From positions 1 to 39,431 of IMG/VR virus record IMGVR_UViG_3300017978_000163: a DNA stretch of 39,431 nucleotides; one strand, given 5' to 3'. This document shows, in pieces, positions 1 to 39,431 of the stretch. The position numbers were made by a program, and so were the translations under genes. Source of the DNA: a virus. Position 1 is the stretch's first letter, and each line of letters opens with the position of its first letter. A model generated the notes under the pieces. It had not been told where the DNA came from. It worked only from the letters and a program-made list of their open reading frames with translations, and searched no databases.

Positions 1-995
1 AACAGTCTCTTAACCATTGACATGATCACCCGCAAGTCTCTCGAAATCCTCGAGAACAACTTGGTGATCACCCGCAACGTGAACCGCCAGTACGACGACA
101 GCTTCGCTGTTGAAGGTGCCAAGATCGGTTCTACACTGCGTATCCGTTTGCCCGACCGCGCTCTGGTCACTGACGGTGCCGCCCTGCAAGTTCAGGACGA
201 CAACGAACAGTTCACCACTCTGACTGTCTCCAGCCAGAAGCACATCGGCATCAACTTCACATCCGCTGAATTGACCATGCAGTTGGACGACTTCGCAGAG
301 CGTGTCTTGAAGCCACGTATCAGCCAGTTGGCCTCCACCGTGGATGCTGACGTTGCCAACGCATACCGTTTGATCGGTAACTCTGTCGGCACCCCCGGCC
401 AAGCACCTGCCACCGCTTTGGTGCTGTTGCAAGCCCAGCAGAAGCTGAACGAGAACGCCGCTACCATGTCGCCTCGCTACGCTACTGTGAACCCTGCCGC
501 CAACGCTGGCTTGGTCAACGGTCTGTCTGGTTTCTTCAACCCCACCGATGTCATCTCGCGCCAGTTCAAGAACGGCATGATGGGTGAGCAAGTGTTGGGC
601 TACGAAGAAGTCAACATGAGCCAGTCGATCAAGGTTCACACCTGCGGTACCCGTGCTGCCACTGGCAACACGACCGGCGCTGCTGTGACCGCTGAAGGTG
701 CAACCACTCTGACGTTGACCGTCGGTTCTGGTGAAACCATCAACGCTGGTGACGTGTTCACAATCGCTGACTGCTTTGCTGCCAACCCACAGACCCGCGA
801 ATCCACCGGTTCGCTGTTCCAGTTCGTGGCACTGTCGTCTTCGACCACCAGCACCACCGCTACCGTGACTGTTGCCCCGATGTACTCGGCCAGCAACGCT
901 CTGTGTACGATGGTGTCGTTGCCCGCTACCAGCAAGGCTGTCGTGTTCGTTGGTGCTGCTTCGACCAGCTACCCACAGAACATGGTGTACCACCG
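1..995. repeat. Direct repeat copy A, identical to 38437..39431 (period 38436 bp); the window wraps around a circular or circularly permuted genome
   Basis: The first 995 nt match the last 995 nt when read by eye. The ORF track shows identical shadow ORFs at 192..467 = 38628..38903 and 636..935 = 39072..39371. Confidence 0.95.
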
Positions 996-1194
996 CGATG
1001 CCATCGCTTTCGCTACCGCCGACTTGTTGTTGCCACAAGGCGTGGACATGGCCTCCCGTGCCGTCCACAACGGCATCAGCTTGCGCGTGGTTCGTCAGTA
1101 CGACATCAACAACGACCGCATGCCTTGCCGTGTGGACGTTTTGTACGGCTACAACACCATCCGTCCTCAGATGGGTTGCCGTATCTGGGGTTAA
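1..1194 (+). CDS. Major capsid protein, P22 gp5-type coat (5' end cut by the window start; the true ATG is 38431 in the repeated copy)
   Basis: The frame is open from nt 1. The N-terminus (MSNSLLTIDMITRKSLEILENNLVITRNVNRQYDDSF) has the typical P22-coat-family opening. The gene follows a scaffold-like gene and is followed by a strong terminator. Confidence 0.85.
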   Translation, partial: NSLLTIDMITRKSLEILENNLVITRNVNRQYDDSFAVEGAKIGSTLRIRLPDRALVTDGAALQVQDDNEQFTTLTVSSQKHIGINFTSAELTMQLDDFAERVLKPRISQLASTVDADVANAYRLIGNSVGTPGQAPATALVLLQAQQKLNENAATMSPRYATVNPAANAGLVNGLSGFFNPTDVISRQFKNGMMGEQVLGYEEVNMSQSIKVHTCGTRAATGNTTGAAVTAEGATTLTLTVGSGETINAGDVFTIADCFAANPQTRESTGSLFQFVALSSSTTSTTATVTVAPMYSASNALCTMVSLPATSKAVVFVGAASTSYPQNMVYHRDAIAFATADLLLPQGVDMASRAVHNGISLRVVRQYDINNDRMPCRVDVLYGYNTIRPQMGCRIWG

Positions 1195-1197
1195 ACC

Positions 1198-1225
1198 AAA
1201 ACGGGGGCTTCGGCCCCTGTTTTTC
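1198..1225 (+). terminator. Rho-independent terminator after the capsid gene
   Basis: AAAACGGGGGC-UUCG-GCCCCUGUUUUU: a GC stem with a UUCG tetraloop and a T-run. Confidence 0.8.
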
Positions 1226-1251
1226 AAATCAATTCTTGAAAGGAAATCATC

Positions 1252-1665
1252 ATGTCTCTCCCTAACGGCGCAGGTGGCTATCAAGTTGGCGACGGCAACC
1301 TCGGCGAAGTCACATTCTTCGTGCAAGGTGCTCCCGCCTCTATCCCCGCTGGTGCGGCAACTCTGACCACGGATCAACTGGCGACAGGTATCGTTTTGGG
1401 CAACCCCGGCTCGTCCGCTGCTGCCTACACGCTGCCTACCGCTGCGTTGATGAACGCTGCATTCCCCAGCATGGGTGTGGATCGTGCGTTTGACTTCTCG
1501 GTGATCAACGTCGATGGTTCTAGTTCTGGTGTCATCACCTTGACTGCATCCACTGGCTTCACCATCGTGGGTCTGGCAACGGTTGCGGCCACAGCGGGCG
1601 CAGCACATCAGTTCCGCGCTCGTAAAACCGGCGCGAGCACTTGGGTGTTGTATCGCTTGTCGTAA
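1252..1665 (+). CDS. Hypothetical virion-associated protein (137 aa, Ala/Gly/Thr-rich, beta-rich), a possible capsid accessory or decoration protein
   Basis: ATG with an AAGGA SD 8 nt upstream. It sits directly after the coat gene and is bracketed by two near-identical terminators. Confidence 0.6.
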   Translation: MSLPNGAGGYQVGDGNLGEVTFFVQGAPASIPAGAATLTTDQLATGIVLGNPGSSAAAYTLPTAALMNAAFPSMGVDRAFDFSVINVDGSSSGVITLTASTGFTIVGLATVAATAGAAHQFRARKTGASTWVLYRLS

Positions 1666-1679
1666 TTTGGCAAACTGGT

Positions 1680-1704
1680 AAAACGGGGCTTCGGCCCCGT
1701 TTTC
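1680..1704 (+). terminator. Rho-independent terminator, near-identical to 1198..1225
   Basis: AAAACGGGGC-UUCG-GCCCCGUUUU: a perfect 10-bp stem with a UUCG loop. Confidence 0.8.
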
Positions 1705-1718
1705 ACATGGAGAATCAC

Positions 1719-1967
1719 ATGAACATCACACTCGTACACCCCATTCACGGTGCCAAAATTGCAATCAACGAAGTTGAAATCGCAAATGATGAAAAAAACG
1801 GCTGGACAAGGTACAATCCTGACACGCCCGTCAAGGTGGCATCCGAGTCGGTGACTGACGCGCCAAAGCGCAAGTACACCCGCAAAGTGACCGATCAACC
1901 CGTCGAACAGCCCAACGAAGTCCCTCCATTCCTGACTTCGGCAAGCGACGAATCCGAAGGAAAGTAA
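1719..1967 (+). CDS. Hypothetical protein (82 aa; alternative ATG at 1707)
   Basis: The ORF-track start at 1641 is a TTG inside the terminator. ATG 1719 has GGAGA 6 nt upstream. The C-terminal tail is acidic. Confidence 0.55.
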   Translation: MNITLVHPIHGAKIAINEVEIANDEKNGWTRYNPDTPVKVASESVTDAPKRKYTRKVTDQPVEQPNEVPPFLTSASDESEGK

Positions 1968-1968
1968 T

Positions 1969-2676
1969 ATGGCAACCGCTGGCGACCAAATCAACCGGGC
2001 ACTTCGTTTGCTCGGCATCCTTGCCGAAGGTGAAACACCGTCAGCGGCAACCAGTCAAGACGCGCTCTTGGCAATGGACCAGATGGTCGACTCGTGGAAC
2101 ACCGAGCGCTTGTCTGTGTTTTGCACCGAGGACCAAGTGTTCAGTTGGCCTTCTGGTGAAATCAAACGCACTCTTGGTCCGTCTGGTGACTTTGTGGGCA
2201 ACCGCCCAATTCAGCTTGACGATGGTACGTATTACCGCGCCCCCAGTGGCGTGTCGTATGGTGTCAAGTTCATCAACCAAGACCAGTACAACGGCATCGC
2301 GGTCAAGACCTCCACATCGACCTTTCCGCAGGTGATCTTTGTCAACAACACGTTTCCCAACGTGGAAATGTTCATTTACCCCCGCCCAACTCAGGTGCTG
2401 GAGTGGCATTTCATCTCGGTCAAGCAGTTGGACAAACCCGCAGCTTTGACGACCAACTTGCATTTTCCACCCGGCTACATGCGGGCGTTTGCCTACAACT
2501 TGGCGATGGAAATTGCGCCCGAGTTTGGCGTTGAGCCATCGCCGCAGGTGTCGCGCATTGCCATGACCAGCAAGCGCAACTTGAAGCGCATCAACAACCC
2601 ATACGACGTGATGAGTCTGCCTTACGCTGTGGTGGCAAACCGTCAGCGATTCAACATCTACGCCGGGAACTTCTGA
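1969..2676 (+). CDS. Head-to-tail adaptor / head completion protein, P22 gp4-like
   Basis: The N-terminus (GDQINRALRLLGILAEGETPSAATSQDALLAMDQMVDSW) resembles the gp4 opening (DLVRAALRKLGV...DAVDDLEAMMAEW, from memory). The gene sits in the position between coat and a gp10-like gene. Confidence 0.6.
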   Translation: MATAGDQINRALRLLGILAEGETPSAATSQDALLAMDQMVDSWNTERLSVFCTEDQVFSWPSGEIKRTLGPSGDFVGNRPIQLDDGTYYRAPSGVSYGVKFINQDQYNGIAVKTSTSTFPQVIFVNNTFPNVEMFIYPRPTQVLEWHFISVKQLDKPAALTTNLHFPPGYMRAFAYNLAMEIAPEFGVEPSPQVSRIAMTSKRNLKRINNPYDVMSLPYAVVANRQRFNIYAGNF

Positions 2677-4121
2677 TGGACACCCCGATCCTTGGTTCAA
2701 GCTATGTGGCCCGCAGCGTCAACGCTGCCGACAACCGCATGGTCAACATGTACTCAGAAATCGTCCCCGAGGGTGGAAAAAGCGCGGCATTTTTGTCGCG
2801 CTGTCCCGGTCTGCGCCGACTGATTGCCGCAGGTAACGGTCCGATCCGTGGGCTGTGGGTGCTCAAAGAATACCTGTACGCTGTCTCGGGCGACACGTTC
2901 TACCGGCTCAATTTGATCGACAACACCAGCCGCTGGCGCGTCAAACCCTTGGGTACCGTGACGGGCACTGGTCCCGTGTCCATGTCGGACAACGGCACCC
3001 AGATTTTCATTGCTTGCAACCCTGACGGGTTCATCTACAACGCGACCACCGAGGTGTTTGCCCAGATCATCGACCCGGACTTTCCCGGTGCGGTCAAAGT
3101 GTCGTACCTCGACGGCTATTTTGTGTTCAACGAACCCAACAGCGCACGGGTGTGGGTGACATCGTTACTCGACGGTCTGTCCGTCGACCCGCTTGACTTT
3201 GCCAGCGCCGAGGGCGACCCGGACGGCTTGGTGTCGCTGATTGTTGACCACCGTGAAGCATGGCTGTTTGGTGCCAACTCAATTGAGGTTTGGTACAACG
3301 CTGGCTTGCCCGACTTTCCGTTACAGCGCATCCAAGGCGCTTTTAACGAAATTGGGTGTGAAGCCCCCTACTCGGTCGCCAAGCTCGATAACGGCCTGTT
3401 TTGGTTGGGTTCTGACGCCCGTGGGCGGGGTATTGTCTACCGCGCCAACGGTTACACCGGCCAACGCATTTCGACCCACGCTGTTGAGTGGCAAATTCAG
3501 CAGTACACCAACATGTCGGATGCAATTGGCTACACGTATCAGCAAGACGGCCATGCGTTCTACGTGCTCATTTTCCCCACCGCGCAGACCACTTGGGTCT
3601 ATGACGTGGCAACGGGCGCGTGGCATGAGCGGGCCGGTTGGTCCAATGGCAACTTTGTGCGTCACCGCTCCAACTGCCAAGCCGTGTACGGCAACAACAT
3701 CGTCGTGGGTGATTTTGAAAACGGCAACATCTACGCTTTTGACCTTGACGAATACGCCGACAATGGTGAGATTCAGAAATGGTTACGGTCATGGCGGGCG
3801 CTGGCACCCAACACGAACAACCTCAAGCGAACCGCACAACACAGTCTGCAAATCGATTGTGAGTCGGGGGTTGGCACAAACACGGGTCAGGGAAGCGATC
3901 CGCAAATGATGCTGCGCTGGTCTGACGATGGTGGGCACACTTGGTCCAACGAGCATTGGACATCGGTGGGCAAGATTGGCGAATACTATCGCCGGGTCAT
4001 TTGGCGGCGCTTGGGTATGACGCTCAAGCTGCGTGACCGTGTGTACGAGATTTCGGGCACTGATCCGGTCAAACTCGCTATCATGGGTGCCGAACTGCAT
4101 GTGACGCCGACCAATGCCTGA
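2676..4121 (+). CDS. Tail hub / packaged-DNA stabilisation protein, P22 gp10-like
   Basis: The size (481 aa) is close to gp10 (about 472 aa). The C-terminus (RRVIWRRLGMTLKLRDRVYEISG) resembles the gp10 C-terminus (VLWKRVGRIRRLIGFKLRV, from memory). Its start overlaps the gp4-like gene's stop codon by 1 nt (TGATG), which suggests translational coupling. Confidence 0.6.
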   Translation: MDTPILGSSYVARSVNAADNRMVNMYSEIVPEGGKSAAFLSRCPGLRRLIAAGNGPIRGLWVLKEYLYAVSGDTFYRLNLIDNTSRWRVKPLGTVTGTGPVSMSDNGTQIFIACNPDGFIYNATTEVFAQIIDPDFPGAVKVSYLDGYFVFNEPNSARVWVTSLLDGLSVDPLDFASAEGDPDGLVSLIVDHREAWLFGANSIEVWYNAGLPDFPLQRIQGAFNEIGCEAPYSVAKLDNGLFWLGSDARGRGIVYRANGYTGQRISTHAVEWQIQQYTNMSDAIGYTYQQDGHAFYVLIFPTAQTTWVYDVATGAWHERAGWSNGNFVRHRSNCQAVYGNNIVVGDFENGNIYAFDLDEYADNGEIQKWLRSWRALAPNTNNLKRTAQHSLQIDCESGVGTNTGQGSDPQMMLRWSDDGGHTWSNEHWTSVGKIGEYYRRVIWRRLGMTLKLRDRVYEISGTDPVKLAIMGAELHVTPTNA

Positions 4122-5757
4122 ACAGCAAAACATCACCAACATCCCGTCCAATCGTGTTGAGATCATCGATCCGCGCACGGGGATGGTGTCGCGTGAGTGG
4201 TACCGGTTTTTCCTGAACTTGTTCACCCTTGCGGGTAACGGCGGCAACCAGACATCGCTGGACGATTTGCAGGTTGGGCCACCACCTCAACCAGATTCTG
4301 GTGGCGGCGGTGGTGGTGGCGGCTCGGGCACAGTCACCTCGGTGGATGGTACGGGTGGTGCGGGCATTTCCGTCACGGGGGGCCCCATTACCACCAGTGG
4401 CACGTTGACCATTACCAACACAGCCCCTGACCAAGTTGTCAGTTTGACGGCGGGTACGGGTATAAGCACGAGTGGTACTTACCCTAACTTTACAATCACC
4501 AACACCAGCCCATCGACAGGTGGTGATGTGGTTGGTCCATCGTCTGCGACAGACAATGCTGTGGCTCGTTACGACACGACTACGGGCAAATTGATCCAAA
4601 ACAGTTTGGTCTTGATAGACGACACCGGCAGTGTGACGGGTGTTAACGCCCTGACCGCCGAAAGCCTTACGGTAAACAACAACGCCACACTGGGGTCGTC
4701 AAACACCGACACCTTAGAGGTGAGATCGCGCATCACAACCGATTTGGAACCCAACGCCGACAATGCCAAAGACATTGGTACCAGCGGTAGAAACTGGCGT
4801 GATGGGTTTTTTGGCAGAAACCTCAGTACCGTGAACCTTGAGGTTACCGGCACAACAAGTTTCGACGGTGCTCAAGGCACAAGTGGTCAAGTCCTGACAT
4901 CGGCTGGCACGGGCGCTACGCCTACATGGACAACGCCAACAACTGGTACAGTGACATCGGTGGCTGCTGCCGCAGGAACGGGCATTTCCGTTTCAGGTAG
5001 CCCCATCACAACCAGCGGCACAATCACCATCACCAACACGGCACCCGATCAGGTTGTCAGTTTGACGGGTGCTGGGACAACTGCTGTCACTGGAACCTAC
5101 CCCAACTTCACCATCACATCGAACGACGCCTTCACCGGCACCGTGACAAGTGTTGGCGGCACGGGCACGGTCAGCGGGTTAACCCTAACTGGCACTGTCA
5201 CGACCAGCGGCAATTTGACCCTAGGTGGCACCCTTGCCGTCACCCCGTCCGACTTTGCATCGCAGACGGCCAACACGGTGCTTGCCGCACCCAACGGTTC
5301 TGCTGGCACACCCACGTTCCGCGCACTGGTTGCCGCAGACGTGCCCACGCTCAACCAAAACACCACGGGCACCGCTGCCAACGTAACGGGCACCGTGGCG
5401 ATTGCCAACGGTGGTACGGGCCAAACGACGCAGACGGCAGCGTTTGACGCGCTTGCACCCACGACCACCAAAGGCGACCTGATCGTCGATAACGGCACCA
5501 ACAACGTCCGTTTGGCCGTGGGTATTGACACATACGTGCTTACAGCCGACTCCACCGTTGCGGCGGGAGTTAAGTGGGCCGCTCCTGCTGGTGGTGGCAG
5601 CAACATCACAGCCCAAGGGTTGTGGGAAAATAACACCACCATTTCCAGCAACTACACGATTGCAACTGGCAACAACGCCATGTCGGCAGGTCCGATCACC
5701 GTGGCGTCTGGTGTTGTTGTCACCGTGCCGACGGGTTCGGTCTGGACTATTGTTTAA
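4114..5757 (+). CDS. Tail fibre / tail needle-position fibre protein with internal repeats
   Basis: It has a Gly8 linker and two ~60-aa repeats (GTVTSV..ITTSGT.TITNTAPDQVVSLT..GTYPNFTIT). Generic fibre motifs are present (NAVARYDTTTGKLIQNS, GQVLTSAGTGATPTW, KGDLIVDNGTNNVRLAVG). It sits after the gp10-like gene. Confidence 0.8.
   Translation: MPEQQNITNIPSNRVEIIDPRTGMVSREWYRFFLNLFTLAGNGGNQTSLDDLQVGPPPQPDSGGGGGGGGSGTVTSVDGTGGAGISVTGGPITTSGTLTITNTAPDQVVSLTAGTGISTSGTYPNFTITNTSPSTGGDVVGPSSATDNAVARYDTTTGKLIQNSLVLIDDTGSVTGVNALTAESLTVNNNATLGSSNTDTLEVRSRITTDLEPNADNAKDIGTSGRNWRDGFFGRNLSTVNLEVTGTTSFDGAQGTSGQVLTSAGTGATPTWTTPTTGTVTSVAAAAGTGISVSGSPITTSGTITITNTAPDQVVSLTGAGTTAVTGTYPNFTITSNDAFTGTVTSVGGTGTVSGLTLTGTVTTSGNLTLGGTLAVTPSDFASQTANTVLAAPNGSAGTPTFRALVAADVPTLNQNTTGTAANVTGTVAIANGGTGQTTQTAAFDALAPTTTKGDLIVDNGTNNVRLAVGIDTYVLTADSTVAAGVKWAAPAGGGSNITAQGLWENNTTISSNYTIATGNNAMSAGPITVASGVVVTVPTGSVWTIV
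4327..5229 (+). repeat. Intragenic coding repeats of the fibre gene (copy 1 at 4327..4506, copy 2 at 4945..5121, partial copy 3 at 5137..5229)
   Basis: Protein residues 72-131 and 278-336 are near-identical, and residues 342-372 form a partial third copy. Confidence 0.8.
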
Positions 5758-5766
5758 GGAACTGAC

Positions 5767-6108
5767 ATGACTGTCACCGCACGAAATCTGGTGCCCGCCA
5801 AGCTGGTCGAAAACACCCAAACCACCCAGTACATTGTGGCAAGCAACGTCACGGCCACCATCATCGACAAGTTCACCGCCACAAACGTCAGCGGTAGCAC
5901 AGCGACCATCAGCGTCAACTTGGTCACTGGGTCGGATACACCCGGGGACAGGAACTTGATCACCAAAACCAAGAGCTTGGCGGCGTCCGAGGTCTACACT
6001 TTCCCCGAACTGGTGGGTCAGATTTTGCCCAACACGGCGTTCATTTCGACCATTGCCAGTGCAGCCAATGCCATCAACATGCGGGTCAGTGGGCGCGAAA
6101 TCACATGA
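5767..6108 (+). CDS. Hypothetical small beta-rich protein downstream of the tail fibre (113 aa)
   Basis: ATG with an AAGGAA SD. It follows the conserved fibre 3' flank. Its stop overlaps the next gene's start (ATGA). Confidence 0.6.
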   Translation: MTVTARNLVPAKLVENTQTTQYIVASNVTATIIDKFTATNVSGSTATISVNLVTGSDTPGDRNLITKTKSLAASEVYTFPELVGQILPNTAFISTIASAANAINMRVSGREIT

Positions 6109-6578
6109 GCATTACGGTAACTTACGGTAAAGGTTTTGAAGTTCAGCCGCCACAACTGATGCGGCAGAAGGTAGAATTGCTGCAACAGGAACTGTCCAAG
6201 ATGCCTCAGTACGAACCTGAGACAAAGCACTATTTCCACGGCGGCATGTACTGTCGTGAAGTGTTTCGTCACGCTGGTGTTCTGGTGGTGGGGGCGGTTC
6301 ACAAGAAAGAACACCTGTACCTCATCGTTTCAGGAACCGTGGCAATCACGGACGGTGAGGGGAATGTGCAAGAGGTCACCGGGCCTCATTTGTTCCAAAG
6401 CAAACCCGGGACGAAGCGGGCCGTGTACGCTGTCACTGACGCGCTTTGCATGACATTTCACGCCATCGAGGCGACAACTATTGAAGACGCCGAAGCCGAA
6501 CTGGTTGAGGTTGAACCCAATTCGATGTACAGTCTCGGTAATCAGGTCAAACACACAGAAATTGAGGTGCATCCATGA
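6105..6578 (+). CDS. Hypothetical protein, possibly cupin-like beta-barrel (157 aa)
   Basis: It has ATGA coupling on both sides. The segment GVLVVGAVHKKEHLYLIVSGTVAITDGEGNVQEVTGPHLF looks like a double-stranded beta-helix, but the fold call is weak. Confidence 0.4.
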   Translation: MSITVTYGKGFEVQPPQLMRQKVELLQQELSKMPQYEPETKHYFHGGMYCREVFRHAGVLVVGAVHKKEHLYLIVSGTVAITDGEGNVQEVTGPHLFQSKPGTKRAVYAVTDALCMTFHAIEATTIEDAEAELVEVEPNSMYSLGNQVKHTEIEVHP

Positions 6579-7444
6579 CTTTTTGGGTTGCTGGTGCAGT
6601 TGTTGCAAGTACGGCGATTAGCGCAAACGCTGCGGGTAAAGCCGCAAAATCTCAAGCACGATCCGCAGAAGCTGCGGGGCAGGTGCAACAGGATGCTGCT
6701 ATTCGCGCTGCTGAAATTCAAGCCGCCTCCGCTCGTGAGTCTGCTCAAATCCAACAACGGATTGCAGAGCAGCAGATGGCGTTGGAGCGAGAGCAATTCA
6801 ATCGACAAATTGAATTACAGCAGCCGTTCCACACGGCAGGTGTGAACGCGCTTAACCAGTTGGTGCCCTTGGCTTCCAACTACACCCCATTTGGCATGGA
6901 GCAGTTTCAAGCTGACCCCGGTTACTCGTTCCGCATGAGTGAAGGAATGAAGGCGCTTGAGCGATCTGCTGCGGCCCGTGGTGGGCTGTTGTCGGGTAGC
7001 GGGATGAAAAACATCCAACGGTTTGGTCAGAATCTGGCATCCGACGAGTACACCAACGCATTCAACCGTTACCAAATCGAGCGTAACGCCCGACTCAACC
7101 CCCTTCAATCTCTCGCAGGTGCTGGTCAAACGTCTGCTGGGCAGATTGGTCAAGCGGGTCAAGTGATGACTGCGGGCATCGGTCAAGCCGGTCAATCATT
7201 GGCATCTGGCATGACCGGCATCAACCAGAACATGGCGAACAACTTGACCAACATCAACCAGAACGCAGCACGTGCGACAGGTGACGCGATAACTGGTGCG
7301 GCACAGGCCCGAGCATCGGGTTACGTGGGTCAATCCAACGCGCTGACCAACGCACTGAACACTGGTTTGAACTTCTACCAAAGTCAGCAAATGATGAACA
7401 TGCTGAAGCCCACAACGGTCCCAATGATTTACGGTGGCGGTTAA
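6575..7444 (+). CDS. Internal virion / ejection protein (P22 gp7 position), with an N-terminal hydrophobic segment
   Basis: 289 aa, with a Q/A/G/N-rich low-complexity composition. It is the first of three consecutive genes whose sizes (289/452/708 aa) and order mirror P22 gp7/gp20/gp16. Confidence 0.55.
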   Translation: MTFWVAGAVVASTAISANAAGKAAKSQARSAEAAGQVQQDAAIRAAEIQAASARESAQIQQRIAEQQMALEREQFNRQIELQQPFHTAGVNALNQLVPLASNYTPFGMEQFQADPGYSFRMSEGMKALERSAAARGGLLSGSGMKNIQRFGQNLASDEYTNAFNRYQIERNARLNPLQSLAGAGQTSAGQIGQAGQVMTAGIGQAGQSLASGMTGINQNMANNLTNINQNAARATGDAITGAAQARASGYVGQSNALTNALNTGLNFYQSQQMMNMLKPTTVPMIYGGG

Positions 7445-7453
7445 GGATCAATC

Positions 7454-8812
7454 ATGCCAATCAACCCCAACATCGCACTCTCCGCTCGTAGCATTGAACT
7501 GCAAAACCCGCTGGACCAGTACAGCAAGGTCATGGCGATTCAAAACGCGCAGCAACAAAACGCCCTTGCCCAACGACAGATGCAGCAGTCGGAGCGAGAA
7601 CTCGCCTCGACCAACGCGCTAAACCAAGCGTACAAGCAAGCGTACAACCCACAGACCGGCGAGGTTGACCTTAACGCGCTGCGCGGCACGTTGGCAACTG
7701 GTGGCTACGGTTCCAAATTGCCAGCTATTGAGGAAAACATTTTTAAGGCTCGGGGTGCGAAAGCCACGGCCCTGAAAGGTGAGACTGAGTTGCTGGATGC
7801 CAAGCTGAAGCAGTCGCGTCAGTTCTTGGAAACGATTGACCCCAACGACCCAGCATCTGCTGACGCCTACATGGCGTGGCATCAGGCTAACCACGCCGAC
7901 CCCGTGATCGGCAAGGCATTGGACGCCCGTGGTATCACGGTCGACCAATCGATGGCTCGTATCCAGCAGTTGATGCAGACCCCGGGTGGTCTTGCTCGGC
8001 TGATCAACGAGTCTAAGGTGGGTACTGAGAAATTCATGGAAATGAACAAGCCTCAGTTGTCCAACGTCGATTTGAACAACAAGGTGGTGTCTCAGTTGGT
8101 TGAACCGCTGACAGGCAAGGTCACCAAAGTTGGCGAAATGACGAAGGGTATGACCCCCGGCGAAGCCAAGCGCATTTCTCTTGAAGCCCGTCGAGTGGCG
8201 GTGTTGGAAGAGAACGCTCGTCGTGACGCCGACCCCAAATTCCAAGAGCGCATGGCAAATGCCCGGGAAACCGGTATTGCGATTGCCAAGGGTGATGTGG
8301 CCGCTACACAAGCGTTGCCGAAAGTGCTCACCCGTGCGGAAGAGGCGATCCGAACCATTGACCAGTTGATTGGTAAGCGTGACTCGGTGACTGGCAAGTT
8401 GCTGACAAAAGACCCAGTGACTGGTGAGCCATTGAAGAACAACAAACCGCACCCCGGGTTTACCGGTGCTGTGGGTGCCACGTTCCTCCCCGGTGCCCGA
8501 TTTGTCGATGGTACCGACGCAGCCAGCTTCATGTCTCGCCATGACCAAATCAAGGGCGCATCGTTCCTTGAGGCGTTTGAATCGCTCAAGGGTGGTGGTG
8601 CAATTACGCAGGTCGAAGGTGAGAAGGCCACGGACGCCATCAACCGCATGTCGATTGCGACAAACGAGAATGAATACATCCGTGCGGCACTTGACCTGCA
8701 AGATGTGGTTCGCAAAGGTGTTGCAAACGCACAAGCCAAAGCTGCTCGGGCGGGTAGTCGTAATGCGCCAGCACCCGCTGCCGGTGGTGCCACATTCTTG
8801 GGATTTGAATAA
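7454..8812 (+). CDS. Internal virion / ejection protein (gp20 position)
   Basis: 452 aa and coiled-coil rich. AAGGA SD. Assigned by synteny. Confidence 0.5.
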   Translation: MPINPNIALSARSIELQNPLDQYSKVMAIQNAQQQNALAQRQMQQSERELASTNALNQAYKQAYNPQTGEVDLNALRGTLATGGYGSKLPAIEENIFKARGAKATALKGETELLDAKLKQSRQFLETIDPNDPASADAYMAWHQANHADPVIGKALDARGITVDQSMARIQQLMQTPGGLARLINESKVGTEKFMEMNKPQLSNVDLNNKVVSQLVEPLTGKVTKVGEMTKGMTPGEAKRISLEARRVAVLEENARRDADPKFQERMANARETGIAIAKGDVAATQALPKVLTRAEEAIRTIDQLIGKRDSVTGKLLTKDPVTGEPLKNNKPHPGFTGAVGATFLPGARFVDGTDAASFMSRHDQIKGASFLEAFESLKGGGAITQVEGEKATDAINRMSIATNENEYIRAALDLQDVVRKGVANAQAKAARAGSRNAPAPAAGGATFLGFE

Positions 8813-10938
8813 TGCCAGTTGCCCGCTTCCAACTTCCCGATGGTCGTGTTGCTCGGTTTGAAGTTCCCGAGGGTACGACGCCCGAGCAAGCACAGGCGCT
8901 GATTGAGGCGCAGTTGCCGACATTGGAGCAGCCCGCAGCCCCTGCCGCGCCGCAGCTTCCACCGTCGCTGCAACCTCGTGTAGCACCCGCCAATGAAGTG
9001 CCCGGTCCCCGTCAGGACTTGAGCATGGGTCAGCGCGTCTATCAGGCTGTGCGCCCCTACGTGGCCCCCACCATCGAAGCATTGGGTGCTGGTGGCGGTG
9101 CGATCTTGGGTGGTGCTGCGGGCACTACCCTTGGACCTGTTGGTACCGCCACTGGCGCTGTTGCTGGTGGTGGCTTGGGTTACGGTATGGCAAAGGAAGC
9201 CTTGGAAATAGCCGACGTGGCGATGGGCATGAAAGCCCCCCGCCAAGGTGCCGCACAGGTCGTCGAACCCGTGCGCAACATCCTCGAAGGTTCTACCTTT
9301 GAGGCCGGTGGTCGCGTGGCCGGTCCCTTGATCTCCAAGGGTGTCGGCAAGCTGATGGACCTGCGCAAGATCCCCCAAAACAAAGCAGCCACCATCGCCC
9401 GCAACGCCCTTGGCCCAGACCTGCCCGAAGCTCTGAATTTGCTCAAAGCAGCAAAGGGTCAGAACGTCAGCGCCGCGCAAGCGGTGGCCGACATCAACAG
9501 CCCCACGTTCCAAGCCCTGATCGACCGCGCCACAGCCCGCGATCCGCGCTTCCTGTCGGCACTGGAAAAGTCCCAAGGCGAGGTGTCGCTCAACGCCCTG
9601 TCCAAGCTGGCAGGTGGCAGGACCGCTGCCGATGTGCGGGCCACCACCGAAGGTGCCAAGACGGCTGTCCGCACCATCACCAGCCCGATGCGGGAGGCTG
9701 CGCTTAACCGTGCCAACCTCGGCAAAGAAGTTGCCCGTCTGGAGGGTCTGTCTGCTGAACTGGGTGAGCAAGCTGCTGCCAAGGTGCAAGAGGTTCGCCG
9801 CCTGATGGAGCTTGGCGACATTGCCACGGCCAACGCCCGCCTCGGTTTGATCAAGCAGGGTTTACCCGTAGGCTTGGAAAAGTTCACATACAGCGGCGAG
9901 TTGGCCGAACGCGCCTTCAACGAGTGGTCCAACGCCGCAGCGCAAGCATCACTCGATTTGGGCCAAGGTGCCCGGTTTGCCGATGAAGCTGCGGGTGCTC
10001 TGCGCTCAGTGGGCATCAAGCCCCTTGAAGGTGCTCCGTTGATCAGCACCCTCAAGACAATGGCGACCAAGCCCGAGTTTGCCGGTAATGACGTGCTGCT
10101 CGGTGCCATGCGCAACGTGGCCGATGACGTTGCCAAGTGGACCAGCAGTGGTGGTGTCATTGATGCCCGCGCACTTGACGCCATTCGCAAGAACTCGGTC
10201 AATGCCGCAATCCAGCAGCTTCGCCCCGGCGTAGACGCCACCACCCAGCGCAATCTGGCCGCTGGCGTTCTGAGCCGTGTGAAGCCCGTGATTGACGACG
10301 CCATTGAGGCAGCGGGTGGTAAAGGCTACCGTGAGTACCTGAAGCAACACGCCGAGATGTCCCAGAAGATTGCCGAGAAGCAGTTGACTGGCGAAGCCTT
10401 GCGCTTGTTCAAGACCGACAAAAACGCATTTGTGCGCCTCGTGCAGAACGAGTCTCCCGAGGCTGTGGAGAAGATTCTTGGCCCCGGCAAGTACAACATC
10501 GCTGTCGAGTTGGCCGAAAACACCATGAACACCTTGGAGAACGAGGCTGCAAAGGTGATCCGCGCCGCCAACATCAAGTCCCAAGTCGAGGGTGGTCAGG
10601 ACGCGCTCAAGGAACTCATGCTCCAAAGCATGAGCAAGTTCCGTCTGCCGTCATACCTGAGTGCCGTGGCAGCAACGACCAACAAGGGTTTGAACATCTT
10701 GGAGAACAAGATTGGTGCCAAGACAATGGCAACGCTGACCGAGGCGCTCAAGACCCCCGAGGGTGCGGTCAACCTGCTTGACACATTGCCCGCTGCCGAG
10801 CGCAATCGGGTGTTGCAGATCATGTCCGATCCGACCAAGTGGGGTGCTCCAACTCGCGCAGCCGTCACGGGCAGCATTGCTGGTGGTGTCAACATGTTGG
10901 CACCCGAGCGAAATGTCGAAAACGACTTTGTGCGCTGA
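8812..10938 (+). CDS. Internal virion / ejection protein (gp16 position)
   Basis: 708 aa, with a Gly/Ala-rich hydrophobic stretch (GAGGGAILGGAAGTTLGPVGTATGAVAGGGLGYG). Its start overlaps the preceding stop (TAATG). Assigned by synteny. Confidence 0.5.
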   Translation: MPVARFQLPDGRVARFEVPEGTTPEQAQALIEAQLPTLEQPAAPAAPQLPPSLQPRVAPANEVPGPRQDLSMGQRVYQAVRPYVAPTIEALGAGGGAILGGAAGTTLGPVGTATGAVAGGGLGYGMAKEALEIADVAMGMKAPRQGAAQVVEPVRNILEGSTFEAGGRVAGPLISKGVGKLMDLRKIPQNKAATIARNALGPDLPEALNLLKAAKGQNVSAAQAVADINSPTFQALIDRATARDPRFLSALEKSQGEVSLNALSKLAGGRTAADVRATTEGAKTAVRTITSPMREAALNRANLGKEVARLEGLSAELGEQAAAKVQEVRRLMELGDIATANARLGLIKQGLPVGLEKFTYSGELAERAFNEWSNAAAQASLDLGQGARFADEAAGALRSVGIKPLEGAPLISTLKTMATKPEFAGNDVLLGAMRNVADDVAKWTSSGGVIDARALDAIRKNSVNAAIQQLRPGVDATTQRNLAAGVLSRVKPVIDDAIEAAGGKGYREYLKQHAEMSQKIAEKQLTGEALRLFKTDKNAFVRLVQNESPEAVEKILGPGKYNIAVELAENTMNTLENEAAKVIRAANIKSQVEGGQDALKELMLQSMSKFRLPSYLSAVAATTNKGLNILENKIGAKTMATLTEALKTPEGAVNLLDTLPAAERNRVLQIMSDPTKWGAPTRAAVTGSIAGGVNMLAPERNVENDFVR

Positions 10939-10972
10939 TCCGAATTAGTTAGAATCGACCAAGGACTAAGAC

Positions 10973-11650
10973 ATGGCTTCACTCTCTCCACTTCCAAAAC
11001 TCCAGTTCTTCGGGACTGATGGGTTGCCTCTTGTTGGTGGCAAGCTGTACACGTATGCAGCGGGCACCACGACCCCTATCGCCACGTACACCGACCACAC
11101 TGGGGCTAACCTGAACACCAACCCGGTGATTCTCGACTCAGCGGGTCAAGCTGGTGTGTGGTTGACCGACACGGTGACCTACAAGTACACCCTGACTGAC
11201 GCCAACGATGTGCCGTTGTTCACCGTGGATTACGTGTCTGTCCCCGTCACCACCAACTCACTCGCATCGCCCCCAGCCATTGGTAGCGATGTGCCCAACG
11301 TGGGTACCTTCACCGACCTGAACGTGGTGGACACGCTGACCCTTGAGTCCACGGGTGCTGCCATTTTGAACGTGGGCACCACGGCTGAGCGCCCAGCAGA
11401 CCCCGAAGAGGGCATGGTTCGCTACAATAGCACCACAAACCAGTTCGAGGGGTACAGCACCGGGTGGGGTGCTTTGGGTGGCGGTGCTACCGGTGGTGGC
11501 TCAGACGAGATGTTTTTTGAAAACGGTCAGAACGTTACCGCCGACTACACGATCACCACTGGCAAGAACGCTGGCACATTTGGCCCTATCGAGATTGACA
11601 CCGGCATCACAGTAACTGTGCCTACCGGTTCAGTCTGGACTATTGTTTAA
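10973..11650 (+). CDS. Short tail fibre / tailspike-adaptor protein
   Basis: The N-terminus (LPKLQFFGTDGLPLVGGKLYTYAAGTTTPIATYTDHTG) is the common tailspike N-terminal module. The C-terminal 49 aa are homologous to the C-terminus of 4114..5757 and end in the identical VPTGSVWTIV. Confidence 0.7.
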   Translation: MASLSPLPKLQFFGTDGLPLVGGKLYTYAAGTTTPIATYTDHTGANLNTNPVILDSAGQAGVWLTDTVTYKYTLTDANDVPLFTVDYVSVPVTTNSLASPPAIGSDVPNVGTFTDLNVVDTLTLESTGAAILNVGTTAERPADPEEGMVRYNSTTNQFEGYSTGWGALGGGATGGGSDEMFFENGQNVTADYTITTGKNAGTFGPIEIDTGITVTVPTGSVWTIV

Positions 11651-11661
11651 GGAACACGAAA

Positions 11662-12039
11662 ATGGGAATGTCAATCAGCGGAACCAGTGGGCTTACGTTC
11701 CCCGATACCACCACACTGATCAGTGCAAATCAGGCGTCGGTGCGCGCTTGGGTCAACTTTAACGGTACGGGCACTGTTGCCATTCGAGCAGCGTTCAACG
11801 TGAGTTCGATTACGGACAATGGGACTGGCGACTACACGTTGAACTTCACAACTGCTCTAGCCGACGCGAACTATTCTGCTTTGGGCACTGTGAGATCAAA
11901 CGACGACGCAACTCAAGTGGCATTGTTGCAGTTGTCCTCGCAAACCGCACTGACTACAACCGCTGTAAGGGTTCGCACTTCGGTTCCTGTATCTGCGTAT
12001 GCGGATTTCAGCACCATCTGTGTTTCCATCTTCCGTTAA
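11662..12039 (+). CDS. Paralog 1 of a small fibre-associated protein family (125 aa)
   Basis: It has the core AWVNFNGTGTVAIRAAFNVSSITDNGTGDYTLNFTTALADANY and a C-terminal ..IFR. AAGGAA SD. Confidence 0.7.
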   Translation: MGMSISGTSGLTFPDTTTLISANQASVRAWVNFNGTGTVAIRAAFNVSSITDNGTGDYTLNFTTALADANYSALGTVRSNDDATQVALLQLSSQTALTTTAVRVRTSVPVSAYADFSTICVSIFR

Positions 12040-12048
12040 GGACACACC

Positions 12049-12438
12049 ATGTCAACAGCAAAATTCGACACGCTCTCCAACGTGGCAGGGACACAAACAG
12101 TACCAGTCGCAACCGTGGTTCAAGGCAGCGCCAAGGCGTGGGTGAACTTCAACGGCACGGGCACTGTGGCTATCCGAGCCAGCTTCAACGTGAGTTCGAT
12201 CACGGATGTAAATACCGGGCAATACGACGTTAATTTCACAACAGCCCTACCTGACGCCAATTACGCAACAGTTGTCACCGGTAGGCCAACCTCCGATTTG
12301 GTTATTTTTTCGTACGTTAGGTCAACAGATTTAGGTTCTGGTGTATACAGCACTACATCTGTAAGTCTTCGCACAGCGGTGCTTCCCGGCCCAACTGCTG
12401 CTGATTTGGATATTGTCAACGTCGCCGTCTTCCGATAA
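12049..12438 (+). CDS. Paralog 2 of the small fibre-associated protein family (129 aa)
   Basis: Same core (AWVNFNGTGTVAIRASFNVSSITDVNTGQYDVNFTTALPDANY). It starts MSTAKF and ends ..VFR. Confidence 0.7.
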   Translation: MSTAKFDTLSNVAGTQTVPVATVVQGSAKAWVNFNGTGTVAIRASFNVSSITDVNTGQYDVNFTTALPDANYATVVTGRPTSDLVIFSYVRSTDLGSGVYSTTSVSLRTAVLPGPTAADLDIVNVAVFR

Positions 12439-12462
12439 CCCATTTTTCAAAGGAGCATTTTC

Positions 12463-12648
12463 ATGCAAGACAAACGAGTGATTTTTCCCAACGACGAAGG
12501 TGGTGTGTCCATCATCGTTCCAGCACCCGGCGCAACCCAAGAGCAAGTCTTGGTGGCTGTTCCCGCTGGCAAGCCGTACAAGATCGTCAACGCTGCCGAC
12601 ATCCCAACGGATCGCATTTTCCGCGATGCGTGGGAATACACTGCTTAA
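12463..12648 (+). CDS. Hypothetical protein (61 aa), resembling the N-terminal half of a phage fibre-region family
   Basis: AAAGGAG SD. It contains the motif VPAGKPYKIVNAADIPTDRIFRDAWE. It is in the same frame as the next ORF, separated from it by one TAA. Confidence 0.55.
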   Translation: MQDKRVIFPNDEGGVSIIVPAPGATQEQVLVAVPAGKPYKIVNAADIPTDRIFRDAWEYTA

Positions 12649-12663
12649 TTCAGGAGCACCACC

Positions 12664-12891
12664 ATGATCTCGATCAACATCAACAAAGCCAAGACCATCG
12701 CCCACGACAAGCGCCGCGCTGCCCGTGCAGCCGAGTTTGCACCTCTGGACGTGAAGGCCACCATCCCCTCTGAAGCTGCTGCTGCCGAAGCTGCGCGTCA
12801 AGCTGTGCGCGACAAGTACGCCGCTGTGCAAAGCAGCATCGACGCAGCCTCGAATGTGGGCGCGTTGAAGACCATCGTTGAAGGGCTGTAA
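12664..12891 (+). CDS. Hypothetical protein (75 aa), resembling the C-terminal half of the same family (DUF4376-like, from memory)
   Basis: AGGAG SD 7 nt upstream. It contains the motifs INKAKTIAHDKRRAARAAEFAPLD and QAVRDKY. Confidence 0.5.
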   Translation: MISININKAKTIAHDKRRAARAAEFAPLDVKATIPSEAAAAEAARQAVRDKYAAVQSSIDAASNVGALKTIVEGL

Positions 12892-12894
12892 ACC

Positions 12895-13257
12895 ATGAGC
12901 ACGGCAAAGTTCAATACGTGGCAAAACCCAGACGGGACTGAGAACTACAAGTGCCGTGCGTGGGTCAACTTTAACGGCACGGGTACTGTGGCGATTCGTG
13001 GTTCTGGCAACGTGTCGAGCATCACGGATGTCGGCACAGGACAGTACACGCTCAACCTGACAACCGCAATGCCTGATGTGAATTACGCAGTAGTCGCGTC
13101 TGGTGCAAAAGCAATTTCTGGCGATGACGGTAACAACAGCGTGGCTATTGGCGGTATTTCGCGTGTTCCGACAACGACCACTGTGCCTATCACAAACTTC
13201 ACCGAATCAATTGGTCAAACTGACAACGCATACATCTACGTTGCAGTTTTCCGATAA
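12895..13257 (+). CDS. Paralog 3 of the small fibre-associated protein family (120 aa)
   Basis: It has the core AWVNFNGTGTVAIRGSGNVSSITDVGTGQYTLNLTTAMPDVNY. It starts MSTAKF and ends ..VFR. Confidence 0.7.
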   Translation: MSTAKFNTWQNPDGTENYKCRAWVNFNGTGTVAIRGSGNVSSITDVGTGQYTLNLTTAMPDVNYAVVASGAKAISGDDGNNSVAIGGISRVPTTTTVPITNFTESIGQTDNAYIYVAVFR

Positions 13258-13303
13258 ACGAGTGTGAATAACGCCGCATTAAACGCAATCAAAGGTGATG
13301 CTG

Positions 13304-13513
13304 ATGGAACCCGGAGAAATTGATCCTGTGAAGTACGGTGTCTTGTGGGAGCGCGTCACCCAGATGGACAAGAAGATCGACAAGATGGAAGGCCAGATTG
13401 CCGAGTTGCTTGAGCTTGCCAACAAGGGCAAGGGTGGCTTTTGGATGGGCATGACCATCGCATCCAGTGTGGGTGCTGCTGTCGCTTGGGTGGCCGGTCA
13501 CCTGCGGGGGTAA
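13304..13513 (+). CDS. Small C-tail-anchored membrane protein (69 aa), possibly lysis-associated
   Basis: The ORF-track start at 13295 is GTG. ATG 13304 lies 8 nt after AAGG. The protein has a coiled N-terminal part and a C-terminal TM (FWMGMTIASSVGAAVAWVAG). Confidence 0.5.
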   Translation: MEPGEIDPVKYGVLWERVTQMDKKIDKMEGQIAELLELANKGKGGFWMGMTIASSVGAAVAWVAGHLRG

Positions 13514-13515
13514 CA

Positions 13516-13962
13516 ATGCTCGCAGAATTGGCAGTCGCAAACGCAGCGTTTGCTGTGATCAAAGAAGCGGTTGCCAACTCGGGCGACATCATGGCTGCGG
13601 GCGAGTCGCTGTTCAAATACTTCGACACCAAGGCTGAGATTCAAAAGAAGGCCAGCGCCAAAGGCGGCTCAGATCGGGGCGATCTCGAAGAGTTCATGGC
13701 GCTCGAGAAGCTCAAGAAACAGGAAGAAGAACTGCGCGAGATGATGATCTACCAAGGCCGTGCTGGCCTGTGGACGGACTGGCTCAAGTTCCAACTCGAA
13801 GCCAAGAAAAAGCGTGAGGCTGCGGAGCGCGAAAAGATTTTGCGCAAGCAGCGGATCATTGGCCGCATCAAAGACACGTTCATGGTCATCCTCGTGGTCA
13901 CCCTACTCGGCGGTCTTGGCATCATCATCGGCGCAGCCATCTGGCTTTCCCGAGACGTGTAA
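13516..13962 (+). CDS. C-tail-anchored coiled-coil membrane protein (148 aa), function unknown
   Basis: The ATG lies 2 nt after the upstream stop, preceded by GGGGG. The middle is highly charged, and there is a C-terminal TM (FMVILVVTLLGGLGIIIGAAIWL). Confidence 0.55.
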   Translation: MLAELAVANAAFAVIKEAVANSGDIMAAGESLFKYFDTKAEIQKKASAKGGSDRGDLEEFMALEKLKKQEEELREMMIYQGRAGLWTDWLKFQLEAKKKREAAEREKILRKQRIIGRIKDTFMVILVVTLLGGLGIIIGAAIWLSRDV

Positions 13963-13982
13963 TTTTTAGAAAGGTATCGACC

Positions 13983-14489
13983 ATGTTGTCTCTCATCTCC
14001 ACCCTTGGCGGCTTGCTGCTGTCGTTCTTGCCCAAGCTGCTGGAATACTTCCAGACCAAATCGGATCAGAGGCACGAACTGGCGTTGGCCCAAGCGCAGA
14101 CCGAACGGGAACTGGCTTTGGCTCAAGCGGGCTTTGCCGCACAAGCCCGCATCGAAGAGATCCAGACCGAGCAGGTTGCCATGCAGACAGAGGCCCAGAT
14201 GCAGGGTGCAGCACTGGAACACGACAAGCAGGTCATGAAGAGGGCCAGCACTTGGGTGGTGAACTACGTTGGTACCGTGCGCCCCACCGTGACCTACATC
14301 CTCATCATCGAGTTGGTGGCAATCAACATCTTCTTGTCGGTCTACCTGTGGAACCACCCCCAGTACATCACCAACCTTGACGACCTGATGCGCTACGTTG
14401 ACATCATCTTCTCTCAGGACGAGATGGCGATGCTTGGTGGCATCATCGGATTCTGGTTCGGTAGCCGCTCTATGGGTCAGAAACAATGA
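13983..14489 (+). CDS. Putative holin (168 aa, about 3 hydrophobic segments; GTA-type 3-TM holin-like, from memory)
   Basis: It has three hydrophobic stretches (LISTLGGLLLSFLPKLL, VTYILIIELVAINIFLSVYLW, MLGGIIGFWFG). Its stop overlaps the start of the endolysin gene (ATGA), which lies immediately downstream. Confidence 0.5.
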   Translation: MLSLISTLGGLLLSFLPKLLEYFQTKSDQRHELALAQAQTERELALAQAGFAAQARIEEIQTEQVAMQTEAQMQGAALEHDKQVMKRASTWVVNYVGTVRPTVTYILIIELVAINIFLSVYLWNHPQYITNLDDLMRYVDIIFSQDEMAMLGGIIGFWFGSRSMGQKQ

Positions 14490-14995
14490 AGCTCAGCAAA
14501 GCAGGTGTCGATCTGATGCACCGCTTTGAGGGGTGCAGAAACAAGCCCTACCTGTGCCCCGCGCACATTTGGACGATTGGCTACGGTCATGTGCTGTACC
14601 AAGAACAAATCCGCTTGCCTGTGGCGCGTGTGGAGGGCAAGCCCCCAGCGCCCATGATCCGCAGGGAAATGCCACTCAGACCGGAGCACAGCCGGGTTTG
14701 GAGCAAAGATGAAATCGAGTCGCTATTCGCAAAAGATGTCGCTAATTTTGAACGTGGTGTTCTTCGACTTGCTCCTGATCTTGCTGGTCGTCAAGGCGCA
14801 TTCGACGCTTGTGTCAGTTTTGCCTACAACGCAGGTCTGGGGAATTTCCAACGCTCTCAAATCCGCATGCGAATCAATCGTGGCGACTGGGAAGGCGCTG
14901 CTGAGCAGTTTATGACGTGGGTCAAGGGTGGTGGCAAAGTGCTACCCGGCCTCGTCAAGCGCCGGGTAGCTGAGAAGGCGCTGTTCCTAAGTTAA
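14486..14995 (+). CDS. Endolysin, GH24 (T4/lambda-type) lysozyme
   Basis: It contains RFEGCRNKPYLCPAHIWTIGYGH, which fits the GH24 catalytic region (E15 ... position 24 ... T30). There is no N-terminal hydrophobic (SAR or signal) segment. Confidence 0.85.
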   Translation: MKLSKAGVDLMHRFEGCRNKPYLCPAHIWTIGYGHVLYQEQIRLPVARVEGKPPAPMIRREMPLRPEHSRVWSKDEIESLFAKDVANFERGVLRLAPDLAGRQGAFDACVSFAYNAGLGNFQRSQIRMRINRGDWEGAAEQFMTWVKGGGKVLPGLVKRRVAEKALFLS

Positions 14996-15447
14996 ACGCA
15001 CGATTCGAGGGCTGGGGGCACGTAGTTCGGACCCTTGAGGATCTTGCCGTTCTGGTCAAAGTACGGCTGACCCTCGGGGCTGAACTTGCTCCAGTTGCTG
15101 GTGTTCACAATGTCCACGGCCTTGGTGATGTTCATGTTGGCGCAGTGCCCCACACCCACGGAGGTCACGATCTGGTCGGCCAGTGAATCCACGAACTCTT
15201 TGCGGTCGGCCACCTCGGCGGTGATGCGACCGGCTTTCAAGCCGTCAGAGAAATCTTTGACCTGTTGATAGATCATCGAGTTCTTACCCGGCATTTCCAC
15301 ACCCGTGCCGTTTTTGTAGGTGAAGCGCAGAGCTTCGATCATTTCCACAACCTCTTCCAAATGGCACCCGAGTTGGACGTTGAAGTTCTGATCGGTGGGG
15401 TTGGGGCGGGCGCGTTTGTGCCACAGGGTAATGCTGTCGATACTCAT
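14992..15447 (-). CDS. MazG-like / PRA-PH-like nucleoside triphosphate pyrophosphohydrolase
   Basis: It contains HLEEVVEMIEA (an EExxE metal motif), DSLADQIVTSVG and SNWSKF..GKILKGPNYVPP, typical of the all-alpha NTP-PPase phage family. Confidence 0.65.
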   Translation of the reverse strand: MSIDSITLWHKRARPNPTDQNFNVQLGCHLEEVVEMIEALRFTYKNGTGVEMPGKNSMIYQQVKDFSDGLKAGRITAEVADRKEFVDSLADQIVTSVGVGHCANMNITKAVDIVNTSNWSKFSPEGQPYFDQNGKILKGPNYVPPALESCV

Positions 15448-15623
15448 TTGATTTTCCGTTTCTTGGTTGGGTCGTTGACTTTGGCAGCGGCCTTGATGCC
15501 ACTGCGCTGGTTCTTGATGGCAAGGGCTTGCTCTTTGCGGTACGCCTCGGATTTGCCGAATGGCGAACCCTCTCGTATGTTAAATGCTGTTGGCAGCGGC
15601 CAAAGGGTTTCGTCGAGTTTCAT
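15444..15623 (-). CDS. Hypothetical protein (59 aa, basic C-terminus)
   Basis: An internal ATG is chosen because of a GGAGAT SD and an ATGA overlap with the upstream gene. Confidence 0.5.
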   Translation of the reverse strand: MKLDETLWPLPTAFNIREGSPFGKSEAYRKEQALAIKNQRSGIKAAAKVNDPTKKRKIK

Positions 15624-16033
15624 TGTGTCATCTCCATAAAAATTTCTTGGCGCATTGCGTGAGCTTGGGCAATGTACTGCGTACCCACGATGCGGTTGAG
15701 TTCTTCGCCGCACTCCACGGCACGTTCAATGGGCACAGTTTGCGCGGTGTCCCACTTGTCCTTCAACAGCAGTTGCTGACATGCGGACAGACCACCACGC
15801 AGGATTCGCACACGGCTGTCGTCACCGCCGATCTTGGGGTCCAACTCAGAAGCCACGCCGAGTGTTGCCAGCATCAGGCAGATGTCATCGAGTCGGTCAG
15901 CGCACGGCTCGTCGTCATCGCTCATGTACATCCACAGCTTGAACGTCAGAAGCCCGTTGCTGAGTTTCTTTCGGGCCACGGCGCGGGCGATGGGGTTCTT
16001 GGCGGTGTTGGCGTCCACGATTCGTACTCTCAT
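15620..16033 (-). CDS. Hypothetical protein (137 aa)
   Basis: ATG 16033 has an AAAGGA SD and lies 1 nt after the SNF2 stop. The longer ORF-track version overlaps the SNF2 gene. Confidence 0.55.
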   Translation of the reverse strand: MRVRIVDANTAKNPIARAVARKKLSNGLLTFKLWMYMSDDDEPCADRLDDICLMLATLGVASELDPKIGGDDSRVRILRGGLSACQQLLLKDKWDTAQTVPIERAVECGEELNRIVGTQYIAQAHAMRQEIFMEMTQ

Positions 16034-16034
16034 T

Positions 16035-17441
16035 TCAGTGTCCTTTCGATTGTCGGTATTGCTTGACTGCGTTGCGCAACCCAGCTTGGGTCGTGGCCTT
16101 CTCGTCAAGGGCCATCGCTTGTGCTCGGTCGAGCGTGTCCTGCATCAGGATGCGGTGGCACATGACTGGGGCACCTTGACCTTGGCGGCGCACTCGGGCG
16201 TTGAACTGCTCGTACAGGTCCAGCGACCAGTTCAGGCCGTACCACACAAGGATGTGGCCGTTCTTCTGCAAGCCGTCAATGCCGTGACCCATGCTGGCCG
16301 GGTGGCCGATCATCAGTTGGCAGTCGCCAATTTTCCAGCGGTGCATGGCGTTGGTCAGGGACGCTTCGGTCTTGCACTCGGTCAGGTTGATGGGGCGCAG
16401 CGCCTTGAACTTCTCCATGATCCGCGCAGCGTCAGACCGGTAGGCGTAGGCGCACAGGATGGGTGACCCCTGCGCTTCATCAATGATGTCCTCAAGCGCG
16501 TCGAGCTTCATGTCATGCACCGGCTCCCACAGCGGCATCCCTGCGATGGGGTACATGGCACCGTTGGAGAACTGCAAGCATTTGTTGGTGAGTGCCGCTT
16601 GGTTGAACGCTTCGATCTCTTTGCCGCTGTCGAGCACCATGAAGAACTCTTTCTCCAATCGGTCGTACTTGGCCCGCAGATCATCGGGCATGTCAATCTC
16701 GATGTCGTTGACAATGAGGTCGGGCAGCGGGTTGTAGTCCTCCGCGCTCATCTCCAACGTGATGTCACCGATCAGCTTTTTGATCGTGTCTTCGGTGTCC
16801 TCGTAGGGCACCTCTTTGTATGGCCCGACCTTCTTGTAAAACCGGGTGCGGAACGCCGTCTTACTGGTACCCAGACGCTCACCCTTGTCCACCACGAGAA
16901 ACTGGCCGTGGAGGTCTTTGTAGCCGTTGCTGGCTGGGGTGCCGGTGAGGCCCGTGGCCCAGTCGAACTGGTCAGCGATCTTGCGAAACGCTTTAACCCG
17001 GTTCGTGGCGCTGTTTTTCATCTTGCTGATCTCGTCCCAGATGATCCCGTTGAATGGCATCGGGCGGTTCTTCTTGACGAAGTACGTCTGCAAGGTTTCA
17101 GCAAGCCAGCCGAGGTTCTCGTAGTTGATCATGTACACGTCGGCGGGGCGCAGCAGGGCGCGGGTGCGCTGGTCCTTGGTGCCCGTGACCATGCTGAACT
17201 TCAAATGCTTGGTGTGCTCCCACTTTGCAGCCTCTTGACGCCACACCAGACGAATGACTCGGATGGGTGCGACGATGATGACGCCGCGCAGGAACTGGGT
17301 GCGGATCAGGTGGGCCAGCGTGGTCAATGTGATCACGGTCTTGCCCAGACCCATGTCCAGCCACAACATCGAGTGTGGGTGCGTGGACTGGAAGTTGACA
17401 GCCTTTTGCTGGTAGCCGTGGAGCAGGTCAGGTGTCAGCAT
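16035..17441 (-). CDS. SNF2-family (DEAD-like) helicase
   Basis: Motif I is LDMGLGKT, motif II is IWDEISKM and motif III is LTGTPASNG. A C-terminal helicase domain contains QFNARVRRQGQ. Confidence 0.85.
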   Translation of the reverse strand: MLTPDLLHGYQQKAVNFQSTHPHSMLWLDMGLGKTVITLTTLAHLIRTQFLRGVIIVAPIRVIRLVWRQEAAKWEHTKHLKFSMVTGTKDQRTRALLRPADVYMINYENLGWLAETLQTYFVKKNRPMPFNGIIWDEISKMKNSATNRVKAFRKIADQFDWATGLTGTPASNGYKDLHGQFLVVDKGERLGTSKTAFRTRFYKKVGPYKEVPYEDTEDTIKKLIGDITLEMSAEDYNPLPDLIVNDIEIDMPDDLRAKYDRLEKEFFMVLDSGKEIEAFNQAALTNKCLQFSNGAMYPIAGMPLWEPVHDMKLDALEDIIDEAQGSPILCAYAYRSDAARIMEKFKALRPINLTECKTEASLTNAMHRWKIGDCQLMIGHPASMGHGIDGLQKNGHILVWYGLNWSLDLYEQFNARVRRQGQGAPVMCHRILMQDTLDRAQAMALDEKATTQAGLRNAVKQYRQSKGH

Positions 17442-17719
17442 CCCATCACCATCACGTCGATCATGGTCTTGCCCTCGGCCACGTTGTCGATCACAAAGAC
17501 GTTCACTTTTTGCTGTCGGAGCCGGGTGTGCTCTCGGTCTTGTGCTGCTGTTGGCTTTTGGCCTTCACGCTTAAATTCACAGAACCACACACGGCCATCT
17601 GGCGAGATGAACATACGGTCAGGCACAGCAGCCCGTGCGGGGCTGGTGAACTTGTAAGCAAGCACACCCTTTGATTTGGCGTAGTCACAGACCTTGGCCT
17701 CAATTTGTTTTTCCAACAT
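17435..17719 (-). CDS. VRR-NUC domain nuclease
   Basis: 94 aa with a PD-(D/E)xK signature (PDRMFISPDGRVWFCEFKREG..LRQQKV). It has the usual partner position next to an SNF2 helicase. Confidence 0.75.
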   Translation of the reverse strand: MLEKQIEAKVCDYAKSKGVLAYKFTSPARAAVPDRMFISPDGRVWFCEFKREGQKPTAAQDREHTRLRQQKVNVFVIDNVAEGKTMIDVMVMGC

Positions 17720-17963
17720 TGCGTGTCTCCAGTTCGATCAGCAACTCGATGTAGTGCTTGGCCTTCTCAAGGTCAGCAATGCCGTTCTTCTTGCGCCAGC
17801 GGCTCACGTACTTGATCACGTTGCCCTCAAAGTACCCCAACGCGTTGGCGTGGATGTATTGGACGGGTTGGATCGGCAGGTCTTTGTAATGGTTGCCAGC
17901 AACCTGCTTGCCCAGTGCGTTGAACGCTTCCTCTTCTTCTCGGGTCACTTCAAACTCAGACAT
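17700..17963 (-). CDS. DUF3310 (SaV-like) family protein
   Basis: It matches the DUF3310 pattern: NHYKDLPIQPVQYI...GNVIKYVSRWRKKNGIADLEKAKHYIELL. Confidence 0.7.
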   Translation of the reverse strand: MSEFEVTREEEEAFNALGKQVAGNHYKDLPIQPVQYIHANALGYFEGNVIKYVSRWRKKNGIADLEKAKHYIELLIELETRNVGKTN

Positions 17964-19798
17964 AGTTTCTCCACTTCTTGAACGTAGTAGTCAAAATCCA
18001 CTGGCAGCTTGCCAGCTTCACGAATGTCGTTGCAGGGCTGCACACCCCACCCCGACTCAACACCAATCTTGCGCCACTGCTCGGGCTTGGCCTTCAAAGG
18101 CGGCATCCACTTAAACAGTCGGCCACCACCCTCGGCGATGTAGTAGCGCGTGATGTTCTGCAACTGCGAGGTCATGCCGTCACGCTCAATGGCTAGATGG
18201 CTGGACCGTGGCACCTTGGTGCGCAGCATGAAGTCCATGATGTCGGGCCACTTCTGCAAAGTCTGACGGATAGGGGCACCGTCAACCAACACCTTCTCGG
18301 CCACCTTGGCGACCACCATAGCGCCGTGGTTCTGGTGCCACTCCATGTCGTACTCGTAAGCCCCCTTGCGCTTGGTGCTGCCGTTTTCAAACACACCGAT
18401 GTAGTTGTTCACGTCACGGATCATCATGGCCTTGTAGACGGCCTCTTCAAGGTTCAGCCCGGTGCGAAGCTGCCACGCTGCGCGGGCCACGTCCACGAGC
18501 AGCTTGTGCTCACGGGGCACCTTGACAGTCAGGCCATCGGTGTTGACTTGGATCAGGCGCAGCCCGGGGATGTGCATCAGCCCCTCGGCCAGCAGACACA
18601 ACAGCAGTTGCCCGTTGAGCGTGATGCTCATGGTGAACAGCGGGTCGTAGAACACACTGAACTGGTTGTTGCTGTCACCGTACACACCGTTGAGCGCCAG
18701 CTTCAGCATCGCGCTTTCTGCTGACTTCTTGGGGTATGACTTGCGCTGCTCGAACAGGTGCTTGTAGATGCTGACAAACTCTTTGCCAAGGTGTGCCGGG
18801 TAGAACCCATTCGTGATTGCCAAGTTGGGGTAGTACGAGGTGACATCCAAGTCCACAATGATGAACTCAGCGTCCGACTCGATGACCTCCGACTCGATTG
18901 ATCCGTGGATGCCGCCAAGACCAAACACAAATGTGAATCCGTTGATGGTGGCCGTGAGGTCGGTGAAGACCCCTTTGGTTTCTGTGATCGACTGCGCCTT
19001 GAGCCAGTTGAGCACCCGGGTGAACTCGGACTGCTCAAAGTGAATCCACGGCAGGATGGCGTCCTTGAGCGCGATAACTGGGCGCTTGGTCTGCCGAGGT
19101 GTGCGACCCTTGGGGCCGAAGTCGTAACAGGCAACACCGGCCTCTTCCAGCTTCATGACGAAGTAGTCTTTGCCAATCTTGGTGTCGTTGTGGTTCATGA
19201 AGTCACGGTCGTACTTGCGCGTCAGTTCTTCACGGAACTGGATCATGTCAAGCGTCTGGTGATAGAACTTCTTGGTCTGGGCAACGTCGTGGGCGTTGTA
19301 CGCCTTGAGCACCGGCACTTGTCCCTGCGTGAGCACGGTGCCCACAGGAAACGGCAAGTCCTCGATGTTGTCGCTGCGCATGTTGAACTCCAAGACCTTC
19401 AAGCCGGTGGCTCGTGCCTTGTTATCGAAGTGATGAATCTTGAACAGGTCGATCTGCTGAACAAAGCGATCAGACGGGTTGACTTGGTGCATCCACTTGC
19501 TACCGTCTTCGTCTTGCGAGTTGATGATCGCCATCGCTTTTTGGTACAGGGTGTTGGCGTCACTGTGACCCATGCGGATCAGGGTGTGCAGCACAGGGTA
19601 GTCGAACCCGAGGCTGTTGAAGCCCACCATGCGGGCGTCGGTCTGCTTCAGGTACTGGACAAACTCGATGATGGCTCGGCTGTCGTTGCGCCAGTCACTG
19701 ATCTCGAACTCCCACTTTATGGGGAGCCATGCGTGTTCAGCGGCCAGCGTGAACACATTGGGGAATGTCTCAATATCCCAAACGATGTCGTTACTCAT
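17945..19798 (-). CDS. DNA polymerase, family-B-like, with an N-terminal DEDD 3'-5' exonuclease
   Basis: ExoI is WDIETFPN and ExoII is GFNSLGFDYPVL. Motif A is DLDVTSYYPNLAI (compare DxxSLYPS), motif B is KLALNGVYG (Kx3NSxYG) and motif C is QVNTDGL (compare DTDS). Confidence 0.8.
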   Translation of the reverse strand: MSNDIVWDIETFPNVFTLAAEHAWLPIKWEFEISDWRNDSRAIIEFVQYLKQTDARMVGFNSLGFDYPVLHTLIRMGHSDANTLYQKAMAIINSQDEDGSKWMHQVNPSDRFVQQIDLFKIHHFDNKARATGLKVLEFNMRSDNIEDLPFPVGTVLTQGQVPVLKAYNAHDVAQTKKFYHQTLDMIQFREELTRKYDRDFMNHNDTKIGKDYFVMKLEEAGVACYDFGPKGRTPRQTKRPVIALKDAILPWIHFEQSEFTRVLNWLKAQSITETKGVFTDLTATINGFTFVFGLGGIHGSIESEVIESDAEFIIVDLDVTSYYPNLAITNGFYPAHLGKEFVSIYKHLFEQRKSYPKKSAESAMLKLALNGVYGDSNNQFSVFYDPLFTMSITLNGQLLLCLLAEGLMHIPGLRLIQVNTDGLTVKVPREHKLLVDVARAAWQLRTGLNLEEAVYKAMMIRDVNNYIGVFENGSTKRKGAYEYDMEWHQNHGAMVVAKVAEKVLVDGAPIRQTLQKWPDIMDFMLRTKVPRSSHLAIERDGMTSQLQNITRYYIAEGGGRLFKWMPPLKAKPEQWRKIGVESGWGVQPCNDIREAGKLPVDFDYYVQEVEKLCLSLK

Positions 19799-19816
19799 TA
19801 CGGTTACCGGGTAGGT

Positions 19817-19862
19817 GGGGCCACTGTTCGATCCCCCGGGAACCCCCAGAGGCAGTGGCCCC
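19817..19862 (-). other. GC-rich stem-loop in the 71-nt SSB/polymerase intergenic gap
   Basis: GGGGCCACTG (19817..19826) pairs with CAGTGGCCCC (19853..19862) across a 26-nt loop. No T-run follows on the coding (minus) strand. Confidence 0.4.
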
Positions 19863-19869
19863 GATTCAA

Positions 19870-20535
19870 TTACTGCTGACCCATCATGAAGGGAGGCATG
19901 GGCATAGCAGCAGGTGCAGCGGCGGCAGGTGCGAACATGCCAGCAGGAGCAGCAGCCACAGCACCGAACATACCCGATGCGTCAACAGCACCTTCACCAA
20001 ACGGTGTGTCATCACCAGCGAACTGGACAGCGATCAAGTCGCAGCGGATACCGCGACCGTGCTTGTTGTCCTGCGGCCAAGGCTTGATGGCAGCGTTCAC
20101 ACGGCAACCACCGTACATCTTGCGGGCAAGCTGTTGGTAAGCCATCGTGTTGGCTGGGTCGATGGGAGTGCCATCGGCTTGAATCATCTGCGGTGGGTTG
20201 TCACGACCAGCGGTGATGAACACATGACCGGCGTAGCCATCGTAGGGTTGGAAGGTCTTCTTGTTGATCTTCTCTGAACCCATGCCGTAGCAGCGAGTCT
20301 TGCGATCCTGCTGGATCATTGCCATGACGGCTTGGGCGTGCTCTTTCCACTTCTCCAACGCCAAGGCACCGTAGCGCTGCATGAACTGCTGGAAGCCAGC
20401 GTGATCCTGCGGCATGATGAACTCGCAGTTATACGAGATGCGTTCCTTGCCGGTCTGCTCATTCACTTGGCGCTGGGGCTCAGCGAGGTGGGGGAAAGAC
20501 AAACGGACGTTCGACAAAAAGATGATTTCAGACAT
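19870..20535 (-). CDS. Phage ssDNA-binding protein, DUF2815-like
   Basis: The N-terminus (IIFLSNVRLSFPHLAEPQ) and the overall layout match DUF2815. The tail is a disordered Ala/Pro/Met-rich C-terminus. It is adjacent to a DUF2800-like gene. Confidence 0.6.
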   Translation of the reverse strand: MSEIIFLSNVRLSFPHLAEPQRQVNEQTGKERISYNCEFIMPQDHAGFQQFMQRYGALALEKWKEHAQAVMAMIQQDRKTRCYGMGSEKINKKTFQPYDGYAGHVFITAGRDNPPQMIQADGTPIDPANTMAYQQLARKMYGGCRVNAAIKPWPQDNKHGRGIRCDLIAVQFAGDDTPFGEGAVDASGMFGAVAAAPAGMFAPAAAAPAAMPMPPFMMGQQ

Positions 20536-20550
20536 TACATTTACTCCAGT

Positions 20551-21834
20551 TTAAGAAAGCCAAGCGGGAAGCTCGACGGGGGTTTCAACTGCGCTAAAGA
20601 GTGGCGCAGCATTCATGGTGACGGCTTTACGCTCGTCAGATTCAGGGGCGACGGTCAACTTGCCAGCCATCTTGACCACGTACTCTTGCTCCATGCGCTT
20701 GAGTTGGCGATCAGTCAGTGCCACCTTGGTGCCGTCACGTTTCTCCCACGTCAGCTTCTCAGCCTTGGCGGGGGACACGAGTTTGGTTTCGTACACAGCG
20801 GTCTTGGGGATGCCCATCTTGATCAGCTTCTCGGCCATCTGATCCTCGGGCAGTGCCCAAGCGCGGGAGCCACGACCGTTCACCAGTTTGAGGCCGGGAA
20901 TGATCTGACCAGACTCCATGCGACGCAGTGCTTCCTTCTCGACAGCTTCGAGTAGTTGGCGCATCAAGGGGGCGGCTTCCATGATCTGTGCGATCTGGGC
21001 ATCGTCCATCGTGGACGGGTCTTTGTTGGCAGATTGCTGCGCAACATCGGGCAGTTGAGTTACTGGTTGGAACATGACTCCCACTTCCTTCATTACGTTA
21101 CTTGCCAGCGCGGCGCAGGAGCCTTTGGCGCGGCAGAACTTACATTGACTATCACCCGGTACAAGCGGTGCATCTGGTTTGTCAGTTGCGGCAGCTTGAG
21201 CAATGATTGTACCCATGTTGCCCATCAGATTACTTACAGGCACTTCGCTGAACGTGATCGGAACCATGCTCTTGAGCGCCAGCTTGGGCTGGATGATCGT
21301 CATGCGAATCGTATTGAACGGGTAGACGCTGTTGACAGGCAACTTCAACTCAGCCAGTACACCGTAAGCGTACTGCTCAAGCTGCATGTTGCCCTCGGCG
21401 TTCACAACACCCATGCCGTCCTTGTAGTCGATCAACTCGATCCAGTCAGGGCCAATGATCTGGCAGTCCACGGTGCCCGACAAGTCATCACGACCCAGCA
21501 GGAACTTGGGGTCAACCTTTTGCTCCGAGATGACCTTGAACATGCCGTTCATGGATCGCTCACGAATGTAGTCGATGGCAACCTTGACCCGAGCGGCGCG
21601 GTCAGCGTCAACCTTAAAGGTGCCCTCGTGATCGGTAAAGGTTTCCCCCACCTGATCCATTGGGTCGGTCAGACCAGCCTTGATGCAGTGTTCCAACAGC
21701 GTGTGGCTGTGGGTACCGTCAATCGCGGCTGGACCGCTACCCTCGTCGGGGTACTTGGCTTCCTCTCGAATCGAGCCGGGGCACAAGGCCCAACGACTGC
21801 GCTTCGAGGGGGAGAGCATGGCGTGGGCGCTCAT
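20551..21834 (-). CDS. PD-(D/E)xK / Cas4-like exonuclease, DUF2800-like
   Basis: It has the N-terminal motif AHAMLSPSKRSRWALCPGS and a Cys cluster (QCKFCRAKGSCAA). The size is 427 aa. Confidence 0.65.
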   Translation of the reverse strand: MSAHAMLSPSKRSRWALCPGSIREEAKYPDEGSGPAAIDGTHSHTLLEHCIKAGLTDPMDQVGETFTDHEGTFKVDADRAARVKVAIDYIRERSMNGMFKVISEQKVDPKFLLGRDDLSGTVDCQIIGPDWIELIDYKDGMGVVNAEGNMQLEQYAYGVLAELKLPVNSVYPFNTIRMTIIQPKLALKSMVPITFSEVPVSNLMGNMGTIIAQAAATDKPDAPLVPGDSQCKFCRAKGSCAALASNVMKEVGVMFQPVTQLPDVAQQSANKDPSTMDDAQIAQIMEAAPLMRQLLEAVEKEALRRMESGQIIPGLKLVNGRGSRAWALPEDQMAEKLIKMGIPKTAVYETKLVSPAKAEKLTWEKRDGTKVALTDRQLKRMEQEYVVKMAGKLTVAPESDERKAVTMNAAPLFSAVETPVELPAWLS

Positions 21835-21836
21835 GG

Positions 21837-22271
21837 TCAGGCTTTCAAGGCTTCGATGCCTTGGTGCAGCGCACCATAATGCTCGGGCTTCACGTCGTTG
21901 ATGTTCTGGTAGCCGAGGCCAGTCAGGACACCTTGGATCTGTGCGCCCTTTTGTGGGCCAAGCGCCTTGTATGCGCCCATCACGTAGTCGATCAGACCCT
22001 TGCCATCGGCAAACGGCACACCAGCGGGTGCTGCGGCCACTGGGGCAGGTGCGACAAACGTAGGGGGTGCGGGCATTGCGGGTGCTGGTGCAGCCACGGG
22101 TGCTGGTGCAGCCACGGGTGCTGGTGCAGCGGCCACAGGTGCGGGTGCTTGTACCACGGGTGCGGGGGCTGGTGCAACAGGTGCGGCAGGTGCTACATTG
22201 CTCGACTCCATCTTGGCAGTCAGGGCGACCACAGCAGCGGTCAGGGCTTCGATCTTAGCTTCGAGTGACAT
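21837..22271 (-). CDS. Hypothetical protein with a Pro/Ala-repeat linker (144 aa)
   Basis: An N-terminal helix and a C-terminal globular part (GLIDYVMGAYKALGPQKGAQIQGVL) are joined by (APAPVAA)n. GGAGAAG SD. Confidence 0.6.
   Translation of the reverse strand: MSLEAKIEALTAAVVALTAKMESSNVAPAAPVAPAPAPVVQAPAPVAAAPAPVAAPAPVAAPAPAMPAPPTFVAPAPVAAAPAGVPFADGKGLIDYVMGAYKALGPQKGAQIQGVLTGLGYQNINDVKPEHYGALHQGIEALKA
22081..22137. repeat. 18-bp tandem repeat (about 3 copies) encoding the PA-rich linker
   Basis: GGTGCTGGTGCAGCCACG occurs twice exactly (22081..22116), followed by a degenerate third copy. Confidence 0.85.
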
Positions 22272-22458
22272 AAATCTTCTCCAGAGGATTACGGTTTACA
22301 GGGGGGTGGATGGTGACGCGATCTTCTACGAACGCATCGATGAGTTCACGCAAGACATCAGACGGTGTGCTAAACCTTGACGCCTTCGCATGAAACTTGA
22401 TTCGCGTCTTGTCAGTCACACGGGCTGACAGGTACGCTGATTTGGATTTTGGTGTCAT
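22255..22458 (-). CDS. Ribbon-helix-helix (Arc/CopG-like) DNA-binding protein, first gene of the leftward replication operon
   Basis: The segment SAYLSARVTDKTRIKFHAKASRFSTPSDVLRELIDAFVE fits a beta-strand plus two helices. The size is 67 aa. Confidence 0.5.
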   Translation of the reverse strand: MTPKSKSAYLSARVTDKTRIKFHAKASRFSTPSDVLRELIDAFVEDRVTIHPPVNRNPLEKIYVTRS

Positions 22459-22551
22459 GTTGAAAAATTCCGTGATTCAATGTTGTGATTGTTGCACAAC
22501 TGAGTTACACTTGTCAAACAGTTTAACAAATATTTTTTGGAGCGTTGCAAA
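22459..22551. promoter_or_regulatory. Divergent promoter/operator region between the replication operon (leftward) and the primase gene (rightward)
   Basis: On the minus strand there is TTGACA (22517..22512), an 18-nt spacer, then AACAAT. On the plus strand there is TTGTGA (22483), a 17-nt spacer, then TACACT (22506). The palindrome GTTGTG-N7-CACAAC (22482..22500) overlaps both candidates. Confidence 0.35.
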
Positions 22552-22650
22552 ATGACCAGTCAAAAAAAGACCCCGGGGGTTAGCCGGGGTCCAATGGAGA
22601 CACTCACTGAAACGTCGGCAACTGCGATCACCAACAAGGCAAGTGTATGA
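22552..22650 (+). CDS. Possible 32-codon leader ORF translationally coupled (ATGA) to the primase gene
   Basis: ATG 22552 has GGAG 9 nt upstream, and the stop overlaps ATG 22647. It is below the ORF-track size cut-off and contains the hairpin at 22569..22591. Confidence 0.25.
   Translation: MTSQKKTPGVSRGPMETLTETSATAITNKASV
22562..22591 (-). terminator. Leftward-oriented intrinsic terminator
   Basis: GACCCCGG pairs with CCGGGGTC (22569..22591, 7-nt loop). Seven T follow on the minus strand (A-run at 22562..22568 on plus). There is no T-run on the plus side. Confidence 0.55.
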
Positions 22651-25145
22651 CAGTCCCACAAACAGTGCAATCCCACCCAGCGTCCGTGGACGCCTACATC
22701 CGTCATGGTTGGAGCCTTGTGCCCATACCAGCCAACACCAAGGGGCCACGCACACCCGGGTGGAACCTGCGCGAGAATGCCCTGAAGTCTCAGGGTGATC
22801 TACCACCGGGCTACGGCATCGGTTTGGCCCATGCGTACAGCGGCACGATGGCGTTGGACATCGACAACTGGACCATGACCACCTCGCTCTTGGCAGAGCA
22901 CGGCATCGATCTGCAAGCCCTGTACAACGCACCTGATGCGGTGGTGATCAACTCAGGCAAGCCCGGGCACGGCAAGCTGCTGTACGCGATGCCCTTCGGT
23001 GCGGCGCTGCCGTCAAAGAAGATTCTGCACAGCGGCGTGACGGCCTACGAGTTGCGCTGCGCCACGGTCAGTGGCCTCACTGTGCAGGACGTGCTGCCCC
23101 CAAGCATCCACCCCGAGACACGCCAGCCCTACCAGTGGGGCGGCTTGGGTCACTGGACCCGCATGCCCGTCATCCCACAGCCCCTACTCGACTTGTGGAA
23201 TGGGATGCTGGTGCAGGATCAGCAGCGCACCATCGCCACGGACGGCACGATTGACGCATCATGGGAAGAGATTCGCCAAGCCCTTGATGTTGTCCCTGCA
23301 CACTGTTCACGCGACGAGTGGGTCAGCATCGGCATGGCCCTGCACTGGGCGGGTACCCAGACCGATCAGCTTGATCAGGCGTTGCAGATGTGGAACGAGT
23401 GGAGCGCCATGTCTCAGACCAAGTACCCCGGTGAGCGCGAGATACTGACGCAGTGGATGAGTTTCAAGCCCGACAAGGCGTCAGCGGTCAAGCTGGGCAC
23501 CCTGTTCCACATTGCCAAGCAGCACGGCTGGCACAGACCCATGCCCGATGCGTCCGAGTTGTTCAGCAAAATTGAGATACCCGTCATGGCTCCGCTTGAT
23601 GTGCTCGACGGGCTGCGGCCAAAGCCCCCCGAGATGGATCTGAATCTGTGGCCCAATGTCCTGCGTCAACGCTCACAAGAGATTTCAGAAAGCGTGGGCT
23701 GCGACCCTTTGGTCCCTTTGTTCGCTGGGTTGGCCGCTGTCTGCGGGGTGGTTGACGCCCGCATCAGGCTCGAACTCATGCCCGGGTTTAAGGTGCCACC
23801 AGTGCTGTGGCTCATGACCTTGGGTGACCCAGCGGACAAAAAGTCACCCGGCTCACGCCCCATGCTGTCACCGCTCAAAAACATTGAAGCCGAGGATCGC
23901 CCGGGCTACACCAAGAACCTACTCGATTGGGAGGGTAAAGAGGCCGCATACGCCAGCGCCAAGAAGTCGTTCCTTGAGTGGTCGGCCAGTCCCGAGATGC
24001 TGCTCGGTGGTGATCAGGCACCGCATGTGCCCGAGATGCCACCGCAGCCGGTGCCCTTGAAGATCACGGTCAGTGACATCACGAGCCAGAAGCTGGTGCG
24101 CCAAGCGGCAGACCGTCCCCGTGGCCTGTTGTGCCACCTTGACGAGATGAACAGTTGGGTGCGCAAGCTGACCGACAAGGCCAGCGGTGAAGATCGTTCG
24201 GCTTGGGTTGTCAGTTACGAATCAGAACACTATGAGATGGACCGTGTGGGCGCTGGGTCGATCTACTGCGAGAACTTGGCTGTGTCGATCTACGGCAACA
24301 TCCAGCCGCAGGTGTTCAAGGCCAATCTGGCCGCACTGTCTGCCGATGGTCTGCTTCAGCGGTTCATCCCCGCCATTCTGCGCGGGAACAAGACCAAGCT
24401 GGGCCAGCCGGTACCCGAGTACATGACCAGTTCGGGGGCTTGGGAGAACACCCTGCGCCTGACCTACGCGCTACCCGCTCAGACTTACCAGTTGGCACCC
24501 GAGGCGTACACGGTCTTCCGTGAGTTCCAAGCGTGGTACGAAGAGGCCAAGCAGGACGAGCGGGTGCTTGACAGTGGCACCGAGTACATGACAGCGTTTG
24601 GCAAGCTCGAAGGTCTTGCTGGCCGGTTGATCCTGATGTTCCACCTGATCGAGTCGCCATTCAGTCCGGTGGTGAGTGCCGATCTGGTGCACCGGGTGGT
24701 GGCCTTGGTGCGCGGGTATGTGATCCCAGCGTATCGCTACGCACTGGGCGAGGTGGGTGGTGTGATCACGAACGACTTCGATCAGTGGATGATCGACTAC
24801 ATCATTCAAATCAGCGGCGACACACAGATGGTGGACCTCAGAAGCCTCAAGCGGTCGGCTCGGCGTCCACTGGAGGGTAAGACCGACTGGCAGAAGGATC
24901 AGGCGGTCATGGACGCCATGCTGGTGGTGGAACAGGCCGGGTGGGCTGTGCAGGTGGAGAGCGAACTGCACAAGAAGCGCGTCACATGGGCACTGAACCC
25001 GGGTCTGCCCGAGATGTTCAAAGAGTACCGTCAGAAGGTGATCAAGGCCAAGCAGCGCCACGCCGACTACATCTACCGCTACGCCTACGACAAGGGCTAC
25101 GACCGCAAGCTGGTCAAGGGGTACACCCCAGACCTCGACAAATGA
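22647..25145 (+). CDS. Primase-polymerase / helicase (AEP PrimPol + PriCT-2-like + DUF3987-like)
   Basis: It has the AEP motifs GTMALDIDNW and VLPPSIHPETRQPYQWGG, a PriCT-2-like segment (CSRDEWVSIGMALHWAG...MWNEWS) and a long C-terminal DUF3987-type region. Confidence 0.8.
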   Translation: MTVPQTVQSHPASVDAYIRHGWSLVPIPANTKGPRTPGWNLRENALKSQGDLPPGYGIGLAHAYSGTMALDIDNWTMTTSLLAEHGIDLQALYNAPDAVVINSGKPGHGKLLYAMPFGAALPSKKILHSGVTAYELRCATVSGLTVQDVLPPSIHPETRQPYQWGGLGHWTRMPVIPQPLLDLWNGMLVQDQQRTIATDGTIDASWEEIRQALDVVPAHCSRDEWVSIGMALHWAGTQTDQLDQALQMWNEWSAMSQTKYPGEREILTQWMSFKPDKASAVKLGTLFHIAKQHGWHRPMPDASELFSKIEIPVMAPLDVLDGLRPKPPEMDLNLWPNVLRQRSQEISESVGCDPLVPLFAGLAAVCGVVDARIRLELMPGFKVPPVLWLMTLGDPADKKSPGSRPMLSPLKNIEAEDRPGYTKNLLDWEGKEAAYASAKKSFLEWSASPEMLLGGDQAPHVPEMPPQPVPLKITVSDITSQKLVRQAADRPRGLLCHLDEMNSWVRKLTDKASGEDRSAWVVSYESEHYEMDRVGAGSIYCENLAVSIYGNIQPQVFKANLAALSADGLLQRFIPAILRGNKTKLGQPVPEYMTSSGAWENTLRLTYALPAQTYQLAPEAYTVFREFQAWYEEAKQDERVLDSGTEYMTAFGKLEGLAGRLILMFHLIESPFSPVVSADLVHRVVALVRGYVIPAYRYALGEVGGVITNDFDQWMIDYIIQISGDTQMVDLRSLKRSARRPLEGKTDWQKDQAVMDAMLVVEQAGWAVQVESELHKKRVTWALNPGLPEMFKEYRQKVIKAKQRHADYIYRYAYDKGYDRKLVKGYTPDLDK

Positions 25146-25146
25146 G

Positions 25147-25176
25147 AAAAGCCCGGGTGACCGGGCTTTTTGTTTA
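25147..25176. terminator. Bidirectional rho-independent terminator between convergent units
   Basis: The sequence is GAAAAGCCCGG-GTGA-CCGGGCTTTTTGTTT. The T-run downstream and A-run upstream allow termination in both directions. Confidence 0.8.
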
Positions 25177-25290
25177 GAAGGGTGCGGGTGGCAGCTTCTC
25201 ACGCTGCTGCCGCTCATAGTCCCTGATCTGCTTGGCGGTCCAAGGTATCGGGCCACCGGGGGGAGGGAAGGGCCACACGGGTGCGCTCAT
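25174..25290 (-). CDS. Possible tiny Pro-rich protein (38 aa)
   Basis: Its start forms an ATGA overlap with the upstream tiny ORF. It is below the ORF-track cut-off. Confidence 0.3.
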   Translation of the reverse strand: MSAPVWPFPPPGGPIPWTAKQIRDYERQQREKLPPAPF

Positions 25291-25385
25291 GCCATGATCC
25301 AAAAAGCCACCAATTGACCGAAGCCCACGGCGCTAGTGACATAGATGATGTACAGGCAAATTTCTTGCAGTCGATCCCAGTTCAT
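25287..25385 (-). CDS. Possible tiny membrane protein (32 aa)
   Basis: The sequence is MNWDRLQEICLYIIYVTSAVGFGQLVAFWIMA. It has ATGA overlaps at both ends. Confidence 0.35.
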   Translation of the reverse strand: MNWDRLQEICLYIIYVTSAVGFGQLVAFWIMA

Positions 25386-25477
25386 CGCTTCTCTCCCCAC
25401 AGCATCCAGCCCACGATCAGGCCAAACGCCGCGCCAAAGGCCAGCGACAGAAGTATTTGCAGTGCTTCAGTGGTCAT
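25382..25477 (-). CDS. Possible tiny membrane protein (31 aa)
   Basis: The sequence is MTTEALQILLSLAFGAAFGLIVGWMLWGEKR. It has a strong AAGGAGAAG SD 4 nt upstream. Confidence 0.4.
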   Translation of the reverse strand: MTTEALQILLSLAFGAAFGLIVGWMLWGEKR

Positions 25478-25709
25478 GGTTCTTCTCCTTGCACTCGTCG
25501 CAGTCGTGGTTTACACAGCCGATCTTTGGCCAGTCGTTGTAGCTCAAGCCAATCGTGACGGCATCCTCGGCCATCTTGTGCAGGGCGTCTTGGCTGATGA
25601 TGGATTGCAGGGCGGCTTCTGCGGCGATCCATTCATCAACACCGACATCTCCTTGGTTGCGCATCACCTCCACCGCCTGTTTCACTGCGGCCAGTTGTTG
25701 TTCGTTCAT
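25467..25709 (-). CDS. Hypothetical protein (80 aa, C-terminal CxxxxCxxC/His-rich end)
   Basis: AAGGAGAA SD. It ends in GCVNHDCDECKEKNHDH. Confidence 0.6.
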   Translation of the reverse strand: MNEQQLAAVKQAVEVMRNQGDVGVDEWIAAEAALQSIISQDALHKMAEDAVTIGLSYNDWPKIGCVNHDCDECKEKNHDH

Positions 25710-25897
25710 TTGGTTTCTCCTTGGCTAAGCTCGTCAAAATCGAACCACTCGTGTATTTCATTGAGCACTTCACGCACAATGGATTCGTTGATGTCCGCTT
25801 TGCTTGGTGCATCGTTGTGTTTGTATGCCCTTGTATGTCCAAGCACCACTCCGTTAGTGACGCACTCTTCAAGTAACCGAATAAATTTTGGTGTCAT
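25706..25897 (-). CDS. Hypothetical protein (63 aa)
   Basis: AGGAGAA SD and ATGA coupling. Confidence 0.6.
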   Translation of the reverse strand: MTPKFIRLLEECVTNGVVLGHTRAYKHNDAPSKADINESIVREVLNEIHEWFDFDELSQGETK

Positions 25898-26232
25898 TTG
25901 GTTTCTCCTGTTGCCTTGGCTAGGGCGGCACGGGCTTTGCTCACTGCCATGTCGTGCGCTTCTTCAGAGTAGTCGCCGATACTGACAGTTTCAGTTTCAT
26001 AAACCAACTCTTTCAGAGCATCCACCAACTCCGCATTGACGCGCAACAAACACTCGTAGTGCGCTGGCCCCCATGTGTGGCACCCGGAGCCGTGTGTGCC
26101 GATGCGAGTAGAGCGGTTCTGTTCCCACGTCAGGGCTTTGTTCAGGCGCTCGACCTCGGCTTGCAGGTCACACACATCGCACTTGCCTTTGAGTCGGCCA
26201 TGCTCACAGTCTCTTGTTGGGTCGTGGGTCAT
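25894..26232 (-). CDS. Hypothetical Cys-containing coiled-coil protein (112 aa)
   Basis: An internal ATG is chosen because of its ATGA overlap with the upstream gene. It contains CEHGRLKGKCDVCDL and GCHTWGPAHYEC. Confidence 0.55.
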   Translation of the reverse strand: MTHDPTRDCEHGRLKGKCDVCDLQAEVERLNKALTWEQNRSTRIGTHGSGCHTWGPAHYECLLRVNAELVDALKELVYETETVSIGDYSEEAHDMAVSKARAALAKATGETK

Positions 26233-26432
26233 CGCACCACCCCCACTACAACAGCCAGCACACCGCCACCGATGGCACCAAGGGCGACGCCAAGATAAAA
26301 CGCTGCCCAATACTTGAGTGTCTTGCGCCATGCGCTTGGACCCCATGCCACTGCGGCGTGGTACCGCTGGCCCACCTTGGCGGGGCTGATGTTGAAATGC
26401 TCTTGCTCGAATTGTTCTCTTGAGGTCATCAT
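26229..26432 (-). CDS. Small C-tail-anchored membrane protein (67 aa)
   Basis: Its start forms an ATGA overlap with the upstream gene. The TM segment is YWAAFYLGVALGAIGGGVLAVVVGVV. Confidence 0.55.
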   Translation of the reverse strand: MMTSREQFEQEHFNISPAKVGQRYHAAVAWGPSAWRKTLKYWAAFYLGVALGAIGGGVLAVVVGVVR

Positions 26433-26641
26433 GCTTCCCTCGCTTTCAACATGGCGTCGGCCATTTGGTAGGAGTCCAGTGCAACGCCCATGCGCCAATC
26501 CTCATCAGGAAAGCAGTCGCATTGATAAAGAACAACTTGCATCGCCTTGGCCGCGAAGTAATCGCGCAGGGTCATGCCTTGTTTGGTCGTGTGTTCTCTC
26601 GGGCTTGGAAACGCTGGCCCACCTGTGTTTGTATTACTCAT
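26429..26641 (-). CDS. Hypothetical protein (70 aa) with the common phage motif GGPAFP...GMTLRDYFAAKAM
   Basis: AAGGAG SD 6 nt upstream of ATG 26641. Confidence 0.6.
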   Translation of the reverse strand: MSNTNTGGPAFPSPREHTTKQGMTLRDYFAAKAMQVVLYQCDCFPDEDWRMGVALDSYQMADAMLKAREA

Positions 26642-26957
26642 GCCAAGCTCCTTCAAAACAATGACGGGCTTCGTGCCCGAGGATGGCAAGACTGGTCTGC
26701 TTGCCGGTGTAGATGTCGCACATCCGAATGTTTCCAGAGGTAGTGACGACTGCGCACGCCTTGATGTTGGCGTCGTACCCGGTCAGTGCCTTGGCAAACG
26801 CTGACGCCATGTTGCACGTCTGCGCCACGTCAGATACCACCAGCCAGTTGATGCGCACCTCGGGATACTTCTCCTTGGCATCAAACCAAAGGTCGTGGTT
26901 GCCGCTTGCATGTGCGGTACCGCACAGAAGGGCCAGTGTTGCGATGATGTGTTTCAT
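26634..26957 (-). CDS. Secreted small protein (107 aa) with a C-terminal HExxH-type motif
   Basis: The signal peptide is MKHIIATLALLCGTAHA|SG (AxA cleavage site). The mature part has 4 Cys. The C-terminus is GHEARHCFEGAWHE. Confidence 0.55.
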   Translation of the reverse strand: MKHIIATLALLCGTAHASGNHDLWFDAKEKYPEVRINWLVVSDVAQTCNMASAFAKALTGYDANIKACAVVTTSGNIRMCDIYTGKQTSLAILGHEARHCFEGAWHE

Positions 26958-27157
26958 ATGTCGCACCTCTTGCAAAATTGTTTGAGTTCCTGTTCGTGCC
27001 GCTTCTCGCCGCCGAACCACCATTTGTGGCACTGCTCTGCCGTTGTGCCAAGCGCCATCTCTGCGTCCTCATAGGCTTGGTTGTATGTGTTCTCCACAAT
27101 GATGACGTGCAGCACACCAGCCAATGCCACGGTTGCCAGAATCCAGAGTTTGTTCAT
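26954..27157 (-). CDS. Small protein with an N-terminal signal/anchor (67 aa)
   Basis: It starts MNKLWILATVALAGVLHVIIV. Its stop overlaps the downstream gene's start (ATGA). Confidence 0.55.
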   Translation of the reverse strand: MNKLWILATVALAGVLHVIIVENTYNQAYEDAEMALGTTAEQCHKWWFGGEKRHEQELKQFCKRCDI

Positions 27158-27158
27158 G

Positions 27159-27464
27159 TCAATCTCCTTTGGCTTGAAACTCGGCGATCAGTTGGTCGAG
27201 CCAAGCATGACGCCACTTCTGTCTGGCAGCGGGGCCAGCGGCTTCTACTGATTTTGGGCCAACCTTTTTTACCAACCATTCATACGCAGTCCCGTGCGGC
27301 CAAAGCCTATCGCTGATAACTTGCTTTGCTTTGTATCGCTGTAGCTCGGATGAACCTCCGCGCACTTTGTCTATGCTGGTGCAGATGTAGGTTACGCCTC
27401 CACCAGTTCGCCCCCCATCCCACAGGTGCTTCTTCGCTTCGATGAATATCTTTGAGGTCTTCAT
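27159..27464 (-). CDS. Hypothetical protein (101 aa)
   Basis: The ORF packs tightly against its neighbours, and its ATG overlaps the stop of the upstream gene (27461..27646) as ATGA. Confidence 0.55.
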   Translation of the reverse strand: MKTSKIFIEAKKHLWDGGRTGGGVTYICTSIDKVRGGSSELQRYKAKQVISDRLWPHGTAYEWLVKKVGPKSVEAAGPAARQKWRHAWLDQLIAEFQAKGD

Positions 27465-27646
27465 GCCACCACCCTCACGATGATGATGCAGGTGCAGACG
27501 ATTGCCACAGCACTGCTGATGTCAGCCCACCACTTCAAGAGCGATGGTTCTTGGGGCCACTCGATGGGGCCGTAGTTCTCGCCGAACGCTTCCTCAATGG
27601 TGCGTGGGTAGCGGTAGGTGATGGGATCGTGTCGTTTGTATTTCAT
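27461..27646 (-). CDS. Small C-tail-anchored membrane protein (61 aa)
   Basis: The TM segment is WWADISSAVAIVCTCIIIVRVV. Confidence 0.5.
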   Translation of the reverse strand: MKYKRHDPITYRYPRTIEEAFGENYGPIEWPQEPSLLKWWADISSAVAIVCTCIIIVRVVA

Positions 27647-27670
27647 GATGAGTGATTGACCTTTTCAAAC

Positions 27671-28063
27671 TCAATTTTTGGACATGACCGATTGATCATT
27701 TGAAACCTGATTTTTCGACATGACCGATTGATCATTTGAAACCTGATTTTTCGACATGACCGATTTTTGGCGTCGACCGATTGACCCGGTGGAACTCAAT
27801 TTTTCGACATGACCGATTTGTGGGGTCAGCACCCCGAACAGACTCGGGGCCATCGCTTCGACGATGCCCAGCACTTCAAGCAAGCGAACAGTGGCCGCAC
27901 CGGGTCCACGTTCTCCCGTGGTCCACTTTTTGAGGGTGTACACGGGTACACCTAATAGGGCCGCTGCACTTTGTTCGCTCAGTTTGTGCCGGTCTATCAG
28001 GGCCAATAAATCAGCCGTAAATTGTGGGTTTTGGGGGGTTTTGGGGGGCTTTTTGTCAGTCAT
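27671..28063 (-). CDS. XRE-type helix-turn-helix DNA-binding protein whose C-terminal tail is encoded by the iteron-like repeats
   Basis: The HTH is LSEQSAAALLGVPVYTLKKWTTGERGPGAATVRLLEVL. The tail SVMSKNQVSNDQ x2 is the translation of the DNA repeats. Confidence 0.65.
   Translation of the reverse strand: MTDKKPPKTPQNPQFTADLLALIDRHKLSEQSAAALLGVPVYTLKKWTTGERGPGAATVRLLEVLGIVEAMAPSLFGVLTPQIGHVEKLSSTGSIGRRQKSVMSKNQVSNDQSVMSKNQVSNDQSVMSKN
27674..27817. repeat. Four direct copies of a 19-bp element, ATTTTT(C/G)GACATGACCGAT (iteron-like); the first two are part of a 36-bp tandem
   Basis: Copies start at 27674, 27710, 27746 and 27799. A degenerate half-copy, TCGACCGATTGA, lies at 27773. The local sequence is visibly AT-rich. 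Confidence 0.9.
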
Positions 28064-28086
28064 AAGGGGTTACCTTGGTAAGGGTC

Positions 28087-28115
28087 AAAAATGCCCCTAG
28101 GCTTGAGCCTAGGGG
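28087..28115 (-). terminator. Leftward intrinsic terminator upstream of the HTH gene
   Basis: CCCCTAGGC-TTGA-GCCTAGGGG is a perfect 9-bp stem. On the minus strand it is followed by CATTTTT. Confidence 0.55.
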
Positions 28116-28181
28116 GTGTGGGTCATAGGTCTAAAAATTTCTCAATTAGTGGCAGCACGATGGCCGCACCGATGGCGACGA

Positions 28182-28379
28182 TCAAAGCCGTAAGCACTGG
28201 GGGCACCTTCTCGCGTCGTTTAATTGATCTTTTAAGATTTCGTTTTCCTCTCTCAGTTCTTCATTTTCAGCCGTCGCCCGCCCCAGTGCCGCGCATAGGT
28301 CGTCGATCCGGGCCAATAGGTTTGCTTTTTGGGTGTCGCCCGCCATGTATGCGGTGCGCTCGAGTTCATCGGTTTGCAT
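28182..28379 (-). CDS. Small coiled-coil protein (65 aa)
   Basis: AAAGGA SD. It contains a heptad-like stretch, AENEELREENEILKDQLN. Confidence 0.5.
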   Translation of the reverse strand: MQTDELERTAYMAGDTQKANLLARIDDLCAALGRATAENEELREENEILKDQLNDARRCPQCLRL

Positions 28380-28382
28380 AAT

Positions 28383-28682
28383 TTATCCTTTCATGTTGGG
28401 GTCAATTCCAAACCCGTGACGGGTTCTGTACATGCGCTCAGAATCACGATACACGCGCACCAAACCCGATGGGCCGGGGGGTAATAGTTCATAAAAACGC
28501 ACGATGTCGGCCAACCTTTGCGCGTCGGCGTCACTGGGGTTTCTCAGCCGACGGTAATAGTCCGTCGACGCTTCATTGTGGCCGTCGCGTAGGGTCCAAC
28601 AAACCATAAACCCGGACCGGGCGCGTTCTTCAGGAAAGAACAGAATTAATCCGTCGCGCTCAATTTTGGCGATGTATTTCAT
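28383..28682 (-). CDS. Hypothetical protein (99 aa)
   Basis: GAAAGG SD encoded by the upstream Lys-Gly codons. The protein itself ends ..NMKG. Confidence 0.6.
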   Translation of the reverse strand: MKYIAKIERDGLILFFPEERARSGFMVCWTLRDGHNEASTDYYRRLRNPSDADAQRLADIVRFYELLPPGPSGLVRVYRDSERMYRTRHGFGIDPNMKG

Positions 28683-28686
28683 GGGG

Positions 28687-28899
28687 TCAACCTTTCACGA
28701 TCAATCGAAAATTGTCTTTTTCCACTTTTTGTAAGTGGACCGTTTTTTTACCGCAGCATTTCACCCAGTACCGGGCAGCGTCACGGGTGAAAAAATGCCG
28801 GGTAACTATGTTGCCCAAATTGCCACGGATTGACACGGTCCAAAAGTAGGACCGGGCAAGCCCGCGCTGTAGCCGTTTTTCTAACTGTTCTCGCGTCAT
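28687..28899 (-). CDS. Hypothetical protein (70 aa)
   Basis: GAAAGGG SD. It ends ..IVKG. Confidence 0.6.
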   Translation of the reverse strand: MTREQLEKRLQRGLARSYFWTVSIRGNLGNIVTRHFFTRDAARYWVKCCGKKTVHLQKVEKDNFRLIVKG

Positions 28900-28902
28900 T
28901 GC

Positions 28903-29580
28903 TTACCCTTTCACGATTGGAATGACGCGCCGGGCTTTGGCGTCGGCGATACGTGCGCGGGTACCGTGGGCGCGAAAACCGATGATCACGCGACGGTCAG
29001 CGCGGGCGCATAACCCGCACGTTTCGCACGTCACGTCGTCGCGGGTTTGCGCCGGACATACGATAATTGTCCGGCCCGCTGGGGTTTCGCTTTTTTCGGG
29101 TGTGTCGCTGGGGACAATGGCGCAAACCGGCAAACCGGTTTTGGCCAGTGCGTCGGCTTCGCCCGCATCGTCGGCGCTTAGATTGACGGTAAACCCCCAG
29201 CGCGTCGCATGCGCGGCCCAATCGATAGCGTCGGCGCTTTTTTTGTGGGTGTATGTAAACCCGCGTCGGCCAATATTCGCCCGCACAATTTCACCCAGCG
29301 CGACGGGGTCCACGTTTTCCCCGTCGCCGGGTAAATCGCCCGCCACGTTATGGCGCCACAATTGACCGTCGGGCAATGCAGCGATTGACGCACAAAGCGC
29401 GGCCACGTCGCCCCCACGTTCGGGCACTTTGTCCCACGCCATGCGGGTGTAAAAGTCTTCAGCGTAACAATCGGCGCGATAGTGTGCGCACGATGGGGGG
29501 CACGATGCCCGCTCAGTGTATGTAACGGGGATTGCGCCGGTTTTGCTGTTCGCACTGGTGCGGATGAAGTGATATTTCAT
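28903..29580 (-). CDS. Cys-rich protein, GP88-family-like (225 aa)
   Basis: The ORF-track start at 29586 is TTG, so ATG 29580 is preferred. It contains SANSKTGAIPVTYTERASCPPSCAHYRADCYA and VCPAQTRDDVTCETCGLCA, the pattern I recall for Pfam GP88. Confidence 0.45.
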   Translation of the reverse strand: MKYHFIRTSANSKTGAIPVTYTERASCPPSCAHYRADCYAEDFYTRMAWDKVPERGGDVAALCASIAALPDGQLWRHNVAGDLPGDGENVDPVALGEIVRANIGRRGFTYTHKKSADAIDWAAHATRWGFTVNLSADDAGEADALAKTGLPVCAIVPSDTPEKSETPAGRTIIVCPAQTRDDVTCETCGLCARADRRVIIGFRAHGTRARIADAKARRVIPIVKG

Positions 29581-29582
29581 GA

Positions 29583-29798
29583 TCAAGCCCCCATTTTGAA
29601 AAGCGCGGCCAGATCATGCCCGCCATTTTTACCAATCCAACCGTGGCCGGTTAGCCCCCATTGTGTTTTTTCAATGGTTATCTGGTTTTCACCCCAAACC
29701 AATTGGATAAAGTCGGCCCCATTATTTAAGGCTTTGCGAATAGCGGCCACTAGTGTGGGCTTGCTGGGTTTGCGTTCGTATGTCATAAGTGAATACAT
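29583..29798 (-). CDS. Hypothetical protein (71 aa)
   Basis: It is preceded by the conserved junction AAAGGGGCATAAcATG. Confidence 0.6.
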   Translation of the reverse strand: MYSLMTYERKPSKPTLVAAIRKALNNGADFIQLVWGENQITIEKTQWGLTGHGWIGKNGGHDLAALFKMGA

Positions 29799-29799
29799 G

Positions 29800-30075
29800 T
29801 TATGCCCCTTTCAACAATTGATTAACACCGGCAACCAAAGAATCTAAATCTTTGGCCCAGCGATTGACGCCCCCGGTGTAGTCGCGCACGTGCGACGCGG
29901 TGCGGTACATATAACCCAGTGATCCGCATGGCTCAGTGTTGACGTACACGATACGATCCCCCAGCGAGATAAACCCGCTGCAGCCCCGTTTATCGTCGTT
30001 AACACGGATATTTTTAAGGTTCACCACGTGCGCGGGTGAAAACCGGTTTTTGAGTTTGGTTGACAAAATTAACAT
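29800..30075 (-). CDS. Hypothetical protein (91 aa)
   Basis: Its start overlaps the upstream stop (TAATG). It ends ..LLKGA. Confidence 0.6.
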   Translation of the reverse strand: MLILSTKLKNRFSPAHVVNLKNIRVNDDKRGCSGFISLGDRIVYVNTEPCGSLGYMYRTASHVRDYTGGVNRWAKDLDSLVAGVNQLLKGA

Positions 30076-30326
30076 TATTTCACCCCCACGATTGTTTTAA
30101 GTTCTGCCTTAATCCGTCGGGCATCGTCGCCACGCCATGTACCGGCATTCGCCAAAAAGTACATAACGACGCTGTGCCCTGTGTCGTGAAAATACATGTC
30201 CGTCACGTCGGTCAAATTGCCCATTGCTTCGATGTAAGGCATAGCCCCAAAATAAGGTTTGGTCCACGTTTTACGGATGTCGTAAGCGATAGCGGCAAGG
30301 CTGCGGGGTTTGGCTTGGTTGATCAT
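30075..30326 (-). CDS. Hypothetical protein (83 aa)
   Basis: It is preceded by the conserved junction AAAGGGGCATAAcATG. Confidence 0.6.
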   Translation of the reverse strand: MINQAKPRSLAAIAYDIRKTWTKPYFGAMPYIEAMGNLTDVTDMYFHDTGHSVVMYFLANAGTWRGDDARRIKAELKTIVGVK

Positions 30327-30327
30327 G

Positions 30328-30543
30328 TTATGCCCCTTTCAATTCGGATTCGTAAAAATACGGGTTACTGCTTGTCACCAAATGCCCCGGCCAGTTAGTC
30401 GGCGAATCAAGGAGAACAGCAATTCGATCACCGGGCGCATATGTCACTGGGTGTTCAATGGGCGCATTAACGTGCGTAATTCGCTCAAACCCGCATACAA
30501 CACCCGGGCCATATTTTGTGGTTACTCTTTGGTTAATGATCAT
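30328..30543 (-). CDS. Hypothetical protein (71 aa)
   Basis: The internal ATG 30543 follows the same junction (GGGGCATAAcATG). The longer ORF-track version overlaps the upstream gene. Confidence 0.55.
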   Translation of the reverse strand: MIINQRVTTKYGPGVVCGFERITHVNAPIEHPVTYAPGDRIAVLLDSPTNWPGHLVTSSNPYFYESELKGA

Positions 30544-30544
30544 G

Positions 30545-30847
30545 TTATGCCCCCTTACGTGCAGACACGCGCACCACGGTATATGGTGCGCCGGTTGTTG
30601 TATGCGCGGCCACCAATTGGCGCGACGGTGCAAATTTGGCCGCGATGGTTTCCCAGTCAGTAACGACGCGACCGGCACAATGGGAAATGGCGACGCGGTG
30701 CGCGGTGCCGTCGATAGCGTCCAAGCCCGACGCGGTCAGGGTTTCTTTTATCGCCTTTTCTTCATCCGTCAATTCGGCGATCTGTGCTTTGATCACGGCC
30801 AAACGGTCGACGGCTAGGGTCAACAATGCAGGGTTTTCGTTTTTCAT
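30545..30847 (-). CDS. Hypothetical protein (100 aa, N-terminal coiled coil)
   Basis: It ends ..ARKGA and contains the helix AVIKAQIAELTDEEKAIKETL. Confidence 0.6.
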   Translation of the reverse strand: MKNENPALLTLAVDRLAVIKAQIAELTDEEKAIKETLTASGLDAIDGTAHRVAISHCAGRVVTDWETIAAKFAPSRQLVAAHTTTGAPYTVVRVSARKGA

Positions 30848-30873
30848 GGTTACGGTTCTTTCTTGGTTACGGG

Positions 30874-31014
30874 TTACAAGGAAAAAGTGATAACGATCAG
30901 GGCGTAGACCGCAAGCGCGGCCAGTACTGCGCCGACAAACTGAGCAAACCCACTGGGGGCTTGCTCACGATGCCGGTTCACGTTCATCTGTTCGATCAGT
31001 TCTCTAGAGTTCAT
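30874..31014 (-). CDS. Possible small C-tail-anchored membrane protein (46 aa)
   Basis: GAAAGG SD 6 nt upstream. The TM is FAQFVGAVLAALAVYALIVITF. It is below the ORF-track cut-off. Confidence 0.4.
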   Translation of the reverse strand: MNSRELIEQMNVNRHREQAPSGFAQFVGAVLAALAVYALIVITFSL

Positions 31015-31052
31015 GGGGTGCCTTTCAGTGGTTACGGGTTACAGACAGACAT

Positions 31053-31081
31053 AGAATAACCCATTGGGTCAGCTTTGTCAA
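31053..31081 (-). promoter_or_regulatory. Candidate sigma70-type promoter (TTGACA-17-TATTCT) flanked and overlapped by two ACCCATTGGGT palindromes
   Basis: The -35 is at 31081..31076 and the -10 at 31058..31053 (minus strand). Palindromes lie at 31059..31069 (in the spacer) and 31083..31093 (just upstream of the -35). Confidence 0.4.
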
Positions 31082-31095
31082 TACCCATTGGGTAA

Positions 31096-31626
31096 CTATT
31101 TTCTAGGGGTTATCCCTAGGCGATATGCGAACGTTGCCGCGTCTCGTTCTTCAACCGTGGCAAAGTATCCAAGGTGAACCACTCGCGCACCGTCTCGCAA
31201 TTGGGCTTTGTAGCGCGGGGGCTTTGCTTCGCGTGGCGCACGATCCAACAGTTCACCCGTGGTTAAGTAGTGCGCCACTATTGACGACAAATACACACGA
31301 TCACCAAAGCGCACACGATCCCCGCACAAAAACAGTTTTTCGGTTTGACGGGTGAACCGTTCGCCGTTGCGCTGCACCACTTCAACCAGTGCAACACGGC
31401 GGCGCATAAGTTCACCGTTCACCAATACGAATGCTTCGTTAATCGTGCGGGGTTTGATGTGTTCGGGTAATGCGGGTTTTTTGCTCGCTTTGGGTTTGCG
31501 GGGCTTTGGTTGCCGTTGCTCAACGGGTGGCGCGTCATTTTGTGCGAGTGAGTGCACTTCGCGCCATTGTTCCTCATCGGTCATTTCGTACCACTCGAAG
31601 GGGCTTATATGTTCGGGGCGTTTCAT
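31096..31626 (-). CDS. AP2-domain DNA-binding protein (176 aa), first gene of the leftward early operon
   Basis: The C-terminus (YKAQLRDGARVVHLGYFATVEERDAATFAYRLG) fits the AP2 pattern (R/K..G+..LG.F.T.EEAA.AY). There is a basic linker (QPKPRKPKASKKP). No HNH motif was seen. Confidence 0.6.
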   Translation of the reverse strand: MKRPEHISPFEWYEMTDEEQWREVHSLAQNDAPPVEQRQPKPRKPKASKKPALPEHIKPRTINEAFVLVNGELMRRRVALVEVVQRNGERFTRQTEKLFLCGDRVRFGDRVYLSSIVAHYLTTGELLDRAPREAKPPRYKAQLRDGARVVHLGYFATVEERDAATFAYRLGITPRK

Positions 31627-31660
31627 TGTGTACCTTTATCGGTGTATCTATGTATCCAAC

Positions 31661-31689
31661 ACTTTAGCACAGTGATGTCAGTATGTCAA
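31661..31689 (-). promoter_or_regulatory. Candidate early leftward promoter (TTGACA-17-TAAAGT)
   Basis: The -35 is at 31689..31684 and the -10 at 31666..31661 (minus strand). It lies about 35 nt upstream of ATG 31626, which has an AAGG SD. Confidence 0.45.
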
Positions 31690-31705
31690 GTTTTAGGGTA
31701 GGTTG

Positions 31706-31733
31706 ATTTTAGAGAATCTGGGATAAATGTCAA
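31706..31733 (-). promoter_or_regulatory. Second candidate early leftward promoter (TTGACA-16-TAAAAT)
   Basis: The -35 is at 31733..31728 and the -10 at 31711..31706 (minus strand), in the AT-rich stretch. Confidence 0.4.
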
Positions 31734-31826
31734 ATTAAAAAAAGCATAAGTGAAATACCTTCGCGTATGCGGGAAAGGTAATAGTGGAAACCTTGTGCAA
31801 GTGTGCTAGATACATGGATACAAATC

Positions 31827-32141
31827 ACCCACTGGGGCAAATTTCCCCCAATCGATTGACCCACTGGGGTAAGCCCCCAGACCCACTGGGTAATGGCCCC
31901 CAATGGCCAATGGCCAATGGCCCATTGGGTTATCTCGCGTATCTATTAACGCTCAGATTCTCAGACCCACTGGGTTAACTGGGGCTAGGTGCGCACCCAT
32001 TGGGACGCGGTGCGCGGGTGCCGGGTTGCTGGGGGTGTCGGGATTTTTGGGGGAGGGGGTAGGGCCGACGGACCTGATGGCCCAGCTATGTAGGCATCAC
32101 AGAACCTGTGAAAATTTTTAAAAAAGTAAAACCCAATGGGT
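31827..32141. promoter_or_regulatory. Array of seven ACCCA-N-TGGG(T/G/A) palindromic 11-mers in the ORF-free control region
   Basis: Copies start at 31827, 31859, 31881, 31920 (GCCC variant), 31965, 31995 and 32131. Two more lie at 31059 and 31083. Confidence 0.85.
31900..31920. repeat. 7-bp tandem repeat CCAATGG x3 (the core of the palindromic motif)
   Basis: The sequence reads ccaatggccaatggccaatgg and runs directly into the gcccattgggt copy. Confidence 0.9.
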
Positions 32142-32154
32142 AACCGTTATCCAC

Positions 32155-32184
32155 TAGACACACCGATTCAATTTCCATTACACT
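32155..32184 (+). promoter_or_regulatory. Candidate rightward (late) promoter, TAGACA-18-TACACT, giving a near-leaderless terS mRNA
   Basis: The hexamers are at 32155..32160 and 32179..32184, and ATG 32194 has no SD. This is a weak call. Confidence 0.25.
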
Positions 32185-32193
32185 CACAGCACT

Positions 32194-32751
32194 ATGAAAC
32201 AAGACCACTCTTCGTTTATAGGCACGGTTGTCACCGGAGAATCATCGTTACCCACATGGCTGTCCGTGCCTGACCCCAAGCCCCCGAAGCTCCCTGCTGA
32301 GTCGAGGGCGCTTCGCCATGTCGAATATGAGCAGATATTCGAGCGGGTCATTGAGGACGTGTACCGTGGCCGGTCACTCCAGTCGCTCATTGAGGATGAC
32401 CATCGGGTCGTGTCCTATGAGGACTTCTTGCGCTGGGTCAAGCGTGACCCGACTCGCCATGAGCGGTTCAAAGAAGCGCAGGAGATGCGCACCGAGTTCT
32501 TGGCCGGGGAGATCTTGGAGATTGCCGACGGCATCGAGTCGGTTGACCCCACATCGAACGATACGGTCAACAGGGACAAGCTGCGCATCGACACGCGCAA
32601 GTGGCTCATGAGCGCACACAACAAGAAACGCTACGGCGAGACAAAGCAGATTGAACTCGGCGGCTCCATATCCATCACCGAGGCACTGGCGCAAGCCCAA
32701 GCCCGGGTGATTGATGCCGAGGTGATTGACGTGACACCAAGGATCGACTGA
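32194..32751 (+). CDS. terS: Terminase small subunit
   Basis: It lies directly upstream of terL, and its stop overlaps the terL start (TGATG). It contains the motif DKLRIDTRKWLMSAHNKKRYGE, typical of TerS families. Confidence 0.6.
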   Translation: MKQDHSSFIGTVVTGESSLPTWLSVPDPKPPKLPAESRALRHVEYEQIFERVIEDVYRGRSLQSLIEDDHRVVSYEDFLRWVKRDPTRHERFKEAQEMRTEFLAGEILEIADGIESVDPTSNDTVNRDKLRIDTRKWLMSAHNKKRYGETKQIELGGSISITEALAQAQARVIDAEVIDVTPRID

Positions 32752-34292
32752 TGCAGAAGCCCCGCTATTCGCCAGAAGAAGAGCAGATGCTCATGACGCA
32801 GCTTTGGAGTCCATCGCTGCGTGATGACCCCGAGGCGTTCGTGTTGTTTGTGTTCCCGTGGGGGCAGAAGAACACACCCCTTGAGCACTTCAAAAGCCCA
32901 CGAGCGTGGCAGCGTCGAGCACTGCGCAGGATCACACAGTTTATCAAGGACAACAAGGGCAAGCAGAACAACGACGAGTTGATCGACGCACTGCGCAGAG
33001 CCGTGTCGTCTGGTCGTGGCGTGGGGAAGTCGGCACTGGTGTCGTGGCTGATCCTGTGGATGCTGACCACTCGTATCGGATCGTCTGTCATCGTGTCGGC
33101 CAACAGCGAGAACCAGTTGCGCAAAGTGACATGGGGTGAGTTGACCAAATGGGTCACGATGGCGTTGAACGCCCACTGGTGGGAACCCACGGCCACGAGC
33201 TTGCAGCCAGCGAACTGGTTGACCGATCTGGTCGAGCGTGACCTGCGTAAAGGCACCCGCTACTGGGGTGCCGAGGGGAAGCTGTGGAGCGAAGAGAACC
33301 CCGATGCGTACGCAGGTGTGCACAACATGGACGGCATGATGGTGATCTTCGACGAAGCATCGGGTATACCGGACAGCATCTGGTCCGTGGCTGCGGGCTT
33401 TTTTACCGAGAACATCTTGGACCGGTATTGGTTCGCGTTCTCCAACGGACGACGCAACACCGGGTACTTCTACGAGGCCGTGGACGGCAGCAAGCGGGAG
33501 TTCTGGGAGAGCGAGAAGATCGACGCCCGCACCGTCGAGGGCACCGACAAGAGCATCTACCAGCAGATTCTTGACGAGTACGGCGAGGACTCCGACGAGG
33601 CTCGGGTCGAGGTCTACGGTGACTTCCCCAAGAGCGGCCAAGACCAGTTCATCGCACCCCACTCGGTCGACGACGCCATGAAGCGCCCACAGTACAAGGA
33701 CATGACCGCACCCGTGATCATCGGCGTTGACCCGGCCCGTGGCGGCATGGACAGCACCGTGATTGCCGTGCGCCGTGGGCGTGACATCGTGGCGATCAAA
33801 CGGTTCAAGGGCGAGGACACCATGAGCGTGGTGGGCCACGTGATTGATGCCATCGAAGAGTACCGCCCAGCACTGACCGTGATCGACGAGGGTGGTCTGG
33901 GCTACGGCATCCTTGACAGATTGAACGAGCAGAAGTACAAAGTGCGCGGGGTGAACTTCGGCTGGAAGGCCAAGAACCCCGTAATGTGGGGCAACAAGCG
34001 GGCTGAGATTTGGGGTGCCATGCGCGATTGGATCAAGACGGCCAGCTTGCCGCAGGACCGATTGCTCAAAAGCGACCTGATCGGCCCGATGAAGAAGCCC
34101 AACTCGGCGGGCACCATTTTTCTTGAGGGGAAGAAGGAAATGAAGGCCCGGGGTGTCGCCTCGCCCGACGCCGCCGATGCGATTGCCGTGACGTTTGCGT
34201 ACCCCGTGGCACATCGGGAGTACAATGAACGCACAATGGTTCGGCGCAACGCGCAGAATGGTTCGGTTTCAACATCTTGGATGGGAAGTTAA
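32751..34292 (+). CDS. terL: Terminase large subunit
   Basis: Walker A-like is SGRGVGKSALVSW and Walker B is MMVIFDEASGI. The RNaseH-like nuclease part begins IIGVDPARGGMDSTVI. The size is 513 aa. Confidence 0.85.
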   Translation: MQKPRYSPEEEQMLMTQLWSPSLRDDPEAFVLFVFPWGQKNTPLEHFKSPRAWQRRALRRITQFIKDNKGKQNNDELIDALRRAVSSGRGVGKSALVSWLILWMLTTRIGSSVIVSANSENQLRKVTWGELTKWVTMALNAHWWEPTATSLQPANWLTDLVERDLRKGTRYWGAEGKLWSEENPDAYAGVHNMDGMMVIFDEASGIPDSIWSVAAGFFTENILDRYWFAFSNGRRNTGYFYEAVDGSKREFWESEKIDARTVEGTDKSIYQQILDEYGEDSDEARVEVYGDFPKSGQDQFIAPHSVDDAMKRPQYKDMTAPVIIGVDPARGGMDSTVIAVRRGRDIVAIKRFKGEDTMSVVGHVIDAIEEYRPALTVIDEGGLGYGILDRLNEQKYKVRGVNFGWKAKNPVMWGNKRAEIWGAMRDWIKTASLPQDRLLKSDLIGPMKKPNSAGTIFLEGKKEMKARGVASPDAADAIAVTFAYPVAHREYNERTMVRRNAQNGSVSTSWMGS

Positions 34293-34460
34293 ATGAGCAA
34301 GCCCGGGCTTTATGCCAACATCAACGCCAAGCGCGAACGCATCGCCGCTGGCTCCGGTGAAAAGATGCGCAAACCCGGCTCTGCTGGTGCACCCACCGCC
34401 AAAGACTTCAAAGAGTCTGCCAAAACCGCCAAAAAACCCGCATCGAAGTCCAAAAAATGA
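34293..34460 (+). CDS. Small basic protein (55 aa), MSKPGLYANINAKRERIAAGSGEKMRKPGSAGAPT...
   Basis: The ATG immediately follows the terL stop, and its own stop overlaps the next gene's ATG (ATGA). It resembles a conserved small phage protein family (from memory). It replaces the out-of-frame track ORF 34312..34602. Confidence 0.55.
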   Translation: MSKPGLYANINAKRERIAAGSGEKMRKPGSAGAPTAKDFKESAKTAKKPASKSKK

Positions 34461-34705
34461 CCATCCAAGCCCTGCAAGACTGCCTGATCGTTCGCCCCGA
34501 CATCGAGAAACACGCGCTGCTGATCATGCTGCGCGAGAAGAAAACCGGTACCGGCACCGTTATCTCCGTTGGCCCACAGGCTATGGACATCAAGGTCGGT
34601 GACAAGGTATTATTCGGTGATTCAATCGGGCAGGACTTGAAGTGGGAAGGTGAAGACCTCCTCGTAATGCGCGAGTTGCACACCCTTGGAGTATTTGAAG
34701 CATGA
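34457..34705 (+). CDS. GroES-like co-chaperonin (Cpn10 fold), shortened mobile loop
   Basis: It aligns by eye to E. coli GroES: IQALQDCLIVRP with IRPLHDRVIVKR, GTVISVGP with GEVLAVGN, and IKVGDKVLFGDSIGQDLKWEGEDLLVMRELHTLGVFEA with [39 protein letters not shown]. Confidence 0.7.
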   Translation: MTIQALQDCLIVRPDIEKHALLIMLREKKTGTGTVISVGPQAMDIKVGDKVLFGDSIGQDLKWEGEDLLVMRELHTLGVFEA

Positions 34706-36909
34706 AAGACACCACCGGAATCGTCGCCGCAGGTAATGTGGCAAAAAACGGCCCGTACCCCTCAAAAGGTGGCTCCGAGGACATTCTTGCCGTTGCCCGT
34801 TCGCGCATGAAGATGGCGATTTCGGCCTTTTCGGACACCCGGGAGGACGAGCTTGACGATTTGCGGTTCTATGCTGCATCCCCCGACAACCAGTGGCAGT
34901 GGCCCGCTGATGTGCTCCAAACCCGTGGCGCTGTGCAGGGTCAAACCATCAATGCCCGCCCCTGCCTGACCATCAACAAGCTGCCCCAGCACGTCCATCA
35001 GGTGACGAACGAGCAGCGCATGAACCGCCCCGGCATCAAGGTCATTCCATCGGACGACAAAGCCGATGTGGACATGGCCGAGGTGTTTAACGGCGTCATT
35101 CGCCACATCGAATACATCAGCGATGCCGACGTGGCCTACGACACCGCTTGCGAGAACCAAGTGTCGTTTGGTGAAGGCTACATCCGTTTGCTGACCGAGT
35201 ATTGCGACGAGGACACGTTCGATCAAGACATCAAGATCGGGCGTATTCGCAACAGCTTCTCGGTCTACATGGACCCCATGATCCAAGACCCCACGGGTGC
35301 AGATGCCCGCTGGTGCTTTGTCACGGAAGACGTGACAAAAACTGAATACGAGCGCATGTACCCCAACGCCGCGCCCATCAGCACCCTCATGAGCCTTGGC
35401 GTGGGTGACCAATCGATTGCCCAGTGGATCAACGAAAACACGATCCGCATTGCCGAGTATTTCTACATCGAGTACGAGAAGCAGACGCTCAATTTGTACC
35501 CCGGCAACCAAACTGCGTTTGACGGCACCCCCGAAGACAAAGCCCTGCGCATGATGTTTGGCAAGCCCATTCGATCACGCGAAGCTGACCGCAAAAAGGT
35601 CAAGTGGTGCAAGATCAACGGCTACGAGGTGCTTGAGTCACGCGAGTGGGCCGGTGCCTACATCCCCGTGGTGCGCGTGGTGGGCAACGAATTTGAGGTT
35701 GATGGTCGCATGTACGTCAGCGGTCTGGTGCGTAACGCCAAAGACGCCCAGCGCATGTACAACTACTGGGTTTCGCAAGAAGCCGAGATGCTGGCCTTGG
35801 CCCCCAAAGCCCCATTCATCGGCTACGGTGGTCAGTTTGAAGGCTACGAGCAGCAGTGGAAGACGGCCAACACGAACAACTGGCCCTATCTGGAAGTCAA
35901 CCCAGATGTGACCGATGGTCAGGGTCAAGTGCTGCCTTTGCCAGCGCGCGCCCAGCCTCCAATGGCCTCCAGCGGTCTGTTGCAAGCCAAAGCGGGTGCC
36001 GCAGAAGACATCAAGTCGGCCACCGGCCAATACAACGCTTCGTTGGGCATGACCAGCAACGAGCGGTCTGGTAAGGCCATTTTGGCCCGCCAGCGCGAAG
36101 GCGATGTCGGCACCTACCATTACGTTGACAACTTGGCCCGTGCGATCCGTCACATCGGTCGCCAGCTTGTCGATCTGATCCCCAAGATTTACGACACTGA
36201 GCGCATTGCCCGCATCATTGGTGAAGACGGTGAACCCGCAACCGTCAAAATGAACCCGATGCAGGAAGAGCCAGTCAAGCGCATCGTGGACCAAGAAGGT
36301 ACCCTGATCGAGAAAATTTACAACCCCAACGTGGGCAAGTACGATGTTCGCGTGATCACCGGCCCCGGCTACGCCACCAAGCGTCAAGAAGCCTTGGAGA
36401 GCATGGCTCAGTTGTTGCAGGGCAACCCACAGTTGTGGCAAGTTGCTGGCGACCTGTTCGTCAAGAACATGGACTGGCCCGGTGCCCAAGACCTTGCCAA
36501 GCGTTTCAAGAAGACCATCGACCCCAAAGTGTTGGCCGACGAAGACGACCCAGCTTTGGCCGCTGCCAACCAGCAACTGGAGGCAATGGCCGCTGAAATG
36601 GAAAACATGTTTCAGATGTTGCAAAACGTCAATAAGAGCATGGAAGCCCGCGAACTCCAAATCAAGGAGTTTGAAGCCGAGGTCAAGGCTTATGGTGCCG
36701 AGACACAACGCATCAGCGCGGTGCAAGCTGGCATGTCGCCCGAGCAGATCCAAGACATCGTGATGGGTACCATTGCTGCGGCGATGGACACTGGCGACTT
36801 GGTTGGTGGCGCACCCCAAATGCCTCCAATGGAGCAGCCCCAGATGCCGATGGGACAGCCTCAAATGGCCCCACCACAGGGTCAAATGCCACCTGAAGGG
36901 ATGATGTAA
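34702..36909 (+). CDS. Portal protein, P22 gp1-type
   Basis: 735 aa. It sits after the terminase genes. It has a long helical C-terminal barrel-like region and a P/Q/M-rich tail. Confidence 0.8.
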   Translation: MKDTTGIVAAGNVAKNGPYPSKGGSEDILAVARSRMKMAISAFSDTREDELDDLRFYAASPDNQWQWPADVLQTRGAVQGQTINARPCLTINKLPQHVHQVTNEQRMNRPGIKVIPSDDKADVDMAEVFNGVIRHIEYISDADVAYDTACENQVSFGEGYIRLLTEYCDEDTFDQDIKIGRIRNSFSVYMDPMIQDPTGADARWCFVTEDVTKTEYERMYPNAAPISTLMSLGVGDQSIAQWINENTIRIAEYFYIEYEKQTLNLYPGNQTAFDGTPEDKALRMMFGKPIRSREADRKKVKWCKINGYEVLESREWAGAYIPVVRVVGNEFEVDGRMYVSGLVRNAKDAQRMYNYWVSQEAEMLALAPKAPFIGYGGQFEGYEQQWKTANTNNWPYLEVNPDVTDGQGQVLPLPARAQPPMASSGLLQAKAGAAEDIKSATGQYNASLGMTSNERSGKAILARQREGDVGTYHYVDNLARAIRHIGRQLVDLIPKIYDTERIARIIGEDGEPATVKMNPMQEEPVKRIVDQEGTLIEKIYNPNVGKYDVRVITGPGYATKRQEALESMAQLLQGNPQLWQVAGDLFVKNMDWPGAQDLAKRFKKTIDPKVLADEDDPALAAANQQLEAMAAEMENMFQMLQNVNKSMEARELQIKEFEAEVKAYGAETQRISAVQAGMSPEQIQDIVMGTIAAAMDTGDLVGGAPQMPPMEQPQMPMGQPQMAPPQGQMPPEGMM

Positions 36910-37271
36910 TGAGTTGCGCTGAATTCATAGGCGAGTTGTTCTTGGCCCGGGATGTGGCCCATTCCGTGCATTTGAACACCCGTTCGTACTCCAAGCACAA
37001 GGCTTTGCGGCACTTTTACCGCGACATTGTGGAACTTGCTGACAAATATGCCGAGGCGTACCAAGGTCGCCACGGCATGATTGGTCCGATTTCATTGAAG
37101 TCGGCTCGAAAAGACGGCGCAATTTTGCCGTTCTTGGAGAACTCGATGGCCTACATCGAGGAAAATCGGTACAAGGTCTGTGAAAAGACGGACTCTGCGC
37201 TGCAAAATATCATCGACGAGATTGTTGCGGTCTACCTGTCCACAATCTACAAACTCAAATTCCTCGCATAA
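36909..37271 (+). CDS. Hypothetical helical protein (120 aa; possibly a Dps/ferritin-like four-helix bundle)
   Basis: Its start overlaps the portal stop (TAATG). The segment ARDVAHSVHLNTRSYSKHKALRHFYRDIVELADKYAE resembles Dps helices A/B. The fold call is weak. Confidence 0.4.
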   Translation: MSCAEFIGELFLARDVAHSVHLNTRSYSKHKALRHFYRDIVELADKYAEAYQGRHGMIGPISLKSARKDGAILPFLENSMAYIEENRYKVCEKTDSALQNIIDEIVAVYLSTIYKLKFLA

Positions 37272-37280
37272 GGACCAACC

Positions 37281-37550
37281 ATGTCTTCCAATTACGCACA
37301 AATCACCGCCACCCGTCAAATCAAGCCCATGTCGGCCAAATTGAAGGGCATTTTTGTCAGTGCTGCGTCAAGCACCCCGACAATCACCGTGTACGACTCC
37401 GCTGTGTCGAGCGCCAGTGATCCAGTGATCATTGCCACGTTCACCCCAGTGGCGGGCACAAATTACAATTTCTTTGACGGCATGTTTACCAACAAAGGTT
37501 TGTATGTTGTCATTTCTGGCACTGTTTCTTGCACCATTGCGTTTGAATAA
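37281..37550 (+). CDS. Hypothetical small beta-rich head-module protein (89 aa)
   Basis: AAGGA SD. It lies between the portal and scaffold genes. Confidence 0.55.
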   Translation: MSSNYAQITATRQIKPMSAKLKGIFVSAASSTPTITVYDSAVSSASDPVIIATFTPVAGTNYNFFDGMFTNKGLYVVISGTVSCTIAFE

Positions 37551-37615
37551 ACCTTGGGTGTAAGATAGCCACTGTACCGGCCCAGTAGACCGGGGAATCG
37601 AAAGGTTCATTTTTC

Positions 37616-38416
37616 ATGACTGATGAAGTCCAAAACTTAGCGGAAGCAGACTCCGCGACAGCAACCGGGGTGACGGCCACCACGGACAACGCTTTGAATT
37701 CGCCGGTAGTCGCTGATAACGGAACTGAGCAAACAGCCGAAGAGAAGAAATTCTCCCAAGCCGAACTCGATTCGATGATTGGCAAGCGCCTCGCAAGAGA
37801 ACAGCGCAAATGGGAACGTGAGCAGCAAGCTAAGCAAGCGGAAACGCAAGCTCGGCAGTCGGTGCCCAAGGAACTCCCGCCTGTGGATCAATTTGAGTCC
37901 CCTGAAGCCTATGCGGAAGCATTGGCGATGAAGCGGGCCGAAGAAATGCTTCACCAGCGCGAACTTCAGAAGCAACAAGCTGCGATTGAGGACACCTACG
38001 CAGAGCGTGAGGAAGAAGCGCGGAGCAAGTACGACGACTTTGAACAAGTCGCCTACAACCCCCAGCTTCGAGTCACCGATGTGATGGCTGAAACAATCAA
38101 AAGCTCCGATCTTGGACCCGATCTGGCCTATTGGCTAGGTAGTAACCCCAAGGAAGCTGATCGCATTTCTCGTCTGTCGCCGCTGTTGCAAGCGCGTGAA
38201 ATCGGAAAGATCGAAGCCAAAATTGGTGCCGAGCCTTTCCAAAAGAAAACTTCGTCCGCGCCTGAACCGATTCGTCCGGTAACCGCCCGTGCTGTCAACC
38301 CCGGTGTCACTGACACCACCGATCCTCGTGCTGTAAAAACCATGAGTACCTCGGACTGGATTGCTGCCGAGCGCCAACGACAAATCGACAAGGCAAAGGC
38401 ACTCCGCAACCGCTAA
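37616..38416 (+). CDS. Scaffolding protein
   Basis: It lies immediately upstream of the coat gene. It is highly charged and helical (FSQAELDSMIGKRLAREQRKWEREQQAKQAETQ) with an acidic N-terminus. Confidence 0.7.
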   Translation: MTDEVQNLAEADSATATGVTATTDNALNSPVVADNGTEQTAEEKKFSQAELDSMIGKRLAREQRKWEREQQAKQAETQARQSVPKELPPVDQFESPEAYAEALAMKRAEEMLHQRELQKQQAAIEDTYAEREEEARSKYDDFEQVAYNPQLRVTDVMAETIKSSDLGPDLAYWLGSNPKEADRISRLSPLLQAREIGKIEAKIGAEPFQKKTSSAPEPIRPVTARAVNPGVTDTTDPRAVKTMSTSDWIAAERQRQIDKAKALRNR

Positions 38417-38430
38417 ATTAGGAACTCATC

Positions 38431-39431
38431 ATGAGCAACAGTCTCTTAACCATTGACATGATCACCCGCAAGTCTCTCGAAATCCTCGAGAACAACTTGG
38501 TGATCACCCGCAACGTGAACCGCCAGTACGACGACAGCTTCGCTGTTGAAGGTGCCAAGATCGGTTCTACACTGCGTATCCGTTTGCCCGACCGCGCTCT
38601 GGTCACTGACGGTGCCGCCCTGCAAGTTCAGGACGACAACGAACAGTTCACCACTCTGACTGTCTCCAGCCAGAAGCACATCGGCATCAACTTCACATCC
38701 GCTGAATTGACCATGCAGTTGGACGACTTCGCAGAGCGTGTCTTGAAGCCACGTATCAGCCAGTTGGCCTCCACCGTGGATGCTGACGTTGCCAACGCAT
38801 ACCGTTTGATCGGTAACTCTGTCGGCACCCCCGGCCAAGCACCTGCCACCGCTTTGGTGCTGTTGCAAGCCCAGCAGAAGCTGAACGAGAACGCCGCTAC
38901 CATGTCGCCTCGCTACGCTACTGTGAACCCTGCCGCCAACGCTGGCTTGGTCAACGGTCTGTCTGGTTTCTTCAACCCCACCGATGTCATCTCGCGCCAG
39001 TTCAAGAACGGCATGATGGGTGAGCAAGTGTTGGGCTACGAAGAAGTCAACATGAGCCAGTCGATCAAGGTTCACACCTGCGGTACCCGTGCTGCCACTG
39101 GCAACACGACCGGCGCTGCTGTGACCGCTGAAGGTGCAACCACTCTGACGTTGACCGTCGGTTCTGGTGAAACCATCAACGCTGGTGACGTGTTCACAAT
39201 CGCTGACTGCTTTGCTGCCAACCCACAGACCCGCGAATCCACCGGTTCGCTGTTCCAGTTCGTGGCACTGTCGTCTTCGACCACCAGCACCACCGCTACC
39301 GTGACTGTTGCCCCGATGTACTCGGCCAGCAACGCTCTGTGTACGATGGTGTCGTTGCCCGCTACCAGCAAGGCTGTCGTGTTCGTTGGTGCTGCTTCGA
39401 CCAGCTACCCACAGAACATGGTGTACCACCG
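38431..39431 (+). CDS. Major capsid protein, 5' part (continues as 1..1194 after the wrap)
   Basis: ATG 38431 has an AGGAA SD. From 38437 the sequence is identical to window positions 1 onward, and the frame stays open to the window end. Confidence 0.85.
   Translation, partial: MSNSLLTIDMITRKSLEILENNLVITRNVNRQYDDSFAVEGAKIGSTLRIRLPDRALVTDGAALQVQDDNEQFTTLTVSSQKHIGINFTSAELTMQLDDFAERVLKPRISQLASTVDADVANAYRLIGNSVGTPGQAPATALVLLQAQQKLNENAATMSPRYATVNPAANAGLVNGLSGFFNPTDVISRQFKNGMMGEQVLGYEEVNMSQSIKVHTCGTRAATGNTTGAAVTAEGATTLTLTVGSGETINAGDVFTIADCFAANPQTRESTGSLFQFVALSSSTTSTTATVTVAPMYSASNALCTMVSLPATSKAVVFVGAASTSYPQNMVYH
38437..39431. repeat. Direct repeat copy B, identical to 1..995
   Basis: Same as copy A. 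The repeat boundary lies inside the capsid gene, so it is an assembly or permutation wrap, not a packaged terminal repeat. Confidence 0.95.

Follow-up and report, generated by a model that had tools for sequence, protein, structure and literature searches.

A conserved array of palindromic 11-mers as the predicted operators of an early-to-late transcriptional switch in uncultured freshwater phages

The control region between the leftward early operon and the rightward late genes of the window (the whole stretch of DNA analysed, 39,431 nucleotides) carries ten copies of a palindromic 11-mer, ACCCA-N-TGGGT, and an array of such sites is found at the corresponding position in over 100 uncultured, P22-like freshwater relatives. 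We consider it probable, at about 0.6, that these sites together serve as the operators of a switch from early to late transcription in a lytic-looking podovirus, with a small helix-turn-helix (HTH) protein, encoded at 27671–28063, as the predicted binder. A multi-site transcriptional switch had been suggested in the initial annotation of the sequence, and comparative data, from the geometry at both promoters and from relatives, support it. Switches of this kind, with multiple operators, are known in phages; the type of regulator is unusual.

Palindromic sites in the control region

The sites, matching ACCCANTGGG or CCCANTGGG, start at 30948, 31059, 31083, 31827, 31859, 31881, 31920, 31965, 31995 and 32131 and all lie within 1.2 kb (30948–32141) of the 39.4-kb window. 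Nine of these starts had been listed before and are exact on recount; that at 30948 was overlooked. The accompanying remark, that no full copy occurs elsewhere, fails for 30948 in the first leftward ORF and holds beyond 30948–32141, where a pattern scan of the rest of the window found zero copies of the 11-mer. Ten clustered sites compare with 0.4–1.2 expected on the basis of dinucleotide-preserving shuffles of the window (means of 0.39 for ACCCANTGGG and 1.22 for CCCANTGGG), and no shuffle matched the observed ten. The additional copy (ACCCACTGGGG, 30948–30958) is placed within the 46-aa first leftward ORF (30874–31014), approximately 100 nt downstream of the early promoter.

All ten sites in the window are dyads. 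Over 53 distinct arrays some 310 of 341 ACCCA pentamers (approximately 91%) are followed by an N-TGGGT-like half, half-sites being hardly ever solitary, which bears out the dyad symmetry noted earlier. Repeat units that are full palindromes point to a binder that is probably a dimer, as was first proposed. The TAAC or TAAT described as following several sites is present behind some copies in the window, but relatives display no preference for it. A literature search with four variants of the 11-mer returned only irrelevant primer sequences, and an Rfam scan of 30800–32400 (E ≤ 1) gave chance-level matches, none credible. A stem of 5 bp closed by a loop of 1 nt would not be expected to fold.

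Conservation among related phages

Are the positions of the sites conserved in related phages? The array keeps its locus in the more than 100 relatives, DSL-LC05 and 80 from IMG/VR among those sharing the array position, and its recurrent layout consists of a site in the early-promoter spacer, a variable block of 3–8 copies and a terS-proximal site. Diverged relatives, with TerS at 38–63% and TerL at 44–80% identity, keep the array too. The phage is known from metagenomes only; its group numbers at least 190 in IMG/VR as counted by TerS relatives. A search for cultured relatives found DSL-LC05 as the only close one; Rhodoferax phage P26218 is organised differently and carries zero copies of the motif.

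Site-to-site spacings are irregular, ranging from 17 to 119 bp, and the number of sites varies from 6 to 12 per array. Spacing peaks approximately every 5.5 bp appear across the arrays; since the arrays are phylogenetically related we do not rely on them. A search for covariation of protein and motif over all relatives found that the motif never varies and, as it is constant in relatives with TerL down to 44% identity, there is no discriminating contrast between protein and motif. A supposed specificity switch of the array in ACCCAGCGGGT relatives was dropped, since motif centres (ACT, AAT, AGC, ACC, AAC, ACG and ATC) are mixed inside single loci.

The early leftward promoter

The candidate early leftward promoter, P_left, is found on the minus strand (31081–31053) as had been proposed, with TTGACA (31081–31076), a 17-nt spacer and TATTCT (31058–31053), and the two sites claimed for it are also in place. 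Operator 1 (ACCCATTGGGT, 31059–31069) occupies the spacer between the −35 and −10 elements, abuts −10, and is the predicted repressing site. Operator 2 (ACCCATTGGGT, 31083–31093) abuts the −35 from 1 nt upstream, its centre 24 bp from that of operator 1; most relatives place their second site 59 bp away instead. The arrangement of TTGACA, a 16- or 17-nt spacer bearing the motif, and TAnnnT occurs in 37 distinct versions among relatives. An operator is positioned within the core promoter of the leftward operon, which also encodes the HTH gene, with the caveat that a conserved terminator lies between P_left and that gene.

The late promoter and the terS-proximal site

The late promoter candidate (32155–32184, plus strand) comprises TAGACA, 18 nt and TACACT. 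The −10 element is followed after 9 nt by the ATG of terS, and therefore the terS mRNA would be nearly leaderless; an invariant ACTATG is also seen. The gene terS (32194–32751, plus strand) encodes an Sf6-like small terminase and is first in a late operon of roughly 22 kb, with terL, a P22-like portal, scaffold, major head protein and tail behind it. The proximal operator (ACCCAATGGGT, 32131–32141), universal in the family, is centred 58 nt before the ATG and ends 13 bp before TAGACA-18-TACACT, in agreement with the copy described upstream of the late −35. It is the predicted activating site.

Of 88 distinct sequences, 75 (in 24 clusters) have the proximal site centred at −48, −58 or −68 relative to the ATG. 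There are 20 sequences (7 clusters) at −48, 36 (11 clusters) at −58 and 19 (6 clusters) at −68, and a centre between these classes occurs once only, at −51. Three classes spaced by 10 bp imply helical phasing with the late promoter. Activation of this promoter is predicted from position and phasing only.

The same HTH protein on the same sites might instead repress both promoters, as a maintenance or carrier-state repressor of the pseudolysogeny type or as a delay timer. HigA2- and MqsA-type proteins are known repressors, the DSL-LC05 homologue is annotated as 'repressor protein C', and looping between multiple operators is typical of phage repressors such as those at lambda OL/OR. With ten sites in each genome the array would titrate the protein effectively, and in such a scheme the late genes would fire upon titration by replicated arrays or upon repressor inactivation. 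Nevertheless the proximal site is never over the late −35 or −10, and it is with respect to the promoter, rather than a second operator, that its helical face is fixed, as is characteristic of an activator. Neither were integrase, partition or telomere genes present among the scanned proteins. We judge dual repression to be unlikely, if a serious competitor.

The array is directly upstream of terS in every relative, as would suit a packaging recognition region at which a TerS oligomer binds the repeats and starts headful packaging. Repeated TerS sites beside the terS gene itself are familiar from lambda cosB and SPP1 pacL/pacR, the Sf6-like TerS and P22-like portal suggest headful packaging, and a strongly conserved non-coding block adjoins the proximal site. 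Contigs of the relatives are either circular or opened at arbitrary points. Against packaging, TerS falls to 38% identity, its N-terminal helix-turn-helix region included, whilst the 11-mer stays exact, so that in the relatives compared the DNA-binding region of TerS and the sequence of the site are not conserved together. Moreover one site is in the early promoter, about 600 bp from terS (1.1 kb in the window), the phasing relates to promoter elements, and a pair of 11-mers acts as operator at the promoters of bacterial operons devoid of a terminase.

The block adjoining the proximal site (TCACAGAACCTGTGA) is followed by an A/T tract (GAAAATTTTTAAAAAAGTAAA), together spanning 32092–32130 on the plus strand; possibilities for this segment are a bend, an UP-like element or the site of a second factor. 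Beside the site at 32131 are the A/T tract itself (32110–32130) and a DnaA-box-like TTATCCAC, and the whole could be taken for a replication origin, with the motif copies as initiator sites next to an unwinding tract for the prim-pol/helicase. That protein, of the prim-pol/DUF3987 helicase type, is universal and 60–99% conserved, and an origin-like setting for the 11-mer exists in a DUF1376-like gene of Dyella and Paludibacterium prophages. However, the sites are irregularly spaced dyads of variable number, with half-sites hardly ever alone, rather than direct iterons, the DnaA-like box is not conserved, and DUF1376 was not found among the scanned proteins of the window. The prim-pol gene is 7 kb from the array and a separate iteron-like tandem repeat exists at 27676–27814. 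Packaging and origin functions were both offered as alternatives in the initial annotation. They are the weaker readings and we hold each to be highly improbable.

The central array and an inserted gene

Between the two promoters is a central array of six copies (31827, 31859, 31881, 31920, 31965 and 31995; 31827–32005). The tandem CCAATGG noticed earlier is indeed there, with 3.3 copies at 31900–31922. In relatives this block holds 3–8 copies and both number and spacing vary. A simple two-promoter switch leaves the six central copies unexplained.

The control region of the window is split by an optional gene (31096–31626, minus strand, 176 aa) that falls outside the conserved system. Only a dozen or so related loci carry it at this position, and it is missing from most relatives, DSL-LC05 included. 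The AP2-domain label given to it could not be sustained, as searches of Pfam (E ≤ 5), NCBIfam, PHROGs and PDB sequences gave no match, and AP2/ERF identity was rejected with PF00847 absent even at E ≤ 5. By eye there is an AP2 likeness in the C-terminal 35 or so residues, Y(R/K)A..R....HLGYFAT.EERDAA.FAY. Two strong promoter-like sites on the minus strand (31661–31733; TTGACA-16-TAAAAT and TTGACA-17-TAAAGT) are overlapped by zero copies of the motif and would serve the inserted gene.

A candidate binding protein

Which protein might bind the array? The best candidate, and most likely the binder, is the product of 27671–28063 (minus strand), a HigA2/MqsA-like HTH protein of the Xre family, with the domain at residues 1–85 (27809–28063) and a repeat-encoded C-terminal tail. 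Its gene is present in 46 of 46 loci with enough flanking sequence and is the sole universal gene of a mosaic early operon. The recognition helix is conserved, with T43, K46, W47, G50 and R52 invariant; in the most diverged loci (L090, L125 and L196) two positions conserved in the others differ, T43 being changed to A and R45 to I, and the motif is unchanged.

The family assignment draws on several weak matches. A profile search of the PDB placed MqsA best (E 0.013), 12 of 14 members match the NCBIfam MqsA family, all below the cut-off, and the Pfam HTH_3 score is also under the cut-off. With an AF2 model of pLDDT 85 the top eight Foldseek hits are HigA2, again weak (E 0.035), and the controller proteins C.AhdI, C.BclI and C.Esp1396I are among the structural matches. 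There are 1,186 homologues in metagenomes; the best 120 of these all belong to this one phage family, and more distant settings of the gene were thus not reached.

An intrinsic terminator (28094–28115, minus strand), with a 9-bp GC-rich stem then a T run, precedes the start codon of the HTH gene by 30 nt. Nearly all relatives have this terminator, with compensatory changes in the stem, and it would attenuate or delay expression of the HTH gene from P_left. For the products of neighbouring genes (27461–27646, 28182–28379, 28383–28682 and 27159–27464) searches of Pfam, PHROGs and NCBIfam gave no match to RelE, HigB or MqsR, and with no cognate toxin adjoining it the phage gene is not filed as a toxin–antitoxin (TA) module. 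TerS, the prim-pol/helicase and a small ribbon-helix-helix (RHH) protein (22255–22458) are equally universal, therefore a phylogenetic profile alone cannot single out the HTH protein.

The 11-mer in bacteria and unrelated elements

Independent support for the HTH protein, alone of the four proteins named as candidates in the initial annotation, comes from bacterial loci. Bacterial genomes were scanned for the motif first and an HMM of the phage HTH was then applied to 120 loci. Five unrelated bacterial loci have a pair of 11-mers in the promoter of an operon with an HMM-positive, homologous HTH, where the background rate across these loci would yield approximately 0.1–0.2 by chance; in those 120 loci there is one other HMM match only, away from the motif. 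Three of the five are modules of RelE (PF06296) and an HTH_3/MqsA-like antitoxin. The promoter design matches that of the phage, namely TTGACx, 5–6 nt, ACCCANTGGGT, 0–1 nt and −10, and promoters of HTH/RelE-antitoxin genes in L297, L299 and L283 display the geometry of operator 1. A module in a Burkholderiales MAG (L244) combines an identical operator with a near-identical recognition helix. Among the proteins of the window the HTH is alone in having a homologue beside the motif in bacterial genomes.

The motif also occurs in unrelated elements that lack this HTH, and so it cannot by itself name the binder. In an unrelated viral contig (L096) a pair of 11-mers lies between two Arc-like RHH genes, one in the −35/−10 spacer, and unrelated viral contigs with such a pair have zero proteins in common with the window. 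In the Dyella and Paludibacterium prophages the 11-mer is repeated inside the DUF1376-like replication gene.

The arrangement in L096 lends some weight to transcriptional operators bound by another protein, whether the RHH of 22255–22458, a different phage protein or a host regulator. Wherever a locus has room for it upstream of prim-pol the RHH gene is found, at 40–98% identity, and the motif persists through the changes in the HTH recognition helix. On the other hand the divergent promoter region of the RHH gene is without the motif and has instead a conserved palindrome, GTATCAC-N4-GTGATAC, which is more likely to be the RHH operator. Of the proteins of the window only the HTH has a homologue accompanying the motif in the bacterial genomes, and although a host factor common to all hosts is conceivable nothing speaks for it. 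A binder other than the HTH protein is, in our view, decidedly unlikely.

A model of the switch

With the HTH protein as predicted binder, the following sequence of events can be proposed. Host RNA polymerase would fire at the strong P_left and the mosaic early operon would be transcribed. Partial read-through of the conserved terminator would allow the small HigA2/MqsA-like HTH to be made, and its dimers would occupy the palindrome ACCCA-N-TGGGT. The site in the P_left spacer, aided by its neighbour, would then exclude polymerase, giving early shut-off and autoregulation. At the universal site upstream of the weak late −35, on the same helix face, polymerase would be recruited or stabilised, and the single, nearly leaderless late operon would be switched on with terS first. 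The copies in between would probably increase cooperativity or local occupancy, or else connect the two promoters by a bridge.

As the HTH gene is in the operon under the spacer operator, binding would autoregulate, and because that gene is behind the terminator, approximately 3 kb from P_left, autoregulation hinges on read-through. Clustering, conservation, the palindromic unit, promoter overlap, helical phasing and the bacterial association of this HTH subfamily with the 11-mer can be read from the sequences and their comparison, whereas the HTH protein as binder, the sign of its effect at the late promoter and what the central copies do are inferred.

Comparison with known regulators

The site can be compared with those of characterized antitoxins. 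MqsA binds AACCT(N)3AGGTT (PMC4894380). The MqsA palindromes at mqsRA, csgD and rpoS are likewise compact dyads of 11–13 bp, with a 3-nt centre, and four of the five bases in the half-site are identical (AACCT against AACCC in the phage). Both systems have a dimeric Xre-type HTH, predicted as the binder in the phage, and paired sites in an autoregulated promoter. They differ in that the phage HTH is without the N-terminal zinc domain and without a toxin partner, has up to 12 sites compared to two for MqsA, one of these seemingly positive on a second promoter, and is only marginally similar in sequence (E 0.013). Residues N97 and R101, which we take to be the base contacts of MqsA, align with F/Y/H and the invariant lysine of the phage proteins.

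The HigA2 operator is between −35 and −10 (PMC11006873), as is operator 1 of the phage. According to the model, the phage HTH and Vibrio cholerae HigA2 would share the HTH-XRE fold, dimerisation through C-terminal helices and a basic N-terminal tail that is disordered. The one operator of HigA2, TGTACGC(N)5GCGTACA, is 19 bp long and its half-sites are wider apart than those of the phage. HigA2 is a pure autorepressor in a TA module, whereas the phage gene is solo, behind a terminator, and in an early operon. That the phage family captured a TA-type cassette, a HigA2/MqsA-like HTH with a promoter-embedded 11-bp operator, and expanded it into its sole master switch is a reading which we view as very unlikely.

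Comparable in logic is phi29, a Bacillus phage, where the small dimeric protein p4 represses early promoters and activates the late promoter from an upstream site. Divergent early and late promoters, a short control region and several sites for one protein are common to both. However p4 is unrelated in sequence and fold, recognizes wide inverted repeats and works with the histone-like p6, and the phi29 control region of approximately 220 bp has four sites compared to 600–1100 bp and 6–12 sites here. Multiple operators for dimers of Xre-type or similar proteins are placed between divergent promoters at lambda OL/OR and Mu O1–O3. The C proteins of restriction–modification (R–M) systems use C-boxes, GACT-N3-AGTC, which are 11-bp dyads with a 3-nt centre, the distal one activating and the proximal repressing. 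In comparison with the lambda, Mu and C-protein systems, the phage site differs in sequence, there are far more sites, immunity, lysogeny or R–M genes are lacking, and the activating site has three alternative, phased positions.

Implications

An antitoxin-type regulator, free of a toxin, is predicted to act as a phage developmental switch, and these very abundant, uncultured freshwater phages gain a testable model of one regulator, one 11-bp site, two promoters and one terminator. A predicted operator, AACCCANTGGGTT, can be assigned to the HigA2/MqsA-like antitoxin subfamily in several bacterial phyla. Under the very unlikely reading of a captured cassette, and given that RelE-antitoxin modules in bacteria use an identical operator and a near-identical recognition helix, the array and the HTH could cross-talk with TA defence modules of the host; if so, the array may sponge up the host antitoxin, or the host TA promoter may be silenced or de-repressed during infection. 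The three positions of the late site, spaced by 10 bp, amount to a natural experiment on face-of-helix dependence.

Genome organization and relatives

The window appears to be the complete genome of an uncultured freshwater podovirus. The terS product is Sf6-like (PF20901) and the portal P22-like. Downstream on the plus strand are genes for scaffold, major head protein, adaptor, head-closure and ejection proteins, so that the rightward unit starting at terS (32194-32751) constitutes the whole late operon. The leftward unit, from 31014 down to about 25.5 kb, carries small, mostly unknown genes, and further left lie the replication genes, encoding a prim-pol/DUF3987 protein, a DUF2800 nuclease, an Enc34-type SSB and an SNF2 helicase.

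There is a single close relative in GenBank, the metagenome-assembled Phage DSL-LC05, and the paper describing it contains no experiments on regulation. Six copies of the palindromic 11-mer ACCCA-N-TGGGT are present in the equivalent gap of DSL-LC05, where the DNA is otherwise unalignable by megablast. The array also occupies the same place in 80 IMG/VR loci found through TerS (79-99% identity), with almost no copies within up to 6 kb on either side, and the conservation of position that the initial annotation proposed to look for is thus evident. A motif-first scan of IMG/VR revealed exact copies in diverged relatives, with identities to the window of 38-63% for TerS, 44-80% for TerL, 36-64% for the helix-turn-helix protein discussed below (HTH) and 60-70% for prim-pol. 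An eight-site array lies upstream of terS in JAGWWT010000012.1 (L242, 35,961 bp), the TerL and portal of which are about 60% identical to those of the window; its assignment to a 'Patescibacteria group bacterium' MAG is almost certainly a binning error, the contig being a phage genome of the group to which the window belongs. In a distant relative, Rhodoferax phage P26218 (L198), a different word, CTGCTAC / GTAGCAG, is densely arrayed at 33300-33660 in the 509-bp gap upstream of the terL operon, which points to a comparable control region of different specificity.

The motif and the control region

A search of the whole window located ten CCCANTGGG sites, starting at 30948, 31059, 31083, 31827, 31859, 31881, 31920, 31965, 31995 and 32131, all confined to 1.2 kb of the 39.4 kb. 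Dinucleotide-preserving shuffles of the window gave means of 0.39 for ACCCANTGGG and 1.22 for CCCANTGGG, and none reached the observed count; with two mismatches allowed, there was no enrichment outside the array region. The nine starts listed initially are all exact; the copy at 30948, within the 46-residue first leftward ORF, had been overlooked. The tandem CCAATGG noted earlier is also present (31900-31922, 3.3 copies). It continues straight into the site at 31920 and looks like a slippage expansion of the site core. Across relatives the general site is ACCCA-N-(T/C/G)GGGT. In 53 distinct arrays the second half follows approximately 91% of ACCCA pentamers, so the unit is the complete dyad, in line with the symmetry noted initially, and not its half.

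Alignment of 18 diverse control regions reveals a fixed plan. At the left end, on the minus strand, is the early promoter candidate P_left (31053-31081 in the window), which reads TTGACA, 5-6 nt, ACCCANTGGGT, TAGAAT, with the site occupying the whole promoter spacer and touching the -10. There are 37 distinct sequence versions of this design, among them TTGACA-AAGCTG-ACCCAATGGGT-TATTCT of the window, which a promoter scan also returned; the comparison supports the operator first proposed within the TTGACA-17-TATTCT spacer. The second site abuts the -35 in the window, 24 bp from the first, and in relatives is usually 59 bp away. A variable central block of 3-8 sites precedes a strongly conserved block of about 100 nt that ends in TCACAGAACCTGTGA and an A/T tract. 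Then come one universal proximal site (32131-32141) and a moderate late promoter, TTGCAC/TAGACA, 17-18 nt, TAGCAT/TACACT (32155-32184, plus strand). Since only 9 nt separate the end of the -10 of this candidate from an invariant ACTATG, terS mRNA would be nearly leaderless.

The conserved block (window 32030-32130) comprises, in order, GGGGGAGGGGGTAGGGCC, which is G-rich, CTATGTAGG (in relatives CTACGTAGG), TCACAGAACCTGTGA and the A/T tract. Though non-coding it is kept at the nucleotide level family-wide, whereas the adjoining array is variable. Most relatives also carry a long-range inverted repeat in the middle of the control region, GGTGACAAnnnGCCCTTTT ... AAAGGnnnnnTGTCRCC (L001 3625-3745 and equivalents), which surrounds a promoter-like TTAAAT-17-TATATT, the spacer of which includes a half-motif (GACCCAGTGG), and also encloses an almost invariant CGCCTTGCCTGCGCGAAAGG. 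The remnant of this region in the window is 31765-31790, the rest being largely replaced by an inserted gene of 176 residues. A further element, GTAACCCGTAACC, recurs in the 5′ leaders of early leftward genes, immediately before their ribosome-binding sites, twice in the window (30865-30877 and 31030-31042, minus strand) and repeatedly in relatives (L001, L030, L057, L065, L074), and may be an RNA-level signal.

Which protein binds the array?

The early operon is a marked mosaic: among the 18 window genes compared across loci, only the HTH gene (27671-28063, minus strand) is universal, present in all 46 loci with enough flank. The protein is 39-93% identical over the first 85 or so residues, and T43, K46, W47, G50 and R52 are invariant. 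TerS, prim-pol and a small ribbon-helix-helix-like protein (RHH; 67 residues, 22255-22458, minus strand, divergent from prim-pol) are universal too, so presence alone cannot pick the binder.

Discriminating evidence comes from bacteria. Pairs of the 11-mer were sought in 185,579 species genomes, and the ORFs of the 120 loci returned were searched with an HMM of the phage HTH. Six matched at E<1e-3, and five of these are in operons with the 11-mer pair in the promoter (L217, L244, L283, L297, L299), against approximately 0.1-0.2 chance adjacencies expected from the background HTH rate in the same loci. Three of the five are operons of a RelE toxin (PF06296) with an HTH_3/MqsA-like antitoxin. 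The promoters share the P_left design, for example TTGACC-GATGTG-ACCCAATGGGT-TACATA in L297 and TTGACA-ATTAA-ACCCAATGGGT-G-TATTAT in L299. In the bacterial proteins the recognition helix is similar to that of the phage (IPVSTLRKW and IPVSTLKKW, compared with VPVYTLKKW), and all retain a lysine equivalent to K46.

Family relationships fit the prediction that the HTH is the binder. In a PDB sequence search the HTH profile matches MqsA best (E 0.013), and the eight best structural matches of the AlphaFold model (pLDDT 85) are V. cholerae HigA2. K46 aligns with MqsA R101, a base-contacting residue, and with HigA2 N72. The latter contacts bases too, and the HigA2 operator, a wider repeat of 19 bp, also sits between -35 and -10 (PMC11006873). 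MqsA binds AACCT(N)3AGGTT (PMC4894380). We caution that the most diverged relatives change two recognition-helix residues with the motif unchanged, and that the 11-mer also occurs in unrelated elements without the HTH.

That the binder is instead the RHH, a host factor or another protein is quite unlikely. The universal RHH lacks a motif copy in its own divergent promoter region, where relatives conserve a palindrome, GTATCAC-N4-GTGATAC, over a TTGCAC-17-TACACT promoter; this palindrome is the likelier RHH operator. A minus-strand terminator-like hairpin, preceded by an A run, lies at 22569-22591 in the same region of the window (22255-22646). TerS, equally universal, has a poorly conserved N-terminal region in relatives with the exact motif, which argues against it, and we judge it very improbable that the array is the packaging site, pac. 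The gene at 31096-31626 had been labelled AP2, for which there is no profile support. Equipped with strong promoters of its own, it is found at this position in no more than about a dozen related loci, and a motif that is universal must therefore have another binder. The gene is best regarded as an insertion, which in the window has moved the P_left operator pair some 750 bp from the remaining array.

A predicted early/late switch

The position of the proximal site bears on its function. In 88 distinct sequences the site centre, measured relative to the terS ATG, falls mainly into three classes, -47 to -49 (20 sequences, 7 sequence clusters), -57 to -60 (36 sequences, 11 clusters) and -67 to -69 (19 sequences, 6 clusters), with a single sequence, at -51, between them. 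The DNA between site and late promoter differs from cluster to cluster, so the indels repeatedly tolerated between the site and the -35 come only in increments of roughly one helical turn. Such increments of approximately 10 bp are what one would expect if the bound factor has to face the polymerase, and this phasing is the main reason for reading the proximal site as activating. That the HTH binds but represses both promoters is, given the phasing, unlikely.

The HTH start codon is preceded, 30-60 nt upstream, by a GC-rich hairpin with a T run (28115-28094, minus strand) that is predicted to be a strong intrinsic terminator. Nearly all relatives have this hairpin, the stems varying by compensatory changes (CCCCTAGG / CCCCTGAC / CCCCCGG / CCCGGGA). 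The HTH would then be made only by read-through at the end of the early operon. This would delay or limit HTH synthesis and fits a timing switch.

The best model, to which we assign a probability of about 0.6, is an early/late switch driven by the HTH. The early promoter would fire first and read-through of the terminator would let the HTH accumulate. Dimers would then fill the spacer operator, turning early transcription off, and on the phased upstream site would turn the late operon on, with the central copies contributing cooperativity or bridging. Multi-operator phage control regions in which a small dimeric regulator acts at divergent early and late promoters are classical (lambda, Mu, phi29, C-proteins). 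What is new is a regulator related to toxin-antitoxin antitoxins but without a toxin, a compact 11-bp site in 6-12 copies, a putatively activating site at three phased positions, and the breadth of conservation across an abundant uncultured phage group.

Repeats at the HTH gene and in unrelated elements

The 3′ end of the HTH ORF contains a 36-bp tandem repeat (27674-27820; 2.6 copies, 98% identical) with TTTTCGACATGACC four times, at 27676, 27712, 27748 and 27801. The same DNA word is read in two different frames, giving GHVEK and SVMSKN, a sign that selection may act on the repeat DNA itself. In 23 relatives one or two copies, 53 bp apart, are found in the same place. The repeat is iteron-like and could be an origin or the binding site of another factor.

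In Dyella japonica (L231 6170-6230) and Paludibacterium purpuratum (L236 3700-3740) a DUF1376/YdaU-like prophage replication gene contains repeats of the 11-mer (AAACCCANTGGGTTT), an origin-within-initiator-gene arrangement like that of lambda ori in O. A role as replication origin for the phage array has little probability. Unrelated viral contigs with the 11-mer include L096 4880-4920, L119 88-400, L127 6183-6253 and L160 2019-2089. In L096 a pair lies between two divergent Arc-like RHH genes, one site being in a TTGACG-17-TCTAAT spacer. A 171-kb viral contig carries at least 11 copies in repeats of 21-bp period, and triplets with a 30-bp period occur in A/T-rich viral contigs.
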